DNA of 64,000 bases. Source: a virus. Taxonomy: Duplodnaviria; Caudoviricetes. The notes under the pieces were generated by a model. It did not search any database. It saw only the letters and a list, made by a program, of their open reading frames with translations, and was not told the origin of the DNA. This document shows positions 1 through 64,000 of the stretch, piece by piece. The number at the start of each line of letters is the position of its first letter. Positions within the stretch are counted from its first letter, which is position 1. The position numbers were made by a program, and so were the translations under genes. Location: IMG/VR virus record IMGVR_UViG_3300044645_001661; one strand, given 5' to 3'.

Positions 1-30
1 ATCTGGTGGACAGCGGTAAACCCTACACAC

Positions 31-59
31 TTGACAAACAAAAATCTTAAACCTATACT
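31..59 (+). promoter_or_regulatory. Sigma70-type promoter for the SLH outer-membrane protein gene
   Basis: TTGACA (31-36), 17-nt spacer, TATACT (54-59). Confidence 0.75.
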
Positions 60-128
60 AAATAGGTACTTAAGAATTCTGTCACAATTCTTAATACAAT
101 TGTCGTTTAGATCTAAAACAAATTAACT

Positions 129-1007
129 ATGATTATTCGTTCTATTCTTGCCGCCACTGCTGTTGCAGTTACTGCTGCTCCCGCTATGGCACAAGTCACC
201 AGCGTTAAGCAACTGACTGATGTTCAACCTACTCAGTGGTCGTATCAAGCAATCACTAATCTGGTTGAGCGTTATGGTTGTGTTGCTGGTTATCCCAATG
301 GCACTTTCCAACCTGGCCAACCCACTACCCGTGCTGAACTTGCTGCTCTGACTAATGCTTGCCTGGATCGCATTACTGAGTTCCAAAGTGCTGCTGATGC
401 TGCCCTTGCTGCGGCTCTCCGTGCTGAGTTTGCTAAAGAAATTGGTGCTACCAATGCCCGTGTAAGTGCCCTTGAACTTGCTGCTGCTCAAAAAGCACAA
501 GGTGTTGGTAACTACCTGGGTGCTGGTGTGCTGCTGAACAAGCAAGGTACTGCTGGTAACGGTTACACCGAAAACCGTACTATCTCTGGTGGTACTGTAC
601 AAGGTCGTTATGCTGTGAAGACCTTCAGCAATCAGAATGCTGTTGCTGTTCGTCCTTATACTAACTTCGTTGGTACTCCTGCTGGTCAAATCGGTGCTGG
701 TGGTGGTGCTCTGCTCTCCTACGATTGGAGTCTCTCCCGTGCTACTTCTGGTGTAAGTCGTGCTAACATCTACACTGGTGTTGGTTATCAAATTCCTTTC
801 GTGAATAACACCGCCGCTAACTTCCAGTCCGCTGTGGGTGATCGTGGTCAAGTTGTTCTCGCTCTTGGTATTGAAGGTCGTCTGACTAACTCTCTGGTTG
901 GTTTTGCTGATCTTAAGTTCCCCACCACCAATGCTGCTAACAGTTATGGTGCTACTAACGGAACTTATTCCCCTGTCTTTACCACTGGTGTTGGTTTCAA
1001 GTTCTGA
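129..1007 (+). CDS. S-layer-homology (SLH) domain outer-membrane beta-barrel protein, related to the N-terminus of cyanobacterial Som/OprB porins
   Basis: Signal peptide (..TAAPAMA-Q); SLH motif DVQPTQWSYQAITNLVERYGCVAGYPNGTF..TRAE; Ala-rich coiled coil; amphipathic beta strands ending in C-terminal Phe (GVGFKF). Confidence 0.8.
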   Translation: MIIRSILAATAVAVTAAPAMAQVTSVKQLTDVQPTQWSYQAITNLVERYGCVAGYPNGTFQPGQPTTRAELAALTNACLDRITEFQSAADAALAAALRAEFAKEIGATNARVSALELAAAQKAQGVGNYLGAGVLLNKQGTAGNGYTENRTISGGTVQGRYAVKTFSNQNAVAVRPYTNFVGTPAGQIGAGGGALLSYDWSLSRATSGVSRANIYTGVGYQIPFVNNTAANFQSAVGDRGQVVLALGIEGRLTNSLVGFADLKFPTTNAANSYGATNGTYSPVFTTGVGFKF

Positions 1008-1032
1008 TTTAGAAGTAAAATCTAATTAATTT

Positions 1033-1068
1033 AGTCAAGGGTCGGATTTCCACCCTTGACTTTTTTTT
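1033..1068 (+). terminator. Intrinsic terminator after the SLH gene
   Basis: 10-bp stem AGTCAAGGGT / ACCCTTGACT, 9-nt loop, T-tract. Confidence 0.8.
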
Positions 1069-1105
1069 ATAATTACTATATAATTTTGTTGTAAATCGTT
1101 ACAAA
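1056..1105 (+). promoter_or_regulatory. Sigma70 promoter of the hli-petF operon with an HLR1-like repeat over the start site
   Basis: TTGACT (1056-1061), 17 nt, TATAAT (1079-1084); GTTGTAAA-TC-GTTACAAA at 1088-1105. Confidence 0.7.
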
Positions 1106-1109
1106 ATCA

Positions 1110-1304
1110 ATGACAGTTACCACTAATGAGCGTGGTCAGCAAAATATGTTTGCTAAAGAACCCACAATGTATTATGAAAACTATGGTATGTATTCCCCTA
1201 ACGAAATCAAGGAGATGACAAATGGACGCTGGGCTATGGTCGGCATTATTGCTGGGTTCATTTCTTATGCTATCACTGGCAAACTCTTCTTCGGCATCTT
1301 CTGA
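1110..1304 (+). CDS. hli: High-light-inducible protein (single-copy type)
   Basis: N-terminal TTNERGQQNMFAKEP motif and chlorophyll-binding helix ExxNGRWAMxG. Confidence 0.9.
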   Translation: MTVTTNERGQQNMFAKEPTMYYENYGMYSPNEIKEMTNGRWAMVGIIAGFISYAITGKLFFGIF

Positions 1305-1317
1305 CAATTGATTGACA

Positions 1318-1404
1318 ATGACTGAAATTTTATTTACAATGACCTCAGTTGCCTTCTTCGTATTGTTGGCAGCATCTGTAGAAAAACTTTGTGAGACCTA
1401 TTAA
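1318..1404 (+). CDS. 28-aa single-TM peptide [28 protein letters not shown] (below the ORF-track cutoff)
   Basis: Read by hand; its TAA overlaps the petF ATG (TAATG); hydrophobic core. Confidence 0.65.
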
Positions 1405-1694
1405 TGACTTACACTATTACTCTTCAAAATCCAGATGGAACTGAAAATGTAATTCAATGTGCTGGTGATCAGTATATTTTAGAATCCGCTGAAGAAGCAG
1501 GACTTGATATGCTTTATTCTTGTCGTGCTGGTGCATGTAGTTCTTGTGCAGGCAAACTTATTAGTGGAACTGTCGATAATGAAGAACAATCATTTCTTGA
1601 TGATGATCAAATTGCACAAGGATATATCCTTACATGTGTCGCATATCCCACTAGTGACTGTGTAATCCTTACTGAACAGGAAGAAAACCTGTGA
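1404..1694 (+). CDS. petF: Plant-type [2Fe-2S] ferredoxin
   Basis: [11 protein letters not shown] and LTCVAYP motifs. Confidence 0.95.
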
Positions 1695-1891
1695 GTGCTG
1701 GAATGCTTGGGCAATTGGGAGTTGCCCTTCAAGAAATTGGATGGGACAGTGATATTGAATTAGAAGTCAAAATTGCTGGAACACTAAAGAATGACAAGTT
1801 TATTGTAATTAAACCTGTTAAAGAAAAAATGGTTTGTAACCGAAACCCAGAACTTAAACAACAACATTCTTATAAAGGAGAAACAAAATGA
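1691..1891 (+). CDS. Hypothetical protein, cyanophage type
   Basis: GTG start overlapping the petF stop; its stop overlaps the next ATG. Confidence 0.65.
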
Positions 1892-2007
1892 AATTTGGAT
1901 GGACCCCTGAGGCAGAAATCCTCAATGCTCGTCTTGCTATGCTTGGTTTTGTAATTGCTGTCGGCACTTACATGACTACTGGACAAATTATTCCTGGTGT
2001 ATTCTGA
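1888..2007 (+). CDS. hli: High-light-inducible protein, 39 aa (missed by ORF track)
   Basis: Translates as [39 protein letters not shown] (AExxNxRxAMxG and TGQIIPGxF); AAGGAG RBS upstream. Confidence 0.92.
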   Translation: MKFGWTPEAEILNARLAMLGFVIAVGTYMTTGQIIPGVF

Positions 2008-2546
2008 TGGAGGTTAATATGCGTAAAGAAGGATATCAAATTCCTGAAGTTGAATTTATTTGTCGTGAAAATGGTGAGTTTTTAGTCCGTAGTTCTGTAG
2101 ATTATTTTGCTGGAAAGCGTGTGGTCATTTTTAGCCTGCCTGGTGCTTTCACTCCTACTTGCAGTGCCTATCAGTTACCTGGATTCGAAGAGAAATACGA
2201 CGACTTTATTGGTAGTGGCATCGACGCTATTTACTGCATCTCTGTTAATGATGGGTTTGTGATGAATGCTTGGGCACAAGATCAAAACATCAAGAACGTA
2301 ACTCTTATCCCTGACGGCAATGCATATTTCACACGTTCTATGGGACAATTAGTGATGAAGTCTAACCTTGGTTTTGGTCAGCGTTCTTGGCGTTATGCTG
2401 CTGTGGTTGACAATGGTATTATTGAGAAACTGTTCGAAGAACCTGGCAAAACTGATAATGCATTAGAAGATCCTTACGGTGAAACTACTCCAGAAAAAGT
2501 TTTGGAATATGTAAAATCTACTGTCCGCGAAGTAGCAACAGTTTGA
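2007..2546 (+). CDS. Type II (Prx5-like) peroxiredoxin
   Basis: KRVVIFSLPGAFTPTCS active-site motif, CISVNDGFVMNAW, RSWRYA. Confidence 0.9.
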   Translation: MEVNMRKEGYQIPEVEFICRENGEFLVRSSVDYFAGKRVVIFSLPGAFTPTCSAYQLPGFEEKYDDFIGSGIDAIYCISVNDGFVMNAWAQDQNIKNVTLIPDGNAYFTRSMGQLVMKSNLGFGQRSWRYAAVVDNGIIEKLFEEPGKTDNALEDPYGETTPEKVLEYVKSTVREVATV

Positions 2547-2550
2547 ATAT

Positions 2551-2574
2551 AGGAGGGTTTATCCCTCCTTTTTT
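2551..2574 (+). terminator. Intrinsic terminator, followed by a late-promoter-like AATAAATA
   Basis: AGGAGGG-TTTAT-CCCTCCT then TTTTT. Confidence 0.75.
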
Positions 2575-2605
2575 AATAAATATAATGCAGAGTTTGGTTA
2601 AAATA

Positions 2606-3304
2606 ATGCTTATAGATCTTCATAACTTCTTTAAATTCTTTGATGAAAATAATCCAAAGCATGTTGCTGCAGTAGAGCAATTTGAAAAGGATTTGCTTTT
2701 GAAGGCACAAGAACTAATGCAAGATGAAGCAAATTGGGTGAGAATTTTTAGAACAAAAGAAAACAAACCTCAAGCAGATATTTTACCAGTTCCATTTTAT
2801 CCACAAACAGATAATTATAGAGATGCAGATAGAACTTGTAACTCTTCTGCTTGTGCAATGTGTCTCGAATATTTTAAACCAGGCACATTAAAAGGATCTA
2901 AGGGCGATGACGCCTATGTACAAAAAGTTTTTTCAATCGGTGACACAACTGATCACTTGGTTCAAACCAAAGTTCTTGCGTCATACGGCATTAAATCCAG
3001 TTTTTCCTACAGTCTTTCTTTTGCTGATCTTGATAGAGAGCTTGCCGCTGGTAGACCTGTTGTTATTGGCATTCTTCATCGTGGGACTCTATCTAATCCC
3101 ACAGGAGGACACATGGTAGTTGTGATTGGCAAAACTCCTGCTGGAGATTATGTAGTTAATGATCCTTATGGTTCATTGAATGATGGATATACTGAGGCAG
3201 TACAAAATGGTAAAGGTGCTGTTTATAAACGTAGTGAATTAACACGTAGATGGTGTCCAGCAGGAAATGATGGGTGGGGTAGAATTTTTGATGTAAAAAA
3301 GTAG
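2606..3304 (+). CDS. C39-like (papain-fold) peptidase, probable endolysin component; likely start 2606 rather than 2543
   Basis: QTDNY..RTCNSSAC (Cys), GGHMVVV (His), DPYG (Asp); the 2543 start would run through a terminator. Confidence 0.8.
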   Translation: MLIDLHNFFKFFDENNPKHVAAVEQFEKDLLLKAQELMQDEANWVRIFRTKENKPQADILPVPFYPQTDNYRDADRTCNSSACAMCLEYFKPGTLKGSKGDDAYVQKVFSIGDTTDHLVQTKVLASYGIKSSFSYSLSFADLDRELAAGRPVVIGILHRGTLSNPTGGHMVVVIGKTPAGDYVVNDPYGSLNDGYTEAVQNGKGAVYKRSELTRRWCPAGNDGWGRIFDVKK

Positions 3305-3344
3305 AGTCAACACCACAACAAAAAATCCCCCAATGTGGTGTTGA
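3295..3344 (+). promoter_or_regulatory. Putative programmed -1 ribosomal frameshift signal (slippery heptamer plus hairpin)
   Basis: A_AAA_AAG at 3295-3301 in register with the peptidase frame; 5-nt spacer; perfect 11-bp stem TCAACACCACA (3307-3317) / TGTGGTGTTGA (3334-3344). Confidence 0.8.
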
Positions 3345-3783
3345 TTTAATTAAAGAATTTGAGGGATGCCATTTAAATGCTTATCCCGACCCATTAACTG
3401 GAGGTCTACCAATAACTATTGGATGGGGAAGTACTAGAGATTTTAATGGGCAACCATTTAAACTTGGAAAAAAAGTCACTCAAGATTATGCTGATAAATT
3501 ACTTTTATTTGATCTTGAACAAAGATTTCTTCCTTCTTTACAAAAGATTCCTTATTGGAGTGAAATGACTGATAATCAACATGGAGCACTTTTCAGCTTT
3601 GCTTATAATCTCGGTGCTGGTTTTTACGGTGGAAGCGGATTTAATACTATCTCTCGCAACCTTCGTGAGAAGAATTGGTCAGCAATCCCAGAGACATTAA
3701 AGATGTATCGTAATCCTGGAAGTAATGTAGAATCGGGATTATTGAGAAGACGTACTGCTGAAGGAAAACTATGGATATCTTAA
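3298..3783 (+). CDS. Phage lysozyme (GH24-like) domain in the -1 frame, with no start codon upstream of its catalytic residues
   Basis: Frame opens after TGA at 3289-3291 and reads ..LIKEFEGCHLNAYPDPLTGGLPITIGWG..ALFSFAYNLG..GLLRRRTAEG; the first ATG/GTG/TTG is at 3565, downstream of the E-x8-D..T catalytic region. Confidence 0.85.
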   Translation, partial: KVESTPQQKIPQCGVDLIKEFEGCHLNAYPDPLTGGLPITIGWGSTRDFNGQPFKLGKKVTQDYADKLLLFDLEQRFLPSLQKIPYWSEMTDNQHGALFSFAYNLGAGFYGGSGFNTISRNLREKNWSAIPETLKMYRNPGSNVESGLLRRRTAEGKLWIS

Positions 3784-4037
3784 TCGTCTGACTTTGCTTT
3801 ATAAGCAATTAACAATCCAATAGCAACTAACAATTGTTTAATACCCTCATCCTGTGATTTATTACAATCTATGGGTGGGGGATTTTTTAATTCTCCTTTT
3901 ACGTTAGCATAATGCATTGTGCCAGGAATCATCAGATTGCAACTGGCAATACTAAAACCAATATACCCAAACAACACAACAAATGTTGAGTATATGAGTA
4001 CTGTCAGTGGTGAGATTTTTCTTGGTTGTGGATCCAT
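3780..4037 (-). CDS. Small membrane protein (two hydrophobic segments)
   Basis: ORF track; hydrophobic stretches at both ends; convergent on the lysozyme. Confidence 0.6.
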   Translation of the reverse strand: MDPQPRKISPLTVLIYSTFVVLFGYIGFSIASCNLMIPGTMHYANVKGELKNPPPIDCNKSQDEGIKQLLVAIGLLIAYKAKSDD

Positions 4038-4201
4038 GTCTTCAAATCTCCGACATATTTTCTTAATGTATTTGCCTGTTCTTCATGCCAAAAATCACCC
4101 GTCTCTAACCAGAGACGGGTGTGATTATCAATGGCCTTTAGTATTTGGTGGATAGGAGCATTCCAACACTCTCTTTTTGGAGTGTTCCACTCTCTTGGCA
4201 T
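4004..4201 (-). CDS. Hypothetical protein, cyanophage type (MPREWNTP..)
   Basis: ORF track; Trp-rich, fits the minus-strand mini-operon. Confidence 0.7.
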   Translation of the reverse strand: MPREWNTPKRECWNAPIHQILKAIDNHTRLWLETGDFWHEEQANTLRKYVGDLKTWIHNQEKSHH

Positions 4202-4204
4202 ACA

Positions 4205-4396
4205 TTAAATTTCAGTGGTATCTTCTTGATCTTCTGCTGGAATGAATAAATCAACTTTTTTTAAAAGATCTGCAGATTCGCTATCATGAATGGCATTTTT
4301 TTGTGCCCAAGATAAATCAAAATCAGAAACAGATTGATTTTTAGAAAGTTTTGTGCAAATTGCTAAAAGTCTCTTGCGAGTAGGTTCGTTTAACAT
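4205..4396 (-). CDS. Hypothetical protein
   Basis: ORF track; first gene after a minus-strand late promoter. Confidence 0.6.
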   Translation of the reverse strand: MLNEPTRKRLLAICTKLSKNQSVSDFDLSWAQKNAIHDSESADLLKKVDLFIPAEDQEDTTEI

Positions 4397-4476
4397 CGGT
4401 TTTAAATAAATCTACTTTAACTTATTTAGTAATAATATAAAAATAAAAATTATACGGTTATCTCATATCAACCCTG

Positions 4477-4484
4477 TATTTATA
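4477..4484 (-). promoter_or_regulatory. T4-type late promoter TATAAATA (minus strand)
   Basis: Plus strand reads TATTTATA; points toward ORF 4396. Confidence 0.55.
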
Positions 4485-4510
4485 GTGTGCCACTTAAGCA
4501 ATTGGACCTA

Positions 4511-4588
4511 TTGACAGCATTTGCTAACAGTGTTATGATAAATATATCAACACGTTAAGGAATGTAACAGTTCTTTAATGTTTGTAAC
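4511..4588 (+). promoter_or_regulatory. psbA sigma70 promoter followed by four HLR1-like half-sites
   Basis: TTGACA (4511-4516), 17 nt, TATGAT (4534-4539); minus-strand 8-mers TTAACGTG, GTTACATT, TTAAAGAA, GTTACAAA at 4551, 4561, 4571, 4581. Confidence 0.7.
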
Positions 4589-4598
4589 ACCCCTTAAA

Positions 4599-4697
4599 CC
4601 GAGACCTCTAGGGTGTATAAATTACGTCTCTCATACCCAGTCTGAGGGTGACTGGGGAATAGTAATTACCACCATTTCCCTGATGGTCTTACTACTC
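4599..4697 (+). ncRNA. Structured psbA 5' UTR (PhotoRC-II-like cis element)
   Basis: Nested stems GAGAC/GTCTC, CCCAGTC/GACTGGG, CCAT/ATGG, TAGTAA/TTACTA directly upstream of psbA; the Rfam name is from recall only. Confidence 0.55.
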
Positions 4698-4707
4698 TTT
4701 TAAACAA

Positions 4708-5787
4708 ATGACTGCTTCAATCGCTTCACGTCAACAATCGAATACTTGGGAACAGTTCTGTAATTGGGTTACTTCAACCAATAATCGTCTTTATGTTGGT
4801 TGGTTTGGAGTCCTGATGATTCCTTGCCTACTTGCTGCTACGACTTGTTTTATCATCGCGTTCATCGGTGCTCCCCCTGTGGACATTGATGGTATCCGTG
4901 AACCCGTTGCTGGTTCACTCATGTACGGAAACAACATCATCTCTGGTGCTGTTATTCCTTCGTCCAATGCTATTGGACTACACTTTTACCCCATCTGGGA
5001 AGCTGCTTCCCTAGATGAGTGGCTTTACAACGGTGGTCCTTTCCAACTGGTTGTGTTCCACTTCCTGATTGGTATTTACGCCTACATGGGTCGTGAGTGG
5101 GAACTCTCCTATCGTCTGGGTATGCGTCCTTGGATCTGTGTTGCTTACTCGGCACCTGTTGCTGCTGCATCTGCTGTATTCCTGGTCTATCCCTTCGGTC
5201 AAGGTTCTTTCTCTGATGCGATGCCCCTGGGTATCTCTGGTACGTTCAACTATATGCTTGTGTTCCAGGCAGAGCATAACATTCTAATGCACCCCTTCCA
5301 TATGCTTGGTGTTGCTGGTGTGTTCGGTGGTTCTCTGTTCTCTGCGATGCACGGTTCTCTAGTTACTTCCTCTCTGGTTCGTGAAACCACTGAGAATGAG
5401 TCGCAGAACTATGGTTACAAGTTCGGACAAGAAGAAGAGACTTATAACATCGTTGCTGCTCACGGTTATTTTGGACGCCTTATTTTCCAATATGCTTCCT
5501 TCAATAACTCACGTTCGCTGCACTTCTTCCTTGCTGCATGGCCTGTAGTTGGTATCTGGTTCACTGCTCTTGGTGTTAGTACCATGGCATTCAACCTGAA
5601 TGGTTTCAACTTCAATCAGTCCATCGTTGATAGTCAAGGTCGTGTACTCAACACTTGGGCAGATGTTCTGAACCGTGCTGGTCTGGGTATGGAAGTGATG
5701 CATGAACGTAATGCTCACAATTTCCCTCTGGATCTTGCTGCTGCTGAGAACACTCCTGTTGCTCTCACTGCTCCTAGCATCGGTTGA
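4708..5787 (+). CDS. psbA: Photosystem II D1 protein, no intron, Glu130 (high-light-type) form
   Basis: Full canonical D1 sequence ([24 protein letters not shown]). Confidence 0.99.
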
Positions 5788-5812
5788 TAAAAACTGAATA
5801 ACTGATATAATT

Positions 5813-5839
5813 AAGAGGGTATAACAACCCTCTTTTTTT
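5813..5839 (+). terminator. Intrinsic terminator after psbA
   Basis: AAGAGGGT-ATAACA-ACCCTCTT then TTTTT. Confidence 0.85.
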
Positions 5840-5962
5840 ATGTCTCATAATACTCAACACGAACCTGTGCCTAACTGGGTAATCTGGGCAGGTGTAGGTA
5901 TGATGGTATTCACAGTCCTTGTGTTTTTTTTATTTACTCTAGGTCAGATTTATTGGGGATAG
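5840..5962 (+). CDS. 40-aa single-TM peptide (missed by ORF track)
   Basis: MSHNTQHEPVPNWVIWAGVGMMVFTVLVFFLFTLGQIYWG, read by hand. Confidence 0.6.
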   Translation: MSHNTQHEPVPNWVIWAGVGMMVFTVLVFFLFTLGQIYWG

Positions 5963-5968
5963 AAATTT

Positions 5969-6172
5969 ATGTTTATTTTTAAAGTAGGTGATATTTGTAG
6001 GATTAATAATCCAATTCAAAGACGGCACGGAAGAGAATTTGAAATTCTAGGTTTTATGTATGATAAAGATGATGAATATTTTCCTCCAATTGCAATGAAA
6101 GTTAGATACTTAGACACCAATCGTAAAGGAACATATGATTGCTCATTTGATTCTCTCGTTGTAATTGGATAA
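5969..6172 (+). CDS. Hypothetical small beta protein (SH3/KOW-like pattern)
   Basis: FKVGDICRI start motif. Confidence 0.55.
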   Translation: MFIFKVGDICRINNPIQRRHGREFEILGFMYDKDDEYFPPIAMKVRYLDTNRKGTYDCSFDSLVVIG

Positions 6173-6185
6173 GCACTAATACTCA

Positions 6186-6214
6186 TTGACCTCTTTGTTA
6201 AGGAATGTTAAGAT
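6186..6214 (+). promoter_or_regulatory. psbD sigma70 promoter with an HLR1-like repeat in the spacer
   Basis: TTGACC (6186-6191), 17 nt, TAAGAT (6209-6214); minus strand TTAACATT-CC-TTAACAAA (6194-6211); AGGAGG RBS upstream of the ATG. Confidence 0.7.
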
Positions 6215-6239
6215 AAATATGAGAAATACATAGGAGGTT

Positions 6240-7301
6240 ATGACTTCTTCAACACTTACACAACCTATTTCGCAGAGAGGATGGTTTGATGTCTTGGATG
6301 ACTGGCTTAAACGAGATCGCTTTGTCTTTGTGGGTTGGTCTGGATTACTTCTTTTTCCCACTGCTTATTTGGCCCTTGGTGGCTGGCTTACTGGCACAAC
6401 GTTTGTTACCAGTTGGTACACCCACGGGTTGGCGTCTTCTTACCTTGAGGGTGCTAATTTCCTCACGGCAGCTGTGTCTACGCCTGCAGACGCTATGGGT
6501 CATTCTCTTCTTCTACTTTGGGGTCCTGAAGCTCAAGGAGATATTGTCAGGTGGTTCCAACTTGGGGGACTCTGGCCTTTTGTGGCACTACACGGGTCTT
6601 TCGCTCTAATTGGATTCATGCTTCGCCAGTTTGAGATTGCCCGTCTTGTAGGTATTCGTCCTTATAACGCAATCGCATTCTCTGGTCCTATTGCAGTATT
6701 TGTTTCTGTATTCTTAATGTATCCTCTGGGGCAATCCAGTTGGTTCTTTGCACCTTCATTCGGTGTTGCTGCAATCTTCCGATTCCTGCTGTTCCTACAA
6801 GGTTTCCACAACTGGACCCTTAATCCTTTCCATATGATGGGAGTTGCTGGTATACTAGGAGGTGCTCTACTCTGTGCTATTCATGGTGCAACAGTTGAAA
6901 ACACCCTCTTCGAAGATAGTGACCAATCAAACACCTTCAAGGCTTTTGAACCTACCCAAGAAGAGGAAACCTATTCAATGGTTACAGCGAATAGGTTCTG
7001 GTCTCAAATTTTTGGTATCGCTTTTAGTAATAAGCGTTGGCTCCATTTCTTTATGTTGTTTGTACCTGTTATGGGTCTGTGGACATCTAGTATTGGAATC
7101 ATTGGGTTGGCTCTTAACCTTCGAGCATACGATTTCGTATCACAGGAAATTCGTGCAGCAGAAGATCCAGAATTTGAAACGTTCTACACGAAAAATATCC
7201 TTCTAAATGAAGGTCTTCGTGCTTGGATGGCACCAGTTGACCAACCTCATGAGCAGTTTGTATTTCCTGAGGAAGTTCTTCCAAGGGGCAACGCACTTTG
7301 A
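6240..7301 (+). CDS. psbD: Photosystem II D2 protein
   Basis: Canonical D2 sequence ([16 protein letters not shown] .. [10 protein letters not shown]). Confidence 0.99.
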
Positions 7302-7307
7302 TTTTAT

Positions 7308-7329
7308 AAGACCCTTCGGGGTCTTTTTT
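7308..7329 (+). terminator. Intrinsic terminator with UUCG loop after psbD
   Basis: AAGACCC-TTCG-GGGTCTT-TTTT. Confidence 0.9.
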
Positions 7330-7406
7330 ATTATATCTTTAATTCATAACAAAATTTAATATCTTATCAAGAACCCGTTATAATTATAATGAGTTCTTAT
7401 TTTTAT

Positions 7407-8066
7407 ATGAAGATCTTTTTAGATACCGCAGATGTTTCAATGATTAGTCCAGCATATGAGACTGGACTATTGGATGGAGTTACTACAAATCCCACTTTGA
7501 TTCTTAAAAGTGGTAGACAACTTCGAGAAGTTATTAACGAAATTTCGGATATATTTCCAAATTTAGAAAGCATTTCTGCTGAGGTAGTTGCAGACACTGC
7601 TGACGAAATGATTTCGCAAGCACAACAATATTACACAATCGCTCCTGCTGTTACAATCAAAGTCCCTTGTACTGTAGAAGGACTTAAAGTTTGCAAGTTT
7701 CTTTCCGATAAAGGAATTCAAGTTAATGTAACACTTGTGTTCTCAGTGGCACAAGCAATTCTTGCATCAAAGGCAGGAGCAACATTTATTTCACCATTTG
7801 TAGGTAGATGGATGGACAATTCCGTAGATGGAATTGAACTGATTAAAAATATTCGTACAGCATTTGATTATTCGGGAACATCTACACAAATTCTTGCAGC
7901 ATCTCTTCGTGATATAAGACAGGTAGAACAATCTGCTCTTTGTGGTGCTGATGTAGTTACAATTCCTCCCATTGTATTCTGGGCAATGTATAAGAACATT
8001 ATGACTGATAAGGGTTTGGAACTCTTCCAGAAAGATTGGGACTCTGTTTTAGATAATAAAAAATGA
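7407..8066 (+). CDS. talC: Transaldolase, phage TalC type (alternative start 7389)
   Basis: MKIFLDTAD, GVTTNPTLI, TIKVP, VNVTLVFS, ISPFVGR. Confidence 0.95.
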   Translation: MKIFLDTADVSMISPAYETGLLDGVTTNPTLILKSGRQLREVINEISDIFPNLESISAEVVADTADEMISQAQQYYTIAPAVTIKVPCTVEGLKVCKFLSDKGIQVNVTLVFSVAQAILASKAGATFISPFVGRWMDNSVDGIELIKNIRTAFDYSGTSTQILAASLRDIRQVEQSALCGADVVTIPPIVFWAMYKNIMTDKGLELFQKDWDSVLDNKK

Positions 8067-9394
8067 AATCAATAGTAATATTTGGGGCAACTGGTGACCT
8101 CTGTAAAAGGAAACTCATACCAGCACTTTATTCTCTTCACAAGAAAAATCTTTTACCAAAAGGATTTAAAATTATTGGTGCTTCTAGAACTAAACATAGT
8201 AAGGAGAGTTGGGTTGAGATTTTAGGACACTATTCTCAAGAGTTTATTAAACGACTTGATTATGTTCCTTGTGACTTAAGCGATTTAGAATCTTTAAAAC
8301 TGATAGATTCTTGCGATGACACCACTTATTTTCTATCAGTTCCTCCAGAAAGATATGTTGATGCAATTACTAATCTAAAAGAGGCAGGTAAATTAGATGA
8401 CGCAGAAAAATCTAGAGTCATTATTGAGAAACCTTTTGGCACCGATATTCAATCTGCTAATCATTTACAATCTGTGGTGGCTGGATATTTACGCGAAAAA
8501 CAAGTATATCGCATTGACCATTATCTGGGCAAAGATACTGTTAATAATATCCTTGCCACCCGCTTTAGCAATATATTATTGGAACCACTTTGGAACAGGA
8601 ACTTTATAGAAGAAGTTCAGATCTTTGCAACTGAAACGATTGGTTGTGAAGGTCGTGCCCAGTATTATGATACTGCTGGTGCCGTAAGAGATATGCTTCA
8701 AAACCATATGCTTCAGGTGCTTGCATTAATTGCAATGGAACCTCCTTGTAAAAATGATGCTAAAGAAATTCGCAGAGAGAAGGTTAAGGTTCTTGCTGCA
8801 ACTAGACTTGGTGATAATGTAGTTCTTGGACAATATGATGAATATAAAAATGAGGAAGGAGTAACTCAAGGTTCTCAAACTCCAACTTTTGTTGCTGGTG
8901 ATCTTTATATTGATAACTGGAGATGGAAAGGAGTTCCATTTCACTTTATGACAGGTAAAAAAATGCCCGTGAATTGTGTTGAGGTTGTGATTAAATTTAA
9001 GTCTCCACCACAACAATTATTTGATGGGCACGAATGCAACGATAGAATTGTAATGAGATTACAACCAGATCCACATTTGGATATGCGTATTGACATCAAA
9101 TCTCCTGGACTAAATGATAATGTAGAATCAGCAATTCTTCAGTATCATTATCCAGTAGAAAAAGCAATTGATGGTTATGTAAAACTTTTTTATGATGCAA
9201 TAAACGAAGATCAATCACACTTTGTTCATGCTGATGAGGTATTAGAATCTTGGAGAATTGTTGATGATCTTTTATGTACTGGAGATCATTGTCGTATTAT
9301 GACAATGCCATATCTTTATAATGAAGGTGTTTGGGGACCTTGGCAAAAAACAGAACTTATTACTAAGTGGGATTATCCACTCAAATTAAAATAG
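8063..9394 (+). CDS. zwf: Glucose-6-phosphate dehydrogenase
   Basis: IFGATGDL, EKPFG, RIDHYLGK, DMLQNH motifs. Confidence 0.97.
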   Translation: MKSIVIFGATGDLCKRKLIPALYSLHKKNLLPKGFKIIGASRTKHSKESWVEILGHYSQEFIKRLDYVPCDLSDLESLKLIDSCDDTTYFLSVPPERYVDAITNLKEAGKLDDAEKSRVIIEKPFGTDIQSANHLQSVVAGYLREKQVYRIDHYLGKDTVNNILATRFSNILLEPLWNRNFIEEVQIFATETIGCEGRAQYYDTAGAVRDMLQNHMLQVLALIAMEPPCKNDAKEIRREKVKVLAATRLGDNVVLGQYDEYKNEEGVTQGSQTPTFVAGDLYIDNWRWKGVPFHFMTGKKMPVNCVEVVIKFKSPPQQLFDGHECNDRIVMRLQPDPHLDMRIDIKSPGLNDNVESAILQYHYPVEKAIDGYVKLFYDAINEDQSHFVHADEVLESWRIVDDLLCTGDHCRIMTMPYLYNEGVWGPWQKTELITKWDYPLKLK

Positions 9395-9403
9395 GAGTAA
9401 AAA

Positions 9404-10438
9404 ATGAAAGTAGGAATGATTGGATTAGGGAGAATGGGCGAAGGAATGTCTCGTCGTATGATGAAGGCAGGAATAGAAGTCTGGGGTTATCGTAGAAATT
9501 ATGAAAAAGCACAAGAAGCATATGAAAACGGATATGTAGATGGAGTTGCAACTACTATCGAAAATCTTGTTAAAATAGTTAAACAAAAAATAAACGGTGG
9601 TAATCAACCAGGAATTTTCCAGATGGTTGTGCCAGCAGAAACAGTAGAGGAGACGATTAATGAGTTACTACGATATTGTAGTGAAGGAGATATTATTATT
9701 GATCATGGCAATAGCAATTTTAAAGACAGTCGGAAGAGAGCAGAACGCTTGGCAAAGCATGGCATCCAATATATTGATTGTGGCACTAGCGGTGGTGTTT
9801 ATGGTTTGGATCGTGGATACTGTCTTATGGTTGGAGGTGGAGATACTGCAGTCGCCACTTGTAAAAGCATTTTTAATTCCCTCTCCCCAGGAATTGACGC
9901 TGCCCCCAGGACTCAATTTGACTCAGACATAACTTCTGCTGAATACGGTTGGTTGCATTGTGGTGGTCCAGGTGCTGGACACTTTGTGAAGATGGTTCAT
10001 AATGGTATTGAGTATGGCATTATGCAGGCATATGCAGAAGGATTTAACATTATCAAGAACGCTAATGCAGGTGCTCAGTATGTCAGGGAAGGAGATGCAG
10101 AGGTTGCCCCTATGGCAGATCCAGAATCTTATTGCTATGATATTGATGTTGCTGAGGTTGCTGAGTTATGGCGTCGTGGTAGCGTGGTTGGGTCTTGGTT
10201 ACTCGATCTTACTGCTGATGTGCTACGCAGGGATGGTAGCCTTAAACAATTCTCTGGAGGTGTATCCGATAGTGGTGAGGGTCGTTGGACTGTTTCTGCC
10301 GCTGTGGATCTGGGGGTTCCCGCTCCTGTTATTACTACTGCCTTATTTGAAAGATTTAACTCACGCAATCTTGGATCGTTCGGAGCAAAAATCCTGAACG
10401 GAATGCGTTATATGTTTGGTGGTCATCATGTTAGGTAA
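9404..10438 (+). CDS. gnd: 6-phosphogluconate dehydrogenase (short form)
   Basis: GMIGLGRMG, DHGNS, DCGTSGG, VKMVHNGIEYG, SDSGEGRW. Confidence 0.97.
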   Translation: MKVGMIGLGRMGEGMSRRMMKAGIEVWGYRRNYEKAQEAYENGYVDGVATTIENLVKIVKQKINGGNQPGIFQMVVPAETVEETINELLRYCSEGDIIIDHGNSNFKDSRKRAERLAKHGIQYIDCGTSGGVYGLDRGYCLMVGGGDTAVATCKSIFNSLSPGIDAAPRTQFDSDITSAEYGWLHCGGPGAGHFVKMVHNGIEYGIMQAYAEGFNIIKNANAGAQYVREGDAEVAPMADPESYCYDIDVAEVAELWRRGSVVGSWLLDLTADVLRRDGSLKQFSGGVSDSGEGRWTVSAAVDLGVPAPVITTALFERFNSRNLGSFGAKILNGMRYMFGGHHVR

Positions 10439-10502
10439 CTAATTAACGATAAAAAGTGCTTGTAACAAATTTAAAATAAATATTCATAAGTTGCAAGCAC
10501 TT

Positions 10503-10874
10503 ATGAGACCTCTCCAATCGCCTCAAGAATACTTGTTCAATCTTCAAACAACAAGTCAATCTGAAGCAAAACGATTATGGAGAAAAGAAATAAAAGAAAG
10601 TTGGAATCATAAATGTGCTTATTGTGGTTCTGAAGAAAATTTAACTTTAGATCATGTTATCCCACAATCAAAAGGAGGTTTAGATATTACAAGAAATGTG
10701 GTATGTTGCTGCAAATCTTGTAATCAATCTAAAGGACATGAACATTGGAAATTGTGGTATGTCCAACAAGACTTCTACAATGAAGATAGTTTGAATAAAA
10801 TAGATGGATGGATGGAACCACCAAAACCTACAAATCTTTATAGTTATCGCCCAAGAAGAAATAATGCATCATGA
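10503..10874 (+). CDS. Free-standing HNH endonuclease
   Basis: CAYCG..LTLDHVIPQSKGG..NVVCCCKSCNQSKG. Confidence 0.9.
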   Translation: MRPLQSPQEYLFNLQTTSQSEAKRLWRKEIKESWNHKCAYCGSEENLTLDHVIPQSKGGLDITRNVVCCCKSCNQSKGHEHWKLWYVQQDFYNEDSLNKIDGWMEPPKPTNLYSYRPRRNNAS

Positions 10875-10984
10875 TTAATTCAACAACTCCGTATAAACTA
10901 GCAGAAATTATTAGAGATACTTGGCCAAATTTATATAATCCACCAAAAAATTATAAATCACCTCCTAAAGATAAATCTAAATAA
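10871..10984 (+). CDS. 37-aa hypothetical protein (missed by ORF track)
   Basis: MINSTTPYKLAEIIRDTWPNLYNPP..; ATGA overlap with the HNH stop. Confidence 0.55.
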   Translation: MINSTTPYKLAEIIRDTWPNLYNPPKNYKSPPKDKSK

Positions 10985-11005
10985 AAACAATATTATAACT
11001 TTAAT

Positions 11006-11842
11006 ATGGATACATTAATAGAAAGATTGGTTTCTAAAATAGAATCATTAGAAAAAAAGATAGAAAATATAGAAAAAGAAGTATTTTTAGATTCGGATAA
11101 ACCGACATGGGTTTTAAACGATAATTTACCATGTCCATTTTATCCAAAAAAAGTAGAAGAAAATACTAAAATTGTTAGAGTAAAAGACAATTATTTTTAT
11201 ACTGCATATAATCTTTTCGATAGAGTAACTATCAAAAATATGCGTGAAGACTGTGACAGACAATTCAATAAAACAAATCAAACTCCATTAAGGGGAAAAC
11301 AAAACAGTGGATGTATTATAGATTGTCATGGGCACCATTTATCAAACAGTCCAGAATATCCATATAAAGAAAATTGTTGGAATACCTTTTGTATGACAGC
11401 AAAAAAGCATGTAATTAATTATTGTATTCATGCTGGAATTGATCCAGAAAAAATAATTCCACATTCTTGTTGGTCTTCTAGAATGGTGGATTATGAAGAT
11501 CCTGATAATTACTTAACTTTAGAATGGAATAATAGTACTGATAATGTAATTAATAAACATTTAATTGGTGTTGTATACTATTTGTCAAATCCAGATCCAA
11601 AATATGGAACTTATGTTTCCATAGAAAAACCAAAAATAAAAGGATTATTTAATTCTAAAAATACTTATTATAATGAGGGTATTGAAAATTCATTTTTTAT
11701 TTTTGATGTTGGTAAATCAATTCATTCGGATATGATACCCAAATTGAATGAGTTAAAGAGAAAACCAAAATATGTTATTAGATTCGATTGGTATATAAAT
11801 TTTCCATACAATAAACCCTCTTGGGAACTTCCAAAAATATAA
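11006..11842 (+). CDS. Hypothetical protein, possibly a divergent 2OG-Fe(II) oxygenase fold
   Basis: AT-rich ORF; GVVYYL..GT..HS..R pattern resembles a jelly-roll oxygenase. Confidence 0.45.
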   Translation: MDTLIERLVSKIESLEKKIENIEKEVFLDSDKPTWVLNDNLPCPFYPKKVEENTKIVRVKDNYFYTAYNLFDRVTIKNMREDCDRQFNKTNQTPLRGKQNSGCIIDCHGHHLSNSPEYPYKENCWNTFCMTAKKHVINYCIHAGIDPEKIIPHSCWSSRMVDYEDPDNYLTLEWNNSTDNVINKHLIGVVYYLSNPDPKYGTYVSIEKPKIKGLFNSKNTYYNEGIENSFFIFDVGKSIHSDMIPKLNELKRKPKYVIRFDWYINFPYNKPSWELPKI

Positions 11843-11844
11843 TA

Positions 11845-12459
11845 TTAATATCCTAAAATTTCATAATCTTGAGCATAATATTCTTTTACTAAAGATTCTA
11901 TTTTTGCATTTGTTTTTAATTTATTTTCTTGTAATTCTGCAGGATCTCCATAATATGAATATTCTCTTACTTCTACATTATCATTAAATTGTTGATTAAA
12001 CCATTCAATAAAATTCTTTGTTAATCCATCCTCAAATTTATAGATTAATGTTTTATCGCTTAGAAATTCATTTTGTGATCTCATCCAATTTGAATTATAT
12101 CTTTTGGTAATGGCATGATATTCAATAAAATGCTTTAATCCACCTTCAGTTTCTAAAGAAGAAATAACCTGATCTTCCATATCGGAATACCATTCATTGA
12201 TCATGCAATGTGCGGCGGAAGCGAATCTGGTAAAAGGATTTCTAACAATTGCAAATTGTTTAGCATTTTCAACGTCTTCTAACATTTCATATAATGGATA
12301 ATGTAAATGCATAATGCTAATCCCGTAGATTGATTGATCATAATCTGTGTGATAAAGATTGTATCCATTATTAGATAAAACTTCTTTAATATATCTTCCA
12401 CCAGTTCTGGGAATATGAATGTGAAATGCTTTGATATCCTCTTTTACAAATAAAGTCAT
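11845..12459 (-). CDS. Sulfotransferase family protein
   Basis: FHIHIPRTGG (5'-PSB) and FAIVRNPFTRFAS (3'-PB) motifs. Confidence 0.8.
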   Translation of the reverse strand: MTLFVKEDIKAFHIHIPRTGGRYIKEVLSNNGYNLYHTDYDQSIYGISIMHLHYPLYEMLEDVENAKQFAIVRNPFTRFASAAHCMINEWYSDMEDQVISSLETEGGLKHFIEYHAITKRYNSNWMRSQNEFLSDKTLIYKFEDGLTKNFIEWFNQQFNDNVEVREYSYYGDPAELQENKLKTNAKIESLVKEYYAQDYEILGY

Positions 12460-12504
12460 TTTTATTTCCTACCATTGACCTTATTATACAGTATAAATTC
12501 AAAT

Positions 12505-12581
12505 TTGACACTACCCCCGAATATCGCTAAAATACCTTTGTTAGGGTTGAATAAATATAGCTAGCTACAATACTATAAATA
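12505..12581 (+). promoter_or_regulatory. Sigma70-like promoter plus T4 late promoter at the start of the structural block
   Basis: TTGACA (12505-12510), 17 nt, TAAAAT; TATAAATA at 12574-12581. Confidence 0.6.
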
Positions 12582-12605
12582 TTTGAAACCCTTAGAAGAA
12601 GTATA

Positions 12606-12941
12606 ATGGCAGCAATACCCTTAAATCTTACTATTGAACAGGGTGCAGATTTTCAGATAAATTTGACTGTTAGAAATAAAGATGGCACACCATTAAATCT
12701 TTTGGGATATACTGCTTCTAGTAATTTGAGAAAGCATCATACATCAACAACTACGTATCCTTTTATTCTTACTTTTGTTGATAGGATTAATGGAAGAATA
12801 TCTTTAGAAATGTCAGATGCTGTCACGGCAACTTTGACTGAGGGAAGATATGTGTATGATATTTTTATTGAATCATCTAATGGCAAAAAGACAAAAGTAG
12901 TTTATGGGATGGCATTAGTATCTCCAGGAGTTAGCTTCTAA
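12606..12941 (+). CDS. Virion structural protein (BppU/Ig-like baseplate-type domain)
   Basis: LTIEQGADF..GYTA..LRK..GRYVYDI pattern; late promoter upstream. Confidence 0.6.
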   Translation: MAAIPLNLTIEQGADFQINLTVRNKDGTPLNLLGYTASSNLRKHHTSTTTYPFILTFVDRINGRISLEMSDAVTATLTEGRYVYDIFIESSNGKKTKVVYGMALVSPGVSF

Positions 12942-13651
12942 TGTCTGATTTTATAGTAACGGTTGATGATGGTTTATATGATGTTACGATTGATCCAGGA
13001 TTACAACGATATAATCTTGGAGTCAATTATGAAATACCATCAAAATCAACACAGTATAGTAATCTTCTTCTAGATAATATATCAGCATCTTTTAATGGAA
13101 CTTCTCAAACATTTCCATTAACTGTCAATGGTGAACCATATTCCCCTTTAAATGAACAACAATTAATTATTTCTATTAATGATATTGTTTTAAATCCTGG
13201 TGTAGATTATCAAATATCTGGTAGTAATATTCATTTTACTATACCTCCATCTAATGGAGATGTATTTTTTGGGGTTGCGATGGCAACCACCGCAGATCTT
13301 ACAAGAACTATTAATTTTGTTCTTGATAGTGGATCTGAAGATATTTCAGCAGGATCTAAAGGACAACTTGGTATTGATGTAACTGGAAGAATAGAATCCT
13401 GGGTTTTAGTTTCTGAGAATGTAGGATCAATAGTCATTGATATCCAAAAAGATAGATATGACACCTTCCCAGATAATCTTACCTCTATTGTTGGATCTGA
13501 ATATCCAAGATTAAGTAATCAACTTAAAAATAGAGATGAAGATCTTACAACTTGGAACACAATAATTACTGCAGGAGACATTTTAGACTTTAGTGTTGTA
13601 TCTTGTTCTGGAATTAAAAAATGTTCTCTATTTCTTAGACTTTTACTTTGA
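12941..13651 (+). CDS. Virion structural protein
   Basis: LDNISASFNG..FPLT..QLIISIN..Q/NPGVDY motif typical of cyanophage structural proteins. Confidence 0.55.
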   Translation: MSDFIVTVDDGLYDVTIDPGLQRYNLGVNYEIPSKSTQYSNLLLDNISASFNGTSQTFPLTVNGEPYSPLNEQQLIISINDIVLNPGVDYQISGSNIHFTIPPSNGDVFFGVAMATTADLTRTINFVLDSGSEDISAGSKGQLGIDVTGRIESWVLVSENVGSIVIDIQKDRYDTFPDNLTSIVGSEYPRLSNQLKNRDEDLTTWNTIITAGDILDFSVVSCSGIKKCSLFLRLLL

Positions 13652-13668
13652 TACAATTATTAAAATCT

Positions 13669-13676
13669 TATAAATA
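13669..13676 (+). promoter_or_regulatory. T4-type late promoter
   Basis: Exact TATAAATA upstream of ORF 13713. Confidence 0.7.
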
Positions 13677-13712
13677 AAAACATAACGGATAACTGTAACG
13701 GAGACCTTTCAA

Positions 13713-15092
13713 ATGGCTTTATTAGTATCAGACAGTGGTGAATTACAGTCATTGAGATATCTGGTAAATAGCAATCGCAATATTCCAAAGAATTTAATTC
13801 TGAAGCTTTTTACTAGCAACACCACTCCAGCTGAGAGTGATGTTCCAACTCAATTGAAGTATTATGAACCATATGACGCATCTGGATCTGTTGGTTATGG
13901 AACCGCAGCAAGCACTGGATATCCTTTAGTAATTAATAATAGAAACGACGAAGATTATTCAAGACAATACGGTATTCTTCTGAATGGTAGTCAGTGGAAT
14001 GTAAGAACAATTGTTACCCCAATTGCAACTCCAACTGGAAGTGGTAACATCAACGAATATACCATTACCGTATCTTCAACAACCAATATTGCTGTTGGTC
14101 ATTATGTATCTGGTGGTGGTGTAGGTTCTAATGCAACTGTTGCTGCAATTGACGGTAACGTAATTGTCCTTACTGTTAAGAACGCATCTACATTCAGCAA
14201 CCAAGCACTAGAGTTTGGTAGAGGAACAACAACTGCTTCTTATACTGAGCAGACCTTTACCTTTACATCTGCTGCTAATAACTGCTATGGTTATTATCTG
14301 GTAAGGGCAAATAACATGCCTGTTGCTTTAAACGGTGTTCTTCATGCCGCTTCAGTTGGTATTGGTTCTACTGTATCTAAAGCACAAACTAGTGGAACAA
14401 TTGGTCAATCTTATGTAACTCTGTTCCCATTCAAGTCTGAACCAACTGCAACTGGTATCGGATCAGAATTTACAATTACTGTATCCAGCAATGCTGGCAT
14501 TACTACTAGCCAAAGAGTTATTGGTGTAGGTATTGCTTCTGGTGCAACAGTTGTTGGTATCATGAATACTACAACTATTGTTCTTAGTAAGAAAAATACA
14601 GGATCTGTAAGCGGTGTTACAACATTCTACAGAAATGTTACTGAAGATCTCTGTGTAGGTATGGGTGTTACCCATGGATTCCTTGCTGGAGAAACTGACG
14701 CTATTCCTGCTGGAACTGTTGTCACTGGTATTGATGAAAAAACTGGTATTGTATATCTGAGTAATGAACTCGATAACAACATTCAGTCTGCGACTGGTAA
14801 CATCGTTTACTTTAACTTCAGTCAAGTTACTGCTACTGATCATGGATTAGTTCCTGGTGATGTAATTTATATTGCTGCTGGTGCTGCAAACACAACTACA
14901 ACATCCGCAACTTATACAATCTTTGAGACTCCAAATACTAATACCTTTAGAACTGTTCCTGCCCTATCTGGTATTGGAAGTGCTACTCTTTATAGCAGCA
15001 TCTTCTTCGCAGAAAGATTCACAAACGGTCCTTACAACATTCAGAACAACGGTGACCAAATCAAGGTTACTCTGAATATCAGCCTCGACTGA
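13713..15092 (+). CDS. Virion structural protein (Thr/Gly-rich, beta-rich)
   Basis: Composition, late promoter, internal GxGVGxxATV repeats. Confidence 0.6.
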   Translation: MALLVSDSGELQSLRYLVNSNRNIPKNLILKLFTSNTTPAESDVPTQLKYYEPYDASGSVGYGTAASTGYPLVINNRNDEDYSRQYGILLNGSQWNVRTIVTPIATPTGSGNINEYTITVSSTTNIAVGHYVSGGGVGSNATVAAIDGNVIVLTVKNASTFSNQALEFGRGTTTASYTEQTFTFTSAANNCYGYYLVRANNMPVALNGVLHAASVGIGSTVSKAQTSGTIGQSYVTLFPFKSEPTATGIGSEFTITVSSNAGITTSQRVIGVGIASGATVVGIMNTTTIVLSKKNTGSVSGVTTFYRNVTEDLCVGMGVTHGFLAGETDAIPAGTVVTGIDEKTGIVYLSNELDNNIQSATGNIVYFNFSQVTATDHGLVPGDVIYIAAGAANTTTTSATYTIFETPNTNTFRTVPALSGIGSATLYSSIFFAERFTNGPYNIQNNGDQIKVTLNISLD

Positions 15093-15116
15093 TTTACACT
15101 GCTTGATATCTTTGTT

Positions 15117-15153
15117 ATGGGGGGATTGCCAAAGCGATCCCTCCTATTTTTTT
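15117..15153 (+). terminator. Intrinsic terminator
   Basis: GGGGGGAT..ATCCCTCC stem followed by T-tract. Confidence 0.6.
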
Positions 15154-15173
15154 ATCGGAGATAAGGGAATACT

Positions 15174-17735
15174 ATGCCAGCACGTAATGTAGGTATAAAT
15201 TCAACGTTTGAACAGCAACGACAAGTCATCAATTCAATTGCTGTGGATGTTTTTACTTTAACATCCTCTATTGTTGGATTTGGTAGTACTGGAATAACTG
15301 TTGATGTTGATTATGCACCAAATGCTGGTGTCGCAACTTATTCGCAAACCTCTGGTATTGCTACTTATGCTGCTACTGCAGGAATAGTTTCTTATGCTAA
15401 TTTAGCTGGAGTTGCAACATATGCATCAACTTCTGGATCTGCTGTTCAAGCACAAACTGCAGCATTTGCTGATGTTGTTGGTGTAGCGTCTTATTCATCA
15501 ATTTCTGGTATTGCAACGTATGCTGTAGTTTCTGGCGTTGCTACTTATGCTTCTGTTTCTGGAATATCAACATATTCCTCATTATCTGGATCTGCTTCTA
15601 TAGCGAGTTATTCTCCTGTTGCTGGATTTGCCACTGTTGCTGCTAATCTAACAGGAGTACCAAATCTTAATGTTGGAATTCTTACTGCCAGTAAATTTGT
15701 TGCTGATGATGCAGAGTTTACTGGAATATTAACAGCACAAAGTCTTAAGTCAAGTTCTGGTTATATTCTTTCTCCTGATAATCAACAATCAATAAGAATT
15801 TTCAGTAGTAGTGGATCAGTATCATTCCCATTAGGTATTGGGTCAGATATTAATGTTGTTGGTATTATAACTGGTACAAAATTATATGGTGATGCTTCTA
15901 ATGTAACTGGAATCGTTACTGATGGCATCTCATCTATTGTTGCTGGTGGTAATATAATTGTTCAGCAAACAGGGAATGTTGCTATTGTAACTGCTGTATT
16001 GGCAGGTGGTGGAGGAGGATTTTTTGAAGGCGGAACTGCTGGAATTGGAACAACATCTGCAGTTGGAATTGGAACAACTATACCAACAGAAAAATTAACA
16101 GTTAAAGGTAATGTTTCTGTTACTGGTAATATTATTCTTACTGGAGAAATAAGTTCTCCAACTAGAATTAAGTTTGGTAGTGGTGGGGAAAATATAAAGA
16201 TTGGTGATTTAACAGGTGGTTATGGTTCTGCAAACGTTGCGATTGGAGATCAGGCATTAGGATTAAACAATAGTGGTCTTGGTCATAATATTGCTATTGG
16301 ACAACTTTCCTATTATGCAGTAACTTCTGGACAATATAACATTGGACTTGGAGATCGTGCTGGACAAAATTTAACTACTGGATCTTATAATGTAATCATT
16401 GGTTCTTATAATGGACAGACTGGATTAGATATTAGAACATCATCAAATAATGTAGTCATTGCTGATGGTGCGGGTAATATTCGTCAGTATATTAATTCAA
16501 ATGGTAATGTTGGATTTGGTACAATCGATCCATCAGATAGATTAACTGTTTCTGGTAGAATACAGATACAACAAGATTCTGGTTCCAATAATAGAATTGT
16601 TTTTAGAGGACAACCATCATCCTCTTATCGTTGGAGTATTGATAACTACTCATCCAATAATGAGTTTAGAATTTTTAGAGAAGATGATGCAACTGCTGCA
16701 AATGGTTTTGTTGCTGTTAGTATAAGTACTACTGGAACTTTAAATGCTACTAAATTTTCTGGAGATGGATCTTTATTAACTGGAATTACTGCTCTAGGGT
16801 CTGGAATTCAAATCAAAGATGATGATGTTCTTGTAGGAACTGCAGCAACAGTAAATTTTGGATCTAACTTAAATGTTACTCTTTCCTCTGGCATTGCTAC
16901 TGTCTCTGGGAATGGATTGGCAACTTATGCAAATATATCTGGTATTGCAACTTATGCATCTACTGCTGGGATTTCTACAACTTCTTCTTATGCAACTTCA
17001 TCAGGAATTTCTACTTATGCTAGTTCAGCAGGAATCTCTACTTACGCAACTTCATCGGGAATATCTTCTAGTTTAATTGCTACAGCAAGTGTCAATACTT
17101 CTGGAATTATTACAGCATCTTCCTTCTCTGGATCTGGTTCTGGACTTACAAATCTTCCAGCTGCACAACTTACAGGATCACTGCCAGCAATTGATGGTTC
17201 TGCTTTAATAAATGTAACTGCATCTGGAACTGGTATTGTAGTTGAAGATGATAATGTAAATGTTGGATCTGCAGTAACAGTCAATTTTGGAACTGGACTT
17301 GATGTTACATTCAGTTCTGGTATTGCAACCGTATCATCATCTGGTGGTTCACTACAATCTAGAATAACAGTTAGTGGAGTAACTACATCAATTCCTAATC
17401 TTGGGATTGGTAATACTGATATTACTGGATTTAAATCTTATTCATTAATGAAAGTTGGATTATCTACCGCAGGATGGATAAGACTATATACTGATAGTAC
17501 ATCTAGAACGAACGATGTGACCAGAAGTGTTGGAGAAGATCCAGCACCTGGAAGTGGAGTGATTGTTGAGGTTGTAACTACTGGAATATCAACTCAACAA
17601 ATAATTACTCCTTTTGTTATGGGTGGCAATATGGATACTCCCGTCACCGATAAAATTTATGTTGCTATAACCAATTTATCTGGTTCGACGCAAACAATCA
17701 CCGCAAATCTCACCATTCTTCAACTGGAGGCATAA
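15174..17735 (+). CDS. Tail-fibre-like protein with GIATYA repeats and YadA-head-like repeats
   Basis: Two blocks of ~9-aa (S/A)GI(A/S)TYA repeats; NVAIG/NIAIG/NIGLG/NVIIG repeats; GIGTT.P.EKLTV.G motif. Confidence 0.7.
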   Translation: MPARNVGINSTFEQQRQVINSIAVDVFTLTSSIVGFGSTGITVDVDYAPNAGVATYSQTSGIATYAATAGIVSYANLAGVATYASTSGSAVQAQTAAFADVVGVASYSSISGIATYAVVSGVATYASVSGISTYSSLSGSASIASYSPVAGFATVAANLTGVPNLNVGILTASKFVADDAEFTGILTAQSLKSSSGYILSPDNQQSIRIFSSSGSVSFPLGIGSDINVVGIITGTKLYGDASNVTGIVTDGISSIVAGGNIIVQQTGNVAIVTAVLAGGGGGFFEGGTAGIGTTSAVGIGTTIPTEKLTVKGNVSVTGNIILTGEISSPTRIKFGSGGENIKIGDLTGGYGSANVAIGDQALGLNNSGLGHNIAIGQLSYYAVTSGQYNIGLGDRAGQNLTTGSYNVIIGSYNGQTGLDIRTSSNNVVIADGAGNIRQYINSNGNVGFGTIDPSDRLTVSGRIQIQQDSGSNNRIVFRGQPSSSYRWSIDNYSSNNEFRIFREDDATAANGFVAVSISTTGTLNATKFSGDGSLLTGITALGSGIQIKDDDVLVGTAATVNFGSNLNVTLSSGIATVSGNGLATYANISGIATYASTAGISTTSSYATSSGISTYASSAGISTYATSSGISSSLIATASVNTSGIITASSFSGSGSGLTNLPAAQLTGSLPAIDGSALINVTASGTGIVVEDDNVNVGSAVTVNFGTGLDVTFSSGIATVSSSGGSLQSRITVSGVTTSIPNLGIGNTDITGFKSYSLMKVGLSTAGWIRLYTDSTSRTNDVTRSVGEDPAPGSGVIVEVVTTGISTQQIITPFVMGGNMDTPVTDKIYVAITNLSGSTQTITANLTILQLEA

Positions 17736-17741
17736 GGATAA

Positions 17742-19676
17742 ATGGCAATCTCTACAAATACTTTTAGAGTTAATCCAGGTTGGGCAAGATCTGATGTTAT
17801 TAGTCAGATGGAGAGTGCTTTAACTTGGTTAGGTTGGCATTCTGGAACTGAAACTGGTCAAGTTGTTGGACTCAGTAGTTTTTGGGGTGGGGGTAATACT
17901 GGTGTTACCGAGTATTATTATGATGTCAGACAAAAATCTACAAGTGGTGTTGGAACAAATGCTAGCTTTTTTGTTTATAGAGACACCGTTGGTGTTAGAT
18001 ATGTCCTTGTAAATCGTCCTGGTGTTGGATATACTGGTGGTGAATTAATTGTTCTTGATGGAAATAGCATCGGTGGAATTTCAAGTGGTGCAGCAGACTT
18101 ATCGTTTAAAGTTTGTGTAAATGAAACAGTAACAGGTGGAACTAATATTTCTATAGCAACGACAGATATTGTTTATACTGGAAATGATTATACGTATAGA
18201 TTTAAAGGTACGGATAGAAATGGAGTTATTTCAGCGGGTCAAACTCACATTACTGTAAGAGAGGGTGATATTGTAAGTATTGGTAATAGTTATTCTAGTT
18301 CATATCCTCCTGGTCTTGCAAATCCAATTCCATACATCCCAGGGTCAAGTAGTTCAAGTTTGAATAGAGATCGTGGAATGGTTGCGGGACAAAATGTTAA
18401 CGGTTCTCCATATAATAATTTTATGGTTTTTAGACCCAAAATTGGACAAGCAGGAACATATACCTTTAGAACTGTAGGTGGTAATCTTGGACCAGAACTG
18501 GGTAGATTGATTGTTGAACCTTGGAGTGGAAGTCCTGGTGATAGAACATTAGTTGGAATAGGATCAACAAATACCTTCTGGGATAAAAATCTATCAACAA
18601 CTTATCCTTGGGCAGTTCAAAATCATAAGATACAAGATAATAAACGATATGGATCTACCTATCGTATTTTTAGAGAGTATACTGCTGGGTATCTTGATAT
18701 TGTAACATGTAGTGGATATAGTTCTTATTATGGTGGGGAATATTATGGCAACAGTGATAATGCAAATACCGACACTTCCGATTATCATGGTGGAACAGCA
18801 TCTCCTAAAAGAGCTGCTGGATCTGCAAATTTAGATTACCCATCTTATAATATAAGTGATATAAGGGACAATGGAATGTCATTGGCAGAATATGCCCCTT
18901 TGACGACCCAGATTATGCGTTTGGCAACTGTTAATCACGGAACAAATTATGGATTTAATTTGGATTTAAATGTATTTAAATCTAACCTTGACCCTAGGTT
19001 TGCAGTATTTTCTTATAGAGCATCTAACTTATCATCAACACATCTTACTACAAATACTTTTGATACTTGGTTTTTCCATAACTTTACCACTGATATTTGG
19101 GATTTGGATCATGTATTTCTTGGTGGAATGACTATGATTTATCCTACAACTGGGAATACAACAAATCCAACACTAACGTTTAGAACTTATTTGAGCTCCA
19201 AAGATCCAGATAGCCTTAATTCTGGAGCAAAAAGAACTGCAGAATTTCCTTATCAAGATAATAGGGGATACTCTTCTAATTCGGACAATTATGTTGATTG
19301 GATTATAGAATCGACTGCATATCCATTTGACATGGCTCCGTATACCACAAGAATGTATTATAGGTCTAATGATTCTGTTCTTACTTATGGTGGTGGATAT
19401 CCAAATACTGATAGTGGAAATGAAAGAGTGTCTCCAGATGCAAACTTTAATGCTGTTATAAAAGGATTGCCGATTAGTGGATGCCTTCTTCCTATTCCAT
19501 ACTATTTACCAGATGATTTTGTTTTAATTCAATTTTACTATAATGCTGCAAATGCAAATATTCAACAGGGAGATACAATTACAATAAGTCCAAGTGAAGT
19601 TTATACTGTAATTACTGGATCTTATAATCAAACAACAGTGACTCGTGGAATTTTATTCTGTGCGAGGACTGTTTGA
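17742..19676 (+). CDS. Putative virion/tail-associated protein
   Basis: Long Gly/Tyr/Thr-rich ORF inside the structural operon. Confidence 0.55.
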   Translation: MAISTNTFRVNPGWARSDVISQMESALTWLGWHSGTETGQVVGLSSFWGGGNTGVTEYYYDVRQKSTSGVGTNASFFVYRDTVGVRYVLVNRPGVGYTGGELIVLDGNSIGGISSGAADLSFKVCVNETVTGGTNISIATTDIVYTGNDYTYRFKGTDRNGVISAGQTHITVREGDIVSIGNSYSSSYPPGLANPIPYIPGSSSSSLNRDRGMVAGQNVNGSPYNNFMVFRPKIGQAGTYTFRTVGGNLGPELGRLIVEPWSGSPGDRTLVGIGSTNTFWDKNLSTTYPWAVQNHKIQDNKRYGSTYRIFREYTAGYLDIVTCSGYSSYYGGEYYGNSDNANTDTSDYHGGTASPKRAAGSANLDYPSYNISDIRDNGMSLAEYAPLTTQIMRLATVNHGTNYGFNLDLNVFKSNLDPRFAVFSYRASNLSSTHLTTNTFDTWFFHNFTTDIWDLDHVFLGGMTMIYPTTGNTTNPTLTFRTYLSSKDPDSLNSGAKRTAEFPYQDNRGYSSNSDNYVDWIIESTAYPFDMAPYTTRMYYRSNDSVLTYGGGYPNTDSGNERVSPDANFNAVIKGLPISGCLLPIPYYLPDDFVLIQFYYNAANANIQQGDTITISPSEVYTVITGSYNQTTVTRGILFCARTV

Positions 19677-19906
19677 TGGCTAATTTTACTTTTGCATCAG
19701 TAACAACAGCAAGAGTTGGAATTGCATCAACAGAGACAATTTATTCTAATATAGTTGGTGTTGCTTTATCTGTTACAACAACAAATGGGACAATTCCAAT
19801 GGGGAATATATCAGGAATGATCATTGATAATTCTCGTCCTGGTACATTAACTGGAAGAAGACCTCAAACTGGTCAATTATTCCCCCGTGGAATTTACAAT
19901 AAATAA
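19673..19906 (+). CDS. Hypothetical protein
   Basis: Overlaps the upstream stop codon. Confidence 0.55.
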   Translation: MMANFTFASVTTARVGIASTETIYSNIVGVALSVTTTNGTIPMGNISGMIIDNSRPGTLTGRRPQTGQLFPRGIYNK

Positions 19907-19942
19907 AACATATAGATCTACAATTTAAGATTGTAGAATTAA

Positions 19943-22900
19943 ATGGCAGTATACTCCTACACATCTTCTGCCACTTTAAATATTACAGACGGATATGATG
20001 GCGATTTACTAGGGTCATATCCAGGATATTTTGTATCTACATATAGCGAAGAAAAAACATCTTTCGATTATAATAAAGATTCTATAGTTACCTATGATGT
20101 ATGGGACTATGGAAGTATATCTGATGCAATAACTGAAGATGAAGATTACGGAGAAATAACCGCTACCATTGAATTATGGTATCAAATACAAGATTATGGT
20201 ACGTTAGAAGTTAATACTACAAGATCTCCTTATGGGGAAATTAAATTTGTCGATTTTGCAGATTCTCGTTTAATCCGAGTTAGTGTTGGGGGAGTTCAAT
20301 TTGCTCTGTTTGGTAGGGCAGCAACTGAAGTAATATTTAATCCTGTTAATAGAGTCTTTGATATTGAAGGTGCTGCTACTGTTAGGGCTACGTTGGCTTC
20401 TGCTGGTAATGGCATTGTCAACTTCCCTCGCGTCAAAGCGACAGATTCTGTGGGATTTTCTTCTCCAGAGTCTGTCTTTTTGTTGAAAATTCAAGGAAGT
20501 GCTGTTACTTATCCAGTATTCTATGAAGGAGATAGAGTATTTGATATTGAAGGAACGGCAGATGAATCTATAACTTATGATTACAATGACTCTTCTAAAC
20601 TTGATCTTAATAGTGATGATTATGGATTTATTACTGAAGCTCTTTCTAGAACAGAAGACTTTGGATTAATAACTGAAGGTCAAGATATTCAAAGATGGGA
20701 CTCTGAAGCAGAAGATTGGGGTCTTATTACTGAAGATATTACCGTTAATCTTTACGGTAAATTTAAATTATTCGGTAAAGGTGAAGAGAGCTTTATATTT
20801 GCAAATTATGATGGATCTTGGGGTAATAAGCAACCAAGACTACTTGGTACTGCTAAAGATTATTCAACACCAAAAATTAATGGATCTGGAAAGATTACTC
20901 TTGAAGGAACTCCTCGCGTCCAAATTAGGATGCACTACAAGGCGGATGGTGGATGGGATAGATATCCAGACAGATTCCGTGGTGGATCACTATTTGGATT
21001 TAGTAGTGCTACTCAAACTTCTACATTTACAGAATCTCCAACAGGAAAACTATTCTCAGTACAGAGTACAACTACATTTAGTGCAGTAAGAGATGAAGTT
21101 GGTATTAGTGATGAGGATATTTTAGTCAGAGGTAATGCAAATTATATTGTTATCTTTAATGAAGTTGATAGGGTACTTACCTTTAGCAACATTGAAGATA
21201 ATAGTAGGGTATATTCATATAATGAGACTTCAATTGTTAATGTTGAAGGAATTGATTATGGATTTGTAAGTGAATCTCCAACATTATTTGAAGATTATCA
21301 AAATATAACTGGAGATGCTTATTATCCATGGGAAATTGATGACTATGGATTCTTAACACCAGATAGACCACTATTCCCATATGGTGTTGCAAGAATTATT
21401 AGCACTACTGCTGATAGTCAGACTAAGATTCATATTGGTGATGGATTAACTTCCATCAATGGCAATGCTAAGGTATATGTATTACCTAAGCATAACGGAT
21501 CTGGATTTATCAGAATTGCTGGTGAACTTATTGAGAAGAACACTGAAAATTATGTTGGTTCTGGATCACTGTTTGGATTCTCCAGCACATCTGAGTCTAC
21601 TGCTGTTGTTGAAGAATCTAAGGAACTCTTCAAGTTCATTGGTAATGCAGTTGAGAAGAATACTGAGAATTATGTTGGATCTGGATTATTCTCCACACTT
21701 GGTGGATCCGCAGAATCGTATGGTCCAAATCCAGAAGAACAAGGAGAACTCTTTACATTCTCTGGATCTGCTGTTGAAAGAAATGCAGAATCTTACGTTG
21801 GTTCTGGATCACTCTTTAGTATTAGTGGACATGCAGAAAGAGTTACATATCACTACAATGAATCTTCAATAGTTGATATTGAATCTTATGATTATGGATT
21901 TATTACTGAAACTCCACTATTTGAATCATCTTGTGACACTATTTCTGATTACTCTTCTGAACTGATTAGTACTTATGCTGATGAAATAGTATCTGAATTT
22001 GGATGTGTTGATGTTGGTGATGATTATGGATTAGTTGGTGATCAAACCATATATCCATGGCAGCGTGATGATTATGGATTTATTATTCCAGATGCTCCAA
22101 GAAGACCATATGGTAAGTTTGAGTTTATCAGTGGAACTACTGATGCTCAAACTAAGGTATACATTGGATCTGGTTCACTATTTGGATTCTCCAGTACAAC
22201 TGAAGCAACTGTTGTACAAGCAGAATCTAAAGGACTCTTTAGAATTTCTGGTAATGCTGCTGAGTCTACAACTCCTGCAACTGAAATTGGATCTGGATCC
22301 ATATTTACATTTGTATCCTTTACTGAGACTGCTACTTATAATCCACCAGAATCTACTGAACTATTCAAGATTTCTGGTGAAGCATATGTATTGATTGCAC
22401 CAGATTATCCTGGTAGTGGAACTATTACCGTTAGCGGTGAGGCAAGAATTTATGTCTTACCTAAGCATAATGGTTCTGGATTCGTTCATATTTTTGGTAA
22501 TGCTGCTGAATCAACAACTCCTCAAACTGAAGTTGGATCTGGATCTATCTTCACCTTTGTATCATTTACTGAAACTGCAGTATTTAATCCAAAAGAATCT
22601 ACAGAACTCTTTAAGATTACTGGATCTGCAGTTGAGAAAAGTTCACCAGGACCAGATGGATCTGGAACTATTGAACTTAATGGTTCTGCAAATACAATCT
22701 TCAGACTTAAAGTTACTGAGACTGGTAGACAACCAATTAAACTTATTGGTGCTGCTACACAATCTAGAACTCCTGCCCCACATATTGGTTCTGGATCACT
22801 CTTCGGATTCTCTAGTACAACTGAAGCAACCTCTAACGCAGAAACATCTAAAGAACTCTTTAGATTTAGTGGTTCTGCGGTTGAGAAGAATACCGAAAAT

Positions 22901-23923
22901 TATGTAGGTAGAGTTCTTGCTAATATTGAAGGTACTGCAACTACAATCTTTAGACTCAGAGTTACTGAGACTGGTAGACAACCAATCAGAATTATTGGTA
23001 ATGTAGTTGAGAAGAATGTAGAGAATTATGTTGGTTCTGGATCACTCTTTGGATTCTCTAGTACAACTGAAGCAACCTCTAACGCAGAAACATCTAAAGA
23101 ACTCTTTAGATTTAGTGGTTCTGCAACTGAATTTGTTGTATATAATCCACCAGAAGTTGGTGAATTTATTAAACTCACTGGTACTTCAGTTGAGAAGAAT
23201 ACTGAATCTTATCGTGGTTCTGGATCACTCTTTGGATTCTCTAGTACAACTGAAGCAACCTCTAACGCAGAAACATCTAAAGAACTCTTTAGATTCTCTG
23301 GTAAAGGTGAAGAATCAATTGCTCCTGCTCCACATGTTGGATCTGGATCTATCTTCACCTTTGTATCTGCTACTGAAACTAGATCTGTATCTGAAGTATC
23401 TACAGAACTCTTTAGATTCTCTGGAACTTCAATTGAGAAGAATACTGAGAATTATGTTGGTCGTGGATCCCTATTTGGATTCAGCAGCACAACTGAAGCA
23501 ACAGGATCTAATCCTCCAGAATCAACAATTCTGTTTAGATTCTCTGGTAAGGGTAATGAATCTATTACTCCTGCACCACATGTTGGTTCTGGATCAATCT
23601 TCACATTTGTATCCTTCACTGAAACCAGAGCAGTATCTGAGAAGTCTGAAGAACTCTTTAGAATTACTGGTTCTGCAGTTGAATCTAACACTGAAGCATA
23701 TAAAGGAACAGGACTTATTACTTCTATTGGAAGTAAGAGCACTACAATCTTTAGAGTTAGAGTTATATCAAATGGATCTCTTCTCAGAATTAATGGAAAA
23801 CTTCGTGAGTCATTTGCATATGGTTTATATAATGGATATGATGAAATTCAAATTAATGGAAATTCACAAGATAGGAAGATAAAGGCAGAGCCTAAGAAAC
23901 CGCCTAGAATATATGTAATCTAA
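19943..23923 (+). CDS. 1326-aa repetitive virion structural protein
   Basis: Acidic DYG motifs in the N-terminal half; many (Y/H)VGSGSLFGFSSTTE..ELFRFSG units in the C-terminal half. Confidence 0.7.
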   Translation: MAVYSYTSSATLNITDGYDGDLLGSYPGYFVSTYSEEKTSFDYNKDSIVTYDVWDYGSISDAITEDEDYGEITATIELWYQIQDYGTLEVNTTRSPYGEIKFVDFADSRLIRVSVGGVQFALFGRAATEVIFNPVNRVFDIEGAATVRATLASAGNGIVNFPRVKATDSVGFSSPESVFLLKIQGSAVTYPVFYEGDRVFDIEGTADESITYDYNDSSKLDLNSDDYGFITEALSRTEDFGLITEGQDIQRWDSEAEDWGLITEDITVNLYGKFKLFGKGEESFIFANYDGSWGNKQPRLLGTAKDYSTPKINGSGKITLEGTPRVQIRMHYKADGGWDRYPDRFRGGSLFGFSSATQTSTFTESPTGKLFSVQSTTTFSAVRDEVGISDEDILVRGNANYIVIFNEVDRVLTFSNIEDNSRVYSYNETSIVNVEGIDYGFVSESPTLFEDYQNITGDAYYPWEIDDYGFLTPDRPLFPYGVARIISTTADSQTKIHIGDGLTSINGNAKVYVLPKHNGSGFIRIAGELIEKNTENYVGSGSLFGFSSTSESTAVVEESKELFKFIGNAVEKNTENYVGSGLFSTLGGSAESYGPNPEEQGELFTFSGSAVERNAESYVGSGSLFSISGHAERVTYHYNESSIVDIESYDYGFITETPLFESSCDTISDYSSELISTYADEIVSEFGCVDVGDDYGLVGDQTIYPWQRDDYGFIIPDAPRRPYGKFEFISGTTDAQTKVYIGSGSLFGFSSTTEATVVQAESKGLFRISGNAAESTTPATEIGSGSIFTFVSFTETATYNPPESTELFKISGEAYVLIAPDYPGSGTITVSGEARIYVLPKHNGSGFVHIFGNAAESTTPQTEVGSGSIFTFVSFTETAVFNPKESTELFKITGSAVEKSSPGPDGSGTIELNGSANTIFRLKVTETGRQPIKLIGAATQSRTPAPHIGSGSLFGFSSTTEATSNAETSKELFRFSGSAVEKNTENYVGRVLANIEGTATTIFRLRVTETGRQPIRIIGNVVEKNVENYVGSGSLFGFSSTTEATSNAETSKELFRFSGSATEFVVYNPPEVGEFIKLTGTSVEKNTESYRGSGSLFGFSSTTEATSNAETSKELFRFSGKGEESIAPAPHVGSGSIFTFVSATETRSVSEVSTELFRFSGTSIEKNTENYVGRGSLFGFSSTTEATGSNPPESTILFRFSGKGNESITPAPHVGSGSIFTFVSFTETRAVSEKSEELFRITGSAVESNTEAYKGTGLITSIGSKSTTIFRVRVISNGSLLRINGKLRESFAYGLYNGYDEIQINGNSQDRKIKAEPKKPPRIYVI
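22787..23295 (+). repeat. Three near-identical 80-bp direct repeats inside the 1326-aa gene
   Basis: Copies at 22787-22866, 23033-23112, 23216-23295 (GGTTCTGGATCACTCTTYGGATTC..GAACTCTTTAGATT); one mismatch in copy 1. Confidence 0.9.
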
Positions 23924-23925
23924 AA

Positions 23926-23933
23926 TATAAATA
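23926..23933 (+). promoter_or_regulatory. T4-type late promoter
   Basis: Exact TATAAATA. Confidence 0.7.
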
Positions 23934-23959
23934 ATCTTAAGAATATTTTTCCCTTTTTA

Positions 23960-24409
23960 ATGGCAAATACCAAACGAGTACAACTTCGTAAAGGGACCGA
24001 AACAGAACATGCCTCATTTACTGGGGCATTAGCAGAAGTAACTTATGATACAACTAAAGGTGTCATAAGAATGCATGACGGATTGACTACATCTGGATTT
24101 GAAGTTCAAAAATCTAGATTAACTGAAATTAGTTCAACTACTAATGTAGCAACTAATATTAAGTATTTTACTGATACTTCTGGCGGTCCTTTTACTGTAA
24201 CATTACCAACATTAAAATATGTTGGAGATGTGATTCAATTAGCAGATTCCAAATACTATTGGGGTATAAATAATCTTACGGTGAATACTCAAAGTGGTGA
24301 ACAAATAAAAGATAGTACTGGATATATTGACGCACCTTTGGTATGTGATGTATCTGGGGCTTATATAGAATTAATTTGGGAAGGAACTTATTGGAGACTG
24401 TTCTCATGA
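23960..24409 (+). CDS. Tail-fibre-associated protein with Mtd_N/hyaluronidase-like N-terminal motif
   Basis: VQLRKGT..EH..FTG..AEVTYDT..HDG N-terminus; YFTDTSGGPFTVTLP module shared with the C-terminus of ORF 24791. Confidence 0.65.
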   Translation: MANTKRVQLRKGTETEHASFTGALAEVTYDTTKGVIRMHDGLTTSGFEVQKSRLTEISSTTNVATNIKYFTDTSGGPFTVTLPTLKYVGDVIQLADSKYYWGINNLTVNTQSGEQIKDSTGYIDAPLVCDVSGAYIELIWEGTYWRLFS

Positions 24410-24771
24410 CAATGCATCTAAGTAGATCAAATACAACTGGAGAAAAGACAGTAACGCAGTCAAACGATTTTGTCGTTCATGCATTGCGTAGAGACTCTAC
24501 TGGAATGCTTTATTATACTAGAGTTGGTTCCGCAAGTACTGAAGTTGCTGATTTTCATAGAACAGATGGAACTCAATACCCTGGATTTTTGGATGGTGTT
24601 GATTATGTAGATGAAACGACAGAAGAGAAATCTTATACGAATCATCCAACAGATAAATACCAACAGTATAGATTTGATTTTAGAGGATTAAATTATCTCA
24701 TCGATGATGATGGATACCTCGTTGCCAGAATTAATGGCACTTATGATTATAATACCCAAGGACCTAAGTAA
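24406..24771 (+). CDS. Hypothetical structural-region protein (start 24406 preferred)
   Basis: ATGA overlap with the upstream stop. Confidence 0.6.
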   Translation: MTMHLSRSNTTGEKTVTQSNDFVVHALRRDSTGMLYYTRVGSASTEVADFHRTDGTQYPGFLDGVDYVDETTEEKSYTNHPTDKYQQYRFDFRGLNYLIDDDGYLVARINGTYDYNTQGPK

Positions 24772-24790
24772 AGTAAGGAATTAAAACACA

Positions 24791-27700
24791 ATGGCTGATT
24801 TTAGATTAGGGAGACTAAAATTCAACTGGAGAGGCGAGTGGGCACCCAGTACTGCTTATGTTATTGACGACATTGTAAAATTTGGTGCAAATACTTATGT
24901 TTGTACTACAAACCATACTTCTTCTTCTTCAGAACAAGTATGGTATTCTGTAGATGCATCAAATTGGTCTTTACATACTGAAGGAGTACGAAATGTTGGT
25001 ACTTATACTCCAGGGACTTTTTATAAAATTAACGATGTAGTTCTTGATGGTAATACACAGCGTAGAGTTACCGTAGGAATTTCTACTGCTGTTGGTATTG
25101 GGAGTACTAATAGTGTTCTTTATGTTTCTGGATTTAATGGTGAAGGAACCTATGATCCAGGAACGGTTTATCAAACTGGAGATGTTGTAATATTTAATGG
25201 TATTAGTTATGTAGCTATTACTACTACAACTTCTGGTGTTGTACCTCCTGTTGAGTTGGGAACAAAATGGAATGTTCTTGCTGATGGTATCAATGCTGCT
25301 GGAATTACTACCTATCAAGGAAATTCAATTTATTATAAAGGAGATTTAGTAAGACTTGGTGGAAATACATATAGACTTAACGCAACTACTGCACAGTATG
25401 TTAATCCTGCAATTGGATCTACCATTGGAATCGGATCTACTGTTGTTGGTGTTGCAGTAACTGCTTGGGATTTATATAATACTGGATTAAGATACGCTGG
25501 AACATATTCATCAATTACTCAATATTTTGCAAATGATGTTGTAGAATATTCTTCATCTGCATATGTTGGTATAGGTTCAACTTCATTCCAAGGAATTGTT
25601 CCTGGAACAGATTCTACTATTTGGGGTGCTTTAGCAATTGGAGATTCCAATGCCCTACTAACCACAAAAGGTGATATTTTAATTAGAGATTCTTCTGCCC
25701 CAGCCAGACTTGGAATTTCTACAGTTCCTTATAAGTCTCTTGGTGTAAGTACATCGGGTGTTCCACAATGGATGACCATTGGTGATTCTACTCGTATTTA
25801 CTATGTTGACCCAGAACTTGGTTCTGATACTTATAATGGCAGTACACCTGATATGGCGTTCAGAACTCTGAAGTATGCCTGTGATAATGCTAGTGCCGTA
25901 ACATCTATTACAAACTTTGTATATGATCCTCTAACTGGTATATCAACAATTACGGCTCCTTCACACGGAATTTTATATCCAAATATTACTATTAGACTTG
26001 AGGATATTGAATTTGAATGTTTAAGTGGTGGTAGAAGTTACAACGTTACTGGATTTACATATGATGCTACTTCTGGTATTGGTACTGTAACAGTTGGGGC
26101 TGCAGCAACAGGAATTTCTCCTGGTACAGTAGTTAGACTCAAAGACTTAGAATTTACTTGTCCTGGTGGATCTGGAATTACAACTACAATATTCCCAGAT
26201 GGTACAAGAGCTCAAGGACCCAATTTCACGGTAACTTCTGTTAATAGTTCAACATCATTTGCAGTAAACGTTGGTGTTTCTACAATCAACCACATTTATG
26301 TAAGTGGTGGTAATGCATTTGTTGGATTTGATACCACAGTGTTCCCAAGAAATGTGGTTGAATCTTATTTTACAGTAAGTGAAATTGTAGATAATAATAC
26401 TATTAAAGTTAATGCTGGATTATCTACAATTTATCACACTTATGTAAGTGGTGGTCACGTAATTAACCTTTCACCTGCAGTTGTTAAGTTATCTGCATCT
26501 GAATTTGCTGAGCAACTTCCAATTACTGTTCCTGCATTTACAAGCATCGTTGGATCTACTCTTAGAGCGTCTAAGATTCGTCCTGCTGCTGGTTTATCAA
26601 CTGATGGTACTACTCCAAATAATCGCCAGACAATGTTTAGATTGTCTGATGCAACAACAATTCAAGGTCTGAATGTATCTGGTCTTGTTGGATTTAATTA
26701 TGACGTTAACCGTCCTTATGAATTAGAAGCAAGTACAGTTAGAACTGGTGTTGGAACAACTGCTTGTGGTGTTTACTTTGCATTCAATCCAAGTTCACCA
26801 ATTTTAAATAAATCACCTTACGTTAAGGATTGTACTTCATTTGGTGATCCAGATCCTAATGGTTATGGTGGTGCTGGCGTCGGTGTATTCATTGATGGAG
26901 GAGTGCATAATGAAGGTGCCAAGACAATGGTATTCGATGCATATACCAATGTTCTGAGTGATGGTGCTGGATTCATTCTTGATAGAGATGCTGGTGCAGA
27001 AATTGTATCTTGCTTTACTTATTATTGTAGATGGGGTTACTATTCTGGTGGTGGATCTAGAATTCGTTCTGTCGCTGGTAACAACTCTTATGGTGATTAT
27101 GGTGTTGTCTCTTCTGGATTCTCTACATCAGAAACTCCAAGAACTGGTAGAGTCTTTGGTGATAGAGCAGATACCGTTGTTGGAACTGTAAGTGGAACTA
27201 TCGGCGTCGGTATGACAATGATTGGTGAAACCTCTGGTGCAAGAGCAACCTTCATTAATGATCAAACCAGTGCGGATAGAATTTACTTCAAGTATTGGCC
27301 TGGTTACGGTAGTGTATCTGCTGGAATTGGTACTACTTCTTTTGTTGATGGTGAATGGGTATCATTTATTGGTGCTGGTACTACTGGTGCTCTTAGAATC
27401 GCTACTGCTACTGGTTCAGTATCTGGACAAAAGGGTGTTATTATTGAACTTGATGAAGTTAATGGTAATAATTTACCATTAGTTGGTGATGCTATTGGAT
27501 TTACTACAACTGGAATTGGTAGTGATAGAACTGGTGGAGAAGTAAGATATTACATTATTAATAATGTAACTGGATTTACTTCATCGTATACTCAGTACCG
27601 TGGTTCTAGTGGATTATCTTCAGTAACTTATAACAATAGAGTTACCATTACAATTTCTCCTGAAAAAGGTGGTGCTACTCCCGATACAAGATCTACTTTC

Positions 27701-28585
27701 CTGTCTGGTGTTGGTACTGCTTCTGGTGGTTCATTCGTAGACATTAGAACTAAGTTCTCTAATGCTCGTTTAACTGGTCACGACTTCTTATCTGTTGGTA
27801 CTGGAAACAAAGCTGAAACAAATTATCCTAACGTCAATGAATCAAATGTTCAGCAGGGTAATGAAACAAATACATTTGGTCCAGGTAAAGTATTCTATGT
27901 ATCTACTGACCAAGGTGGTAACTTCCGTGTAGGTGATCTCTTCTCGGTTAACCAGTTAACTGGTGCTGCAACTCTTGATGCTTCTGCATTCAACCTGTCT
28001 GGTCTTACAGAATTGAGACTCGGTTCTCTTGGTGGTCAGATTGGTGAAGCAATTAATGAATTCTCATCTGATGAGACAATGAGTGGTAATTCCAATACTG
28101 CTTGTCCTACTGAGTATGCAGTTCGTGGATATCTTACCAGAGATAAGATGGGTAGTGAGGCTATGGTTCCTCCTACAGGAACTACTGCTGAAAGACCTGG
28201 TGTTGGCAACTTAATTGAAGGTCAATTCCGTTACAACACTGATCTTAAAACTCCAGAATATTATGATGGAACTCAATGGATTCCTGCTGGTAGATGGGCA
28301 ACTGTTGATATAACTTCAAACACTAACGCATCTATTTGGAGAACCTACTTCTGTAATACCAGTGGTGGTGCATTTACATTAACTCTTCCTGCTTCTCCAG
28401 TTAAGGGTGATGCGATCAGAGTATTTGACGTTGGTAATACCTTTGATACAAATAACTTAACAATTGGTAGAAATGGAAAACCAATCGGTGGCCTTGCTGA
28501 AAACATGACTATCTCAACAGAAGGTGCTGCGTTTGAATTGGTATTCTTTGATAATACACAAGGATGGAGAATCTTCACCGTCTAA
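24791..28585 (+). CDS. Large tail fibre/tailspike-like protein
   Basis: N-terminal carbohydrate-binding-like repeats (W.P...Y..DDIV..G..Y.C); central parallel-beta-helix-like region (IYYVDP..G.D, SPYVKDCT); C-terminal fibre module. Confidence 0.75.
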   Translation: MADFRLGRLKFNWRGEWAPSTAYVIDDIVKFGANTYVCTTNHTSSSSEQVWYSVDASNWSLHTEGVRNVGTYTPGTFYKINDVVLDGNTQRRVTVGISTAVGIGSTNSVLYVSGFNGEGTYDPGTVYQTGDVVIFNGISYVAITTTTSGVVPPVELGTKWNVLADGINAAGITTYQGNSIYYKGDLVRLGGNTYRLNATTAQYVNPAIGSTIGIGSTVVGVAVTAWDLYNTGLRYAGTYSSITQYFANDVVEYSSSAYVGIGSTSFQGIVPGTDSTIWGALAIGDSNALLTTKGDILIRDSSAPARLGISTVPYKSLGVSTSGVPQWMTIGDSTRIYYVDPELGSDTYNGSTPDMAFRTLKYACDNASAVTSITNFVYDPLTGISTITAPSHGILYPNITIRLEDIEFECLSGGRSYNVTGFTYDATSGIGTVTVGAAATGISPGTVVRLKDLEFTCPGGSGITTTIFPDGTRAQGPNFTVTSVNSSTSFAVNVGVSTINHIYVSGGNAFVGFDTTVFPRNVVESYFTVSEIVDNNTIKVNAGLSTIYHTYVSGGHVINLSPAVVKLSASEFAEQLPITVPAFTSIVGSTLRASKIRPAAGLSTDGTTPNNRQTMFRLSDATTIQGLNVSGLVGFNYDVNRPYELEASTVRTGVGTTACGVYFAFNPSSPILNKSPYVKDCTSFGDPDPNGYGGAGVGVFIDGGVHNEGAKTMVFDAYTNVLSDGAGFILDRDAGAEIVSCFTYYCRWGYYSGGGSRIRSVAGNNSYGDYGVVSSGFSTSETPRTGRVFGDRADTVVGTVSGTIGVGMTMIGETSGARATFINDQTSADRIYFKYWPGYGSVSAGIGTTSFVDGEWVSFIGAGTTGALRIATATGSVSGQKGVIIELDEVNGNNLPLVGDAIGFTTTGIGSDRTGGEVRYYIINNVTGFTSSYTQYRGSSGLSSVTYNNRVTITISPEKGGATPDTRSTFLSGVGTASGGSFVDIRTKFSNARLTGHDFLSVGTGNKAETNYPNVNESNVQQGNETNTFGPGKVFYVSTDQGGNFRVGDLFSVNQLTGAATLDASAFNLSGLTELRLGSLGGQIGEAINEFSSDETMSGNSNTACPTEYAVRGYLTRDKMGSEAMVPPTGTTAERPGVGNLIEGQFRYNTDLKTPEYYDGTQWIPAGRWATVDITSNTNASIWRTYFCNTSGGAFTLTLPASPVKGDAIRVFDVGNTFDTNNLTIGRNGKPIGGLAENMTISTEGAAFELVFFDNTQGWRIFTV

Positions 28586-28592
28586 TAAAATG

Positions 28593-28628
28593 AGGGGACT
28601 AGTGATCTAGTCCCCTTTAGTATAAATA
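28593..28628 (+). terminator. Hairpin/terminator directly followed by a late promoter
   Basis: AGGGGACTAG-TGAT-CTAGTCCCCT (28593-28616); TATAAATA at 28621-28628. Confidence 0.65.
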
Positions 28629-28649
28629 TTAGTAATCCAAATATCAAAA

Positions 28650-29432
28650 ATGGCATCATACGCAAGCTATAAAAAAGTAGTTGGAGATCAAGTACTCTCT
28701 ACTTCCATTCCAGATTCTAAATTAGAATCTACAGCTTTTAAAAATTATACAGTCCAGTGGATTCGTGGATGTTTGGGTGTTTGTAGCCCTGGATGTTGCT
28801 GCTTATGGACAGTTCCAAGTGGCGTAAGACGAGTTACTTTTGAACTTTGGGGTTCTGGTGGAAATGGTGCTGGTGCTTGTTCTAATGGTCGCTGTCAGCA
28901 CTATGCTGGAGCACAGGGAGGGTATTATAATATAAAAACAATTTCGGTATCTAGTGGGTGGACCTATACTATATGTGCTGGTGGTGTTTATCCATGTAAT
29001 AGTATTGAATGTAATGGATGCGAAGGTTGCTCATCGTATATTACTGGATGTGGATTAAGTAACTTCTGTGCAATTGGTGGATGTGCTGGATGTGCCGATT
29101 CTAACTGGAACGTCCCATGTTTTTCCGATCAAGGTAGATGTTGCATGGCTCCTGGTGCATGGGGTGGTGATTTTGGAATGGGTAATCATAGAGGTGCATT
29201 TACTGGTGCTTGGAACTGTCACTGCTATAGACACATATTCTGTGCTTCTGGTGCCCCATTCTTAGGTGGAGCTAACGTTACTGGAGAATTAACAGAATGT
29301 TGGATTCGTTGTGGTTGCTGGAACGTTCCTTATGGTAGTGGTGGACAAAATGCTATGACCACATATTGTGGTGGTTGCTGTGGACAGGGAGGAACTGGTG
29401 GCCCTGGTGTTGTTAAAATTACATATTTCTAA
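28650..29432 (+). CDS. Cys/Gly-rich MASYASYKK protein, paralogue 1
   Basis: 28 Cys counted in 260 aa; CCCLWTVP, ELWGxGG, GQGGxGGPG motifs. Confidence 0.8.
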   Translation: MASYASYKKVVGDQVLSTSIPDSKLESTAFKNYTVQWIRGCLGVCSPGCCCLWTVPSGVRRVTFELWGSGGNGAGACSNGRCQHYAGAQGGYYNIKTISVSSGWTYTICAGGVYPCNSIECNGCEGCSSYITGCGLSNFCAIGGCAGCADSNWNVPCFSDQGRCCMAPGAWGGDFGMGNHRGAFTGAWNCHCYRHIFCASGAPFLGGANVTGELTECWIRCGCWNVPYGSGGQNAMTTYCGGCCGQGGTGGPGVVKITYF

Positions 29433-30288
29433 GGAGTAGAATCAAATGGCATCTTATGCAAGTTACAAAAAAATAAACGGATCATCTTTTGTTGCTGGAA
29501 CTCTAGATGAAACAAAATTTGATTCTACTGCTAGAAAGACTTTTGGTGTTAAATGGTTTTATGGTGATCCTGGAGCTTGTTCGCAGGGATGTTGCTGTCT
29601 TTGGACTGTTCCTTCTGGTGTAACTAAACTTTTTATTGAGCTTTGGGGAGCTGGTGGGTCTGGACATGGTGCATGTTCTTGTAGTAGATGTCACCACTAT
29701 AGAGGTGCTGGTGGTGGAGCATATAACTCTAAAATGATTACTTCTGCCTCTGGATGTCAATATACTGTTTGTGCTGCAGGAAATGGTAACTGCTGCAGAT
29801 TTGAATGTAGTGGATGTATTGGATGTGCTTCTTATACAACTGGATTTAATTTATCCAATTTTTGTGCTGTTGGTGGATCTCCTGGATGTGCAAACACTGA
29901 TTGGGCAACTCCTTGTAACTCTGTCTGGGATTGTTGTTTGCAAGGTGAAAACAATGGTGGTGACTTTGGATACATGAACCATGCTGGTGCTTTTGGTGGT
30001 GTTGAATGGTGGTTTGGTGTTGGATTCTGCCATTGTCATCATCAACAAACTCAACCAACTTCTGCTCCTTTAATTGGAACAACTGTTCAACAGTCAATTA
30101 ACTACTGTTGGATGCGTTGTGGTTGTTGGACTGTTCCTTATGGTCATGGTGGACAGGGGGCTATGACTTCCTATTGTGGAAGCAGTTGCTGTGGGCAAGG
30201 TGGTATGGGTGGTCCTGGTCTTGTTAAAATTACATATTTCTAAGGAGTAGAATCAAATGGCATCTTATGCAAGTTACAAAAAAATAAA
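29410..30288 (+). repeat. 68-bp perfect direct repeat spanning two gene junctions
   Basis: TTGTTAAAATTACATATTTCTAAGGAGTAGAATCAAATGGCATCTTATGCAAGTTACAAAAAAATAAA at 29410-29477 and 30221-30288. Confidence 0.9.
29446..30243 (+). CDS. Cys/Gly-rich MASYASYKK protein, paralogue 2
   Basis: Same motif order as paralogue 1; AAGGAG RBS. Confidence 0.8.
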   Translation: MASYASYKKINGSSFVAGTLDETKFDSTARKTFGVKWFYGDPGACSQGCCCLWTVPSGVTKLFIELWGAGGSGHGACSCSRCHHYRGAGGGAYNSKMITSASGCQYTVCAAGNGNCCRFECSGCIGCASYTTGFNLSNFCAVGGSPGCANTDWATPCNSVWDCCLQGENNGGDFGYMNHAGAFGGVEWWFGVGFCHCHHQQTQPTSAPLIGTTVQQSINYCWMRCGCWTVPYGHGGQGAMTSYCGSSCCGQGGMGGPGLVKITYF

Positions 30289-31048
30289 TTCCTCTGATGG
30301 CATAGTTGATGGTACTATTCCATCAACTGCTGTTGGTGGAAATGCCTTTGCAACATGGGAAGTTAAGTGGTTTTATGGGCAACCTTGTTTTTGTTCTACT
30401 GGTTGCTGTTGCCTTTGGACTGTTCCGAATGGTGTATTTAAGGCATTTATTGAACTCTGGGGTGCTGGTGGAAATGGACACGGGGCATGTACAACTAGTA
30501 GATGTCAACACTTTGCGGGAGCACAAGGAGGATATTATAATTCAAAAATGATTAATGTATGTCCTGGATGGACATATACAGTCTGTGCTGCTGGTGTGTA
30601 TCCTTGTTTGTCTAACGAATGTTTGGGTTGTTGTGGATGCTCATCGTATATGACTGGATGTGGATTGAGCAACTTCTGTGCATTGGGTGGAATTACTGGG
30701 TGTGCAAATGGTAGTTGGAATGAAGGATGCTTCTCAGATCAAGGTGCCTGCTGTATGGCTCCTGGTGCATGGGGTGGTGATTTTGGACTGGGTAATCATA
30801 GAGGGGCATTCTTTATTCATGGATCTCAATGTCATTGCCATTGTAAGGGTGCTACACCAACTCCAGCTCCATTTATTGGTACACAAGTTCAACAAAATGT
30901 TCATGAATGTTGGATGCGTTGTGCGTGTTGGACTGTTCCTTATGGTCATGGTGGACAAGGTGCAATGGGAACCGTTTGTGGTGGTGGATCTTGTTGTGGT
31001 CAAGGTGGAACTGGTGGTCCTGGACTTGTTAAAATTAGCTTCTTATAA
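30257..31048 (+). CDS. Cys/Gly-rich MASYASYKK protein, paralogue 3
   Basis: Same motif order; AAGGAG RBS. Confidence 0.8.
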   Translation: MASYASYKKINSSDGIVDGTIPSTAVGGNAFATWEVKWFYGQPCFCSTGCCCLWTVPNGVFKAFIELWGAGGNGHGACTTSRCQHFAGAQGGYYNSKMINVCPGWTYTVCAAGVYPCLSNECLGCCGCSSYMTGCGLSNFCALGGITGCANGSWNEGCFSDQGACCMAPGAWGGDFGLGNHRGAFFIHGSQCHCHCKGATPTPAPFIGTQVQQNVHECWMRCACWTVPYGHGGQGAMGTVCGGGSCCGQGGTGGPGLVKISFL

Positions 31049-31050
31049 TA

Positions 31051-31058
31051 TATAAATA
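31051..31058 (+). promoter_or_regulatory. T4-type late promoter
   Basis: Exact TATAAATA. Confidence 0.65.
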
Positions 31059-31097
31059 TAATTAAAGCAAAAATTATCAATTTATACTCATAAACTC

Positions 31098-31793
31098 ATG
31101 GCACAAATTTCAGTAGAATTTGAATTTCCAGAATTCAATGATTATCTAGTAGATCATTCTTTTAGTGAAGGAAAAACACGTAAATATACTTATCATGGAC
31201 CAGATAAAATTTATCTCCAAATTGGAGAAGATGGTACTGAAAAATATGGTCCATTAACTGAAGAAGACATTGCTGATGGTAGACCAATTCCTGCTGATGT
31301 TGTTGAATGGTATGAAGTTGATTGTACAGAAAATCCTCTTGTATGTCATTTAAGAGGACCAATTGTAAATGAATTTCAGGAAGATTATACTGGAGAAAAA
31401 TTCCATCCTGGATCACCTGAAATAGAAGGATATGATAGATATTCTTATCCAACACCTCTTAAGCCAGAGGACGTTTTTGATAAGTGGAATGTTAAAGTTA
31501 CAGATGGTAATGTAGAATTAACTACATATACAGTTTCTGAAAAACTTCATGGCAAACCTGAAAACTTAACATGGGGTGATATTAGAAATCATAGAGATAT
31601 GATGCTTGGACTTAGTGATGGTCAAATTGCTGAAGATATGCCACAATCATTGAAAGATGAATGGATGGAATATCGTCAAAAATTAAGAGATCTTCCTACT
31701 GTAATGGAAAATGCGGGGGTTGATCCAAATATTGCTTACTATATGTTCCCATTACAACCAAAAGCTGCTAATATTGCTGGAAGAGATTCCTGA
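31098..31793 (+). CDS. Tail-fibre assembly chaperone-like protein
   Basis: C-terminal W.DIR..RD.ML..SD....ED.P......W..YRQKLRDLP motif. Confidence 0.75.
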   Translation: MAQISVEFEFPEFNDYLVDHSFSEGKTRKYTYHGPDKIYLQIGEDGTEKYGPLTEEDIADGRPIPADVVEWYEVDCTENPLVCHLRGPIVNEFQEDYTGEKFHPGSPEIEGYDRYSYPTPLKPEDVFDKWNVKVTDGNVELTTYTVSEKLHGKPENLTWGDIRNHRDMMLGLSDGQIAEDMPQSLKDEWMEYRQKLRDLPTVMENAGVDPNIAYYMFPLQPKAANIAGRDS

Positions 31794-31803
31794 GTTATAA
31801 TTT

Positions 31804-32340
31804 ATGAGTGAATATACATTATATAATTTTGATTATGTTAAAGAAAATCAAATAGAAATAATAAAAGAACTGAAGACATCTCAAGATAATTTAGTTAAAT
31901 ATGGAGTTTTCGATACAACGAAAGCTTATATTTACTATAATATCTTTGGGGTGTCTTCTCCTTCTAAGCATATGTATAGAGTTTATTCCAAAGTTAGGGA
32001 TATTGTAAGAGAACAACTTCCAGATCAAATGATTTGGATTCAGTCTTGGTTAAACTATCAAAGTTATAATGAAGTTTTACCTTGGCATAATCATACTTCA
32101 AGTTGGCATGGGTACATATCAATAGAACCTCAAGATACTGTAACTGAATTTGAGAATTGGTCCATCGAAAATGAATGTGGAAATATTTACTTTGGTCCTG
32201 GTGGATATTTACATCGTGTAGTTAATAAGTCAAATTATAAAGGAAAGAGAATTACGATAGGTTTTGACATTATTTTAGAAGAAGATTATAATGGCATTAT
32301 ACTACCTACAGAAAATTTTGGTGCAATCCCATTACTATAA
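31804..32340 (+). CDS. 2OG-Fe(II) oxygenase-like protein
   Basis: WLN..LPWHNH..HGYISI..HRV..R pattern. Confidence 0.65.
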   Translation: MSEYTLYNFDYVKENQIEIIKELKTSQDNLVKYGVFDTTKAYIYYNIFGVSSPSKHMYRVYSKVRDIVREQLPDQMIWIQSWLNYQSYNEVLPWHNHTSSWHGYISIEPQDTVTEFENWSIENECGNIYFGPGGYLHRVVNKSNYKGKRITIGFDIILEEDYNGIILPTENFGAIPLL

Positions 32341-33026
32341 TGTTTGAAGTTAATAGTGAATTAAAAGTAAAAATAGAAAAAGTAAAAGATATTACTTGGG
32401 AATCTATATCTGATGGTGTTGTAAAATATAGTTCAGATACAGTTGAAAAAATGGTTTTTATAATCGATGATTTTTATAAAAATCCAGATGAGATACGGGA
32501 TTGTGCAATAAAATCAAAAACTTATACTGATAAAGAACGTCTTGCTGGTGCTATTGGTAGACGGGTATGGGATGAAGAATTTGAAATAATGAATCAATTA
32601 AATATTAATCTTTGTCCAGTTTTTGAACAATTATGTTTATATCCAAAATGGCATATTGAATTTGATAAAGAACATCATTACAATAAATGGCAATATATGA
32701 GATTTGTTGTTAATGTTACTAGTAATAAGGAAATTGTTAATTCTGGTAGAGATTGGAAAACTATATGTCATGTTGATGGTCCATATAATAAATGGGCAGC
32801 ATTAGTATTTTTGAATAAAGAAAATGAGTGTGAAGGTGGTACTAGTTTTTATTCTGTAAGTATTCCAAATTCTGATGGAACTACAAATTCACCAAAATTA
32901 GAATATACATGTGATATGAAATATAATAGATGTATCTTGTATGACGCAAATCAAATACATGGTGCAGTGATGGAACCACATATGTTTAAAACATGTGATC
33001 GTTTAACTCAAATAATGTTTTTTTAA
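32340..33026 (+). CDS. 2OG-Fe(II) oxygenase-like protein (DUF6445-like)
   Basis: IIDDFYKNPDEIR, HVD..WAALVFL, GGTSFY, YNRCILYD..HG..RLTQ. Confidence 0.7.
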   Translation: MFEVNSELKVKIEKVKDITWESISDGVVKYSSDTVEKMVFIIDDFYKNPDEIRDCAIKSKTYTDKERLAGAIGRRVWDEEFEIMNQLNINLCPVFEQLCLYPKWHIEFDKEHHYNKWQYMRFVVNVTSNKEIVNSGRDWKTICHVDGPYNKWAALVFLNKENECEGGTSFYSVSIPNSDGTTNSPKLEYTCDMKYNRCILYDANQIHGAVMEPHMFKTCDRLTQIMFF

Positions 33027-33092
33027 TCTTCTAAATAAAATTGAATCGTGCTATAATTATAGCAATATTAATTACACTGAGGTTGACTGTAA

Positions 33093-34229
33093 ATGAGATC
33101 CAAGGCATTTTTTATAAATGGTGGAGCTGGCAGAGTGATTTGCTCCATCCCTGCATTTGAAAAATACGCAGAAACTCATGACGATTTTGTTATAGTTTGT
33201 GAAGGGGGAACTGATTTTTATAAAGGACATCCAATTCTGCACAAATATGTTTTTGATAATTGGCATAAAGGTCTATTCGAAAAAGAAATTAAACATAGAG
33301 ATTGTATAACTCCAGAGCCATATCGATCTTGGCATTATTACAATCAGAAGTGTAATCTTGCTCAAGCATTTGATGTTATCATTAATGAATTGGATGAACC
33401 GAGAGAAATTGGTGATCCAACAATTCATTTAAATAAAATGGAACTTCTTGCTGGTTATAATTCTGTGGAAGAAATTAAAGCAGGAACTGGTAAGGATAAA
33501 GTTTTAGTTGTACAACCTTTTGGTAGATCTGTTGAACAAGTCGGGGCAGATTTTATTGCAGATCCAACATCTCGTAGTTTTTCTCTCAATAATATTGTAG
33601 AAATTATTAACGAACTTAAAAAAGATTATGCAATTATTATTATGAGTGAGATTCATTTTCCTCTTGAAGAAAATGAAGAAAAATCTAAATATCGTGTCGC
33701 AAGACCACAAATTACAGATATGAGAATGTGGGCAAGTATTATCAATGCTTCAGATCACTTCCTGGGTTGTGATAGTATGGGGCAACATATTGCTAAAGCA
33801 TTTGGTAAAACTGCTACTGTTGTTTTGGGATCAACATATCCAGAAAATATTTCATATCCAAATTCAAAGGATTTTAATATTATTGATGCTGGATTAGATA
33901 GGAGAAAATATAGCCCTATTCGTATCTCTATTGATGAAGAAATTGATCGATATAATGATGAAGCAATGGAGTTGAATAAGCAAAAAATACAAGAAGTTAT
34001 TTCTTCTGTTAAAAAAAGTTTAGGTAAATCTGTTGCTTATACTGGAAATTGGAAACCATCTAATGCAGCACAAAGTTCTTGTTGTCCAACTACTCAAAAT
34101 GCTCTTCCTATGGCACCAGAAATAAAGGCACCCTCTACTCCAGTATTGATGCCAAAAGAAAATAAAGGATTTGGTGGAAAAGAATCATTAGATAAAGAAA
34201 TTAATAACATTTTAAAAAAACTTAAGTGA
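33093..34229 (+). CDS. Glycosyltransferase, GT9 (heptosyltransferase)-like
   Basis: INGGAGRVI N-terminus and HFLGCDSMGQHIAKAFGK..TVVLGST C-terminal motif. Confidence 0.6.
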   Translation: MRSKAFFINGGAGRVICSIPAFEKYAETHDDFVIVCEGGTDFYKGHPILHKYVFDNWHKGLFEKEIKHRDCITPEPYRSWHYYNQKCNLAQAFDVIINELDEPREIGDPTIHLNKMELLAGYNSVEEIKAGTGKDKVLVVQPFGRSVEQVGADFIADPTSRSFSLNNIVEIINELKKDYAIIIMSEIHFPLEENEEKSKYRVARPQITDMRMWASIINASDHFLGCDSMGQHIAKAFGKTATVVLGSTYPENISYPNSKDFNIIDAGLDRRKYSPIRISIDEEIDRYNDEAMELNKQKIQEVISSVKKSLGKSVAYTGNWKPSNAAQSSCCPTTQNALPMAPEIKAPSTPVLMPKENKGFGGKESLDKEINNILKKLK

Positions 34230-34239
34230 GGTATAATAA

Positions 34240-36042
34240 ATGACACAATGGATTGCTGCTATTGCTAGAGGGCATAACTCTGGGGTTTGTCTTCTTAAAG
34301 ATGGTGAATTAGTTTTATCTATTGAGGAAGAGCGTTTATCTAGGGCAAAATATGATGGTGGACCATTGGCGTCAATGGTTAAAATTCTTGAATATACTGA
34401 TAAACTTGATTATTTGGTAATCGCACATACACAACCTTTAAGTGACGCTGGAAGAATTGATTTTTCTGGTGATGATATCTATACTGGTCTTGCAAGAAAA
34501 CTTGGATTAATTGATAGAAATCAAGATAATTATAATCATCCTCAAGTTATAGATTTAAGTAGAAATCATCATAAACTTCATGCTGCATGTGCATTTTATC
34601 GTTCTGGATTTGAAAGTGCAGTATCATTAGTTGTTGATGGTGCTGGAACTTTTATTCCAATGCAAATTGGGCGAAATCAAGAAATGACCTGGGAACTTGA
34701 ATCTATTTTTAGTTGTGAATATCCAGCGTTATTCAAAACTCTTTATAAGCATCAATCTGGAAGAGGTCCTTGGGCATCTGTAAGAATACCCGAAATGCCT
34801 AGTGATACTGAAGGTGAAGACGGAACACATGAATTAGTTCTTGATGATAGTGCTGGTATTACAAAAGCATATGAAGCAGCAACACAATATTGTGGTTGGC
34901 CTCCCATTGAAGCAGGTAAAACTATGGGATTATTCCCTTATGGAAAACCAAATGATAATATTCCTGCAATTTATACTGATGGTAATGGTGGTAGTTGGAA
35001 GACTTCTGATCGAAATGTTATTATTCCAACCTATCCTAACGGTGCATTAGTTAATGAAGGTAGATATGAATTTCTTAGAACACCAGAAGAATTTGATGAT
35101 CTAACACTTCTTGAGAATCGTCGTGATATGGCATATGCTATTCAAACACAATCACAACAAATGGTTCTTGATTTAATTCGTAAAGCAGTTGAAATGACTG
35201 GAAATAATAATGTCGTTATTTCTGGTGGATATGGTCTTAATTGTGTTGCAAACTATTGGTATCTTGAGCAACTTAAAGATGAAAACATTAATCTTTATGT
35301 TGAACCAGTAAGTAATGATGCTGGAACTGCAATTGGTGCTGCATTAATATGGCATCATAAAGTCAATGAAGATAATAATGTAAAAGAAAAAATTCAAAAT
35401 CTTTATACTGGACCTAGTTATAATTACAGTAATCAAGAGATTAATTTAGTCTCGGAAAAATATAATGCGACGGAAGTAACATCTGCATCTTATGAAGATG
35501 TTATTGAGTTAATCATGGATAAAAATATTGTCGCAGTATTCCAGGGAAGGTCGGAAGCTGGTCCTAGAGCACTTGGTAATAGATCCATTCTTTATGATCC
35601 AAGAGATCCAAATGGTAAAGATCATGTAAATCGTATTAAGAGAAGAGAATACTTTAGACCTTTTGCTGGATCTATTCTTCATGAGCATGTTCATGATTGG
35701 TTTGATCTTCGTGGTATGGAAGATTCTCCCTTCATGATGTATGCTGTAAATTGTAAAGAAGGTATAGAAGAAAAAATTCCTGCAATTATTCATGTTGATG
35801 GAACTTGTAGAATTCAAACTGTTACTCAAGAACAGAATTTGCATTACTATAATTTAATCAATACCTTCTACGAAAAAACTGGTTGTCCTATTATTTTTAA
35901 TACATCATTTAATCTTGGTGGAGAACCTCTGGTTGAAACTCTTGATGATGCTGTAAGAACTCTTGCTAATAGTTTAATTGAATATCTGTATTTGCCAGAA
36001 TACAATACTTTAATTTACGTTAAAAATCAGGAGGATGAATGA
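34240..36042 (+). CDS. O-carbamoyltransferase (NodU/CmcH family), copy 1
   Basis: GHNSG..EEERLSR, HHKLHA, GKTMGL, SGGYGLNC, EAGPRALGNRSIL, RPFAG, NTSFN. Confidence 0.92.
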   Translation: MTQWIAAIARGHNSGVCLLKDGELVLSIEEERLSRAKYDGGPLASMVKILEYTDKLDYLVIAHTQPLSDAGRIDFSGDDIYTGLARKLGLIDRNQDNYNHPQVIDLSRNHHKLHAACAFYRSGFESAVSLVVDGAGTFIPMQIGRNQEMTWELESIFSCEYPALFKTLYKHQSGRGPWASVRIPEMPSDTEGEDGTHELVLDDSAGITKAYEAATQYCGWPPIEAGKTMGLFPYGKPNDNIPAIYTDGNGGSWKTSDRNVIIPTYPNGALVNEGRYEFLRTPEEFDDLTLLENRRDMAYAIQTQSQQMVLDLIRKAVEMTGNNNVVISGGYGLNCVANYWYLEQLKDENINLYVEPVSNDAGTAIGAALIWHHKVNEDNNVKEKIQNLYTGPSYNYSNQEINLVSEKYNATEVTSASYEDVIELIMDKNIVAVFQGRSEAGPRALGNRSILYDPRDPNGKDHVNRIKRREYFRPFAGSILHEHVHDWFDLRGMEDSPFMMYAVNCKEGIEEKIPAIIHVDGTCRIQTVTQEQNLHYYNLINTFYEKTGCPIIFNTSFNLGGEPLVETLDDAVRTLANSLIEYLYLPEYNTLIYVKNQEDE

Positions 36043-37523
36043 AACCACTTCGTAGAATTGTAATAGTTGGGGGAGGAACTTCTGCTTGGTTGACTGCTGC
36101 GTTCCTCTTAAACAGAACTAGAAAATATTGTGAGATAGTTGTAATTGATAAAGAACAAGGTCAAACTGTTGGTGTTGGAGAAGCAACTGTTTTAAGTTTT
36201 AAACCATTTATGGAGGCATGTGGATTTCCAATTGAATCCTGGTTTAATCAAATAGATGCTACTTTTAAATCTGGAATTTTATTTGCAAATTGGCAAAAAG
36301 AAGGGGAAGATATTTGGCACCCATTTGCATTCCCAGCATATGATTGGGCTAATACAAACTTATTGAATATCTGGACTCAATGTAAAGATCTTGATTTTAA
36401 ATTGAATGCTACAGCATTATATCATCCTTCAGTGGATGAGAATAAAATAGATCCAACAAATCTACCCGCATATGCATACCATATTGATTGTGGTAAATTA
36501 GTTAAATTTATCCAAAATAAAATTATGGATAAAATAACTTTTGTTCAATCCGAGGTTGTTGATATTGTTAGAGATAATACTGGCAATGTCCAGTACTTAT
36601 TGTTAAGTGATGGACAAGAAATAGAATCTGATTTATTTGTTGATTGTACTGGATTTAAGAGATTAATTGGATCCAAACCAGATACTGTAAATCTTCGTGA
36701 TAGGTTGTTTTGTGATACTGCGGTTGCTGGGCATATTCCATATAATGATATTAAAAATGAAATGAGACCTTATGTAATATGTGATGCAGTTGAGCATGGA
36801 TGGATTTGGAATATTCCTGTTCAAACCAGAATTGGATCTGGGTTAGTTTTTAATAGATCTATTACAGACCCAGAAGAAGCAAAAGATTATTTTGTTAATT
36901 ATTGGGATAATAGAGTAGAACGTGAATCACTAAAAGTTATTGATTGGACTCCTTATTATCATAATAACTTTTGGGAAAATAATGTTGTATGTATTGGATT
37001 ATCTGCTGGATTTATTGAACCATTAGAAAGTACTGGTGTAGCATTAATTTGTGCTGGAGTAATTGGATTGGGAGAAGCACTTAAAGGATCTTCTTATAAT
37101 ATGCAAGACATTAATTTGTATAATTGTAAGATGAAATGTTTCTTTGAGAATGCTGTAGACTTTGTAAATATGCATTATTCTAGATCTCAAAAGAGTGGAA
37201 AATTCTGGGAGTGGGTTAAAGAAACTCATCAAATAACTGATACTCAAAAATATTATGAATTTGAACTTGAGCATAATCCATATCAAGTTCCTAATGATGG
37301 AGATTTTATGTTTGCTGGTGAAAATTGGAGTGTATGGTTATTTCAATTAATGGATGTAGAAAATATTTTATATAAAAATAATGGATTGTCCGAAATTCAA
37401 ACGAGACGAATAATTTCAGATTTTCGTAAAAATGAACTAGAAAAGCATAAAAATTCTGTGCTCCATTATAATTATGTTAAAGGTTATTCAACTATGATAA
37501 ATGACAATAAAAATAATAGATAA
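36039..37523 (+). CDS. Flavin-dependent halogenase (tryptophan halogenase/PrnA-like)
   Basis: GGGTSAW, VGVGEAT, FKSGI.F.NW, DCTGF, GWIWNIP (WxWxIP), GFIEPLESTG. Confidence 0.9.
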   Translation: MKPLRRIVIVGGGTSAWLTAAFLLNRTRKYCEIVVIDKEQGQTVGVGEATVLSFKPFMEACGFPIESWFNQIDATFKSGILFANWQKEGEDIWHPFAFPAYDWANTNLLNIWTQCKDLDFKLNATALYHPSVDENKIDPTNLPAYAYHIDCGKLVKFIQNKIMDKITFVQSEVVDIVRDNTGNVQYLLLSDGQEIESDLFVDCTGFKRLIGSKPDTVNLRDRLFCDTAVAGHIPYNDIKNEMRPYVICDAVEHGWIWNIPVQTRIGSGLVFNRSITDPEEAKDYFVNYWDNRVERESLKVIDWTPYYHNNFWENNVVCIGLSAGFIEPLESTGVALICAGVIGLGEALKGSSYNMQDINLYNCKMKCFFENAVDFVNMHYSRSQKSGKFWEWVKETHQITDTQKYYEFELEHNPYQVPNDGDFMFAGENWSVWLFQLMDVENILYKNNGLSEIQTRRIISDFRKNELEKHKNSVLHYNYVKGYSTMINDNKNNR

Positions 37524-37980
37524 TTTTTTAGAAAAACAATACTTCAATGAATTAGAAGATACTATACTTGGACCAATGTTTCCTTGGTTTTTTCAAAAAG
37601 GTATAGTATCACCGTATGATGGATATTCTCAATTTATTCATCTTTTTTATACTGATTATGAACCAAAAACAAAATATTTTGGATTGATATTTCCCATATT
37701 TGAAATTTTAGGTGCATCATCTGTTGTAAGATCTAAAGCTAATTTACTTATAAAAACTGACAATATAATTCAACATGATTTTCATTCGGATCATCCAGAT
37801 TGCACAACTGCTATTTTATATCTAAATACAAATAACGGAAAAACGATATTTGAGGATGGAACGGAAGTTGAAAGTATTGCCAATCGGTTAATCGTTTTTA
37901 ATTCTAATCAAAAACATACTGGTACAACTTGTACTGATGAATACAATAGAGTAGTAATTAATTTTAATTATCATGTCTAA
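37501..37980 (+). CDS. 2OG-Fe(II) oxygenase-like protein
   Basis: HDFHSDH..TAILYLNTNNG.T, H.G...R.VIN. Confidence 0.8.
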   Translation: MTIKIIDNFLEKQYFNELEDTILGPMFPWFFQKGIVSPYDGYSQFIHLFYTDYEPKTKYFGLIFPIFEILGASSVVRSKANLLIKTDNIIQHDFHSDHPDCTTAILYLNTNNGKTIFEDGTEVESIANRLIVFNSNQKHTGTTCTDEYNRVVINFNYHV

Positions 37981-38392
37981 AGAAATAACTAAAGTATTTG
38001 TAAACGGAACATTTGATCTTTTGCATAAAGGGCATATTGAAATGTTAAATTATGCAAAATCAAAAGGTGATATTTTATATGTTGCCATTGACACTGATCA
38101 AAGAGTCAAAGAAAAAAAAGGAGAATCAAGACCAATCAATAGTCAAAATGATAGGGCAGAATTTTTAATTAATTTAAAATCTGTTGATTATGTTGTTTTA
38201 TTCAATACCGATGAAGAATTGGAATATTTGGTTAAAAGTATAGAACCTGATATAATGGTTGTAGGTTCTGATTGGATTGGTAAAACTGTTATTGGATCTG
38301 AACACGCAAAGGAATTAAAATTTTTTAATAGATTAGATGGATACTCAACTACAGGCACAATTGAACGTATTATTAATAGGGGAGAAGTGTGA
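37973..38392 (+). CDS. Nucleotidyltransferase (RfaE/HldE domain II, heptose-1-P adenylyltransferase-like)
   Basis: GTFDLLHKGH (HxGH), KGESRPIN, YSTT. Confidence 0.85.
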   Translation: MSKEITKVFVNGTFDLLHKGHIEMLNYAKSKGDILYVAIDTDQRVKEKKGESRPINSQNDRAEFLINLKSVDYVVLFNTDEELEYLVKSIEPDIMVVGSDWIGKTVIGSEHAKELKFFNRLDGYSTTGTIERIINRGEV

Positions 38393-39143
38393 AGATGAAT
38401 ATCTTTATGGTGATGTAGAACGCATCAGTCCAGAAGCTCCAGTACCAATACTTAAATATACTCACACAGAAATATATTCTGGAATGTCTTCTAATGTTAA
38501 AAATAATCTAGAGTCTTTTGGTATAAATGTAGTTCATATAACAAATAAAGAATCTATTAAAAAAACTAGAGTAGTTCATAATGGTAGTAAACAACAACTT
38601 CTAAGAATTGATAATGATGTAAAAGTATCTCCGATTAAACCCTCTGAGGTTCGGAGTGCTTTTTTGCATTTTTCATATGATGCAGTTGTTGTATCTGATT
38701 ATGATAAAGGTCTTCTTACAACTGATGACCTTAAAGTAATTTGTCAAAACTTTAATGGTCCCGTTTTTATTGATACTAAAAAACGAGATTTATTTACTGA
38801 AAAGAATGTAATTTTTAAAATAAATCAGAGAGAATATAATAACCTCATATCTTATCCAGAGGATGTACATTTAATTGTTACTATGGGTAGTGATGGAGTT
38901 AAATACTTGGGGTATACATATCCATCTGAAAAAGTAAATGTATTTGATGTTGTTGGTGCTGGTGATACCTTCTTAGCAGCATTTGTACACTCTTACTTGA
39001 CATGTAAAGAAGATAGGTTTAGATTTTCTGAATCTATTAAATATGCAAATAAAGCAGCAGCAATTGCTGTTCAACATTTTGGTACATATACATTATCAGA
39101 AGATGATATTAGGAGTTTAAATAATGGCAATATATTGCATTGA
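38337..39143 (+). CDS. PfkB-family sugar kinase (RfaE/HldE domain I, heptose-7-P kinase-like)
   Basis: RISPEAPVP, SDYDKG, DVVGAGDTF. Confidence 0.88.
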   Translation: MDTQLQAQLNVLLIGEKCEDEYLYGDVERISPEAPVPILKYTHTEIYSGMSSNVKNNLESFGINVVHITNKESIKKTRVVHNGSKQQLLRIDNDVKVSPIKPSEVRSAFLHFSYDAVVVSDYDKGLLTTDDLKVICQNFNGPVFIDTKKRDLFTEKNVIFKINQREYNNLISYPEDVHLIVTMGSDGVKYLGYTYPSEKVNVFDVVGAGDTFLAAFVHSYLTCKEDRFRFSESIKYANKAAAIAVQHFGTYTLSEDDIRSLNNGNILH

Positions 39144-39453
39144 TATTGATGGTACAATTTGTGAAAATGGAGCATGTAAAGTGTGTGCATATGAAGGAAG
39201 TATGCCTCATTTAGAACGAATTGAAAAAATTAATCAACTTTATGAAGATGGGCATACAATAAAATATTTTACCGCTAGGGGAATGGGTAGATACAATGAT
39301 GATGCTCAAAAGGCGAGGGATAAATTTTATAATTTAACTAAAATGCAATTAGAATTATGGGGATGTAAATACCATGAATTGATAATGGGTAAACCATCAG
39401 CAGACTACTATATAGATGATAAAGCAATAAAAGACAATGATTTCTTCAATTGA
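39124..39453 (+). CDS. HAD-family phosphatase
   Basis: DIDGT, TARG, MGKP.ADYYIDDKA. Confidence 0.85.
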   Translation: MAIYCIDIDGTICENGACKVCAYEGSMPHLERIEKINQLYEDGHTIKYFTARGMGRYNDDAQKARDKFYNLTKMQLELWGCKYHELIMGKPSADYYIDDKAIKDNDFFN

Positions 39454-39790
39454 ATTTGTTCCTAAAGGATGGGGATTTGAAAAGTGGATCGTTAATAATG
39501 AACAATATTGTGGTAAACTTCTTTATTTTGTAAAGGGTAGAAAATGTTCTTGGCATTATCATAAGATAAAAGACGAAACATTTTATGTTCAATCTGGATT
39601 GTTAATACTTCATTATGGGTATGATGATGATATTAATCTAGCACAAAAAAGAACACTTAAAAAAGGAGAAAAATTTCACGTCCCAGTTGGACTTAGACAT
39701 AGAATGTATGCCCTAGAAGATACTGAATTATTTGAATTTTCTACTCAACATTTTGAAGAAGATAGTATTAGAATTATTAAGGGGGACTAA
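39437..39790 (+). CDS. Cupin-fold sugar isomerase-like protein
   Basis: KGWG.E.WI, SWHYHKIKDETF, HRM..E. Confidence 0.75.
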   Translation: MISSIEFVPKGWGFEKWIVNNEQYCGKLLYFVKGRKCSWHYHKIKDETFYVQSGLLILHYGYDDDINLAQKRTLKKGEKFHVPVGLRHRMYALEDTELFEFSTQHFEEDSIRIIKGD

Positions 39791-40374
39791 TGGAACTGCA
39801 AGACTTGATTGTAGAATATCCTAATTTTATATCTGATGAATGTGCGGATAAAATACGTTCCTGGTTTTTAGAAAATGAACATCTTCATATAGATGGATCT
39901 GTGTCTGGATATGGAGAGTCTGGGTATCAAAATTATGTTAGATTGGATGTTAAAAAGGCAAAACAATCTAATCCACCACCAGATCACGAAATATCACATT
40001 TAATGACACAAATTATTTGTGATGTATATACTAATTACAGTAACATAAGACCTTCAGTAACAATGGATTATGTTTGCATTAAAGACTATTCTGTAAGAGT
40101 CTATGAAAAAAATAATGGGTATTTTGATTGTCATATTGATCAAGGTCCTGGTGGTAATGTAACTAGAACGTTTGCGGTAATAATATATTTAAATGATGTG
40201 GTGGAAGGTGGGGAGACAGAATTTCCACATTATGATATAAAAGTTAAACCAGAAAAAGGTAAAGTTTTAATATTTCCTTGTAACTATTTGTTTCCTCATA
40301 GTGGAAACACTCCAATATCTGGAGAAAAATATATTGCCACTGCTTTTATTAACTACAAAGAATTTTCATGTTAG
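39790..40374 (+). CDS. 2OG-Fe(II) oxygenase (prolyl-4-hydroxylase-like)
   Basis: FDCHID, AVIIYLNDVVEGGETEF, FPH.G, K. Confidence 0.85.
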   Translation: MELQDLIVEYPNFISDECADKIRSWFLENEHLHIDGSVSGYGESGYQNYVRLDVKKAKQSNPPPDHEISHLMTQIICDVYTNYSNIRPSVTMDYVCIKDYSVRVYEKNNGYFDCHIDQGPGGNVTRTFAVIIYLNDVVEGGETEFPHYDIKVKPEKGKVLIFPCNYLFPHSGNTPISGEKYIATAFINYKEFSC

Positions 40375-40982
40375 AATATAATATAACTAAACCTTTTGGT
40401 CCTATCATTTTTGAATGTTTTTGCCCACAAAATGTGGTGGATAATTTTAATAATTTCATTGATAATATGGATCAAGAAACAAAAGAACTATGTTCCTCTA
40501 AGCATAGTAAAGTTCAAGGATTTCCTGATCTATTATCAAGAGGATTTGAGATTGTATATTTGACAAGTGATCAATTAGATACTATTGGATTTTCATCTTT
40601 TATTGCTAATGCTTCTGAAGAATATATGAAAGTTCATGGTGTGAATAGTGCGGATATATATTTTAACAATTCACATTTTTCAGAGTTATTTGTTGATGTT
40701 TGGGTTAATAGATATTTTCAAAATGACTATACACCACCACATGATCATGCTGGACATATATCTGGAATAACGATATTGGATTTACCAGAAGATTCGGATT
40801 GGTATGATTTACATAATTTGGAATTTATTTGGAATAATGAGCATCATAGACCTGAGCAGAAAATAGGAAAAACTTTTTTGTTTCCCAGTAACCTTATGCA
40901 TTGGGTTACTAAACAAAAAAGTCTTTTAGAAAGAAGGACTATTAGTTTTAATTTACTTGTAAATACTCAGCAACAGACTTGA
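40368..40982 (+). CDS. 2OG-Fe(II) oxygenase-like protein (TIGR02466-like)
   Basis: WVN..YTPPHDH.GHISG, LFPSNLMHWV, RRTISFN. Confidence 0.75.
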   Translation: MLEYNITKPFGPIIFECFCPQNVVDNFNNFIDNMDQETKELCSSKHSKVQGFPDLLSRGFEIVYLTSDQLDTIGFSSFIANASEEYMKVHGVNSADIYFNNSHFSELFVDVWVNRYFQNDYTPPHDHAGHISGITILDLPEDSDWYDLHNLEFIWNNEHHRPEQKIGKTFLFPSNLMHWVTKQKSLLERRTISFNLLVNTQQQT

Positions 40983-41742
40983 AGTTATAATTTTTTAACC
41001 AACTCATATCTGCACAAGTATAAGTTTGATATTTACCAACTAAATGATCTGGGAAGGGAATGGTATTAATTTTACCATTCTCTTTTTTTGCAACTAATTC
41101 TGCAACCTCTTGGAATGAAATTGGATTTCCTGTGCCAATGTCATAAATTCCACTTGGTGCATCATTGTTTAAAACAATATCAACAATATCATCAACACAA
41201 ACAAAGTCACGAAGAAATTTGTCTGATCCTTCAAATAAATTAAGTTCTCCAGTTTCTCTAATTTCTTTGGTGAATTTACTAACTGGACTTGCTTGATTTC
41301 CTTTATGATCTTCTCCATCACCGTACACATTAAAATAACGGAATCCCTGAATCAATTGGAATTGGTCTAAGTTATCTAATACACAATAATCAATTTGAAG
41401 TTTTGAAATTGCGTATTGATTTAATGGATTAATCTGCCCATTAGTGTTTCCGTATACTGATGCTGAAGATGCATATTTTACTGGAATTTTATATTCGATT
41501 GCTTTATTAAATAAGGCACAAGAAAATGCTACATTATAATGCCATAATTTTTGTAGATTTTTTTCTGTGGTCGATGATATTGCACCTTGATGTATGATAA
41601 GACTTACTTTGTCCCAATCTTCAAATTCTCTTAATAATCTCCAAGAATCTTCTTGATCTATTAATAGTATGTCTTCATTTGTACTGATTTTATTTACAAA
41701 ATGTTGACCAATAAAACCAGATGATCCTGTAAGTATAATCAT
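40948..41742 (-). CDS. hldD: ADP-L-glycero-D-manno-heptose 6-epimerase-like SDR
   Basis: TGSSGFIG, HQGAISSTT, YASSASVYG, YAISK, RYFNVYG.GE.HKG.QASP, RDFV. Confidence 0.85.
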   Translation of the reverse strand: MIILTGSSGFIGQHFVNKISTNEDILLIDQEDSWRLLREFEDWDKVSLIIHQGAISSTTEKNLQKLWHYNVAFSCALFNKAIEYKIPVKYASSASVYGNTNGQINPLNQYAISKLQIDYCVLDNLDQFQLIQGFRYFNVYGDGEDHKGNQASPVSKFTKEIRETGELNLFEGSDKFLRDFVCVDDIVDIVLNNDAPSGIYDIGTGNPISFQEVAELVAKKENGKINTIPFPDHLVGKYQTYTCADMSWLKNYNFKSVAEYLQVN

Positions 41743-41793
41743 AATTCTCCTATTATAATAAATAATAACATAAAAAAGACTAAAAGTATATCA

Positions 41794-42450
41794 ATGTCCT
41801 TTGGATCTCTAGCCTCATATTCTACAATAAATAACTTCCCACAAATATTATATACTTCGCCATCTTCAAATTTTTCTGAAGGTAGTGTATATGTGGTTAA
41901 TATGAATTCTTTCCCCGTTAAAATTAGAGTTGCGGTTTTGGGGAGCAATGATATAAGTGATTTACTAATTTCAGATTACATTATATATAACCATACAATT
42001 CCAACTGGAGAAAAATTTGTCTCCGATAAAATATTTTTAAAAGATGGTGAGTCTGTAGTTGTTAGAGCAGATTTGCCTAATGTTAAATTTACTTTCCGTG
42101 GTAGCGAAGTTGGGTTATCAACTTCAACTTGTGGAATTTTATCTGCCTTTAGTCCAGTAACTAATGTTAAAATTGGTGCTGGACAAACGGTATTCAATAT
42201 TCCAGTATCTATACTTGAAACAGATGCTAATTTATACATAACTAACACCTCACCAGATTATGTTGAGGTTAGTGTTGGTATTGGTACAACCATTGGCTCA
42301 AACCATTATTTGGTATATAATGAGAGAGTTGATCCTGGAAATTATTTTTGTCAGAACGACATTAAATTGGGTGCTGGAGAAATTATTTTTGCGAAGGCTA
42401 CATCAACAGATATAAATATAGTCGCTTTAGGAAAAACTACAAACAGATAA
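41794..42450 (+). CDS. Hypothetical protein with duplicated beta-sandwich halves, possibly structural
   Basis: Two similar halves (Y..YN..I/V..G...L..GE.V/I..A). Confidence 0.5.
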   Translation: MSFGSLASYSTINNFPQILYTSPSSNFSEGSVYVVNMNSFPVKIRVAVLGSNDISDLLISDYIIYNHTIPTGEKFVSDKIFLKDGESVVVRADLPNVKFTFRGSEVGLSTSTCGILSAFSPVTNVKIGAGQTVFNIPVSILETDANLYITNTSPDYVEVSVGIGTTIGSNHYLVYNERVDPGNYFCQNDIKLGAGEIIFAKATSTDINIVALGKTTNR

Positions 42451-42692
42451 TGATGAAATTTACAGTTTACTCTAAGTATGGTTGTCCATATTGTACCAAA
42501 GTTGAAGAAGTTTTAAAATTGGCAAATATTGAACATAAGGTTTATAAATTAGATGATGATTTTACCCGAAATCAATTCTATGCAGAATTTGGTGAAGGTG
42601 CCACATTTCCACAAGTATTGCTAAATGATCAACAACATCTTGGTGGATGCACTGAAACAGTGAAGTATTTGAAAGAACAAAATTTAGTGTAA
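42450..42692 (+). CDS. nrdC: Glutaredoxin
   Basis: CPYC, TFPQV, GGC motifs. Confidence 0.9.
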   Translation: MMKFTVYSKYGCPYCTKVEEVLKLANIEHKVYKLDDDFTRNQFYAEFGEGATFPQVLLNDQQHLGGCTETVKYLKEQNLV

Positions 42693-43331
42693 GTCGAATA
42701 AAAAATTGTAAATATATTTTTCAGCAAATTCTTTATTATAATGTGCTTTTAAAATTCCATAAGCTGGATCTGTAGAAGACAGATGGTAATCATATCCCTT
42801 TTGATAAAGGTATGATACTTCTGTCTTTTTTGAATTTTCTATGCATTTTTTATATTGAGATATATATTGCGTAAATTGCTCTATGTATTCTTTATAAAAA
42901 CAACTATCGGAACTTTTAATCCATAATTTTTTTGAGAAGTATTTGTTTAAATCATATATTTTAGATTGTTCCTTTTTCCTATCTCCAAAATCTGATAGGT
43001 AAGAATCAATATATTTTGAATTGTATTCTGGATCTGATTTTAGTGGGTGAAAGTCTATAGTTCCAAAATATTTTTTACTTGAAGTTCCCAAATATTCAGT
43101 ACCAAGAATTGGAAACTCGTAGTTAAAGTCTGGATACAATACTAAAGACTCTGCAAAAAATTTATTTTTTATATTTAATTCACACAACCTTATCCTTCTT
43201 AATTTATCTGTCTTCCAAATGTATGAGGTTATAGTAGATTCATTTTCTGTAATGTGGTTGCTTAACCATGGGGGTAAATCTACTGATTCTAAATTATTGA
43301 ATGTGCCTAGTAAGATATCTTTTAAACTCAT
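42684..43331 (-). CDS. Ferredoxin-dependent bilin reductase family protein (PebS/PebA/PcyA fold), divergent
   Basis: LYP..PILGTE..IDFHPL, YFSK, DPAYGIL, FLFD motifs in the family order. Confidence 0.75.
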   Translation of the reverse strand: MSLKDILLGTFNNLESVDLPPWLSNHITENESTITSYIWKTDKLRRIRLCELNIKNKFFAESLVLYPDFNYEFPILGTEYLGTSSKKYFGTIDFHPLKSDPEYNSKYIDSYLSDFGDRKKEQSKIYDLNKYFSKKLWIKSSDSCFYKEYIEQFTQYISQYKKCIENSKKTEVSYLYQKGYDYHLSSTDPAYGILKAHYNKEFAEKYIYNFLFDLH

Positions 43332-43377
43332 GCACTTATAATATAAATTATTATAACAATATTTATTTGTTACTTTT

Positions 43378-44964
43378 ATGAGAATTTTATCAATTTTTGA
43401 TGGTCACGATGCGTCAGCAACTGTTTTAAATAATGGTGTTGTTGAGTATTATTTAAAAGAAGAAAGATTCTCTAAAGTAAAAAAGGATAAGAGGACTGAC
43501 AATATATTTAAAATTTGCTTAGAAAATTTTGTAGATAAGTGTGACTATTTTATTTTTAAAACTAATGATACTAATGAAGTAAAGGATAATAAAAATAAAA
43601 TAATTCAGCAAAAGAATAAAAATATAGTGATGATAAATTCAAATACTCATCATCACTTATATCATGCATCAATTGCTTTTTATAATAGTGGATTTGAAAA
43701 AAGTATAGTAATAGTAGTAGATTCTTCTGGTGCAATATTAAAAGATATGCATGAATGTGAATCTGTTTATATTTTGGAATATCCAGATAAAATAACACCA
43801 ATTTATAAAAATCATCATAGTTCTAACCCACAAAACTTAGATAAAATTATTGATGGATGTCAATACATTTGTAAATCACAGTATGGAATAGGAAATTTGT
43901 ATGATGGAGTGTCTATGATTATGGGACAAACCATTGATGATTGTGGTAAGGCAATGGGTTTGTCATCATATGGAAATAGAATTCCTGATTTTATTAATTT
44001 TTTTGATAAGGCAATTGATGAACCAATAGTAGCATTAGATAATGTGGAAGAAAAATTATTTTTCAATTTAATTGATAATGGAAAAAATGTAAAAATTACA
44101 GAAGATAATTATCAGTTTTATGCAGATTATTGTTTTGAGGTTCAAGTTCAAACGCAAGAAGCTATTTGTAAATTAGTAAAAAATTCTATTGAAAAAACTG
44201 GTATAAAAAATGTTTGTATAAGTGGTGGATATGGAATGAATATAATATCCAATCATTTATTGACTAAAAAATTTCCTGATATTGATTTTTATTTTGAACC
44301 TCTTTGTGATGATGGTGGAATATCTATAGGTGCAGCAATGTATGCATATAGAAAGATGACTAAAGATTCAAAAATAATTCCAATAGAAAATACTTTTGTT
44401 CATGGTTTTAATTATGATATATCAAAATATAAAGGAGATAAAATTGAAATAAAACAACTTGCTGAAATCCTATACGATAATAAATCTGTTGCAATATATA
44501 ATAATCTTGCTGAATCTGGGCAAAGGGCATTGGGTAATAGATCTATATTATTCAATGCGTTAAATCTTAATGCAAAAGAAATAGTTAATGGTATTAAAAA
44601 AAGAGAATGGTATAGACCTTTTGCTGCTATAGTTTTAGAAGAAGACGCGAATCAATATTTTGATATGGGAAATTTAAAATCAAATCCTTTTATGACAGTT
44701 TGCTTTCCAGTAAAAACTGATATAATTCCAGGTGTAACGCATGTAGATAAAACTTGCAGAGTCCAAACGGTTAATAGTGGACACCTAAAAGAACTTCTGC
44801 TAGAATTTAAAAAAATTAGCGGGCATGGAATTCTTTTGAATACAAGTTTTAATCTTGCTGGGGAACCATTAGTAGAAACACCTGAAGATGCATTTAAAAC
44901 TTTAAATAACTCATCCTTGGATTTTCTTTGGTTTTGTCAATCAAAACAGTTGTTTAATTCTTAA
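43378..44964 (+). CDS. O-carbamoyltransferase (NodU/CmcH family), copy 2
   Basis: GHDAS..KEERFS, HHLYHA, GKAMGL, SGGYGMN, RALGNRSIL, RPFAA, NTSFNLAGEP. Confidence 0.9.
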   Translation: MRILSIFDGHDASATVLNNGVVEYYLKEERFSKVKKDKRTDNIFKICLENFVDKCDYFIFKTNDTNEVKDNKNKIIQQKNKNIVMINSNTHHHLYHASIAFYNSGFEKSIVIVVDSSGAILKDMHECESVYILEYPDKITPIYKNHHSSNPQNLDKIIDGCQYICKSQYGIGNLYDGVSMIMGQTIDDCGKAMGLSSYGNRIPDFINFFDKAIDEPIVALDNVEEKLFFNLIDNGKNVKITEDNYQFYADYCFEVQVQTQEAICKLVKNSIEKTGIKNVCISGGYGMNIISNHLLTKKFPDIDFYFEPLCDDGGISIGAAMYAYRKMTKDSKIIPIENTFVHGFNYDISKYKGDKIEIKQLAEILYDNKSVAIYNNLAESGQRALGNRSILFNALNLNAKEIVNGIKKREWYRPFAAIVLEEDANQYFDMGNLKSNPFMTVCFPVKTDIIPGVTHVDKTCRVQTVNSGHLKELLLEFKKISGHGILLNTSFNLAGEPLVETPEDAFKTLNNSSLDFLWFCQSKQLFNS

Positions 44965-44993
44965 CATTAATATATAATTTAATTTGGGAGAAC

Positions 44994-45362
44994 ATGAACT
45001 TAATGACCACCAATCTTTTCGATGTTTATCATGATGTTGAAAAGGCTATTGATCTTGCTTTTGATGGAAAATTTGTTTTAAAATTTTATGATTATTTAAA
45101 AATTAATAGTGCAAAAAGATGTCAAGTTGAGTCTTTTATTGAAAGTAATACTGCTACTAATATCAATAGTATTATTTTAGATTTGGATGATTATCTTGAA
45201 GGTGGACAAGACGATGTGCATAAGCAACTACGTGAAGCATATGGGCATATACCCAAACCACAAGCAAGAAAGATTAGAAATTACCTTTACGGCATTTTAG
45301 AAGATGCTTGGAGATATAGTAATGATAGGAGACCAGGAAGAAGAAAAAAGCAAACTAAATAA
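44994..45362 (+). CDS. Hypothetical protein, cyanophage type
   Basis: ORF track; GGAG RBS; REAYGHIPKPQARK motif. Confidence 0.7.
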   Translation: MNLMTTNLFDVYHDVEKAIDLAFDGKFVLKFYDYLKINSAKRCQVESFIESNTATNINSIILDLDDYLEGGQDDVHKQLREAYGHIPKPQARKIRNYLYGILEDAWRYSNDRRPGRRKKQTK

Positions 45363-45534
45363 TCAAGAGCCCGATATTAATCGGGGATTTGAGTTAATGT
45401 TAAGACAGAATAATAGGAGGGAAAATTCATTAACGCCAAAAACATTTGAGATAATGTTTGGTAAAATGGTTTCTCTCTTCAAACGAGAGTTCCATATTCA
45501 GTTCCAGTTTATCTTTGATGTAAGAAAGATTTAA
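45322..45534 (+). CDS. Hypothetical protein (start 45322 preferred)
   Basis: GGAG 8 nt upstream of the ATG at 45322. Confidence 0.5.
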   Translation: MIGDQEEEKSKLNNQEPDINRGFELMLRQNNRRENSLTPKTFEIMFGKMVSLFKREFHIQFQFIFDVRKI

Positions 45535-45551
45535 CTCTCGGGAGAAAAAAA

Positions 45552-45776
45552 ATGTTAGCAGTAGCTCTTACTTTAGGAACATTAATTTCTATTATGTTCT
45601 TTTTTGTTGGTGTATTATGTGGGTGGATGGTCAAACAATATTTAATTGAAAGAAATTATACCGCGTATACACATCCCGAAATGTTTGATGAAAACGGTAA
45701 CGTAATTCCAGACGAAATTTTAGCAGTACGATTTGAAAATGACTATGACTACAACGAAGACGAAGAAGACGACTGA
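45552..45776 (+). CDS. Small membrane protein, cyanophage type
   Basis: N-terminal TM; HPEMFDENG motif; acidic tail; GGAG RBS. Confidence 0.7.
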   Translation: MLAVALTLGTLISIMFFFVGVLCGWMVKQYLIERNYTAYTHPEMFDENGNVIPDEILAVRFENDYDYNEDEEDD

Positions 45777-46323
45777 AAAGACTAATAAAATTACAATTAC
45801 AGAACTTCAACCTAATGCTTTTCAGTTTGAAATTTTAGAACTAGTATCAAAACAAAGATCAAATATTAACAAGGTTGAAGTTCTTAAAAAATATAGAAAT
45901 GATGCTTTAGTATCAATTCTAATTTGGAATTTTGATGAATCTATTATTTCACTTTTACCACAAGGTGATGTTCCATATTCTCGTGTAGAAGAGCAGTCAT
46001 CTTTTAATGATACTTTATCTGCTTCTTTATCTAAGGCAAATAAAGTTGAAGGTCTTAGTAGAGCTGATGAGTTTATTAGAGAAAGGCACACTTCTATTCG
46101 CAATGAATTTGAAAATTTTTATAATTATCTTCAAGGTGGAAATCCAGGACTTAGTTCTCTGCGTAGAGAAACTATGTTCATTCAAATGTTAGAAGGTCTT
46201 CATCCTCTTGAAGCAGAAATTATGTGTCTGGTTAAGGATAAAAGATTAACAGATAAGTATAAAATTAGTCTTGATAATATTAAGGAAGCATATCCCGATA
46301 TTGTTTGGGGAGGTCGCTCTTAA
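45733..46323 (+). CDS. Conserved T4-like hypothetical protein (DUF6433-like)
   Basis: LLPQGDVPY, RRETMFIQMLEGLHPLEAEI. Confidence 0.7.
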   Translation: MKMTMTTTKTKKTTEKTNKITITELQPNAFQFEILELVSKQRSNINKVEVLKKYRNDALVSILIWNFDESIISLLPQGDVPYSRVEEQSSFNDTLSASLSKANKVEGLSRADEFIRERHTSIRNEFENFYNYLQGGNPGLSSLRRETMFIQMLEGLHPLEAEIMCLVKDKRLTDKYKISLDNIKEAYPDIVWGGRS

Positions 46324-46580
46324 TGTGTAAAATTATTCATGAAAATTGTGATGCATCAATGGCAGAGGACAAAACTTTGCCATCTAATTCTTATCTTGTT
46401 AACTATTATAACGAAGATAATCTTAGATACGATATTGTTATTTGTAATAAAAGATCCGATATTTTCGATATGTATTGGGACAAATATAGGGAAGGACTAC
46501 AATCTATAAAATGGACTGATGGTAGAGTCAATCCAAAACTTTGGGGTATAGCACCTAAGGAGGCAAAAAAGAAAAAATGA
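46323..46580 (+). CDS. Hypothetical protein
   Basis: TAATG coupling to the upstream gene; GRVNPKLWG. Confidence 0.65.
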   Translation: MCKIIHENCDASMAEDKTLPSNSYLVNYYNEDNLRYDIVICNKRSDIFDMYWDKYREGLQSIKWTDGRVNPKLWGIAPKEAKKKK

Positions 46581-46783
46581 CAACAGGATTTGGTGAATCT
46601 ACAAATAAAAAAGGTAAAGCAACAGTAATAGTTGATGATGATGAAGTTAAAAAATTAATAAAAGAATATAAAAAAATAAAGAAATATATGAAGTCTTCAT
46701 TATATAAAATTATGACACTTGATGGAACTGAAAAAAAAGTGTCTAATTTATTAGAAGAATATGGTGAAGATGATATTGCCTGA
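46577..46783 (+). CDS. Hypothetical protein
   Basis: ATGA coupling. Confidence 0.6.
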   Translation: MTTGFGESTNKKGKATVIVDDDEVKKLIKEYKKIKKYMKSSLYKIMTLDGTEKKVSNLLEEYGEDDIA

Positions 46784-47501
46784 GTGGAAAGAAAAAATAT
46801 TTAATTTAGATTGGAAAAAATATAATGATACTTTGTATAACTCAGTATCATTTAATTATTTTCCTAAAGAACAATTAGATATTGATCTTATTGGTGAAAC
46901 TGATGTTTTTTATAAATCTGATGTTTTTAAGATAGTATATGTTCCAATATATAAAAATGCATCTACATCAATAAAAAATTCTTTAAATTTTGAACCAGTT
47001 TATATTAAACCAAAAAAAGAAAAAGTATTTGATATTGATATACCAGAACAATATAGAGATTATAAATTTTTTACAATTATTAGAGATCCAAAAAGCAGAT
47101 GGATTTCTGGGATTAATGAATTTATAAACATATATCAAGATCTCGGTGTAGATTTTGATGGAGATATAAAAGGATCAAGAAAAAAATTTTTACTTGAATT
47201 AAAGAATAATAAGTTTATATTTGATGGTCATACTAGACCGCAGTTATCAAGTATAGATTTTTGTTTTAAATATGATATTGATCTGACACTCATTAAAATG
47301 GATGAAAGATTGGAAGAAAAAATATCAACATTTATCAAAGATCCTATTAAATTGAGACATGATAATCCTATAGAAAAATATAAATTTAAGTTAGAAAATT
47401 ATAATTTTTGTTATCAGATATTAAATCGATATTGTATGAAAAATACTTCTTTCTTAGATTTGTATTCACTGGATTTTTATCTTTATAATAACTCTTTTTA
47501 A
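46761..47501 (+). CDS. Sulfotransferase family protein
   Basis: YVPIYKNASTSI and FTIIRDPKSRWISG. Confidence 0.75.
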   Translation: MVKMILPEWKEKIFNLDWKKYNDTLYNSVSFNYFPKEQLDIDLIGETDVFYKSDVFKIVYVPIYKNASTSIKNSLNFEPVYIKPKKEKVFDIDIPEQYRDYKFFTIIRDPKSRWISGINEFINIYQDLGVDFDGDIKGSRKKFLLELKNNKFIFDGHTRPQLSSIDFCFKYDIDLTLIKMDERLEEKISTFIKDPIKLRHDNPIEKYKFKLENYNFCYQILNRYCMKNTSFLDLYSLDFYLYNNSF

Positions 47502-47530
47502 ACAAATCTAAATATAAAATAATCTTTTTT

Positions 47531-47866
47531 TTGTTTGGAATGGGTAAGCATTATCTCCTCAATTTATATGGTTGTTCTTTTTCTTTATTAAACGATTTAG
47601 AATTTCTAATAGACCTTTTAGAAAATGCTGCGTATGCTAGTGGGGCTACAGTATTGGAAACTGTATATAAAAAGTTTGATCCTCAAGGGGTAACTGTGTT
47701 GTGTTTATTATCAGAAAGTCATATTAGCATTCATACATGGCCAGAAGAAGGTAAGGCTGCATGTGATGTTTATACCTGCGGTTCTTCTAATCCCAAAATA
47801 GGATGTGATATTATAATTGAACAATTAAAATCTGAAAATCATACATTAAGTTATATTGAAAGATGA
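47531..47866 (+). CDS. speD: S-adenosylmethionine decarboxylase proenzyme
   Basis: GKH, PQGVT, LSESHISIHTWPE, DVYTCG. Confidence 0.92.
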   Translation: MFGMGKHYLLNLYGCSFSLLNDLEFLIDLLENAAYASGATVLETVYKKFDPQGVTVLCLLSESHISIHTWPEEGKAACDVYTCGSSNPKIGCDIIIEQLKSENHTLSYIER

Positions 47867-48348
47867 AGATTGATACGATTATTATAGATAATTTTTTAGA
47901 TAATCCCGACCTAGTAAGAAATTCTGTATTAAAAATTCCATTTAAACATTCTGGTACATTTCCTGGATTTAGGAGTGATGCTGCAGATAAAGAATATCAA
48001 AAAATGGTTGAAGTTAAATTGACACAAATATTAGGCACAAGTAATATTAAATTTAGAAAAGATAGAGATTGTTTTAGATTTCAATTATGTCTTCAAGATG
48101 CTGGCACTTGGATACATAAAGATGACACTGAATGGGCAGGAGTTTTATATTTAACACCAGATGCTGATATAAATTCTGGTACGGGAATATTTGACGAGAA
48201 TCAAAATTTAGTTACTGTAATAGGTAATGTTTATAATAGATTGGTATTGTATAGAGGAGATTTATTTCATAGAAGTTTGATTTCTGGATTTGGTGATGAT
48301 GTAGATACTGGAAGACTCACCCAAGTATTCTTTTTTGATTTGTATTAA
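47863..48348 (+). CDS. 2OG-Fe(II) oxygenase-like protein (DUF6445-like)
   Basis: IIDNFLDNPD, FPGFRS, WIHKD..WAGVLYLTP, YNRLVLY..FH..RLTQVFF. Confidence 0.75.
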   Translation: MKIDTIIIDNFLDNPDLVRNSVLKIPFKHSGTFPGFRSDAADKEYQKMVEVKLTQILGTSNIKFRKDRDCFRFQLCLQDAGTWIHKDDTEWAGVLYLTPDADINSGTGIFDENQNLVTVIGNVYNRLVLYRGDLFHRSLISGFGDDVDTGRLTQVFFFDLY

Positions 48349-48365
48349 ATTACTCTATTATATAA

Positions 48366-49250
48366 ATGAAAGAAATAAATAAAAAAAATCTTTATACCGT
48401 TACTCCAAAAAGATTATTTACCTTTGGGTGTAGTTTTACTAAGTATGCTTTGGCAACATGGGCTAATATACTTGGATTTGAATTAAATAAAACTGTTGGT
48501 TGTGAATTTTATAATTTTGGTAAATGTGCATCTGGTAATGCATATATATCAAATATTATTTCGCAAGCAGATCAGTACTATAATTTTAATTTTGATGATC
48601 TTGTAATTGTTTGTTGGACAAGCATTACAAGAGAAGATAGATGGATAACTAATAAATGGGATTGTCCTGGTAACATATATTCACCAAATACAACATATGA
48701 TAAAATTATTGTTAAAAAAATAGCAGATAATATTCATTTTTTGATGAGAGATTTGTCAAATATAAAACTGGTGGATTCTTTATTAAAACATAAAACACAG
48801 TATCATTTTCTCTCGATAAAAAATCTATGTGATAGTAAATTACATGTTGATGTTAATTCTTTTAATAAATTAAAAAAAAATTATCAAAGTATAATTGATA
48901 AAATATATCCTAGTTATTATGAAGTTTTATGGGAAAATGATCTCAGAATAAAAAATATTAATGATAAACAAATTATACATAAGAATTATAAAGAAGGTCA
49001 TCCATTGCCATTAGAGCATTTATATTATTTGCATAATATATTTGATTATAATTTTTCAAATGATACTAAACTTATTGTGAAAAAAATTAATAATGAGTAT
49101 AAAAATTTAATTTTAGATTTATATTCTAATCAACATGAAGAGTGTCATCCAGCAGATCTTCCTAAAGAAAAACAAAAAAAATTTTATTTAGAATGTGAAA
49201 AGTTTTTTATATATAAGTCCAAAACGTTATCTGATCTAATAATTGTATAA
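48366..49250 (+). CDS. Hypothetical protein with SGNH-like N-terminus
   Basis: LFTFGCSFT, NFGKCASGN, GHP. Confidence 0.55.
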   Translation: MKEINKKNLYTVTPKRLFTFGCSFTKYALATWANILGFELNKTVGCEFYNFGKCASGNAYISNIISQADQYYNFNFDDLVIVCWTSITREDRWITNKWDCPGNIYSPNTTYDKIIVKKIADNIHFLMRDLSNIKLVDSLLKHKTQYHFLSIKNLCDSKLHVDVNSFNKLKKNYQSIIDKIYPSYYEVLWENDLRIKNINDKQIIHKNYKEGHPLPLEHLYYLHNIFDYNFSNDTKLIVKKINNEYKNLILDLYSNQHEECHPADLPKEKQKKFYLECEKFFIYKSKTLSDLIIV

Positions 49251-49266
49251 TATTTTACAAAAGAAC

Positions 49267-49295
49267 TTGACTATATAAGTCAATGGGTATATAGT
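49267..49295 (+). promoter_or_regulatory. Sigma70 promoter of the riboswitch locus
   Basis: TTGACT (49267-49272), 17 nt, TATAGT (49290-49295). Confidence 0.75.
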
Positions 49296-49302
49296 GTGCC
49301 CA

Positions 49303-49525
49303 CGTTCATTCGCTATTTGCGAATAGCGAACGGAAGTAAGCCGACTCGGAACGGATCGTTCATCTATGGAAGCACTCATCCTTACTTGCTTGCAAGCACA
49401 ACTGATTTCCACCCGAGTTTACAAAGCAGAGATGCCGAAACAAACTCGTAACGATCTTATTTGGGAGGTTAAACAAATCTCCCCAAAAGAGTGTAAAGTA
49501 GACGCAAAAGCCGACTGAAGGAACG
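49303..49525 (+). ncRNA. Tandem glutamine-riboswitch-like (glnA motif) aptamers
   Basis: Aptamer 1 (49303-49353): CGTTC-A-[9-bp hairpin]-CGGAAGT-AAG-CCGA-CT-CG-GAACG. Aptamer 2 (49357-49525): CGTTC-A-TCTAT..GTAGA-CGCAAAAG-CCGA-CT-GAAG-GAACG. Both lie upstream of a YRG-motif gene. Confidence 0.65.
49366..49518 (+). CDS. 50-aa ORF nested in aptamer 2 (missed by ORF track)
   Basis: MEALILTCLQAQLISTRVYKAEMPKQTRNDLIWEVKQISPKECKVDAKAD*, read by hand. Confidence 0.55.
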   Translation: MEALILTCLQAQLISTRVYKAEMPKQTRNDLIWEVKQISPKECKVDAKAD

Positions 49526-49556
49526 CTCTTTAGCCTCAAAATTAAGGAGAAACCTA

Positions 49557-49724
49557 ATGTCTAAAGTCGTATATCGTGGTGTTGAATATGACACCAATGA
49601 TCGTCCAAATCAAACTTTGAAAAGAGAACCTCATGTAGAAATCTATCGTGGAGCAATGTTCTGGGTAGATGAAAATGGAAACAAATTCTCCATGGAAAAG
49701 GTACAGGGAGGTAAAGCAAAATGA
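49557..49724 (+). CDS. 55-aa DUF4278-like protein (YRG motifs; family includes GS-inactivating factor IF17)
   Basis: MSKVVYRGVEYDT..IYRGAMF; AAGGAG RBS. Confidence 0.75.
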   Translation: MSKVVYRGVEYDTNDRPNQTLKREPHVEIYRGAMFWVDENGNKFSMEKVQGGKAK

Positions 49725-49822
49725 ATACTTACTTCGTTCGCTATCTTAAGAAAAAAGCAAAGAAGGAAAAACTTCTCAAAGATGCACAATTAAATATGGC
49801 AAAACAACCACAGATTGCATAA
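49721..49822 (+). CDS. 33-aa basic peptide
   Basis: MNTYFVRYLKKKAKKEKLLKDAQLNMAKQPQIA; ATGA coupling, GGAGG upstream. Confidence 0.6.
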   Translation: MNTYFVRYLKKKAKKEKLLKDAQLNMAKQPQIA

Positions 49823-49827
49823 TTTTT

Positions 49828-49865
49828 AAAGGAGGATTGACATCCTCCTTTTTTTTATGTAAAAT
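49828..49865 (+). terminator. Intrinsic terminator with an embedded sigma70 promoter
   Basis: AAAGGAGGAT-TGAC-ATCCTCCTTT plus T-tract; TTGACA (49837-49842), 17 nt, TAAAAT (49860-49865). Confidence 0.75.
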
Positions 49866-49886
49866 GAAAAAAAGATTTGAATCTTT

Positions 49887-50045
49887 ATGGACAAAGAAAG
49901 AATAAAATTAATCATTAGTAATATGGAATTATTAATTGATTCATTGAAGAAAGAAGTTCTTTTGGAAGATGTAGTTGAAGAACAACAATTTTCTTCATCA
50001 GTGTTTGGTGATTATGATGAAGTATTTGAAGAATATGATGATTGA
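49887..50045 (+). CDS. 52-aa acidic hypothetical protein (missed by ORF track)
   Basis: MDKERIKLIISNMELLIDSLKKEV..DYDEVFEEYDD. Confidence 0.6.
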   Translation: MDKERIKLIISNMELLIDSLKKEVLLEDVVEEQQFSSSVFGDYDEVFEEYDD

Positions 50046-50088
50046 TTTTATTACTTGGTAAATATTAATACAAAAAATTTTTAAATTT

Positions 50089-50841
50089 ATGAAACCTATT
50101 AAAGCAAAAGATTTACTCGAACTTGATAAAAGACTTGAAGTTGTAAAACTTCAAGGATATCCCATTCCTGAACAGGTAATATGGCAAGCAGGAAAAGGTG
50201 ATTACTCGGAAGTTCCAATTCATAACGTAAAAGTTCCCAGTCAGCAAGAGTGTGGGGAATGGATTGTTGAACAACTTCTTGCGAATGAGCGTGGGCATTG
50301 GGGTCCTCTAGAGCATCCTCAAATTACATTCTCTTGTTCTGGTTTTGTTCATAACGTAATTGTTCAAGCAAGAACTCACCGAATTGGAACTACTTGGGAT
50401 GTTCAATCGCAACGTTATACTGGTAAGCGTGTAGTTAAAGTTGCCAAGCGTGAACTTGATGTTGAAGAAGTCTTCTACGTTCGCCCTGAGGGGTTCTATA
50501 CTAATCGTAAAGGTAAGAAGTATGAATGGACTGCTGAGAACCGTCAACGCAAACTGGGGCGTATTCTGAGTGAGTGTGAAGAGTATGCTGAGTATTATGA
50601 TCAGGGAATGTGTGAAGAGCATATTCGTGATTATCTTCCCCAAGCAATTCGTCAGAACTTTGTAGTATCTTTTAATTTACGTTCTGTACTTCACTTTATG
50701 GATCTTCGTTCAAAACTTGATGCTCAACTTGAAATTCAAGCACTATGCGATGCATTTGCACCAGAACTTCAAAAATGGTCTCCAAGTGTTTGGCAATATT
50801 ATGAAGAAAAGCGTTTACACAAAGCAAGATTGTCACCCTGA
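50089..50841 (+). CDS. thyX: Flavin-dependent thymidylate synthase
   Basis: HWGPLEH, QARTHR..SQRY, EHIRDYLP, N.RS..HF.DLR. Confidence 0.9.
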   Translation: MKPIKAKDLLELDKRLEVVKLQGYPIPEQVIWQAGKGDYSEVPIHNVKVPSQQECGEWIVEQLLANERGHWGPLEHPQITFSCSGFVHNVIVQARTHRIGTTWDVQSQRYTGKRVVKVAKRELDVEEVFYVRPEGFYTNRKGKKYEWTAENRQRKLGRILSECEEYAEYYDQGMCEEHIRDYLPQAIRQNFVVSFNLRSVLHFMDLRSKLDAQLEIQALCDAFAPELQKWSPSVWQYYEEKRLHKARLSP

Positions 50842-50847
50842 GGAACT

Positions 50848-51006
50848 ATGAAAACCTGGTGTTTAAAAGACCATTTAACTGGTCATATATTTAAAGTCAT
50901 TTTTAGTGAAGATGAATTGAAAGAATATTTGAATAAAAATCCAGATATTTCTGAATGTATAGACTGTATTGAATGTGATGATGCTTCTACTATATTGATC
51001 GAATAA
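50848..51006 (+). CDS. 52-aa hypothetical protein (missed by ORF track)
   Basis: GAGGA RBS; MKTWCLKDHLTG..ECIDCIEC. Confidence 0.55.
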   Translation: MKTWCLKDHLTGHIFKVIFSEDELKEYLNKNPDISECIDCIECDDASTILIE

Positions 51007-51042
51007 AATTAAAATAAATATTACTGTAAATTAATGTAACTT

Positions 51043-51285
51043 ATGGCGATTTATCCTATCATTAATAACGAGACTGGGGAAAAAAAGATCATTGAGATGA
51101 GTGTACATGACATTACTCAATGGTATAAAGATAATCCAGAATGGACTAGAGATTGGTCTAAAGGATGTGCATCTTTTGGAGAAGTTGGAGAATGGAAAGA
51201 TCAACTTATTAAAAAACATCCTGGATGGAATGAAGTCCTAGAAAAAGCATCTAAAGCACCCAAGTCCCTTGTTAAGAAAATCTAA
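51043..51285 (+). CDS. Hypothetical protein preceding phoH
   Basis: MAIYPIIN.ETGE..W..DNPEW; stop overlaps the phoH start. Confidence 0.7.
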   Translation: MAIYPIINNETGEKKIIEMSVHDITQWYKDNPEWTRDWSKGCASFGEVGEWKDQLIKKHPGWNEVLEKASKAPKSLVKKI

Positions 51286-52043
51286 TGGCAAGAAGAAGAA
51301 GAACTGATGAGCATCAACCAATAGGTGTTGGTATGACTGCAAAACAAATGAAAAGAAAAAAACCTGTTAATACGGAATTACTTTTAGATATTGATCCTTT
51401 AACAGAGAATCAAAAAAAATTATTCTCTTCATATAGTGAAAGTAAAAATCTTGTGGCATATGGTGCTGCTGGAACTGGTAAAACATTTATCACTTTGTAT
51501 AATGCATTGAAAGATGTTTTAAAAGAACATTCTCCTTATGAAAAGATATACATCGTTCGTTCATTAGTTGCTACCAGAGAAATTGGATTTCTTCCTGGAG
51601 ATCATGAAGATAAATCTTCTCTGTATCAAATTCCTTATAAGAACATGGTTAAATACATGTTCCAACTTCCAAGTGATACTGAATTTGAGATGTTATATGG
51701 CAACTTAAAGACACAAGGAACTATAAGTTTTTGGTCAACATCATTTCTTCGAGGAACTACATTAGATAATGCCATTATTATAGTTGATGAATTTCAAAAC
51801 TTGAATTTTCATGAACTTGATAGTATAATTACTCGTGTTGGTGAAAATACAAAAATTTGTTTTTGTGGAGATGCGACTCAATCGGATCTTGTAAAAACAA
51901 ATGAGCGTAATGGTATTATTGATTTTATGAAGATTTTACGAGTAATGCCTTCTTTTGACATCATTGAATTTGGTGTAGAGGATATTGTTCGTTCAGGTCT
52001 GTGTAAAGAATATATTATTGCAAAAACTGAGTTAGGATTTTAA
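51285..52043 (+). CDS. phoH: PhoH-family ATPase
   Basis: GAAGTGKT, REIGFLPG, SFLRGTT, DEFQN, GDATQSD, DIVRSG. Confidence 0.95.
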   Translation: MARRRRTDEHQPIGVGMTAKQMKRKKPVNTELLLDIDPLTENQKKLFSSYSESKNLVAYGAAGTGKTFITLYNALKDVLKEHSPYEKIYIVRSLVATREIGFLPGDHEDKSSLYQIPYKNMVKYMFQLPSDTEFEMLYGNLKTQGTISFWSTSFLRGTTLDNAIIIVDEFQNLNFHELDSIITRVGENTKICFCGDATQSDLVKTNERNGIIDFMKILRVMPSFDIIEFGVEDIVRSGLCKEYIIAKTELGF

Positions 52044-52723
52044 TGTTTAAACATATTGAATTGGATCTCCCCAAATTAGAACGGGAGAATATAGATGGTG
52101 TTCGTTATTATAAAATACCTGATGGAAATGAACTTTTAAAATTATTTTCTATCACTTCAGTTACCAGTCATAAAAATCGCCAGTTCTTTGCTAACTGGCG
52201 TAAAAAAATTGGTGAAGAAAAGGCGGATAAAATTACTAAGCAGGCAACCAGTCGCGGGACTGATATGCACACTTTAGTTGAACATTATTTGATTAACGAT
52301 CAAGAACTTCCTAAAGTTCAACCTTTATCTGATTTCTTATTTAAAATTGCTAAACCAGAATTAAATAAGATAAATAATATTCATGCTCTAGAGTCTTCTC
52401 TTTACAGTAAAGTATTAGGTGTTGCGGGAACAGTAGATTGTATTGCTGAATTTAATGGAGAATTGGCAATAATTGATTTTAAAACCTCAAAAAAACCTAA
52501 ACCTAGAGAATGGATTGAACACTATTTTGTTCAATGTGTAGCATATGCATGTATGCTTTATGAGTTAACTGGAATTACCGTTAAAAAATTGGTAATCATT
52601 ATGTCTTGTGAAAATGGAGAATGTGTTGTTTATGAAGAATACGACAAAGAAAAATACATCAAACTACTCATACAGTATATTAGAGAGTTTGTTCAATACA
52701 AATTGGGAACATATGAAACCTGA
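52043..52723 (+). CDS. PD-(D/E)XK exonuclease (Cas4/RecB-like)
   Basis: SITSV, RGTDMH, AGTVDC..IIDFKTS, Q..AY. Confidence 0.85.
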   Translation: MFKHIELDLPKLERENIDGVRYYKIPDGNELLKLFSITSVTSHKNRQFFANWRKKIGEEKADKITKQATSRGTDMHTLVEHYLINDQELPKVQPLSDFLFKIAKPELNKINNIHALESSLYSKVLGVAGTVDCIAEFNGELAIIDFKTSKKPKPREWIEHYFVQCVAYACMLYELTGITVKKLVIIMSCENGECVVYEEYDKEKYIKLLIQYIREFVQYKLGTYET

Positions 52724-53003
52724 TAAACAAACAAAAAGTAATTTAGAACAAAAAGAATTTGAAAAAGTATTAGAAAATAAGTTTTTCTGTCCTACTAAAT
52801 TCGCACAAGAAATTGAAGCATTAGTTCATCATAATAATGATATGAATTATATTGATGCTATTATTCATTTTTGTGATAAAAATAGTATTGATTTAGAATC
52901 TGTTCCTAAACTTATATCTAAACCATTAAAAGAAAAAATTAAGTATGATGCAATGGAACTTAATTTCTTAAAAAGAACTTCCAGGGCTAAGTTAATTTTT
53001 TAA
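52713..53003 (+). CDS. gp33: Late-transcription coactivator gp33 (start 52713 preferred)
   Basis: F..EIE..V..NYIDAI..FC..ID.E...KL....LKEKI..DA..LNFL; position before gp59. Confidence 0.85.
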   Translation: MKPDKQTKSNLEQKEFEKVLENKFFCPTKFAQEIEALVHHNNDMNYIDAIIHFCDKNSIDLESVPKLISKPLKEKIKYDAMELNFLKRTSRAKLIF

Positions 53004-53018
53004 TTTTTAATTTATATT

Positions 53019-53609
53019 ATGACACCTTTTGATGTTTATAAAACATATCTTGCTTTAAAAAATCACTTTACTAAAGATAGTTACGACTATCATAAGTATT
53101 GTGGTAAAAGTAGAGCTACGCTACAATCCTTCTATAAAAGGAAGGATAGATATTGGTTTGAAAAATTATCTAGACAAAAGAGTGATCAGGAAGTTATAAA
53201 TTTTTTTGTTGCCAATTTTGTTTCTTGTGATGATCCTCAATCGTTATGGATTGGAGAAATAATTAGAGAAGGTGAAACTAGATACGTTGATTGGGAAAAA
53301 AAGAAACAATCCCTTTCATATCATTTTAAAGAACAGGTAAGTAATATATTTAATAAAAATAATTTTGATGAGATGTTTTTTGTAGAAGGATCATCTCATC
53401 CACAAATATTAAAGCAACATTTGCAAAATAATATCTCCTTAGAAACTTTTATTATACTTGATAAAATTTTTGGATTTGTAAAAGTTTTTGATAAGAAATT
53501 AAATGATCCTGTGTGGAAATTTATATCTGCTAGGATAAAAAAATATTCTTCGTTTCTAAATATTGATATATTTAAGTATAGAAAAATTTTAAAGGAGTGT
53601 GTATTATGA
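53019..53609 (+). CDS. gp59: Helicase loader gp59
   Basis: YLALKNHF..YDY.KY, F.KRKDRY.FEKL, ISLETF. Confidence 0.9.
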   Translation: MTPFDVYKTYLALKNHFTKDSYDYHKYCGKSRATLQSFYKRKDRYWFEKLSRQKSDQEVINFFVANFVSCDDPQSLWIGEIIREGETRYVDWEKKKQSLSYHFKEQVSNIFNKNNFDEMFFVEGSSHPQILKQHLQNNISLETFIILDKIFGFVKVFDKKLNDPVWKFISARIKKYSSFLNIDIFKYRKILKECVL

Positions 53610-53947
53610 GTTTTTTTGAATCAGATGTAGTTCGTGCAGAGATGGTAGAAATTTCTGAACTACAAGAAGATCTTTATAATAGTGTTTTTAAATTTTACCA
53701 AATGGATCATAAAGGTAAAATGCAACATGTTGATTTACTTCAAAGGTTATTGGATAAACAAAAAGTCTTATATACCAGATTATCTTTATCTGATGATCCA
53801 GAAGCAAAAAAGATGAAAGAAAATATATCAAAGTCTGCTGTTATGATGGGACTACCAGCAAATGTTGATATGAATGTGATCTTCACTAATATGCAAACTT
53901 TGATTGAAAAAATGAAAGAACAAATTGGTAAATTTGAAAACACTTGA
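53606..53947 (+). CDS. DUF1825-like cyanophage protein
   Basis: SFFESDVVRAEM, LLDKQK..YTRLSLSDDPEA. Confidence 0.7.
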   Translation: MSFFESDVVRAEMVEISELQEDLYNSVFKFYQMDHKGKMQHVDLLQRLLDKQKVLYTRLSLSDDPEAKKMKENISKSAVMMGLPANVDMNVIFTNMQTLIEKMKEQIGKFENT

Positions 53948-54007
53948 CATGGACGGGCATCTGCAATATATTGGTTTAGTGCCCACCGCAGATGCCCTAA
54001 CGGGCAC
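53944..54007 (+). promoter_or_regulatory. gp32 promoter and structured leader
   Basis: TTGACA (53944-53949), 17 nt, TATATT (53967-53972); inverted repeat 53955-53964/53988-53997; hairpin GTGCCC/GGGCAC. Confidence 0.6.
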
Positions 54008-54043
54008 CCAAAGGCCAAATCTAACTTAATCTGAGGTAATCTA

Positions 54044-55009
54044 ATGTCTTTTTCTGATCTTAAAAAACAATCTTCTCTTGGTTCTCTTACACAAAAACTT
54101 GTTAAAGAGATGGAGAAGATGAATACATCTTCTAATGGTGCTGATGATCGTCTCTGGAAACCAGAGATGGATAAGACTGGTAATGGGTACGCAGTTGTTC
54201 GATTCCTACCTTCTCCTGAAAGTGAAGATCTTCCGTGGGTAAAAATGTATGCCCATGGATTTCAAGGTCCTGGTGGATGGTATATTGAAAACTCGCTCAC
54301 TACTATTGGACAAAAGGATCCAGTTTCTGAATACAATCGTGAATTGTGGAACAGTGGTAGTGACAAAGATAAAGAAACTGTTCGTAAGCAAAAGCGTAAA
54401 CTATCTTACTACTCTAACATTTACGTAGTTAAGGATCCTGCAAATCCCGCCAATGAAGGTAAAGTATTTCTCTTCAAGTATGGTAAAAAAATCTTTGATA
54501 AGATTATGGCAGCAATGCAACCTGAATTTGAAGATGAGACCCCTATCAACCCCTTTGATTTTTGGCAAGGTGCAAACTTTAAGTTGAAAATCCGTAAGGT
54601 TGATGGTTACTGGAACTATGATAAGTCTGAGTTTGATCGCCCAGAACCTCTTCTGAATGATGATGAAGCAATGGAAGCAATTTGGAAAAAGGAATATTCC
54701 CTTAATCAATTGATTGCTCCGACCGAATTTAAAACATACGAAGAACTTGAAAAGCGTCTTAAGTATGTCCTTGGTCAAAAATCTGCTGCTCAACGTCCTG
54801 TTGATGAAGAGGTTGATGATGAAGACAACTCTCGCGGTTCTTATACTCCTAACTTTGAATCTCGTCGTCAGACTTCCGAACTTCCCGAAGACCTTAGTTC
54901 TCAACTAAGTTCTCTTTCTTCTAGTTCTTCTAGTTCTTCTAGTTCATCTTACGGTGAAGATGAGGATGATGATGCTATGAGTTACTTTCAAAAACTTGCA
55001 GAAAGTTGA
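54044..55009 (+). CDS. gp32: Single-stranded DNA-binding protein gp32
   Basis: DDRLWKP..DKTGNGYAV.RFLP, GKVFLFKYGKKIFDK, YDKSEF, acidic tail ending YFQKLA. Confidence 0.97.
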   Translation: MSFSDLKKQSSLGSLTQKLVKEMEKMNTSSNGADDRLWKPEMDKTGNGYAVVRFLPSPESEDLPWVKMYAHGFQGPGGWYIENSLTTIGQKDPVSEYNRELWNSGSDKDKETVRKQKRKLSYYSNIYVVKDPANPANEGKVFLFKYGKKIFDKIMAAMQPEFEDETPINPFDFWQGANFKLKIRKVDGYWNYDKSEFDRPEPLLNDDEAMEAIWKKEYSLNQLIAPTEFKTYEELEKRLKYVLGQKSAAQRPVDEEVDDEDNSRGSYTPNFESRRQTSELPEDLSSQLSSLSSSSSSSSSSSYGEDEDDDAMSYFQKLAES

Positions 55010-57349
55010 TTAATCGTAATATCTAGGGTTATCACCTCTCTTAAGGGTTCTGGACAAATATTGTTCAGAACCTTTTTTATATGTCATGATATTTTCAATA
55101 TCGTCAAATACTATACTTAAATAATCTGATTTTAAAACATAGATTGATCTTTTTTTCTCTTCTAACTCTATCTCATAATCATAGTTTGTTACTGGTTTTG
55201 ATACTTTATCACCTTCAATTTCTATAACTTTTTGTTCCTTTCTATCATAATATTGAACTCCGTCTGATATTTTTCTGTACCAGTTAAATCCATTATACTT
55301 CCATATTTGACCATTAATTTCAAATAATTCATCTACTTGTGGTTCGTATATATTTCCAGGAGGACTAATTGTTACTTGTGGTGCTGTTTCATATCCTCTT
55401 CCAGTATTTGTAAGTATTAAATCAATGATTACCCCATCTTCAACTAGTGCTCTTCCAGAAGCTGGAATTGGATCTAATGGTGCTTGTATTGTGACTTGAG
55501 GTGGTTGTCTATAATTATATCCTGGATCCGTAATTACTATTTGATTTACCTTTCCATCCGCATAAAGGGCATATCCTTGAGTTGTTCTTGCTGGAATTGG
55601 TGGTTGTATTGAAATTGTTGGTGGTTCAGAATATCCTCCACCTGGATTGGTTAGTACAAAACTACCTATATTTTCTCCACTTAGTGTTACATATCCTCTT
55701 GCTTGTAAGTCAATATTATATCCATATGCTTTTCTAGTTGAAGATCCAGAAATTATTAATCTAGTTCTTGCAGAATTTATAAAAACATCTTGAGGTAATG
55801 TATCTTTTGAAGAAAAATCTAAACTTGTTACTAGAGATGCAGTTCTAATATCCCAAGCAGTAGTTAAAGAAAATGCATATACTGTATTTGAACCACCAAC
55901 AAATAAATCTTTACCAGTATCATTAAAATTGAATCCTAAAATATTAAAATCATTGGTTATTGCTGATATATTTAATGATGATACTTGTATCGGTGATAAT
56001 GTCGTAATATCCCATGCAACAGATAATGAATATTTTCTAATTGTATCTGGAGATTCTCCATCTAGAATAAACAGAGATCTTCCATTATCTTGGAATCTTA
56101 CACCAGCTGGGGTTGATACTGATACGCTGGATTTATAAATTACAGATGTTAATAACCAAGGATTTCCTAAAGTATATTGGGCAATTTTATATCCACTTGA
56201 TGTTAGTCCAGAAACATACATTCTTGTTCCATCTGGACTAAATTCTACACCAGTTGCATATGTAAATGCTACACCAGTGGTTAAATTATATGTTCCAACA
56301 TAAGATGCAGTAGTAATATCCCATGGTGATGATAGTGTATATTGTTCTATTCTTCCTTGAGTATAACCAGACGCTCCATGGGCAGTATACATTCTGTCTC
56401 CATCTGGAGAGATGTACATACCTTCAAGACCAGTATTGATAGTTTGTGAAGGCATTTCACCTAAGAATATAGCATTACTAATAATATCTTCTGGATAAGA
56501 AAACTCTAATATAGGTAAAAATGTATATCCTTCTCCAGAATTGCCTATAGAAACTGAGGTTACTGTTCCTGCAGCACCAATAGTGACGTTAAATTCGGGT
56601 GGTATGGTTGGTGGTGGAGGAGTAAAAGATACTAATGGTTGATAAGTATATCCTCTACCAAAGTCTACAATTGAGACTGAAGCAACTTCTCTCTCACCTA
56701 AAACTGTTGATAAGACTGCAGTTGCAATTGCGACTCTTCCTTGAGGAGGATTCTCAATATATACCTGCACACTTTCATCGTATGCAGTTCCTGCAGAGAT
56801 TAAATTGAGATTTATAATACTTGAATTACTTATTGTTGATGATGCTAATGCCTGCTCTCCAGATATAGATTCTGGTAATTCTATATCATTATTTAATTCT
56901 ATTGTGTATTCTGGTGCGTTATAAAATCCTTCATCTACAAATGTTCCAGAAGGGACAATTGTAATTGAATCTGAAGTTTTATATTCTATGGTCTCATAGT
57001 GATGTATTCCTGAGTAAATATTTTCATAAGAACCATATTTTTCTAAAAGATATTTGTCAAAGGCATATTGAGTCTTTGGCCATTCATTATATACATTCAA
57101 TATATTATTTGATAATAAAACTACCCAATCTAATGTGGAATCATCGTATATTTTTTTAGCGATATTATCTGGGCGTTCATCTCCAATAATATTATATTTT
57201 GTAAAATATTTTAAGTTACCAAATATGTCGTCTCTTATCTTCCCTCTTTTAAATAAATTCTTTACAGGAACATAGTCATTAAGATTTCTCTTTCCTGGAA
57301 ATCTACTTACATATTCAAAATCGGGTACGTTTCTAAAATAGAATGCCAT
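55010..57349 (-). CDS. gp53: Baseplate wedge gp53 homologue with a large internal insertion
   Basis: N-terminal YF..VPDFEY, I.GDERPD, DWVVLLSNNI.N...EWP, IHHYET; C-terminal TNYDYE...E.KR.IYVLK; about 540 aa inserted between. Confidence 0.85.
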   Translation of the reverse strand: MAFYFRNVPDFEYVSRFPGKRNLNDYVPVKNLFKRGKIRDDIFGNLKYFTKYNIIGDERPDNIAKKIYDDSTLDWVVLLSNNILNVYNEWPKTQYAFDKYLLEKYGSYENIYSGIHHYETIEYKTSDSITIVPSGTFVDEGFYNAPEYTIELNNDIELPESISGEQALASSTISNSSIINLNLISAGTAYDESVQVYIENPPQGRVAIATAVLSTVLGEREVASVSIVDFGRGYTYQPLVSFTPPPPTIPPEFNVTIGAAGTVTSVSIGNSGEGYTFLPILEFSYPEDIISNAIFLGEMPSQTINTGLEGMYISPDGDRMYTAHGASGYTQGRIEQYTLSSPWDITTASYVGTYNLTTGVAFTYATGVEFSPDGTRMYVSGLTSSGYKIAQYTLGNPWLLTSVIYKSSVSVSTPAGVRFQDNGRSLFILDGESPDTIRKYSLSVAWDITTLSPIQVSSLNISAITNDFNILGFNFNDTGKDLFVGGSNTVYAFSLTTAWDIRTASLVTSLDFSSKDTLPQDVFINSARTRLIISGSSTRKAYGYNIDLQARGYVTLSGENIGSFVLTNPGGGYSEPPTISIQPPIPARTTQGYALYADGKVNQIVITDPGYNYRQPPQVTIQAPLDPIPASGRALVEDGVIIDLILTNTGRGYETAPQVTISPPGNIYEPQVDELFEINGQIWKYNGFNWYRKISDGVQYYDRKEQKVIEIEGDKVSKPVTNYDYEIELEEKKRSIYVLKSDYLSIVFDDIENIMTYKKGSEQYLSRTLKRGDNPRYYD

Positions 57350-57351
57350 TT

Positions 57352-58782
57352 TTAGTAACCTATTTCTTTAGAAGAGTCGTCATAATCTTTTGCATATATT
57401 GGTTCAAGTTCCATGAATTGTAAACTTAGATTATATGAAAACATTGAATGACTTTTGTTGTCTCCATTTTCCATAAAATCTTCATTAAATGTCATATAAG
57501 AACCATCTGGAGTGTAGTCAACACTACATGCTTGTAATGCACATTTTTTTATTTTATTAATTCCTTTGTGTGGTTTTCCTTGATAAAAATATGATATTTC
57601 ATAAACACAAGGTGCTTTTAAAAACAAATCTTTTGGTGTAGTCACTACTGCCATGGTTTGTTTAAAAAATCTAATAATTCCTTTTACTTGTTCTGCCTCT
57701 TGTATTGATCTTGGTGATAGTTTAAAATTAAATGTAAAAGGTCTTAAAGTAGGACCATCAAATAGTAGTTCTAAGTTTGGGTTTACAATCGCACCAGTTA
57801 ATCTTGCTGCTAAATTTGTTTGTACTGCTTGTTCTGCTGCATATAATGCAACAAAGTTTTTTATTTGTGAGGACACTTCACCATCTTGTGTCGTTCTTAA
57901 AGCATTCTCTAATGCTGCTGTAGCACCTTCTGCACCGCCGTTTATGGTTCCTAAAGCTAGATTTGCACCTCCCATCTGTAATGGTGTTATTGTACCCTCA
58001 TTCCACTTAACACCATTTTGATCTGTAACTGAAGGTTGAATTGGGAGTCTTACTGATCCTTTTATTTCTTGCTTTAAATCTCTTTCTTTAAAGCTGAAAA
58101 TATTACCACTTGCACCATTAACATCTCTCCCACCATATTTAAATGCTTTAAAAACAATATAATCTGTTGGTTGTGATCCTTGATTTAATGGGTATTTATA
58201 ATCTGCATATTGATCTCTTTGTCCTACTCCTTCAAAATTTAAATTTGCTATTCCAGACAAATCTACAGGAGTTGATGTGTTATCTTGATCATTTTGATTT
58301 GCTACATCACCACCAGTAGCGGCAGAGTCTGCTGGGTTTGATGATGCTGGTGGAGTTATAACTCTAGTTTGTTCTTGTTTTGATGTTATACCACTAGATT
58401 CTAATGCCCTAGTTACTTGTACTGATGTGTTTTTATTTAAATTACCGTTTGAATTTTTTAATGAATTTGCGGCATCTGTTCCTAAAACAGGTTTTCCATC
58501 TGAATCTTTTAATAATTCCCAAGTTTGACCATCAGAGGTTTTTGCTGCTGGAACCCAACTTCCTTTATTTGTTACTACACCAGCTAAAGTTATTTGTCCA
58601 GAAACATTTGCAGGTTTCCAATAATAAAGTGTTGTAGTTCCACCAGATACTGCTGCTCCACCAGATTGTTGGGATATTGCAGTTGAAGTTCTATAAAATC
58701 CATTTGTAGTGTCTTTACCAGTTCTAGTTCCAAATTCATTACTACAAATTTGACCTTGGGGGCATTTAAAATTTCCTGCCAT
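57352..58782 (-). CDS. gp48: Baseplate tail-tube cap gp48
   Basis: LPI...TD.N.V.W, NPNLELLFDGPTLRPFTFNFKL.PRS..EA, C.L....VDYTPDG. Confidence 0.88.
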   Translation of the reverse strand: MAGNFKCPQGQICSNEFGTRTGKDTTNGFYRTSTAISQQSGGAAVSGGTTTLYYWKPANVSGQITLAGVVTNKGSWVPAAKTSDGQTWELLKDSDGKPVLGTDAANSLKNSNGNLNKNTSVQVTRALESSGITSKQEQTRVITPPASSNPADSAATGGDVANQNDQDNTSTPVDLSGIANLNFEGVGQRDQYADYKYPLNQGSQPTDYIVFKAFKYGGRDVNGASGNIFSFKERDLKQEIKGSVRLPIQPSVTDQNGVKWNEGTITPLQMGGANLALGTINGGAEGATAALENALRTTQDGEVSSQIKNFVALYAAEQAVQTNLAARLTGAIVNPNLELLFDGPTLRPFTFNFKLSPRSIQEAEQVKGIIRFFKQTMAVVTTPKDLFLKAPCVYEISYFYQGKPHKGINKIKKCALQACSVDYTPDGSYMTFNEDFMENGDNKSHSMFSYNLSLQFMELEPIYAKDYDDSSKEIGY

Positions 58783-58784
58783 TT

Positions 58785-59426
58785 TTAATTCCCCCTAAAG
58801 TCTAAATCATTTTTACCATATCCTTTATAAGTTCTTACTCCTCTTAGCATTTTTTTAAATGTTTTGTTAGTGTCTTTCCAAACATCAGTTACTAAAATGG
58901 ATTTTTCTTTGCCTTCTTTTATTGATACAAAAGATTCAATTGGTATATTTATGGCAGTTATCCATTCATCAAATGCTACATCTAATAATAAACCTTTAAT
59001 TTGATTTATATTATATTTAGACACAGAACTATATGGTAAATTCAATCTACCTCCCATTAAATTTTCTGTTATTATTTGTCTTTTTGGTGGATCAATATAA
59101 TGTAAATTACTTCCAGTAAAAGAATTTCCTGAGGTTGAAATTATATAAACTAAAGGATTTTTATCAAAATACTTTAAATTTTTTGAAGATGCTTCATATT
59201 CAAACATCATCAAATGTCCAACTTTTGGAATTCTTCTTAATACGTTTGTATCTTTGTCTTCTTCTTTACCATTATCTTTTTGCTCATCTAATATTAGTCT
59301 TTGTGGGTCATTTTTATATTTTTCTGATAACCGTGCAAAAGCTCTTCGATAGAAAAATGGAGATTTTCCTTTTCCTTCTAAGTTTACTTCTTCGTTAAGT
59401 TCTTCGAACAGAGTTTTTTTAGACAT
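58785..59426 (-). CDS. gp2: DNA end protector gp2-like protein
   Basis: Y.D..PLV....G.NLHY motif; syntenic between gp4 and gp48. Confidence 0.6.
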   Translation of the reverse strand: MSKKTLFEELNEEVNLEGKGKSPFFYRRAFARLSEKYKNDPQRLILDEQKDNGKEEDKDTNVLRRIPKVGHLMMFEYEASSKNLKYFDKNPLVYIISTSGNSFTGSNLHYIDPPKRQIITENLMGGRLNLPYSSVSKYNINQIKGLLLDVAFDEWITAINIPIESFVSIKEGKEKSILVTDVWKDTNKTFKKMLRGVRTYKGYGKNDLDFRGN

Positions 59427-59869
59427 TACTTTATACCTAAATCATCTTCTGTTATAATTTTAAATTCTAGAAGTCTATCTTTACACCATTCTTCTGCGGC
59501 ATTCCACTTTGCTTTATTTACTTCATACAATTGGGCTTCATATAAAAATGATTTGGTTATTCTGGATTTTCTTTTTGGTGGAGCGGTTTGTCTTTTTGGT
59601 TTGACTTCAACTACATAAGTTTTTATAGTTCCAGTTTTATCTTTCATTTTTACTATAAAGTCTGGGTAATACTTATGAACTCTTCGGTCAATTGGTGATA
59701 TGTAGGGGATAAAAAATTCTTCACTTGCCCACTCTAAAATATTTTCATTCAAGTCACACCATTTGCAAAATTTACGTTCCCAACTACTTCTACAAATAAT
59801 ATTATTTGGATTTCCTTTATATTTTTGTGGGTTTGATGGTCGGTATTTGCTTTTTATGCTTTCATTCAT
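59426..59869 (-). CDS. gp4: Head completion nuclease gp4
   Basis: P.NP.KY.G..RSSWE, W.SEE..IPY, YYPDF, EVKP, N.AKW.AA. Confidence 0.92.
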   Translation of the reverse strand: MNESIKSKYRPSNPQKYKGNPNNIICRSSWERKFCKWCDLNENILEWASEEFFIPYISPIDRRVHKYYPDFIVKMKDKTGTIKTYVVEVKPKRQTAPPKRKSRITKSFLYEAQLYEVNKAKWNAAEEWCKDRLLEFKIITEDDLGIK

Positions 59870-59900
59870 AAATTAACTACATAGTATATAATAGTAAAAA

Positions 59901-59908
59901 TATTTATA
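59901..59908 (-). promoter_or_regulatory. T4 late promoter for the gp4-gp2-gp48-gp53 operon
   Basis: Plus strand TATTTATA, 32 nt upstream of the gp4 start. Confidence 0.7.
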
Positions 59909-59909
59909 G

Positions 59910-60773
59910 ATGGCGGGTAAAAGTCTTCCAGCGATAAATCCTGGGGTATCAATGTCTAGAATAAAAAGTAGACTATTGCAGCCTGCTTTAACATCTAATT
60001 ATTCTGTTATAATTGCTCCACCAGGTAAAGCCTCTTTTCCTAGACAATCTGGGGATAAGGGGTTTGCTTTGTCATTCATAGAAAAACAAATAGGAAAACC
60101 AGTAGATAATGAATTATTAGAACTATCTTGTTCTGAGGCATCATTACCAGGATCATCATTTGCAACAATTGATATTAATAATGATTATATGGGGATAACC
60201 CAAAAACATGCATACAGGAGATTATATGATGATAGGGCAGACTTTACATTTTATGTGACTCAAGATAGTAACTATTATCAAATTAGATTTTTTGAGGCAT
60301 GGATGAGATATATTGCAAATGAGCAATATATTCAGGGAGTTTCTGCTAATGATAAACTTTCTTCCGCATCGATATCTAGAATACAATATCCAGAGTTCTA
60401 TAAATCAATTATACAAATTGTTAAATATGAGAGAGATTATGGCACTGGTAGATCATCTCAATCACCATTATTAATCTATAATTTTGTAGATGCATTTCCA
60501 GTGAGTTTAAATTCTATTCCAGTATCTTATGAATCTTCTTCTTTATTAAAAGTTACTGTATCTTTTTCTTATACTAGATATGCTGTTGATGATTTAACAA
60601 CTGTTGCTGAGACAACAGTTCCTGATAGAAATCCAAATTCAACTGGAAATCCAGATGTTCCACCTGGAACTACAACAGTTCAGTTAAATGGATCAAGAGG
60701 AACTGATATTCCAAGAACTGTTGCTATACAGGATGGTAGATCTACATTATCGCAAATATATGATGATGTATAA
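59910..60773 (+). CDS. Tail-tube-fold protein (gp54/gp19-like baseplate-tube initiator)
   Basis: C.EASLPG, Y.R.YD..DFTFYV, FE.WM, AFP.S......Y....LLKVTV.F.Y. Confidence 0.7.
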   Translation: MAGKSLPAINPGVSMSRIKSRLLQPALTSNYSVIIAPPGKASFPRQSGDKGFALSFIEKQIGKPVDNELLELSCSEASLPGSSFATIDINNDYMGITQKHAYRRLYDDRADFTFYVTQDSNYYQIRFFEAWMRYIANEQYIQGVSANDKLSSASISRIQYPEFYKSIIQIVKYERDYGTGRSSQSPLLIYNFVDAFPVSLNSIPVSYESSSLLKVTVSFSYTRYAVDDLTTVAETTVPDRNPNSTGNPDVPPGTTTVQLNGSRGTDIPRTVAIQDGRSTLSQIYDDV

Positions 60774-60820
60774 GATCTCAAAAACACAATAAATAAAGTA
60801 ACTGAATTTTATAGGAGATT

Positions 60821-61540
60821 ATGCCTTTACCAAAAATTTCTGCCCCAACATATGAGTTGGAATTGCCTTCTACTAGTCAAGTTATACAATATAGACCATT
60901 TTTAGTAAGAGAAGAAAAACTATTAGTTTTAGCATTGGAGAGTGAAGATACTAAACAAATTACGACAGCAATTAAAACAGTTATTAAAAACTGTATACTT
61001 ACAAAAAATATAAAGGTAGAATCATTACCAACATTTGATATTGAATATTTGTTTTTAAATATTCGTGGAAAGTCGGTTGGTGAAGAACTTGAAGTAAATA
61101 TTATTTGTCCTGATGATGAACAGACTACAGTTCCTGTAACTATTGATATTGATGATATTCAAGTGCAAAAAAATGATAAGCACAAAACACAGATTAAAAT
61201 TGATGATTCCATAATGATGGAAATGAAATATCCTTCATTGGATCAATTTATTAAGAGTAATTTTGACTTTACTGGTAATAGTAATATGGAGCAATCTTTT
61301 GATTTAGTTGCTTCTTGTGTGGATAAAATTTATACGGAAAATGAAGCATGGTCTTCTTCTGATGTAACCAAAAAAGAAATTGTTGAATTTCTAGATCAAA
61401 TGAATTCTTCTCAATTTAAAATGATTGAAGAATTCTTTGATACGATGCCAAAACTTTCTCATGAAATTAAAGTTACCAATCCAAATACTGGTGTTGAAAG
61501 TACTGTCGTACTGGAGGGCCTGTCAAGTTTTTTCGTATAG
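60821..61540 (+). CDS. gp26: Baseplate hub assembly protein annotated as gp26 in cyanophages
   Basis: MPLPKI..PTYELELPS, YRPFLVREEK, DIEYLFLNIRGKSVGE, LEGLSSFF. Confidence 0.9.
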   Translation: MPLPKISAPTYELELPSTSQVIQYRPFLVREEKLLVLALESEDTKQITTAIKTVIKNCILTKNIKVESLPTFDIEYLFLNIRGKSVGEELEVNIICPDDEQTTVPVTIDIDDIQVQKNDKHKTQIKIDDSIMMEMKYPSLDQFIKSNFDFTGNSNMEQSFDLVASCVDKIYTENEAWSSSDVTKKEIVEFLDQMNSSQFKMIEEFFDTMPKLSHEIKVTNPNTGVESTVVLEGLSSFFV

Positions 61541-61563
61541 CTCTAGTCCATATGGACTTGGAG
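61528..61563 (+). promoter_or_regulatory. Putative programmed -1 frameshift signal at the end of gp26
   Basis: T_TTT_TTC at 61528-61534 in register; 6-nt spacer; hairpin CTC-T-AGTCC-ATAT-GGACT-TG-GAG (61541-61563). Confidence 0.7.
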
Positions 61564-61719
61564 AATTATTATAAGTTGAATTTTTCTTTGATTCAATATC
61601 ATAAATATTCATTAACAGAGATTGAAAATTTGATACCGTGGGAACGGGACATTTACGTTACTTTATTGAAGGCTCATTTGGAAGAAGAAAAACTTAAACA
61701 ACAACAAAATGTCGGCTAA
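61552..61719 (+). CDS. gp51: Baseplate hub assembly catalyst gp51-like short ORF (missed by ORF track; probably reached by frameshift)
   Basis: MDLENYYKLNFSLIQYHKYSLTEIENLIPWERDIYVTLL; the -1 frame is open from the slippery site; no RBS. Confidence 0.85.
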   Translation: MDLENYYKLNFSLIQYHKYSLTEIENLIPWERDIYVTLLKAHLEEEKLKQQQNVG

Positions 61720-64000
61720 TAAACCAAAGTTTATAGATAAATTTTGGCCAATATCTACTATTGTAGCGAGTAGAACTGGGCAATATAAAAAAATACTTGC
61801 TCAACGAATGGAAGTGAGCAAGTATTTAATTGAAAATAACTTTGGTGTGAAGGCAGATAAAGTAGCAGATACTTTTATTAACGCATATTTGGCGTCTGAT
61901 AAGGATTATCCAGCACCAATTGAGTCTGTACAAAATCCACAATCCAATAAAGATTTTAGTTTACGTGACCAGTATATTTTATTTTTGTGGAATTACTATG
62001 TAAATGATAAAAGTAAAAAGACAAAAATACCAAAAGAAGTTCCACCTAAAGAACAATCTAAAAGTAATGTTCTAGATCCTTCTGGTGCATTAACTTTATA
62101 TGAAGGTACTAAAGAAGAAGACTTAGTTAATGAGGAAATTGATGAAAGAATATTAAAAATACTTGGGATACAAGATATTTTTGATATTGATTATGGTACT
62201 TATTTAAGTCTTCTAAAAGAAAAATTAGTAACAATAAGTATGGGGGATAAAAAAATCCCCAGAGAAGAACAGATATTATTGCAAGATGAATTTAAAAGAG
62301 TAAAGGGAAAGGTTGGTAGATTTAAAGTAAGAAGTAAAAAAATAAATGCAGATAATATTGGAACAACTGGTCCAATAAGAGTATCTAAACAGCAATATTT
62401 TCTTGCTGGAAAAGTTTCTGTACCTGATGTTTCTAAAGAATCTGCAAATATTGGGAGTTCAATAAAAAAAGATATTGAAGCAATAAAAAATTCTATAATT
62501 TCTATTGCCTCTCTTCTTGCATCTCAAAATAAATTGATTCAAAAAGATGCAGAGAATCAAAGAAAAATTGGTGAAAATTTAAAAAGGGGTAAAAGGGAAG
62601 AAGACTTAGAGAAAAGAGATAACAAGTTAAAAACATTAGCATCAAAAGTCTTAGCACCATTCCAAAGTATTCTTGACAAAATAATTAATTTTATTGTTTG
62701 GACTTTGCTTGGCCGTTTAATGGTCAAATTTATAGATTGGATATCGGATAAAAAAAATAAAAAGAAAATTGATACTTTAGTTAGATTTATTGGTGATTGG
62801 TGGCCTGCATTACTAGGAGCATTTTTATTATTTGCAACTCCTTTAGGTGGATTTGTTAGATCTATCATCGGAACAGTTACCAAATTAACATTTAAACTGA
62901 GTAAATTTGCAATTCCAAAATTACTCAACTTTGTAAAAGCAAATCCTGTTACAGCAGCTCTTATTGGTGGTAGTATTGCTGCTGGAGTTGGTGCTTATGC
63001 ATCTACACAACAAGTTGATAAAACAAGAAAAGAAAATAAAAAATCTGATCCATCTACAGTATTACCTCAAGAAACTGCAAAAACTGGTAAAGGACCAGGT
63101 GCTGCACAATTATCACAAGAGCAAATACAGAGTCGTGGATTTAATATGTTTAGAGGTGGTGGATTGATCCCTAAATTTGGGGATTATCAGAAACCTACTC
63201 CAATTAAAAATATTGGATTTGAAAGTGGTGGTACTATCACAGATGATACTGGTGTTAGAATTGCTGGAGCTGGGAAAGATACTCAGTTGATTGCTGCTCA
63301 ACCTGGAGAGATTGTTATCTCTAAACCAGCAGTTGATAAGTATGGGGCAAACTTCTTCTTAGGATTAAACAAGTCTGGTGGAGGAACTAACGTTCCTAAA
63401 ATGGTGAATAATATTCAATTGGCTGCTGGTGGTGGAATGGTTGGGGCATTAGTTCCAGAAAAACCATCTGCGGCTGCCAAGAAATCTGTTTTTAATCCTG
63501 AGGTTGCTAATAAAAAATCCATGATGAGTCTTAATAATGTTGTGAATGTTGCAAGTTCTTTGGATCAAAATAAAAAATTGACAACTCCAACAAAAATGTT
63601 TGGTGATACCTCAGATACTTTACAAAATGTACCAACTGCGAACAAAAAATCAAGTCAAAAGGCACCTTCTATTAAACCATTTTCACTCAAACCTCCAAGA
63701 ACACAACCAAATAATAAACCTTCTAATTTACAAATATCTAATGACATAAATTCAGTTTCTATAAAAGACGCTGCTTTACAATCATTTAGACCATTATCAC
63801 AAAAAATGCCTTTCATTGTACCATTTATTAATAATGCAATGACAATGATAAGTGGTGTTGGTGATACCCTAGTTGATCTTAGAAAAAGAAATATTAATAT
63901 ACGACCAAATATTAAACAATATATTCCAGAACCACCAAGTGGAAGATCTAAATCTAATGTTATTACATTACCTCCAGTAGTAAAACAATCTACAGAATCT
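61709..64000 (+). CDS. Large tape-measure/baseplate-hub-like protein, partial (runs off the window end)
   Basis: Reads MSANKPKF..; long coiled-coil stretch, hydrophobic segments (WWPALLGAFLLF), GGG.I..GAG.DT motif; absent from the track presumably because it has no stop in the window. Confidence 0.6.
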   Translation, partial: MSANKPKFIDKFWPISTIVASRTGQYKKILAQRMEVSKYLIENNFGVKADKVADTFINAYLASDKDYPAPIESVQNPQSNKDFSLRDQYILFLWNYYVNDKSKKTKIPKEVPPKEQSKSNVLDPSGALTLYEGTKEEDLVNEEIDERILKILGIQDIFDIDYGTYLSLLKEKLVTISMGDKKIPREEQILLQDEFKRVKGKVGRFKVRSKKINADNIGTTGPIRVSKQQYFLAGKVSVPDVSKESANIGSSIKKDIEAIKNSIISIASLLASQNKLIQKDAENQRKIGENLKRGKREEDLEKRDNKLKTLASKVLAPFQSILDKIINFIVWTLLGRLMVKFIDWISDKKNKKKIDTLVRFIGDWWPALLGAFLLFATPLGGFVRSIIGTVTKLTFKLSKFAIPKLLNFVKANPVTAALIGGSIAAGVGAYASTQQVDKTRKENKKSDPSTVLPQETAKTGKGPGAAQLSQEQIQSRGFNMFRGGGLIPKFGDYQKPTPIKNIGFESGGTITDDTGVRIAGAGKDTQLIAAQPGEIVISKPAVDKYGANFFLGLNKSGGGTNVPKMVNNIQLAAGGGMVGALVPEKPSAAAKKSVFNPEVANKKSMMSLNNVVNVASSLDQNKKLTTPTKMFGDTSDTLQNVPTANKKSSQKAPSIKPFSLKPPRTQPNNKPSNLQISNDINSVSIKDAALQSFRPLSQKMPFIVPFINNAMTMISGVGDTLVDLRKRNINIRPNIKQYIPEPPSGRSKSNVITLPPVVKQSTES

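What the first reader, a model, noticed from the sequence alone, without database searches (positions are those of the whole stretch)
2606..3783. Frameshift-switched endolysin: C39 peptidase fused to lysozyme by a -1 ribosomal frameshift
Seen in sequence: the peptidase ORF ends GTA AAA AAG TAG, which places an in-register A_AAA_AAG heptamer (3295-3301) directly before its stop. Five nt later is a perfect 11-bp stem (3307-3317/3334-3344, 16-nt loop). The -1 frame has a TGA at 3289-3291, then stays open to 3783 and encodes a complete lysozyme (LIKEFEG..YPD..TIGWG). It has no ATG, GTG or TTG before 3565, which is downstream of the catalytic Glu (3361) and Asp. Established: A_AAA_AAG plus a 3' structure 5-9 nt downstream is the most efficient bacterial -1 signal (dnaX, IS3 family). 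Inference: one gene makes both a 232-aa peptidase and a ~392-aa peptidase-muramidase fusion at a set ratio, so recoding tunes the lysis or cell-wall activity. Gene callers would see only a 72-aa truncated lysozyme. The loop ATCCC (3325-3329) could also pair with GGGAT (3363-3367) to form a pseudoknot.
Basis: partly seen in the sequence, partly recalled or inferred. Interest (0 to 1): 0.9.

Follow-up and report, generated by a model that had tools for sequence, protein, structure and literature searches.

The report
Frameshift-made peptidase-lysozyme lysin in cyanophage
In this freshwater T4-like cyanophage, and in dozens of relatives including the model phage S-PM2, ribosomes very probably slip back one base at the end of a peptidase gene, so one locus makes both a peptidase and a peptidase-lysozyme fusion; this would explain why the lysozyme gene of these phages has no start codon.

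Summary
The peptidase ORF (2606-3304) ends GTA AAA AAG TAG, with A_AAA_AAG in register at 3295-3301. A perfect 11-bp stem starts 5 nt later. A complete GH24 lysozyme lies in the -1 frame with no ATG/GTG/TTG before 3565.

The layout is not an assembly error. Contigs from four independent lake metagenome runs carry A6 without gaps.

It is conserved. 55 loci, counting the window, S-PM2 and IMG/VR contigs, share the heptamer and the -1 offset. 82% of 49 unique junctions have a stem of at least 8 Watson-Crick pairs starting 2-9 nt after the heptamer, against 1.35% of background positions. The stem sequences differ widely, with compensatory changes. The codon before AAA AAG codes four different amino acids but always ends in A. 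The lysozyme frame is under purifying selection (dN/dS 0.10-0.27).

S-CAM7 uses a different heptamer (T_TTT_TTT) with the same architecture. Relatives also include in-frame fusions, start-overlap genes and separate genes.

Best reading: a dnaX/IS3-type programmed -1 ribosomal frameshift (confidence about 0.85), giving 232-aa and 392-aa products. No protein evidence exists. I found no paper or annotation that records it. This scan's own follow-ups reached the same reading on other genomes. It is a new member of a known kind.

The parts
2551..2569 (+). Intrinsic-terminator-like hairpin plus T-run ending the upstream peroxiredoxin-like gene. It separates the lysin locus from upstream transcription.
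   Evidence: 7-bp stem, 5 GC pairs, T-run; sequence
2575..2582 (+). AATAAATA, matching the T4-type late-promoter motif NATAAATA, 24 nt before the ATG at 2606 (inferred late promoter).
   Evidence: The motif itself is recalled from knowledge of T4-like cyanophages and was not tested.
2606..3304 (+). 0-frame ORF of 232 aa plus TAG: the short product (N-terminal module plus papain-like peptidase).
   Evidence: Homologues start at the same Met.
2606..2770 (+). N-terminal module of about 55 aa (helical). In other cyanophages the same module heads a GH24 lysozyme and GH19-like endolysins. It is a candidate wall-binding or targeting module.
   Evidence: 47% identity, E 3e-14, to the N-terminus of the DSL-LC03 lysozyme; model
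2783..3169 (+). Peptidase_C39_2 domain (aa 60-188). Cys78, His169 and Asp186 are invariant.
   Evidence: 85/85 rows; papain-like fold; matches to Alr0975, 3erv and PCAT C39 domains
3289..3291 (+). TGA that closes the -1 (lysozyme) frame just upstream of the slip site.
3295..3301 (+). Slippery heptamer A_AAA_AAG in 0-frame register.
   Evidence: Conserved in 55 loci. The wobble A of the preceding codon is kept in 47/47 unique junctions.
3302..3304 (+). 0-frame TAG directly after the heptamer. It ends the short product and may add a pause.
   Evidence: A stop follows the heptamer at once in 42 of 47 unique junctions.
3304..3347 (+). Stimulatory stem-loop: 14 bp (core 3307-3317/3334-3344) with a 16-nt loop.
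   Evidence: 98.6% of cells paired and 4 pairs with double-sided change, against 35-47% in slid controls..
3325..3367 (+). Candidate pseudoknot helix 2: loop 3325-3333 pairs with 3359-3367 (the F-E-G codons). In the window it has one C.A mismatch.
   Evidence: 97.8% paired, no double-sided change; duplex energy -9 to -16 kcal/mol in the window's clade only
3301..3783 (+). -1 frame continuation: linker plus GH24 lysozyme (160 aa plus TAA), read only after the slip. The fusion is 392 aa.
   Evidence: purifying selection
3352..3762 (+). Phage_lysozyme (GH24) domain. The catalytic Glu codon is at 3361-3363.
   Evidence: 1-125/125; PDB lysozymes/endolysins, E down to 3e-15
3565..3783 (+). The 72-aa ORF that gene callers report. 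It lacks the catalytic Glu and the Asp/Thr motifs. The equivalent ORF is annotated 'putative lysin' in S-PM2.

Best explanation
The locus is one late-expressed cyanophage lysin gene decoded in two ways.

Most ribosomes read the 0 frame and stop at TAG 3302-3304. This gives a 232-aa protein: an N-terminal module plus a papain-fold Cys-His-Asp peptidase.

A fraction of ribosomes pause on the 11-14-bp stem-loop that starts 2-5 nt after the heptamer. With tRNA-Lys on AAA (P site) and AAG (A site), they slip back one base on A_AAA_AAG. An alternative is a slip of the P-site tRNA alone, with the stop codon in the A site. They then continue at GTA 3301 into the start-less -1 frame. This gives a 392-aa fusion that adds a linker and a complete GH24 lysozyme.

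Shown:
- the signals and their conservation;
- covariation of the stem;
- selection on the heptamer nucleotides;
- purifying selection on the lysozyme frame;
- A6 in DNA, and in S-PM2 RNA contigs.

Inferred:
- that the slip happens, and its efficiency;
- that both proteins act on the host wall at lysis;
- that the fusion matters because the lysozyme needs the N-terminal module.
For: (1) Canonical signal at the stated coordinates.

(2) The lysozyme frame has no ATG/GTG/TTG before 3565, which is past the catalytic Glu. Yet it is a full-length GH24 domain with dN/dS of 0.10-0.27 against relatives.

(3) S-PM2, 73% identical in DNA, has GCA AAA AAG TAA, a 5-nt spacer and an 11-bp stem of unrelated sequence. 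Its annotation also shows only a 72-aa lysin.

(4) 55 loci share the A_AAA_AAG heptamer and the -1 offset. All 49 unique frameshift-type junctions have an uninterrupted stem with at least 6 Watson-Crick pairs starting 2-9 nt after the heptamer, and 82% have at least 8. The same test gives 1.35% at 5,914 background positions in the same genes. There are at least 8 unrelated stem sequences. Within the window's clade, 4 pairs show double-sided compensatory change.

(5) The codon before AAA AAG is GCA, GTA, ACA or GAA: four amino acids, always A-ending (47/47, background 29%). Lys-Lys is always AAA AAG at the junction but only 7 of 33 times elsewhere in the same ORFs.

(6) Relatives with a peptidase but no downstream lysozyme lack the heptamer. 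In-frame fusions lack the hairpin signal (median z +0.68, against about -2.4).

(7) S-CAM7 and two contigs use T_TTT_TTT, a 5-nt spacer and an 8-bp stem with the lysozyme again in -1. They are nested among in-frame fusions, which points to an independent origin.

(8) The natural A7 variants L248 and L261 encode in frame exactly the predicted junction K-K-V-E.

(9) A6 is confirmed in contigs of 4 independent DNA runs. S-PM2 RNA-library contigs cross the junction unedited.

(10) A complete marine Synechococcus genome has a single tRNA-Lys (UUU) and no CUU. From my own knowledge, this is the condition that makes A_AAA_AAG especially shifty in E. coli.

(11) Where the lysozyme is a separate gene (DSL-LC03), it carries its own copy of the N-terminal module. 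This fits a need for fusion in the window.
Against: - There is no protein, ribosome-profiling or reporter evidence, and the efficiency is unknown.
- The read evidence is from contigs, which drop rare variants, so low-level transcriptional slippage is not excluded.
- A subclade (S-SRM01, L046, L052, L070, L074 and others) keeps the heptamer but has an ATG or GTG overlapping the stop. A free-standing lysozyme is therefore viable there, and fusion may not be obligatory.
- A few frameshift-type junctions have an in-frame ATG or GTG near the slip site (L013, L104, L060/L064).
- The K-K tail and part of the 3' arm (the G-V-D/E-L codons) are also constrained by protein sequence.
- The host of this phage is unknown, and its tRNA-Lys set was not checked.
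Confidence: 0.85

Rival explanations
1. Transcriptional slippage. RNA polymerase stutters on the A6 run (T8 in S-CAM7) and adds one A to a fraction of transcripts. Those mRNAs then encode the fusion in frame without any ribosomal slip.
For: Homopolymer runs sit exactly at the junction. An A7 genomic variant gives the same fusion. RNA evidence is from contigs only, which cannot show minority species.
Against: Six A's is short for efficient slippage; from my own knowledge, known bacterial cases use runs of about 8-9 or more. This model does not explain three findings: the strict in-register X_XXY_YYZ, the G at heptamer position 7 (47/47), and the covarying stem 2-9 nt downstream. The dominant S-PM2 transcript is A6.
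Confidence: 0.05
2. These are two separate proteins. Ribosomes terminate at the peptidase stop and re-initiate, or initiate independently, at a non-canonical or nearby start. The lysozyme is then made free-standing, and the hairpin regulates that initiation.
For: A related subclade has ATGA/GTGA stop-start overlaps. DSL-LC02 and DSL-LC03 have separate genes. A few junctions carry an in-frame ATG or GTG next to the slip site.
Against: In the window and in most relatives, the -1 frame has no ATG/GTG/TTG between its upstream stop and the catalytic Glu. No near-cognate codon is conserved. The model does not explain selection on the heptamer nucleotides. The separately encoded DSL-LC03 lysozyme carries its own N-terminal module, which a re-initiated product in the window would lack.
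Confidence: 0.06
3. The arrangement is an artefact or decay: either a sequencing or assembly indel in the A-run, or a lysozyme pseudogene that is no longer translated.
For: Homopolymers are error-prone. Two contigs (L248, L261) have A7.
Against: A6 appears in contigs of four independent runs. It also appears in S-PM2 records deposited separately and in its RNA contigs, and in about 55 independent loci. The lysozyme frame stays open over about 160 codons in 81 loci, with dN/dS of 0.10-0.27.
Confidence: 0.02

Closest known systems
E. coli dnaX (tau/gamma) -1 programmed frameshift cassette
   Same: It has the same heptamer A_AAA_AAG and a stem-loop a few nt downstream. One gene gives a short and a long product that share an N-terminal part. 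A single tRNA-Lys(UUU) decodes AAG in the one Synechococcus genome checked.
   Different: In dnaX the frameshift makes the SHORT product, because the -1 frame stops at once. Here it makes the LONG product. The in-frame relative ACG-2014f has the dnaX logic instead. The upstream SD-like stimulator of dnaX cannot be tested here: the GGGG 15 nt upstream is forced by the Trp-Gly codons. The gene is a phage wall hydrolase, not a replication protein.
IS3-family (IS911, IS150) orfA-orfB transframe fusion
   Same: A_AAA_AAG lies near the end of the upstream ORF. The downstream ORF is in the -1 frame without its own efficient start. A 3' stem-loop or pseudoknot is present. The frameshift fuses two functional domains into the long protein, while the short one is also made.
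   Different: This is not a transposase. The 0-frame stop directly abuts the heptamer in 42 of 47 junctions. The fused domains are two independent catalytic domains.
Phage tail assembly chaperone G/GT -1 frameshift (lambda and most long-tailed phages)
   Same: It is a conserved phage -1 frameshift giving a short and a C-terminally extended protein in a presumably fixed ratio. The position is conserved while the sequence drifts.
   Different: The gene class differs (lysis enzyme versus tail chaperone). The lambda site is G_GGA_AAG without a strong stem. Here a covarying stem is the rule.
Multi-domain and multi-isoform endolysins made by internal translation starts (recalled examples: Ms6 LysA, CD27L, Lys170)
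   Same: One endolysin locus yields two protein species that share a domain.
   Different: Those use in-frame internal initiation to make a shorter C-terminal form. Here recoding extends an N-terminal form. In the papers held here I found no endolysin made by -1 frameshifting.

Membership tests
Bacterial -1 programmed ribosomal frameshift cassette (dnaX / IS3 type) | X_XXY_YYZ slippery heptamer in register with the upstream (0) frame | tested here: met
   A_AAA_AAG at 3295-3301 in register. Kept in 55 loci. The wobble A of the preceding codon is kept in 47/47 across four amino acids.
Bacterial -1 programmed ribosomal frameshift cassette (dnaX / IS3 type) | The downstream coding sequence lies in the -1 frame, overlaps the site, and cannot be expressed on its own | tested here: met
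   The -1 frame is open from 3292. The first ATG/GTG/TTG is at 3565, past the catalytic Glu. The offset is -1 in every frameshift-type locus.
Bacterial -1 programmed ribosomal frameshift cassette (dnaX / IS3 type) | A 3' stimulatory RNA structure a few nt downstream, supported by covariation | tested here: met
   11-14-bp stem. 82% against 1.35% background for stems of at least 8 Watson-Crick pairs. 4 pairs with double-sided change in the window's clade, 98.6% paired against 35-47% in slid controls. At least 8 unrelated stem sequences across clades.
Bacterial -1 programmed ribosomal frameshift cassette (dnaX / IS3 type) | H-type pseudoknot (a feature of some cassettes, not all) | tested here: inconclusive
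   Loop 3325-3333 pairs with 3359-3367: 97.8% paired in 20 sequences, but no double-sided change, and the 3' arm is the conserved F-E-G codons. It is absent in other clades.
Bacterial -1 programmed ribosomal frameshift cassette (dnaX / IS3 type) | Upstream Shine-Dalgarno-like stimulator (dnaX-specific) | tested here: inconclusive
   GGGG at 3276-3279 lies 15 nt upstream of the heptamer. It is fixed by the invariant Trp-Gly codons in all relatives, whether frameshift-type or not, so comparison cannot separate the two explanations.
Bacterial -1 programmed ribosomal frameshift cassette (dnaX / IS3 type) | The transframe protein is actually produced | not testable with these tools
   No proteomic or ribosome-profiling data were available. 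RNA contigs show only an unedited transcript across the junction in S-PM2.
Pfam Peptidase_C39_2 (PF13529), papain-fold cysteine peptidases | Profile match above the gathering score, and a Cys/His catalytic pair | tested here: met
   50.9 bits against a cut-off of 24, covering 1-143/143. Cys78, His169 and Asp186 are invariant in 85/85. The model has a papain-like fold. Substrate and activity were not tested.
GH24 phage lysozyme (Pfam PF00959) | Full-length domain with the catalytic Glu in the E-G motif and the downstream Asp/Thr region | tested here: met
   80.5 bits, covering 1-125/125. It aligns with solved GH24 lysozymes from the LIKEFEG motif onward. The motifs EFEG, YPD and TIGWG are present. 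Enzyme activity was not tested.
Phage endolysin (lysis-cassette enzyme) | Acts from within at the end of infection, usually with a holin. Late expression. | not tested
   Only indirect evidence: matches to PHROG lysis families; a late-promoter-like motif at 2575-2582; and an N-terminal module shared with other wall hydrolases. A virion-associated role is not excluded.

The most novel reading that the evidence does not exclude
The locus may be an evolvable stoichiometry device rather than only a way to join two ORFs. Related phages reach the same two-product output by interchangeable architectures:
- a -1 frameshift makes the long form (the window, S-PM2, S-CAM7 with another heptamer);
- an in-frame fusion in which the retained heptamer, hairpin and immediate -1 stop would make the short form (ACG-2014f, dnaX logic);
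- stop-start overlap coupling;
- separate genes, each with its own N-terminal module.

In the window's clade, the stem loop also pairs with the codons of the lysozyme catalytic motif. The slip rate could therefore be set, and possibly modulated, by host translation state (tRNA-Lys modification, elongation rate in light or under nutrient stress). That would couple lysis enzyme composition or timing to host physiology.
Probability: 0.15. Interest if true: 0.8.

Novelty: new member of a known kind. Interest (0 to 1): 0.6.

Why it matters
It would add a large, well-conserved gene family to the short list of programmed -1 frameshifts in tailed phages. As far as I could find, it would be the first case in which recoding builds a two-catalytic-domain lysin.

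It corrects annotation. S-PM2 and S-CAM7 list only 72-90-aa lysin fragments. A T4 review lists S-PM2 as having no apparent gene e (PMC3014915). Gene callers miss the lysozyme in dozens of metagenomic cyanophages.

It offers a natural series of covarying stems, two different heptamers, and fixed (A7), coupled and split variants. That series suits a study of how frameshift efficiency evolves.

S-PM2 on Synechococcus WH7803 is a tractable system in which to test whether the short-to-long ratio affects lysis of an ecologically important host.

Tried and rejected
None mentions a frameshift in a cyanophage lysin or any endolysin. The S-PM2 genome paper is not held.
- Rfam: no family matches the junction.
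- Sequence search of the peptidase against the PDB found nothing. Fold search was needed instead.
- The whole genome of the window is not held, so I could not check for a second lysozyme or phage tRNAs outside the window. The window itself has no tRNA.
- Pfam did not name the GH19-like domain of L111 or the N-terminal module.
- My first automatic class 'heptamer + start' was too naive. It counted Leu or Val codons (TTG/GTG) inside the linker or stem as starts. I re-classified by stop-start overlap.
- A cross-clade fixed-register alignment of the stem was abandoned, because linker length varies. I used per-sequence stem detection with a background control instead, plus a gap-free alignment within the window's clade.
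- The SD-like GGGG upstream was considered as a stimulator, but it is forced by the Trp-Gly codons.
- Sequencing error and pseudogene readings were rejected.
Full report
**1. The observation**

The sequence shows the peptidase frame ending GTA AAA AAG TAG at 3293-3304. A_AAA_AAG therefore sits at 3295-3301 in X_XXY_YYZ register, followed at once by the stop.

After a 5-nt spacer, 3307-3317 is the perfect reverse complement of 3334-3344, with a 16-nt loop. RNAfold extends the helix to 14 bp (3304-3317/3334-3347). The energy is -20.2 kcal/mol, the z-score is -3.6, and 1 of 200 dinucleotide shuffles folds as well.

The -1 frame has TGA at 3289-3291 and then runs open to 3783. Its first ATG/GTG/TTG is the ATG at 3565, which defines the only ORF a gene caller lists there (72 aa).

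Pfam assigns the 0-frame product to Peptidase_C39_2 (E 3.3e-13, full profile). It assigns the -1 frame to Phage_lysozyme (E 1.7e-22, full profile). The catalytic Glu codon is at 3361-3363, upstream of any start. PHROG 3617, a 405-position profile, covers both halves, so the fused architecture is the family norm.

**2. Not an artefact**

The stretch is held by about 19 lake-water metagenome runs. Contigs of four runs from different studies cover the A-run with no gap and no difference.

S-PM2, an isolated model phage with separately deposited records, has the same layout. Contigs from four S-PM2 RNA libraries cross its junction without an indel. Contigs cannot exclude rare variants.

The start-less lysozyme frame stays open in 81 loci. 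It evolves under purifying selection, with dN/dS of 0.10-0.27 against relatives whose synonymous sites are near saturation. It must therefore be translated.

**3. Comparative evidence for a recoding signal**

An IMG/VR scan with the peptidase found 410 relatives, of which the best 80 were kept. Two more scans added marine clades. Across the first two scans, the annotated isolates and the window, the loci fall into these classes:

| Class | Loci |
|---|---|
| A_AAA_AAG with the lysozyme in -1 | 55 |
| T_TTT_TTT with the lysozyme in -1 (S-CAM7 group) | 3 |
| Heptamer kept, ATG/GTG overlapping the stop (2 of these, L060/L064, are ambiguous: AAG TGA read as GTG) | 11 |
| Overlap start, heptamer lost | 2 |
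| In-frame fusion | 9 |
| Separate genes | 2 |
| Reversed domain order, in frame (S-CREM1) | 1 |
| Peptidase only | 21 |

Four results argue for selection on the RNA signal rather than on the protein.

(a) The stem is present and moves with the heptamer. All 49 unique frameshift-type junctions have an uninterrupted stem with at least 6 Watson-Crick pairs starting 2-9 nt after the heptamer, and 82% have at least 8. The same test gives 1.35% at 5,914 background positions in the same genes.

(b) The stems are unrelated in sequence between clades. Examples are TCAACACCACA/TGTGGTGTTGA in the window, AATGCCAACTAAC/GTTAGTTGGCATT, AACTCTACTCC/GGAGTAGAGTT, CCCCACTAT/ATAGTGGGG and AGCTCCA/TGGAGCT. The 5' arm lies in a linker whose amino-acid sequence is not conserved. 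Within the window's clade (20 sequences, gap-free alignment A1), helix 1 is 98.6% paired and 4 pairs have changes on both sides. Slid controls reach only 35-47%.

(c) The heptamer nucleotides are under selection. The codon before AAA AAG is GCA, GTA, ACA or GAA, which code four different amino acids. It ends in A in 47 of 47 unique junctions, against 29% A at such positions elsewhere. Lys-Lys is always AAA AAG at the junction, against 7 of 33 elsewhere.

(d) The signal tracks the need for it. Relatives with a peptidase but no downstream lysozyme end ...GRVFQP*...GRIFN* and the like, without the heptamer. In-frame fusions of the marine clade show no excess structure at the equivalent place (median z +0.68, against about -2.4).

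**4. Independent second solution, and natural controls**

S-CAM7 and two contigs have AGA GTT TTT TTT CCA CAG TAG. This gives T_TTT_TTT in register, a 5-nt spacer, an 8-bp stem (GTAGAACC/GGTTCTAC, with a G.U variant in L090), and the lysozyme in -1. The annotation again shows only a 90-aa lysin fragment. On the peptidase tree this group is nested among in-frame fusions. The A_AAA_AAG state, in contrast, occupies the earliest branches and most of the other large clade (quick tree, many open forks). That pattern suggests two origins and several losses. Recombination could blur it.

Two contigs (L248, L261) carry seven A's. They encode in frame exactly the predicted transframe junction K-K-V-E, and the stem is still present. 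So the fusion protein is viable.

ACG-2014f is an in-frame fusion that keeps A_AAA_AAG and a hairpin, and its -1 frame stops after one codon. This is dnaX logic and would yield the same two products. It is a single lineage and I did not follow it further.

**5. Mechanism**

The best reading is a dnaX/IS3-type -1 ribosomal frameshift. The stem-loop pauses the ribosome with tRNA-Lys on AAA and AAG. Both re-pair on AAA AAA, and decoding resumes at GTA 3301.

The abutting 0-frame stop is immediate in 42 of 47 junctions. It may add a P-site slip route while the A site waits for a release factor. This is inference from established 'shifty stop' behaviour.

A complete marine Synechococcus genome (MIT S9451) has 43 tRNA genes. 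It has one tRNA-Lys(UUU) and none with CUU. From my own knowledge, this is the condition that makes A_AAA_AAG so efficient in E. coli. The host of this freshwater phage was not checked.

Loop 3325-3333 pairs with 3359-3367, 97.8% paired across the clade, with duplex energies of -9 to -16 kcal/mol. However, it has no double-sided covariation. Its 3' arm is the invariant F-E-G codons and its 5' arm covers a conserved Ile/Leu-Pro. It is absent from other clades. I put it at roughly 35-40%.

**6. The proteins**

The 0-frame product folds (pLDDT 77.8) as a helical N-terminal module followed by a papain-like alpha/beta domain. The nearest solved folds are Nostoc Alr0975, the Bacillus anthracis C39-like peptidase 3erv, PCAT C39 domains and staphopain. 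Cys78, His169 and Asp186 are invariant in 85 sequences. The substrate is untested.

The ~55-aa N-terminal module also heads the separately encoded GH24 lysozyme of DSL-LC03 (47% identity, E 3e-14). It also heads GH19-like endolysins in marine contigs. It therefore behaves as a shared module of cyanophage wall hydrolases. This gives a rationale for fusion: in the window, the lysozyme can acquire that module only through the frameshift.

An intrinsic terminator (2551-2569) lies ahead of the ATG, as does an AATAAATA motif (2575-2582). No terminator lies between the two ORFs. This fits one late transcript, but that is inference.

**7. Rivals**

- Transcriptional slippage (about 0.05) does not explain the register, the terminal G or the stem.
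- Termination-reinitiation or a non-canonical start (about 0.06) is supported only by the ATGA/GTGA subclade. It lacks any conserved start in the window's clade.
- Artefact or pseudogene (about 0.02) is contradicted.

**8. Novelty**

The mechanism is textbook. Its use to join two catalytic domains of a phage lysin was not found in seven literature searches, nor in the eight annotated records I inspected. None of those records carries a joined CDS.

This scan's own earlier follow-ups on other genomes reached the same conclusion (e1-5343480, e1-5343471). My analysis was done independently of them and agrees.

Verdict: a real, conserved, unannotated -1 frameshift cassette. It is a new member of a known kind, with interest about 0.6. 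Protein-level proof is still missing.

Noticed in passing
L004 2026-2060 (ACG-2014f); L226-L228: This in-frame peptidase-lysozyme fusion still carries GCA AAA AAG in register and a 5-6-bp hairpin 8-9 nt downstream. Its -1 frame stops after one codon (K-K-V-stop). A slip there would make the SHORT peptidase-only form, which is the dnaX logic and the mirror image of the window. Only one closely related lineage was seen.
   Followed up: partly
L248 and L261 (IMG/VR), at the junction after the W-G-R codons: The A-run is A7 instead of A6. This gives an in-frame fusion with the same K-K-V-E junction, and the downstream stem is intact. These could be real fixed-fusion variants or homopolymer assembly errors. 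Reads were not checked.
   Followed up: no
L087 1307-1352 (S-CAM7), L089, L090: A second frameshift design in the same gene family: T_TTT_TTT, a 5-nt spacer, and an 8-bp stem GTAGAACC/GGTTCTAC. The stop is two codons after the heptamer.
   Followed up: yes
window 2606-2770; L086 1567-1720; L108 1156-1330; L111 1177-1340: An N-terminal module of about 55 aa (motif ...NFFK(F/Y)(F/Y)(D/N)...(W)...(Y/F)R) with no Pfam family. It precedes three different wall-hydrolase catalytic domains in cyanophages: C39-like, GH24 and GH19-like. It is a candidate new cell-wall-binding or regulatory domain.
   Followed up: partly
L034-L047, L065, L066, L076, L080, L081, L088 (downstream of peptidase-only genes): Phages whose peptidase gene lacks both the lysozyme and the heptamer often have an RlpA-like ORF (double-psi beta-barrel, motif ...GCSLASHYGVGDGYHGQTTANGE...) a few hundred bases downstream. 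This ORF is annotated 'rare lipoprotein A' in S-SZBM1. It may replace the glycan-cleaving activity.
   Followed up: no
L003 1489-2670 (S-CREM1): The same two domains occur in reversed order (lysozyme N-terminal, peptidase C-terminal) in one frame. This matches PHROG 10051.
   Followed up: no
window 3780-4037 (- strand): An 85-aa ORF convergent with the lysin gene, overlapping its stop by 4 nt. It has one clear N-terminal hydrophobic segment and a second, weaker one near the C-terminus. Small minus-strand ORFs sit at the same place in S-SRM01 and S-PM2. It could be a membrane or holin-like partner; this was not tested.
   Followed up: no
window 1404-2546 and 4708-5787: The neighbouring genes are ferredoxin-like (1404-1694), peroxiredoxin-like (2007-2546) and psbA (4708-5787). 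This is a typical auxiliary-gene neighbourhood of T4-like cyanophages. The same peroxiredoxin-lysin adjacency is seen in DSL-LC02 and DSL-LC03.
   Followed up: no
L137 (genome contigs): A contig labelled as a Gammaproteobacteria MAG carries a psbA 94% identical to the window's. This is probably a cyanophage or cyanobacterial contig that was mis-binned.
   Followed up: no

What the first reader, a model, noticed from the sequence alone, without database searches (positions are those of the whole stretch)
49267..49822. Tandem glutamine-riboswitch-like aptamers, the second enclosing a whole 50-aa ORF
Seen in sequence: a clean sigma70 promoter starts a transcript with two units that share CGTTC-A .. 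AG-CCGA-CT .. GAACG. Unit 1 has a normal 9-bp hairpin (TTCGCTATT/AATAGCGAA). In unit 2 the equivalent stem (TCTAT 49363-49367 / GTAGA 49498-49502) closes a ~130-nt loop. An ORF (49366-49518) has its ATG in the 5' strand of that stem and its TGA in the CT-GAAG junction. Downstream are a YRG-motif DUF4278-like gene and a coupled 33-aa basic peptide. Established: glnA-motif glutamine riboswitches occur in cyanobacteria and cyanophages, often upstream of DUF4278/IF17-type glutamine synthetase inhibitors. Inference: translating the nested ORF would unfold aptamer 2, combining metabolite sensing with ribosome attenuation. This could let the phage read host glutamine status and adjust nitrogen assimilation.
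Basis: partly seen in the sequence, partly recalled or inferred. Interest (0 to 1): 0.72.

Follow-up and report, generated by a model that had tools for sequence, protein, structure and literature searches.

The report
Gene nested inside double glutamine riboswitch
A lake cyanophage starts a small nitrogen-related operon with a glutamine-sensing RNA built from two interlocked sensor cores, and one of its stems closes around a real 50-codon gene, so sensing and translation must compete on the same RNA; hundreds of cyanophage contigs share this layout and I found no description of it.

Summary
A conserved promoter (49267-49295) starts a leader with two glnA-type units. The stem TCTAT/GTAGA (49363-67/49498-502) encloses a 50-aa ORF (49366-49518). 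A DUF4278-like gene, a 33-aa ORF and a terminator follow.

The ORF is a real gene. pN/pS is 0.30, length changes come in whole codons, and 356 viral contigs encode relatives, while a limited pattern scan of cellular genomes found none. Its last codons double as conserved aptamer sequence and are frozen at synonymous sites. The enclosing stem covaries (UCUAU:AUAGA, UCCCA:UGGGA, UCUCAU:AUGGGA).

The "tandem" reading needs correcting. The two AGCCGACU segments pair with each other, not within their own units. The E-loop halves lie in different units. The G/C of unit 1's CGGAAGUA always complements the base after the last GAACG (182 of 182). So this is one nested fold: a canonical outer core that contains a second, hairpin-capped core holding the gene.

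How regulation works is inferred, not shown. Ribosomes on the ORF should unfold both cores. Glutamine should hide the ORF's start and free the downstream Shine-Dalgarno sequence.

Earlier notes of this scan describe the same layout on other phage DNA. I found no paper that describes it.

The parts
49267..49295 (+). Promoter-like site: -35 TTGACT (49267-72), 17-nt spacer, -10 TATAGT (49290-95). The predicted start lies just before the aptamer.
   Evidence: 10 of 12 matches. 139 of 181 related elements have a match of at least 9 of 12, with the -10 ending 7-10 nt before CGTTCA. The transcription start is not mapped.
49303..49307 (+). Outer P1, 5' strand (CGUUC), followed by A49308.
   Evidence: Invariant in all relatives. 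Assigned to the outer core from the connectivity argument and the linchpin covariation.
49309..49330 (+). P2a: an ordinary 9-bp hairpin (UUCGCUAUU-UGCG-AAUAGCGAA).
   Evidence: This helix covaries in relatives (5 of 5 pairs change on both sides). In about 49 related elements it encloses a paralogous ORF instead.
49331..49338 (+). Outer J2/3, CGGAAGUA. G49333 is the linchpin G. AGUA (49335-38) is one half of the E-loop.
   Evidence: Matches the Rfam consensus. Its third base covaries with the base after the last GAACG: G:C 100 times, C:G 82 times, no exception. Pair 29-105.
49339..49346 (+). X1 (AGCCGACU): 5' strand of the shared P3 helix. It pairs with X2.
   Evidence: Cross-unit covariation. 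The intra-unit hairpin is refuted.
49348..49361 (+). Inner P1' hairpin: GGAACG, loop GAU, CGUUC. G49354 is the inner linchpin partner.
   Evidence: Present in the minimum-free-energy fold. The strands never vary. G after the middle GGAACG faces C of the inner CGCAAA in 181 of 182 elements.
49363..49367 (+). P2b, 5' strand (UCUAU). It contains A and U of the nested ORF's AUG.
49366..49518 (+). Nested gene ORF-B, 50 aa. Predicted helical hairpin with Cys8 and Cys43. The tail DAKAD is dictated by aptamer sequence.
   Evidence: 124 protein clusters and 356 viral contigs. Codon-position diversity 0.27/0.15/0.46 and pN/pS 0.30. AlphaFold2 pLDDT 85. Homologous to the ORFs nested in P2a of relatives (hhalign 96%, E 1.6e-9).
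49498..49502 (+). P2b, 3' strand (GUAGA). These bases are also codons 45-46 of ORF-B.
   Evidence: Covariation across 54 distinct strand combinations: 5.72 contiguous pairs against 3.94 +/- 0.20 when shuffled, 0 of 2000 shuffles as high. The third position of codon 45 is frozen.
49503..49508 (+). Inner J2/3 (CGCAAA). C49505 faces G49354.
   Evidence: pair 50-83 is G:C in 25 of 25 sequences.
49509..49516 (+). X2 (AGCCGACU): 3' strand of the shared P3. It is also codons 48-50 plus the U of the stop codon.
49517..49525 (+). Outer J3/1 GAAG (the GAA half of the E-loop; its first two bases complete the UGA stop), then the outer P1 3' strand GAACG.
49526..49549 (+). Expression platform. Linchpin C49526 is the first base of the anti-SD CUCUUUAG (49526-33). 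Loop 49534-41. SD side UUAAGGAG (49542-49).
   Evidence: The hairpin is predicted. C49526 covaries with G49333. The same layout is described for Synechocystis gifB (PMC6212724). The switching itself is inferred.
49557..49724 (+). DUF4278-like (IF17-like) gene, 55 aa, with two YRG motifs.
   Evidence: Pfam PF14105 E 5.2e-4, 20.8 bits, below the cut-off of 25.3. 23 of 27 relatives match at E <= 0.01. phrog_5049 E 2.6e-9.
49721..49822 (+). 33-aa basic ORF coupled by an ATGA overlap.
   Evidence: Conserved next gene in many relatives. A similar module sits in the same polypeptide as the YRG protein in other phages.
49828..49851 (+). Intrinsic terminator that ends the operon.
   Evidence: 10-bp stem followed by a T run.

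Best explanation
This is the leader of a small early cyanophage operon, and it forms one composite glutamine-I (glnA-type) riboswitch.

SHOWN BY COMPARATIVE EVIDENCE
- The outer core is canonical. It consists of P1 (49303-07 with 49521-25), hairpin P2a, J2/3 CGGAAGUA, P3, J3/1 GAAG, and the linchpin pair G49333:C49526.
- P3 is not a small hairpin. It is a helix between X1 (49339-46) and X2 (49509-16).
- Inside P3 sits a second, E-loop-less core. It consists of the capped hairpin GGAACG-GAU-CGUUC, stem P2b, CGCAAA, and the C49505:G49354 pair.
- P2b closes around a real gene, ORF-B. Its AUG lies in the stem's 5' strand. Its last seven codons are the stem's 3' strand, the inner J2/3 and X2. Its UGA overlaps the E-loop strand.

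INFERRED
- A ribosome on ORF-B melts P2b and, near the stop codon, X1:X2 and the outer P1. Translation of ORF-B and glutamine sensing are therefore mutually exclusive.
- When glutamine stabilises the fold, ORF-B's start region is buried in P1' and P2b. C49526 is pulled out of the anti-SD hairpin (49526-33 with 49542-49). This frees the SD of the DUF4278-like gene, as proposed for Synechocystis gifB.
- The net effect would be a reciprocal switch. At low glutamine the nested small protein is made. At high glutamine the IF17-like protein and its 33-aa partner are made.
For: Identity as glnA-type RNA:
- Unit 1 scores 31.4 bits against RF01739.
- ORF-less relatives with the same core score 33-36 bits.
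- S-CREM1's doublet is annotated as a glnA riboswitch.

Nested topology:
- X1:X2 pairs with compensatory changes: AG/CU to CG/CG at either end, ACAA with UUGA, and AGUCG with CGACU or CGGCU.
- The intra-unit hairpins fail.
- The linchpin pair is G:C in 100 elements and C:G in 82, with no mismatch (25 of 25).
- The linchpin state changes at least 11 times on a tree of the nested proteins, against 46 for shuffled labels.
- AGUA occurs only in unit 1 and GAA only in unit 2. About 183 of 204 elements fit that pattern, and the rest are mostly chance matches or truncated.

Stem around the gene:
- Covariation, with 0 of 2000 shuffles as good.
- The minimum-free-energy fold contains P2b, P1' and the anti-SD hairpin.

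Real gene:
-.
- Third codon positions of codons 45-51 are frozen (diversity 0.00-0.28, against a mean of 0.46 in the interior).

Downstream gene family.

Mechanistic precedent: in Synechocystis gifB, glutamine forms the G23:C60-type pair, and that C with its neighbours can pair with the RBS. That riboswitch enhances translation (PMC6212724).

Expression: RNA-library contigs of relatives span the composite, the ORF and the start of the next gene (X20 record 9).
Against: - No ligand binding, structure probing, transcription-start mapping or ribosome profiling exists for any of these elements.
- The direction of regulation rests on analogy.
- All P1 strands are invariant, so their partners are deduced from connectivity and the linchpin pair, not from P1 covariation.
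- The window's X1:X2 helix has two C-A mismatches in 8 pairs.
- The inner core lacks the E-loop, so its glutamine binding is open.
- The anti-SD and the SD never vary within this linker class, so there is no covariation for that hairpin.
- Other lineages have different linkers, and some suggest other logic.
- ORF-B has no SD, and its initiation mechanism is unknown.
- The first ribosome can load before the 3' half of the sensor is transcribed, so control of ORF-B may be weak.
- A ribosome terminating at 49516-18 could itself open the anti-SD hairpin. That would couple the genes positively rather than reciprocally.
Confidence: 0.6

Rival explanations
1. Passenger gene. The composite riboswitch is real and regulates only the DUF4278-like gene. 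The small ORF merely sits in a loop that tolerates insertions, much as homing-endonuclease ORFs sit in group I intron loops. It has no regulatory coupling beyond the nuisance of ribosomes passing through.
For: - P2 loops vary in length and sequence in ordinary glnA RNAs.
- ORF-less doublets exist with the same core (28 of 204).
- The same protein family is found in P2a, in P2b, or free-standing upstream (L061). This looks like a movable cargo.
Against: - In every lineage the AUG lies in the stem's 5' strand, at a nearly fixed distance from CGUUCA.
- In the P2b position the reading frame always runs through the 3' strand, the inner J2/3 and X2, and stops at the X2/GAAG border.
- A mere passenger would be expected to sit entirely inside the loop.
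- This overlap has been kept while the protein diverged to about 25-30% identity.
Confidence: 0.22
2. Positive coupling, or an all-off switch. The SD of the DUF4278-like gene is opened mainly by ribosomes terminating at the nested ORF's stop codon. Glutamine-stabilised folding blocks the nested AUG and so turns the whole operon down at high glutamine.
For: - The stop codon (49516-18) lies 8 nt before the anti-SD. A terminating ribosome should open the base of that hairpin (coordinates, hairpin).
- In S-SRM01-type variants the ORF reads five codons further and stops inside the anti-SD.
Against: - The only tested glutamine-I riboswitch upstream of a DUF4278 gene is an ON switch (PMC6212724).
- The linchpin C is the first anti-SD base, which fits ligand-driven opening.
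- ORF-less doublets keep the same anti-SD linker, so the platform works without an upstream ORF.
Confidence: 0.12
3. One reading: two independent tandem aptamers, each with its own P1 and AG-CCGA-CU hairpin. Only the second is affected by translation of the nested ORF.
For: - Rfam aligns each unit separately.
- The literature counts glutamine doublets as tandem, pseudo-cooperative riboswitches (PMC9481103).
Against: - The intra-unit P3 pairs are unpaired in most relatives.
- The 5-nt variants AGUCG and CGACU cannot form hairpins.
- Cross-unit compensatory changes occur.
- Under this model unit 1's linchpin G would face G in 100 of 182 elements.
- Each unit lacks one half of the E-loop.
Confidence: 0.04
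4. The composite RNA does not sense glutamine. It is a diverged derivative that binds another ligand or a protein, or it acts only as a structural or processing element.
For: - Scores against RF01739 are at or below the gathering threshold.
- The inner core lacks the E-loop.
- No binding data exist.
Against: - The outer core keeps every conserved junction nucleotide of the glnA consensus and the covarying linchpin pair.
- It keeps the family's typical gene association with DUF4278 (PMC6212724).
Confidence: 0.05

Closest known systems
Glutamine-I riboswitch (glnA RNA motif, Rfam RF01739), e.g. the Synechocystis gifB leader (Klahn et al. 2018, PMC6212724) and the aptamer whose structure is summarised there (Ren et al. 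2015)
   Same: - P1 CGUUC/GAACG, the bulged A, a variable P2, J2/3 CGGAAGUA, J3/1 GAAG and the linchpin G:C pair.
- The linchpin C starts a stretch that can pair with the RBS.
- It sits upstream of a DUF4278/IF17-like gene.
   Different: - P3 is an intramolecular duplex of two distant segments, 162 nt apart here, instead of a 3-bp hairpin.
- A second core is nested inside P3.
- One P2 stem encloses a protein-coding gene that overlaps conserved aptamer nucleotides.
- Rfam's model finds only half of it, below threshold.
Tandem ('pseudo-cooperative') glutamine riboswitch doublets: 157 doublets counted by Sherlock et al. 2022 (PMC9481103); annotated as a single glnA feature in phage S-CREM1 (PMC9964418)
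   Same: The ORF-less relatives (S-PM2, S-CREM1 and 28 contigs here) are this doublet. The window has the same core sequence.
   Different: - Covariation here shows that the two units are not independent. They share P3, the E-loop and the linchpin across units.
- Most phage doublets collected here (about 155 of 204) carry an ORF in one or both P2 stems.
- The papers I could read mention neither point.
Glutamine-II riboswitch (Downstream-peptide motif, RF01704)
   Same: - CGUUCA, a hairpin, then a CGCA-type junction, as in the inner core.
- Weak hits to unit 1 of P-SSM2 and S-PM2 (26.4 and 24.6 bits).
- Also precedes DUF4278 genes.
   Different: - No hit in the window.
- The type II pseudoknot with the RBS is not evident here.
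- In type II the small ORF lies downstream of the aptamer, not inside it.
ORFs looped out of structured RNAs, e.g. homing-endonuclease genes in peripheral loops of group I introns (own knowledge); and leader-peptide attenuation or translational coupling
   Same: - A whole ORF sits in a terminal loop closed by a long-range helix.
- Ribosome passage must remodel a regulatory RNA fold.
   Different: - The host RNA is a metabolite sensor, not a ribozyme.
- The ORF overlaps conserved core nucleotides at both ends.
- There is no run of regulatory codons, and there is no terminator/antiterminator pair.

Membership tests
Glutamine-I riboswitch (RF01739) | Score at or above Rfam's gathering threshold (35 bits) | tested here: not met
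   No hit in the window at gathering. Unit 1 scores 31.4 bits, E 8.7e-5. Unit 2 is not reported. Relatives score 28.9-35.6 bits. The model assumes a single contiguous aptamer.
Glutamine-I riboswitch (RF01739) | Conserved core: P1 CGUUC/GAACG, A bulge, P2 hairpin, J2/3 CGGAAGUA, P3, J3/1 GAAG | tested here: met
   All are present once the outer core is read across both units. P2a, P2b and P3 covary.
Glutamine-I riboswitch (RF01739) | Long-range linchpin G:C pair between J2/3 and the base 3' of P1 (G23:C60 type, PMC6212724) | tested here: met
   G49333 and C49526. G:C 100 times and C:G 82 times with no mismatch. 25 of 25. At least 11 changes of state on a tree.
Glutamine-I riboswitch (RF01739) | Selective binding of L-glutamine | not testable with these tools
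   Needs in-line probing or ITC.
Glutamine-I riboswitch (RF01739) | Location in the 5' leader of a nitrogen-related or DUF4278 gene | tested here: met
   The promoter lies 7 nt upstream. The DUF4278-like gene starts 31 nt downstream of P1.
Tandem independent aptamers (pseudo-cooperative doublet) | Each unit forms its own complete aptamer, with its own P3 and its own junctions | tested here: not met
   The intra-unit P3 fails. There is a cross-unit helix and a cross-unit linchpin. The E-loop halves are split between the units.
DUF4278 / IF17-like proteins (PF14105) | Pfam gathering score, N-terminal YRG..Y motif | tested here: inconclusive
   The window protein scores 20.8 bits against a cut-off of 25.3, E 5.2e-4. 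23 of 27 relatives match at E <= 0.01, best 2.3e-7. Y6, R7 and G8 are invariant. Inhibition of glutamine synthetase is not tested.
Leader-peptide attenuation | A short leader ORF enriched in codons of the sensed amino acid, plus alternative terminator/antiterminator hairpins | tested here: not met
   4 Gln among 50 residues, and these are not conserved in marine relatives. There is no terminator between the ORF and the next gene.

The most novel reading that the evidence does not exclude
This would be a bifunctional mRNA leader. Two glutamine-binding cores share one helix, and protein-coding genes are built into the sensor's own stems. Ribosome traffic on the nested gene and metabolite binding would gate each other. 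The result would be a reciprocal, glutamine-set choice between a small two-cysteine protein and an IF17-like regulator of glutamine synthetase during infection. This would be a new class of riboswitch architecture (gene-in-aptamer) and a new way for phages to read host nitrogen status.
Probability: 0.35. Interest if true: 0.9.

Novelty: new variant of a known kind. Interest (0 to 1): 0.8.

Why it matters
- Riboswitch aptamers are treated as compact, non-coding, self-contained domains. Here a validated class appears in hundreds of phage contigs as a split, nested double sensor. Its helices span 130-250 nt of coding sequence, and its conserved core doubles as codons and a stop codon.
- Standard covariance-model scans miss or mis-annotate it, so counts and models of 'tandem' glutamine riboswitches may need revision.
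- It gives a natural system for testing how translation and ligand sensing compete on one RNA.
- It points to an unstudied phage operon likely aimed at host nitrogen control. The operon holds a small two-Cys protein, an IF17-like protein and a basic peptide.
- Cultured phage-host pairs that carry it (S-SRM01, DSL-LC02/03, P-SSM2) make it directly testable.

Tried and rejected
- **Rfam scans.** The gathering scan found only PhotoRC-II. The E-value scan found unit 1 only.
- **Own covariance model.** The model of the ORF-less composite (R1) cannot bridge the 130-nt insert. It gives a mis-aligned 25.7-bit hit at 49301-49403. The 'Infernal with the loop removed' test could therefore only be replaced by natural ORF-less relatives.
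- **Independent tandem aptamers.** Rejected.
- **Leader-peptide (Gln-codon) attenuation.** Rejected.
- **ORF-B function.** Pfam gave nothing. PHROGs gave only phrog_504, unknown function, E 0.0096. The ESM Atlas gave nothing at 0.9 or above. BFVD fold matches are only other uncharacterised cyanophage proteins.
- **ORF-B in cellular genomes.** None was found by a pattern scan of limited sensitivity.
- **P2a-type ORF in this window.** None. There are no other glnA-like cores in the window.
- **Whole genome of the window.** Not held.
- **RNA evidence.** The four RNA runs are assembled contigs of relatives. They show presence in RNA libraries and bridging of the element, but no starts, ends or levels. 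The lack of cover upstream of 49296 cannot be interpreted.
- **Anti-SD pairing.** It never varies within this linker class and differs in other classes, so the expression platform could not be tested by covariation.
- **P1 partner assignment.** It could not be tested by covariation because all four strands are invariant.
- **Literature.** Ames & Breaker 2011 could not be read. The absence of a prior description rests on the papers searched.
- **Complex prediction.** Not used, because no protein-protein binding is claimed.
Full report
**1. Observation**

The window is a T4-like cyanomyovirus fragment from lake-water metagenomes. It has a PhotoRC-II RNA, ThyX and Kyanoviridae relatives.
- A promoter-like site TTGACT-17-TATAGT (49267-49295).
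- Unit 1: CGTTCA, a 9-bp hairpin, then CGGAAGTAAGCCGACTCGGAACG.
- Unit 2: its 5' half (CGTTCA-TCTAT, 49357-67) and its 3' half (GTAGA-CGCAAAAGCCGACTGAAGGAACG, 49498-49525) lie 130 nt apart.
- An ORF at 49366-49518. Its ATG is in the stem's 5' strand and its TGA straddles AGCCGACT|GAAG.
- A 55-aa YRG-motif gene (49557-49724).
- A 33-aa ORF overlapping by ATGA (49721-49822).
- A terminator (49828-51).

Rfam's glnA model reports only unit 1, below threshold (31.4 against 35 bits, E 8.7e-5).

**2. The layout is conserved and widespread**

Cultured phages S-SRM01, DSL-LC02, DSL-LC03 and P-SSM2 have the same layout, with an ORF inside unit 2. S-PM2 and S-CREM1 have the same two units without an ORF, and in S-CREM1 the element is annotated as a glnA riboswitch. 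The second units of those ORF-less phages score 33.3 and 33.5 bits. Outside the two variable stems, the window's core is letter for letter that of ORF-less doublets such as L297 and L301. This stands in for the 'loop removed' Infernal test, which the tools cannot run. My own covariance model cannot bridge the insert.

The 14-mer that joins CGTTCA to the ATG occurs in more than 119 IMG/VR contigs. A protein-profile scan found 356 viral contigs. A junction-anchored scan brought the set to 204 non-identical doublets:
- 98 have an ORF in unit 2 only.
- 42 have an ORF in both units.
- 7 have an ORF in unit 1 only.
- 28 have none.

The promoter is conserved in 139 of 181 elements. Its -10 ends 7-10 nt before CGTTCA.

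**3. The nested ORF is a gene**

- Relatives range from 49 to about 66 aa. They differ by whole codons and fall to about 25-30% identity. The ATG, two cysteines about 35 residues apart, and the frame through the 3' half are all kept.
- In 64 distinct same-length sequences, diversity at codon positions 1/2/3 is 0.27/0.15/0.46 in the interior. pN/pS is 0.30.
- The last seven codons (ATA GAC GCA AAA GCC GAC TGA) are nearly frozen at third positions, so RNA constraints act there.
- AlphaFold2 gives a confident helical hairpin (pLDDT 85) with a disordered DAKAD tail. This fits a tail dictated by RNA rather than by protein function.
- No known function was found.
- No cellular homologue was found by a limited scan.
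- The ORFs that sit in unit 1's stem in other phages are homologous: hhalign 96%, E 1.6e-9, aligned from Cys to Cys. Many of them carry a signal-peptide-like N-terminus.

**4. The stem around the gene is real**

Across 148 ORF-bearing elements the two strands covary. Examples are UCUAU:AUAGA or GUAGA, UCCCA:UGGGA, UCUCAU:AUGGGA, UCCUAU:AUAGGA and UUCUUA:UGAGAA. The 54 distinct combinations average 5.72 contiguous pairs, against 3.94 +/- 0.20 for shuffled partners (0 of 2000). RNAfold's minimum-free-energy fold of the window's leader also contains this long-range stem.

**5. The topology is nested, not tandem**

I tested this on my own data.

(a) The segments X1 (AGCCGACU after AGUA in unit 1) and X2 (AGCCGACU before GAAG in unit 2) covary with each other:
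- AG to CG in X1 goes with CU to CG in X2.
- CU to CG in X1 goes with AG to CG in X2.
- ACAA goes with UUGA.
- Five-nucleotide forms AGUCG with CGACU or CGGCU, and AGUCA with UGACU, cannot form hairpins of their own.

On an alignment of 26 ORF-less doublets, the cross helix has 4 pairs with changes on both sides. The intra-unit pairs are unpaired in 20 of 25 and 9 of 14 sequences.

(b) Unit 1 always has the AGUA half of the E-loop and a one-base J3/1. Unit 2 always has the GAA half and CGCAAA instead of CGGAAGUA.

(c) The third base of unit 1's CG[G/C]AAGUA is always complementary to the base after the last GGAACG: G:C 100 times and C:G 82 times, with no exception. Under a tandem model it would face G in 100 cases (25 of 25). 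This is the position of the glutamine-dependent G23:C60 pair described for the solved aptamer (PMC6212724). On a rough tree of the nested proteins, the state changes at least 11 times, against 46 for shuffled labels. Recombination could contribute to that number.

Only one connectivity gives a canonical core:
- The first CGUUC pairs with the last GAACG.
- P2a is followed by CGGAAGUA.
- P3 is X1:X2, followed by GAAG.
- Inside P3 lies a second three-way junction. It consists of the hairpin GGAACG-GAU-CGUUC, an A, P2b (with the gene) and CGCAAA. C49505 faces G49354 (181 of 182).

The P1 strands never vary, so their partners are inferred.

**6. Downstream genes**

The 55-aa protein is a weak DUF4278 match on its own (20.8 bits against 25.3). 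However, 23 of 27 relatives match, and YRG is invariant. The 33-aa basic ORF is a conserved neighbour. A similar helical module (LIKxQ...AQL) appears in one polypeptide with the YRG protein in other phages, at either end. This suggests the two act together. Homology of that module was judged by eye only.

**7. Mechanism (inferred)**

Linchpin C49526 is the first base of CUCUUUAG (49526-33). That stretch pairs with UUAAGGAG (49542-49), which contains the SD. In Synechocystis gifB the equivalent C and its neighbours can pair with the RBS, and glutamine enhances translation. By analogy, glutamine should turn the DUF4278-like gene on.

The nested ORF's start region (about 49346-49385) lies in P1' and P2b, so the folded state should hinder its initiation. 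Conversely, a ribosome on the ORF melts P2b and then the inner J2/3, X2, the E-loop strand and the outer P1. The sensor cannot exist while the ORF's 3' end is being read.

I therefore favour a reciprocal switch, but two rivals remain open:
- A ribosome terminating 8 nt before the anti-SD could open it, giving positive coupling.
- The ORF could be a tolerated passenger. The fixed overlap of its start and stop with conserved core positions across deep divergence argues against this.

Linkers differ among lineages, so the logic may not be uniform.

**8. Expression evidence is weak**

Metatranscriptome contigs of relatives cover the element. One contig (X20 record 9, 343 nt) bridges the composite, a diverged ORF interior and the start of the next gene. 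These are contigs from RNA libraries, so they show no ends or levels.

**9. Comparison with the literature, and novelty**

- Weinberg et al. [quoted passage not shown]
- Sherlock et al. 2022 count 157 doublets and treat them as pseudo-cooperative tandems.
- Klahn et al. 2018 link the aptamers to DUF4278 genes.
- The S-CREM1 paper annotates one glnA element.

None of the texts I could search mentions shared helices between the units or genes inside the stems. Other agents of this scan reported the same layout on other phage genomes. I treat those notes as leads, and the ones I used were re-tested here.

**Verdict.** The feature is real and strongly supported by comparative data. It is a new architectural variant of a known riboswitch class. 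Its regulatory logic is untested.

Noticed in passing
L014, L018, L020, L060, L072, L086 and others (e.g. L014 minus strand, upstream of its unit 2): In about 49 related elements, the first hairpin (P2a) also closes around a gene of 59-75 aa. Many of these have a signal-peptide-like N-terminus and two Cys. The stems covary (UCCUAU:AUAGGA, UCUUAUG:CAUAAGA, UCCAAU:AUUGGA). In one group the ORF ends in the UAA of the AGUAA E-loop motif. The window itself has an ordinary P2a and no such gene.
   Followed up: partly
window 49721-49822; L222, L211, L004, L015 and others: The 33-aa basic ORF resembles a helical module (LIKxQ..K...L..AQL). In other cyanophages this module sits in the same polypeptide as the YRG/DUF4278 protein, N-terminal in marine types and C-terminal in S-CREM1-like types. 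This hints that the two window proteins work together. Judged by eye only.
   Followed up: partly
window 4575-4670 (+): PhotoRC-II RNA (RF01717), 79.6 bits, E 3.7e-12. A known cyanophage cis-regulatory motif.
   Followed up: no
window 49267-49283: The -35 hexamer is part of a perfect 6-bp inverted repeat, TTGACT-ATATA-AGTCAA. Many relatives instead have a G-rich/C-rich inverted repeat flanking the -10 (e.g. GGGGTATAATAATCCCC). This could be an operator, but it could also arise by chance.
   Followed up: no
window 49837-49865 (+): A near-consensus promoter-like site (TTGACA-17-TAAAAT, 11 of 12) overlaps the operon's terminator hairpin. It lies just upstream of the 52-aa acidic ORF at 49887-50045.
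   Followed up: no
L002 (DSL-LC03) 726-878; protein clusters P0002, P0008, P0014: The nested gene is not annotated in phage DSL-LC03. Several 50-aa homologues carry the JGI name 'indole-3-glycerol phosphate synthase', which looks like a spurious automatic label.
   Followed up: no
window 49309-49330 compared with L006 607-628 and L297: The window's P2a hairpin (UUCGCUAUU...AAUAGCGAA) is almost the same hairpin that ORF-less relatives carry at P2b. The same protein family can also sit in P2a or in P2b (L226 against L221, L215 against L286). This suggests exchange between the two positions.
   Followed up: partly
L061 minus strand, about 270 nt upstream of its doublet: A homologue of the P2a-type nested protein is encoded as a free-standing gene upstream of the promoter of an ordinary doublet.
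   Followed up: no

Follow-up and report, generated by a model that had tools for sequence, protein, structure and literature searches.

A single gene in a freshwater T4-like cyanophage, listed by gene callers as gp26 followed by a short gp51, probably encodes two tail assembly chaperone forms through programmed -1 ribosomal frameshifting at the heptamer T_TTT_TTC. The gene lies in a 64,000-nucleotide stretch of DNA (hereafter, the window), which is part of the phage genome and has a GC content of 34%. We propose that most ribosomes would stop at the TAG at 61538 and release a 239-aa short form, the equivalent of T4 gp26 (TAC-N). A fraction would slip back by one base, with two tRNA-Phe on TTT-TTC at 61529-61534, and continue in the -1 frame to give a minor 299-aa form, the equivalent of T4 gp51 (TAC-NC). 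The long form would consist of the whole gp26 domain and a 61-aa three-helix C-terminal domain, and the fusion junction would give tryptic peptides ending in ...GLSSFFR or starting with IALVHMDLENYYK.

The principle of this frameshift is not new, and by the accounts that cite it the work was already published in 2022. According to two citing papers, the PRFect paper and a 2025 paper on phage Adele, Vladimirov, Gautam and Davidson (Virology 2022;566:9-15, doi 10.1016/j.virol.2021.11.003) identified gp26 and gp51 as T4-like tail assembly chaperones (TAC-N and TAC-NC) and described poly-T slippery sequences in T4-like TAC-N genes; the Adele paper cites the work for poly-T -1 frameshift signals there. 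If the published work does not already cover them, the candidate upstream stimulator, the junctions that lack a start codon and the disappearance of the heptamer following duplication, all described below, would add modestly to it.

The gp26 gene and its -1 frame extension

By DNA, the closest records to the window are Synechococcus phage S-SM2 and Prochlorococcus phage P-TIM68, both at about 74% identity. The gp26/gp51 stretch was contained in 20 lake-water metagenome DNA runs, and no RNA run was found among the public runs listed as containing it.

The gp26-like gene occupies 60821-61540 on the + strand and its own ATG is preceded by AGGAG. The 239-aa product matched Pfam PF12322 (T4_baseplate, 1.3e-75) at 254 bits against a curated cut-off of 24.5, over profile positions 2-218 of 219, and phrog_150 ('baseplate hub') at 2.6e-80. 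The 3' end of the gene reads AGT TTT TTC GTA TAG, with the 0-frame stop at 61538-61540. This places T_TTT_TTC (61528-61534, + strand) in the 0-frame register of gp26, two codons before the stop. After a slip, reading from 61534 would proceed as R-I-A-L-V-H-M-D-L-E-N-Y-Y-K-L-N and onward to the first stop, TAA at 61717-61719. The -1 frame extension (61534-61719, + strand) thus holds 61 aa and a stop, and the product sizes are 239 aa in the 0 frame and 238 + 61 = 299 aa in the -1 frame. We assigned the extension as the C-terminal gp51-type domain of the predicted long form from its alignment with T4 gp51 and its match to phrog_634 ('baseplate hub assembly catalyst', gp51; 2.2e-28, profile positions 58-115 of 121). 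The domain corresponds to phrog_634 and Pfam Gp51_C (PF28602). The extension also matched positions 237-280 of phrog_150, the last 44 of a profile with 282 positions.

Gene callers and GenBank instead give a short 'gp51' ORF of 55 aa at 61552-61719 on the + strand. Its ATG lies 11 nt past the gp26 stop, and the 17 nt upstream of 61552 hold no purine-rich Shine-Dalgarno motif. For the reasons given below, this ORF is most likely not a separate gene. A first-pass annotation made from the letters of the window had described the in-register heptamer at the end of gp26, a stop-free -1 frame leading into the gp51-like ORF with products of 239 and about 299 aa, and an ATG without a ribosome-binding site. 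All of its sequence statements were correct, and we computed 239 and 299 aa for the two products.

The window by itself does not settle the matter. Among its ORFs of at least 100 aa we counted 140 in-register X_XXY_YYZ heptamers, and behind six of them the -1 frame stays open over a long stretch. Because slippery heptamers are this frequent at 34% GC, the lone window sequence does not go beyond chance, and the decisive evidence is the comparison of relatives at the sequence level.

The genes on either side were also examined. The upstream neighbour of gp26 (59910-60773, + strand) encodes a tail-tube-like protein, with matches to Pfam Phage_TTP_2 (2.9e-17) and phrog_45 ('tail tube', 1.7e-33); in KVP40 the equivalent neighbour is annotated as gp19-like, and in phiM7 as tail tube monomer. 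Downstream lies a large gene (61709-64000, + strand) that shares its first 11 nt with the end of the extension; it encodes more than 763 aa and is cut off by the end of the window. The first-pass annotation had called this gene tape-measure-like. Its position, size and composition agree with that description, and it has hydrophobic segments of the kind found in tape measure proteins; a comparison with T4 gp29 gave no significant similarity. It matched phrog_35029 (unknown function) at 1e-53 and a tape-measure phrog weakly (E 0.015). In the Cr30 record the tape measure gene is annotated two genes downstream. The downstream gene is annotated as 'endolysin' or 'lysozyme' in P-RSM1 and S-SCSM1.

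A second conserved -1 frameshift candidate was seen elsewhere in the window, at 2543-3783 on the + strand. Here, a Peptidase_C39_2 ORF (2543-3304) has A_AAA_AAG in register (3295-3301) directly before its TAG. Read on in the -1 frame, the sequence encodes a Phage_lysozyme domain (1.6e-22) and offers no start codon for about 80 codons. Of 66 relatives that have the peptidase ORF, 54 retain both the heptamer and the -1 offset, 46 of these lacking an ATG, and three are in-frame fusions.

Conservation of the junction and alternatives to a ribosomal shift

We compared the junction in a close set of 80 IMG/VR relatives, with 75-97% protein identity, and in a distant set found by starting from gp26 of KVP40, Cr30 and phiM7; four GenBank phages were read directly. 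In total, the comparison took in 163 loci, which represent about 115 distinct junctions with protein identities as low as 30%, and spanned Kyanoviridae, KVP40, Cr30, phiM7, S-CAM4 and many uncultured marine and freshwater phages. In the close set, all 80 loci kept TTTTTTC, an extension offset by -1 and a linker free of stops, while the surrounding codons varied synonymously. Across the total, T_TTT_TTY stood in register in all 163 loci, as TTTTTTC in 146 and as TTTTTTT or longer in 17, and the extension lay in the -1 frame relative to the heptamer in every one. The first-pass annotation had called for a survey of these features in relatives, including a linker conserved as coding sequence, and they proved invariant in the 163 loci.

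Conservation extended beyond the heptamer. The codon before it was NNT in 106/106 distinct sequences, through seven types (AGT, TCT, AAT, GAT, GCT, ACT and CAT). The first Phe codon of the heptamer was always TTT, compared with 70% TTT elsewhere in gp26. The linker was conserved as protein, with the pattern x-[IVL]-[AGSC]-[LM]-x-H-x-x-L-x-x-[YF]-[YF], and the extension occurred at one place per genome across 542 phage records. Judged from these sequences, selection acts strongly on the recoding signal and on the frame relation.

Fused forms of gp26 were absent from its 120 best homologues, all of which were 238-239 aa long. We rejected the in-frame fusions that appeared among metagenomic proteins (P0125, P0130, P0131 and P0169), which are fragments with other frame breaks. 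One of them is in a polished long-read metagenome contig from ENA (L172) in which gp26 and the downstream gene are split into several ORFs. Because of the other frame breaks, and of the many split genes in the long-read contig, we treated these apparent fusions as homopolymer errors. In protein databases, errors of this kind in the T run can look like a genuine gp26-gp51 fusion.

We examined the surroundings of the heptamer for elements that could stimulate a shift. A Shine-Dalgarno-like GGAGGG (61513-61518, + strand), read from the sequence, ends 9 nt 5' of the heptamer and is a candidate upstream stimulator. Glu is encoded at this position in 88 of the 106 distinct junctions, by GAG in 56 and by GAA in 32. 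GAG accounts for 25% of Glu codons elsewhere in gp26 and for about 20% at two nearby Glu positions. The enrichment has a binomial P of about 1e-14, a statistic that ignores relatedness and comes from a site that overlaps a conserved Glu-Gly motif. On the 3' side, the 0-frame stop follows the heptamer within 0-3 codons in 111/115 junctions.

The first-pass annotation had also pointed to a hairpin 6 nt after the heptamer that buries the ATG of the short ORF. The fold of the window does contain this hairpin (61541-61563, + strand; nine pairs and one bulge), and ATG 61552 sits at its loop/stem edge, although the whole 101-nt fold has a z of only -1.6. Many close relatives have a hairpin of the GGTCC-ATAT-GGACC type, but the structure is not conserved across the family: RNAalifold on 58 diverse sequences gave no consensus downstream of the heptamer, where pairing was 53% versus 49% in shuffles. 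We therefore regard the predicted hairpin as lineage-specific. The slip would be ribosomal, aided by GGAGGG 9 nt upstream, by the stop two codons on and, in this lineage, by the hairpin 6 nt downstream.

The same long protein could also arise by transcriptional slippage, in which RNA polymerase adds an extra U on the run of six to seven T and a minority of mRNAs carry gp26 and the extension in frame. The signal is indeed a homopolymer run (the 146 and 17 loci above), and the conserved T in the third position of the preceding codon lengthens it. The title of Vladimirov et al. can also be counted in its favor; the summary in the PRFect paper explains this as separate genes. We nevertheless consider slippage by the polymerase unlikely. 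In 92% of distinct junctions a C holds the run at exactly six T, even though a T there would be synonymous (Phe) and slip better. Efficient transcriptional slippage in bacteria usually needs runs of about eight to nine, which counts against RNA polymerase slippage here. In addition, enrichment of a Shine-Dalgarno-like GAGG 9-10 nt upstream fits slippage by ribosomes but not by RNA polymerase.

A still less probable explanation is that gp26 and a free 55-aa gp51 are made separately, by initiation or reinitiation at ATG 61552, with the heptamer merely a conserved Phe-Phe. GenBank and RefSeq annotate many cyanophages in this way. The spacing also fits, since ATG 61552 lies close behind the gp26 stop and in many relatives an ATG lies 2 nt past the stop, a typical coupling distance. 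The start codon itself, however, is missing from part of the family. No ATG was found in the first 12 extension codons of 41/120 distinct junctions, about a third, and no ATG, GTG or TTG in 25/120, yet these start-less junctions keep the conserved residues upstream of the usual ATG position. Cultured phages are among them: S-CAM4, ACG-2014d, P-RSM1 and ACG-2014b have no start for the extension and read ...FF-R-[ILV]-x-L-[FL]-H-[NT]..., and in their records about 180 nt after gp26 carry no annotation before the next gene begins. The start-less relatives contradict the idea that a free gp51 comes only from initiation at 61552.

Several other observations stand against two independent proteins. 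The codon choice, always NNT and then TTT, exceeds what Phe-Phe requires, and Phe-Phe is not kept in the gp26 of phages that have two genes. The -1 offset holds without exception in 163 loci, and T4 gp51 is itself this domain fused to a gp26-type body (see below). Gene callers also place the start of this ORF at many differing points in metagenomes. From the sequences, we conclude that the long form would need the shift, although some free 55-aa product may be made by reinitiation at ATG 61552 in this phage.

Finally, a functionless arrangement produced by chance or assembly error, for which the slippery heptamers of the AT-rich window and the homopolymer errors in some metagenomic fusions could be cited, is refuted as a chance reading by conservation across 163 loci and has a negligible probability, given that these include complete genomes of cultured phages and that 20 DNA runs contain the stretch.

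Relation to T4 gp26 and gp51

The programmed -1 shift predicts a long protein, and we compared this product with the T4 proteins. T4 gp26 (208 aa) is PF12322 end to end, with the C-terminus ...GLKEFFELL. T4 gp51 (249 aa) has PF12322 over residues 1-201 and a 48-aa tail that matches the extension of the window; BLASTP placed the extension on T4 gp51 residues 211-244 at 3e-5. When extension peptides were aligned with T4-like gp51 C-termini (alignment A3), they were gaplessly collinear across the junction and shared the motif F-x12-Y-x-[IL]-N...YSL...IP-x-ER in register. The first-pass annotation had proposed such a match, as F-x12-Y(Q/K)(I/L)N...YSL...(M/L)IP(A/W)ER, and it holds on the real T4 sequence. 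Both T4 proteins resemble those of the window: they belong to the PF12322 family, they come as the same two forms, the short form ends in ...GL-x-x-FF, and the long form carries the same C-terminal domain of 50-60 aa at the same junction. By alignment, the predicted long form is the gp51 orthologue. Because T4 gp51 is collinear with the fusion and T4 gp26 is PF12322 only, the one recoded gene here corresponds to two genes in T4.

The window differs from T4 and its enterobacterial, Aeromonas and Acinetobacter relatives in that these phages have two separate genes and have lost the heptamer. In five phages with a separate gene 51 (T4, RB16, 44RR2.8t, Octan and KFS-EC), no slippery heptamer was present in gp26. 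T4 gp26 reads GAG TTC TTT at the position, and Phe-Phe itself is often lost in two-gene phages. These phages form a natural control, and by this comparison phages retain the heptamer only where they need the shift.

In RB16 (L186, 1201-2494) the long gene 51 precedes the short gene 26 in tandem on the same strand, with an 8-nt overlap, directly after genes 48 and 54. T4 genes 26 and 51 are divergent, unlike this layout. The RB16 arrangement may be an intermediate for the duplication. We tentatively suggest, at somewhat less than even chance, that a single recoded gene with a dnaX-like cassette (Shine-Dalgarno-like GAGG, T_TTT_TTY and an adjacent stop) is ancestral in the whole T4 superfamily and that the two-gene layout of T4 was derived by duplication. 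If so, the recoded gene would have persisted over a very long period in phages that infect cyanobacteria, SAR11, rhizobia, Caulobacter and vibrios, and in about a third of lineages, where no start codon remains, the long form would be wholly dependent on the slip.

We also compared an AlphaFold2 model of gp26 (pLDDT 88) with 48,161 PDB chains. Residues 1-96 of the model matched 3fgx (Z 8.0, 86 aligned), the HK97 tail assembly chaperone 2ob9 (Z 7.4-7.9, 84-85 of 104-107) and YqbN, 3klu (Z 7.4), values in a range of about 7.4-8.0 that can be reached by chance; the next rows had Z 4.8 and 2.7. We take YqbN to be a member of the XkdN-like tail chaperone family. Foldseek of the gp26 model against the PDB and the Swiss-Prot AlphaFold models returned nothing significant (E 0.7 only), and sequence and profile searches of PDB chains gave no match. 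NCBIfam likewise yielded none. A model of a T4-like gp51 (pLDDT 93) reached only Z 3.9, to 3fgx, and its extension part formed a small three-helix unit (pLDDT 80-88) with generic matches only. The models suggest that the gp26 N-domain has a tail assembly chaperone fold, with a match of middling quality. According to a review of the T4 tail, gp26 and gp51 are chaperones of hub assembly whose mechanism is not known, and gp51 is not found in the particle; the record of Acinetobacter phage Octan names both proteins 'tape measure protein assembly chaperone'.

The gp26/gp51 proteins of T4, KVP40, Octan and many marine relatives have two CxxC-type pairs (for example, CPKC and CPEC). In the gp26 model, the beta-hairpins 89-109 and 211-232 match small zinc ribbons, and in the gp26 of the window the CxxC cysteines are lost (ICPDD and NPNTG). 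This suggests that an ancestral zinc ribbon has decayed in this cyanophage lineage.

Known recoded systems and consequences for T4-like phages

The arrangement in the window can be set beside three known systems. In lambda, Xu, Hendrix and Duda reportedly described in 2004 a conserved -1 frameshift of tail assembly chaperone genes, giving gpG and gpGT. As in lambda G/GT, the short and long forms here would share an N-terminal body, and the window N-domain fold resembles the HK97 chaperone. Unlike lambda gpG/gpGT, the body in the window is about twice as long (239 aa) and has extra beta-rich and zinc-ribbon-like parts; sequence similarity is undetectable, and the heptamer is T_TTT_TTC instead of the G_GGA_AAG of lambda. 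Phage P2, a myovirus, makes its tail chaperones E and E+E' by shifting to the -1 frame on a T-run just upstream of the tape measure gene. The shift in the window would likewise use a T-run, in an unrelated sequence and with a run of different length. In the cassette that yields tau and gamma from E. coli dnaX, the heptamer is preceded at about 10 nt by a Shine-Dalgarno-like element and followed by an essential, conserved hairpin. The heptamer and the upstream element recur in the family of the window, both supported by conservation there. The shifted product is shorter in dnaX, whereas it would be longer in the window, and the conserved hairpin of dnaX contrasts with the lineage-specific one here.

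The first-pass annotation had proposed that the gp26 and gp51 genes form one G/GT-like recoded unit. Conservation in 163 loci and the collinearity with T4 gp51 support this proposal, and the fold match of the gp26 N-domain strengthens the analogy with G/GT. By that analogy, and from T4 genetics, both forms would act on the tape-measure/hub protein encoded downstream and would not be part of the virion.

These results point to a widespread annotation error. Hundreds of cyanophage and T4-like genomes list a short 'gp51 baseplate hub assembly catalyst' or a gap, and public annotations lag, since GenBank and RefSeq still show two genes, or gp26 and a gap. The real product in such genomes is very probably the 299-aa frameshift fusion. 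The junctions provide a natural sequence set in which -1 frameshifting at U-rich sites could be studied for cyanobacteria and marine bacteria. Further, programmed frameshifting of a single gp26-gp51 gene would place gp26 and gp51, T4 hub proteins that have long been puzzling, within the universal G/GT scheme of tail chaperones.
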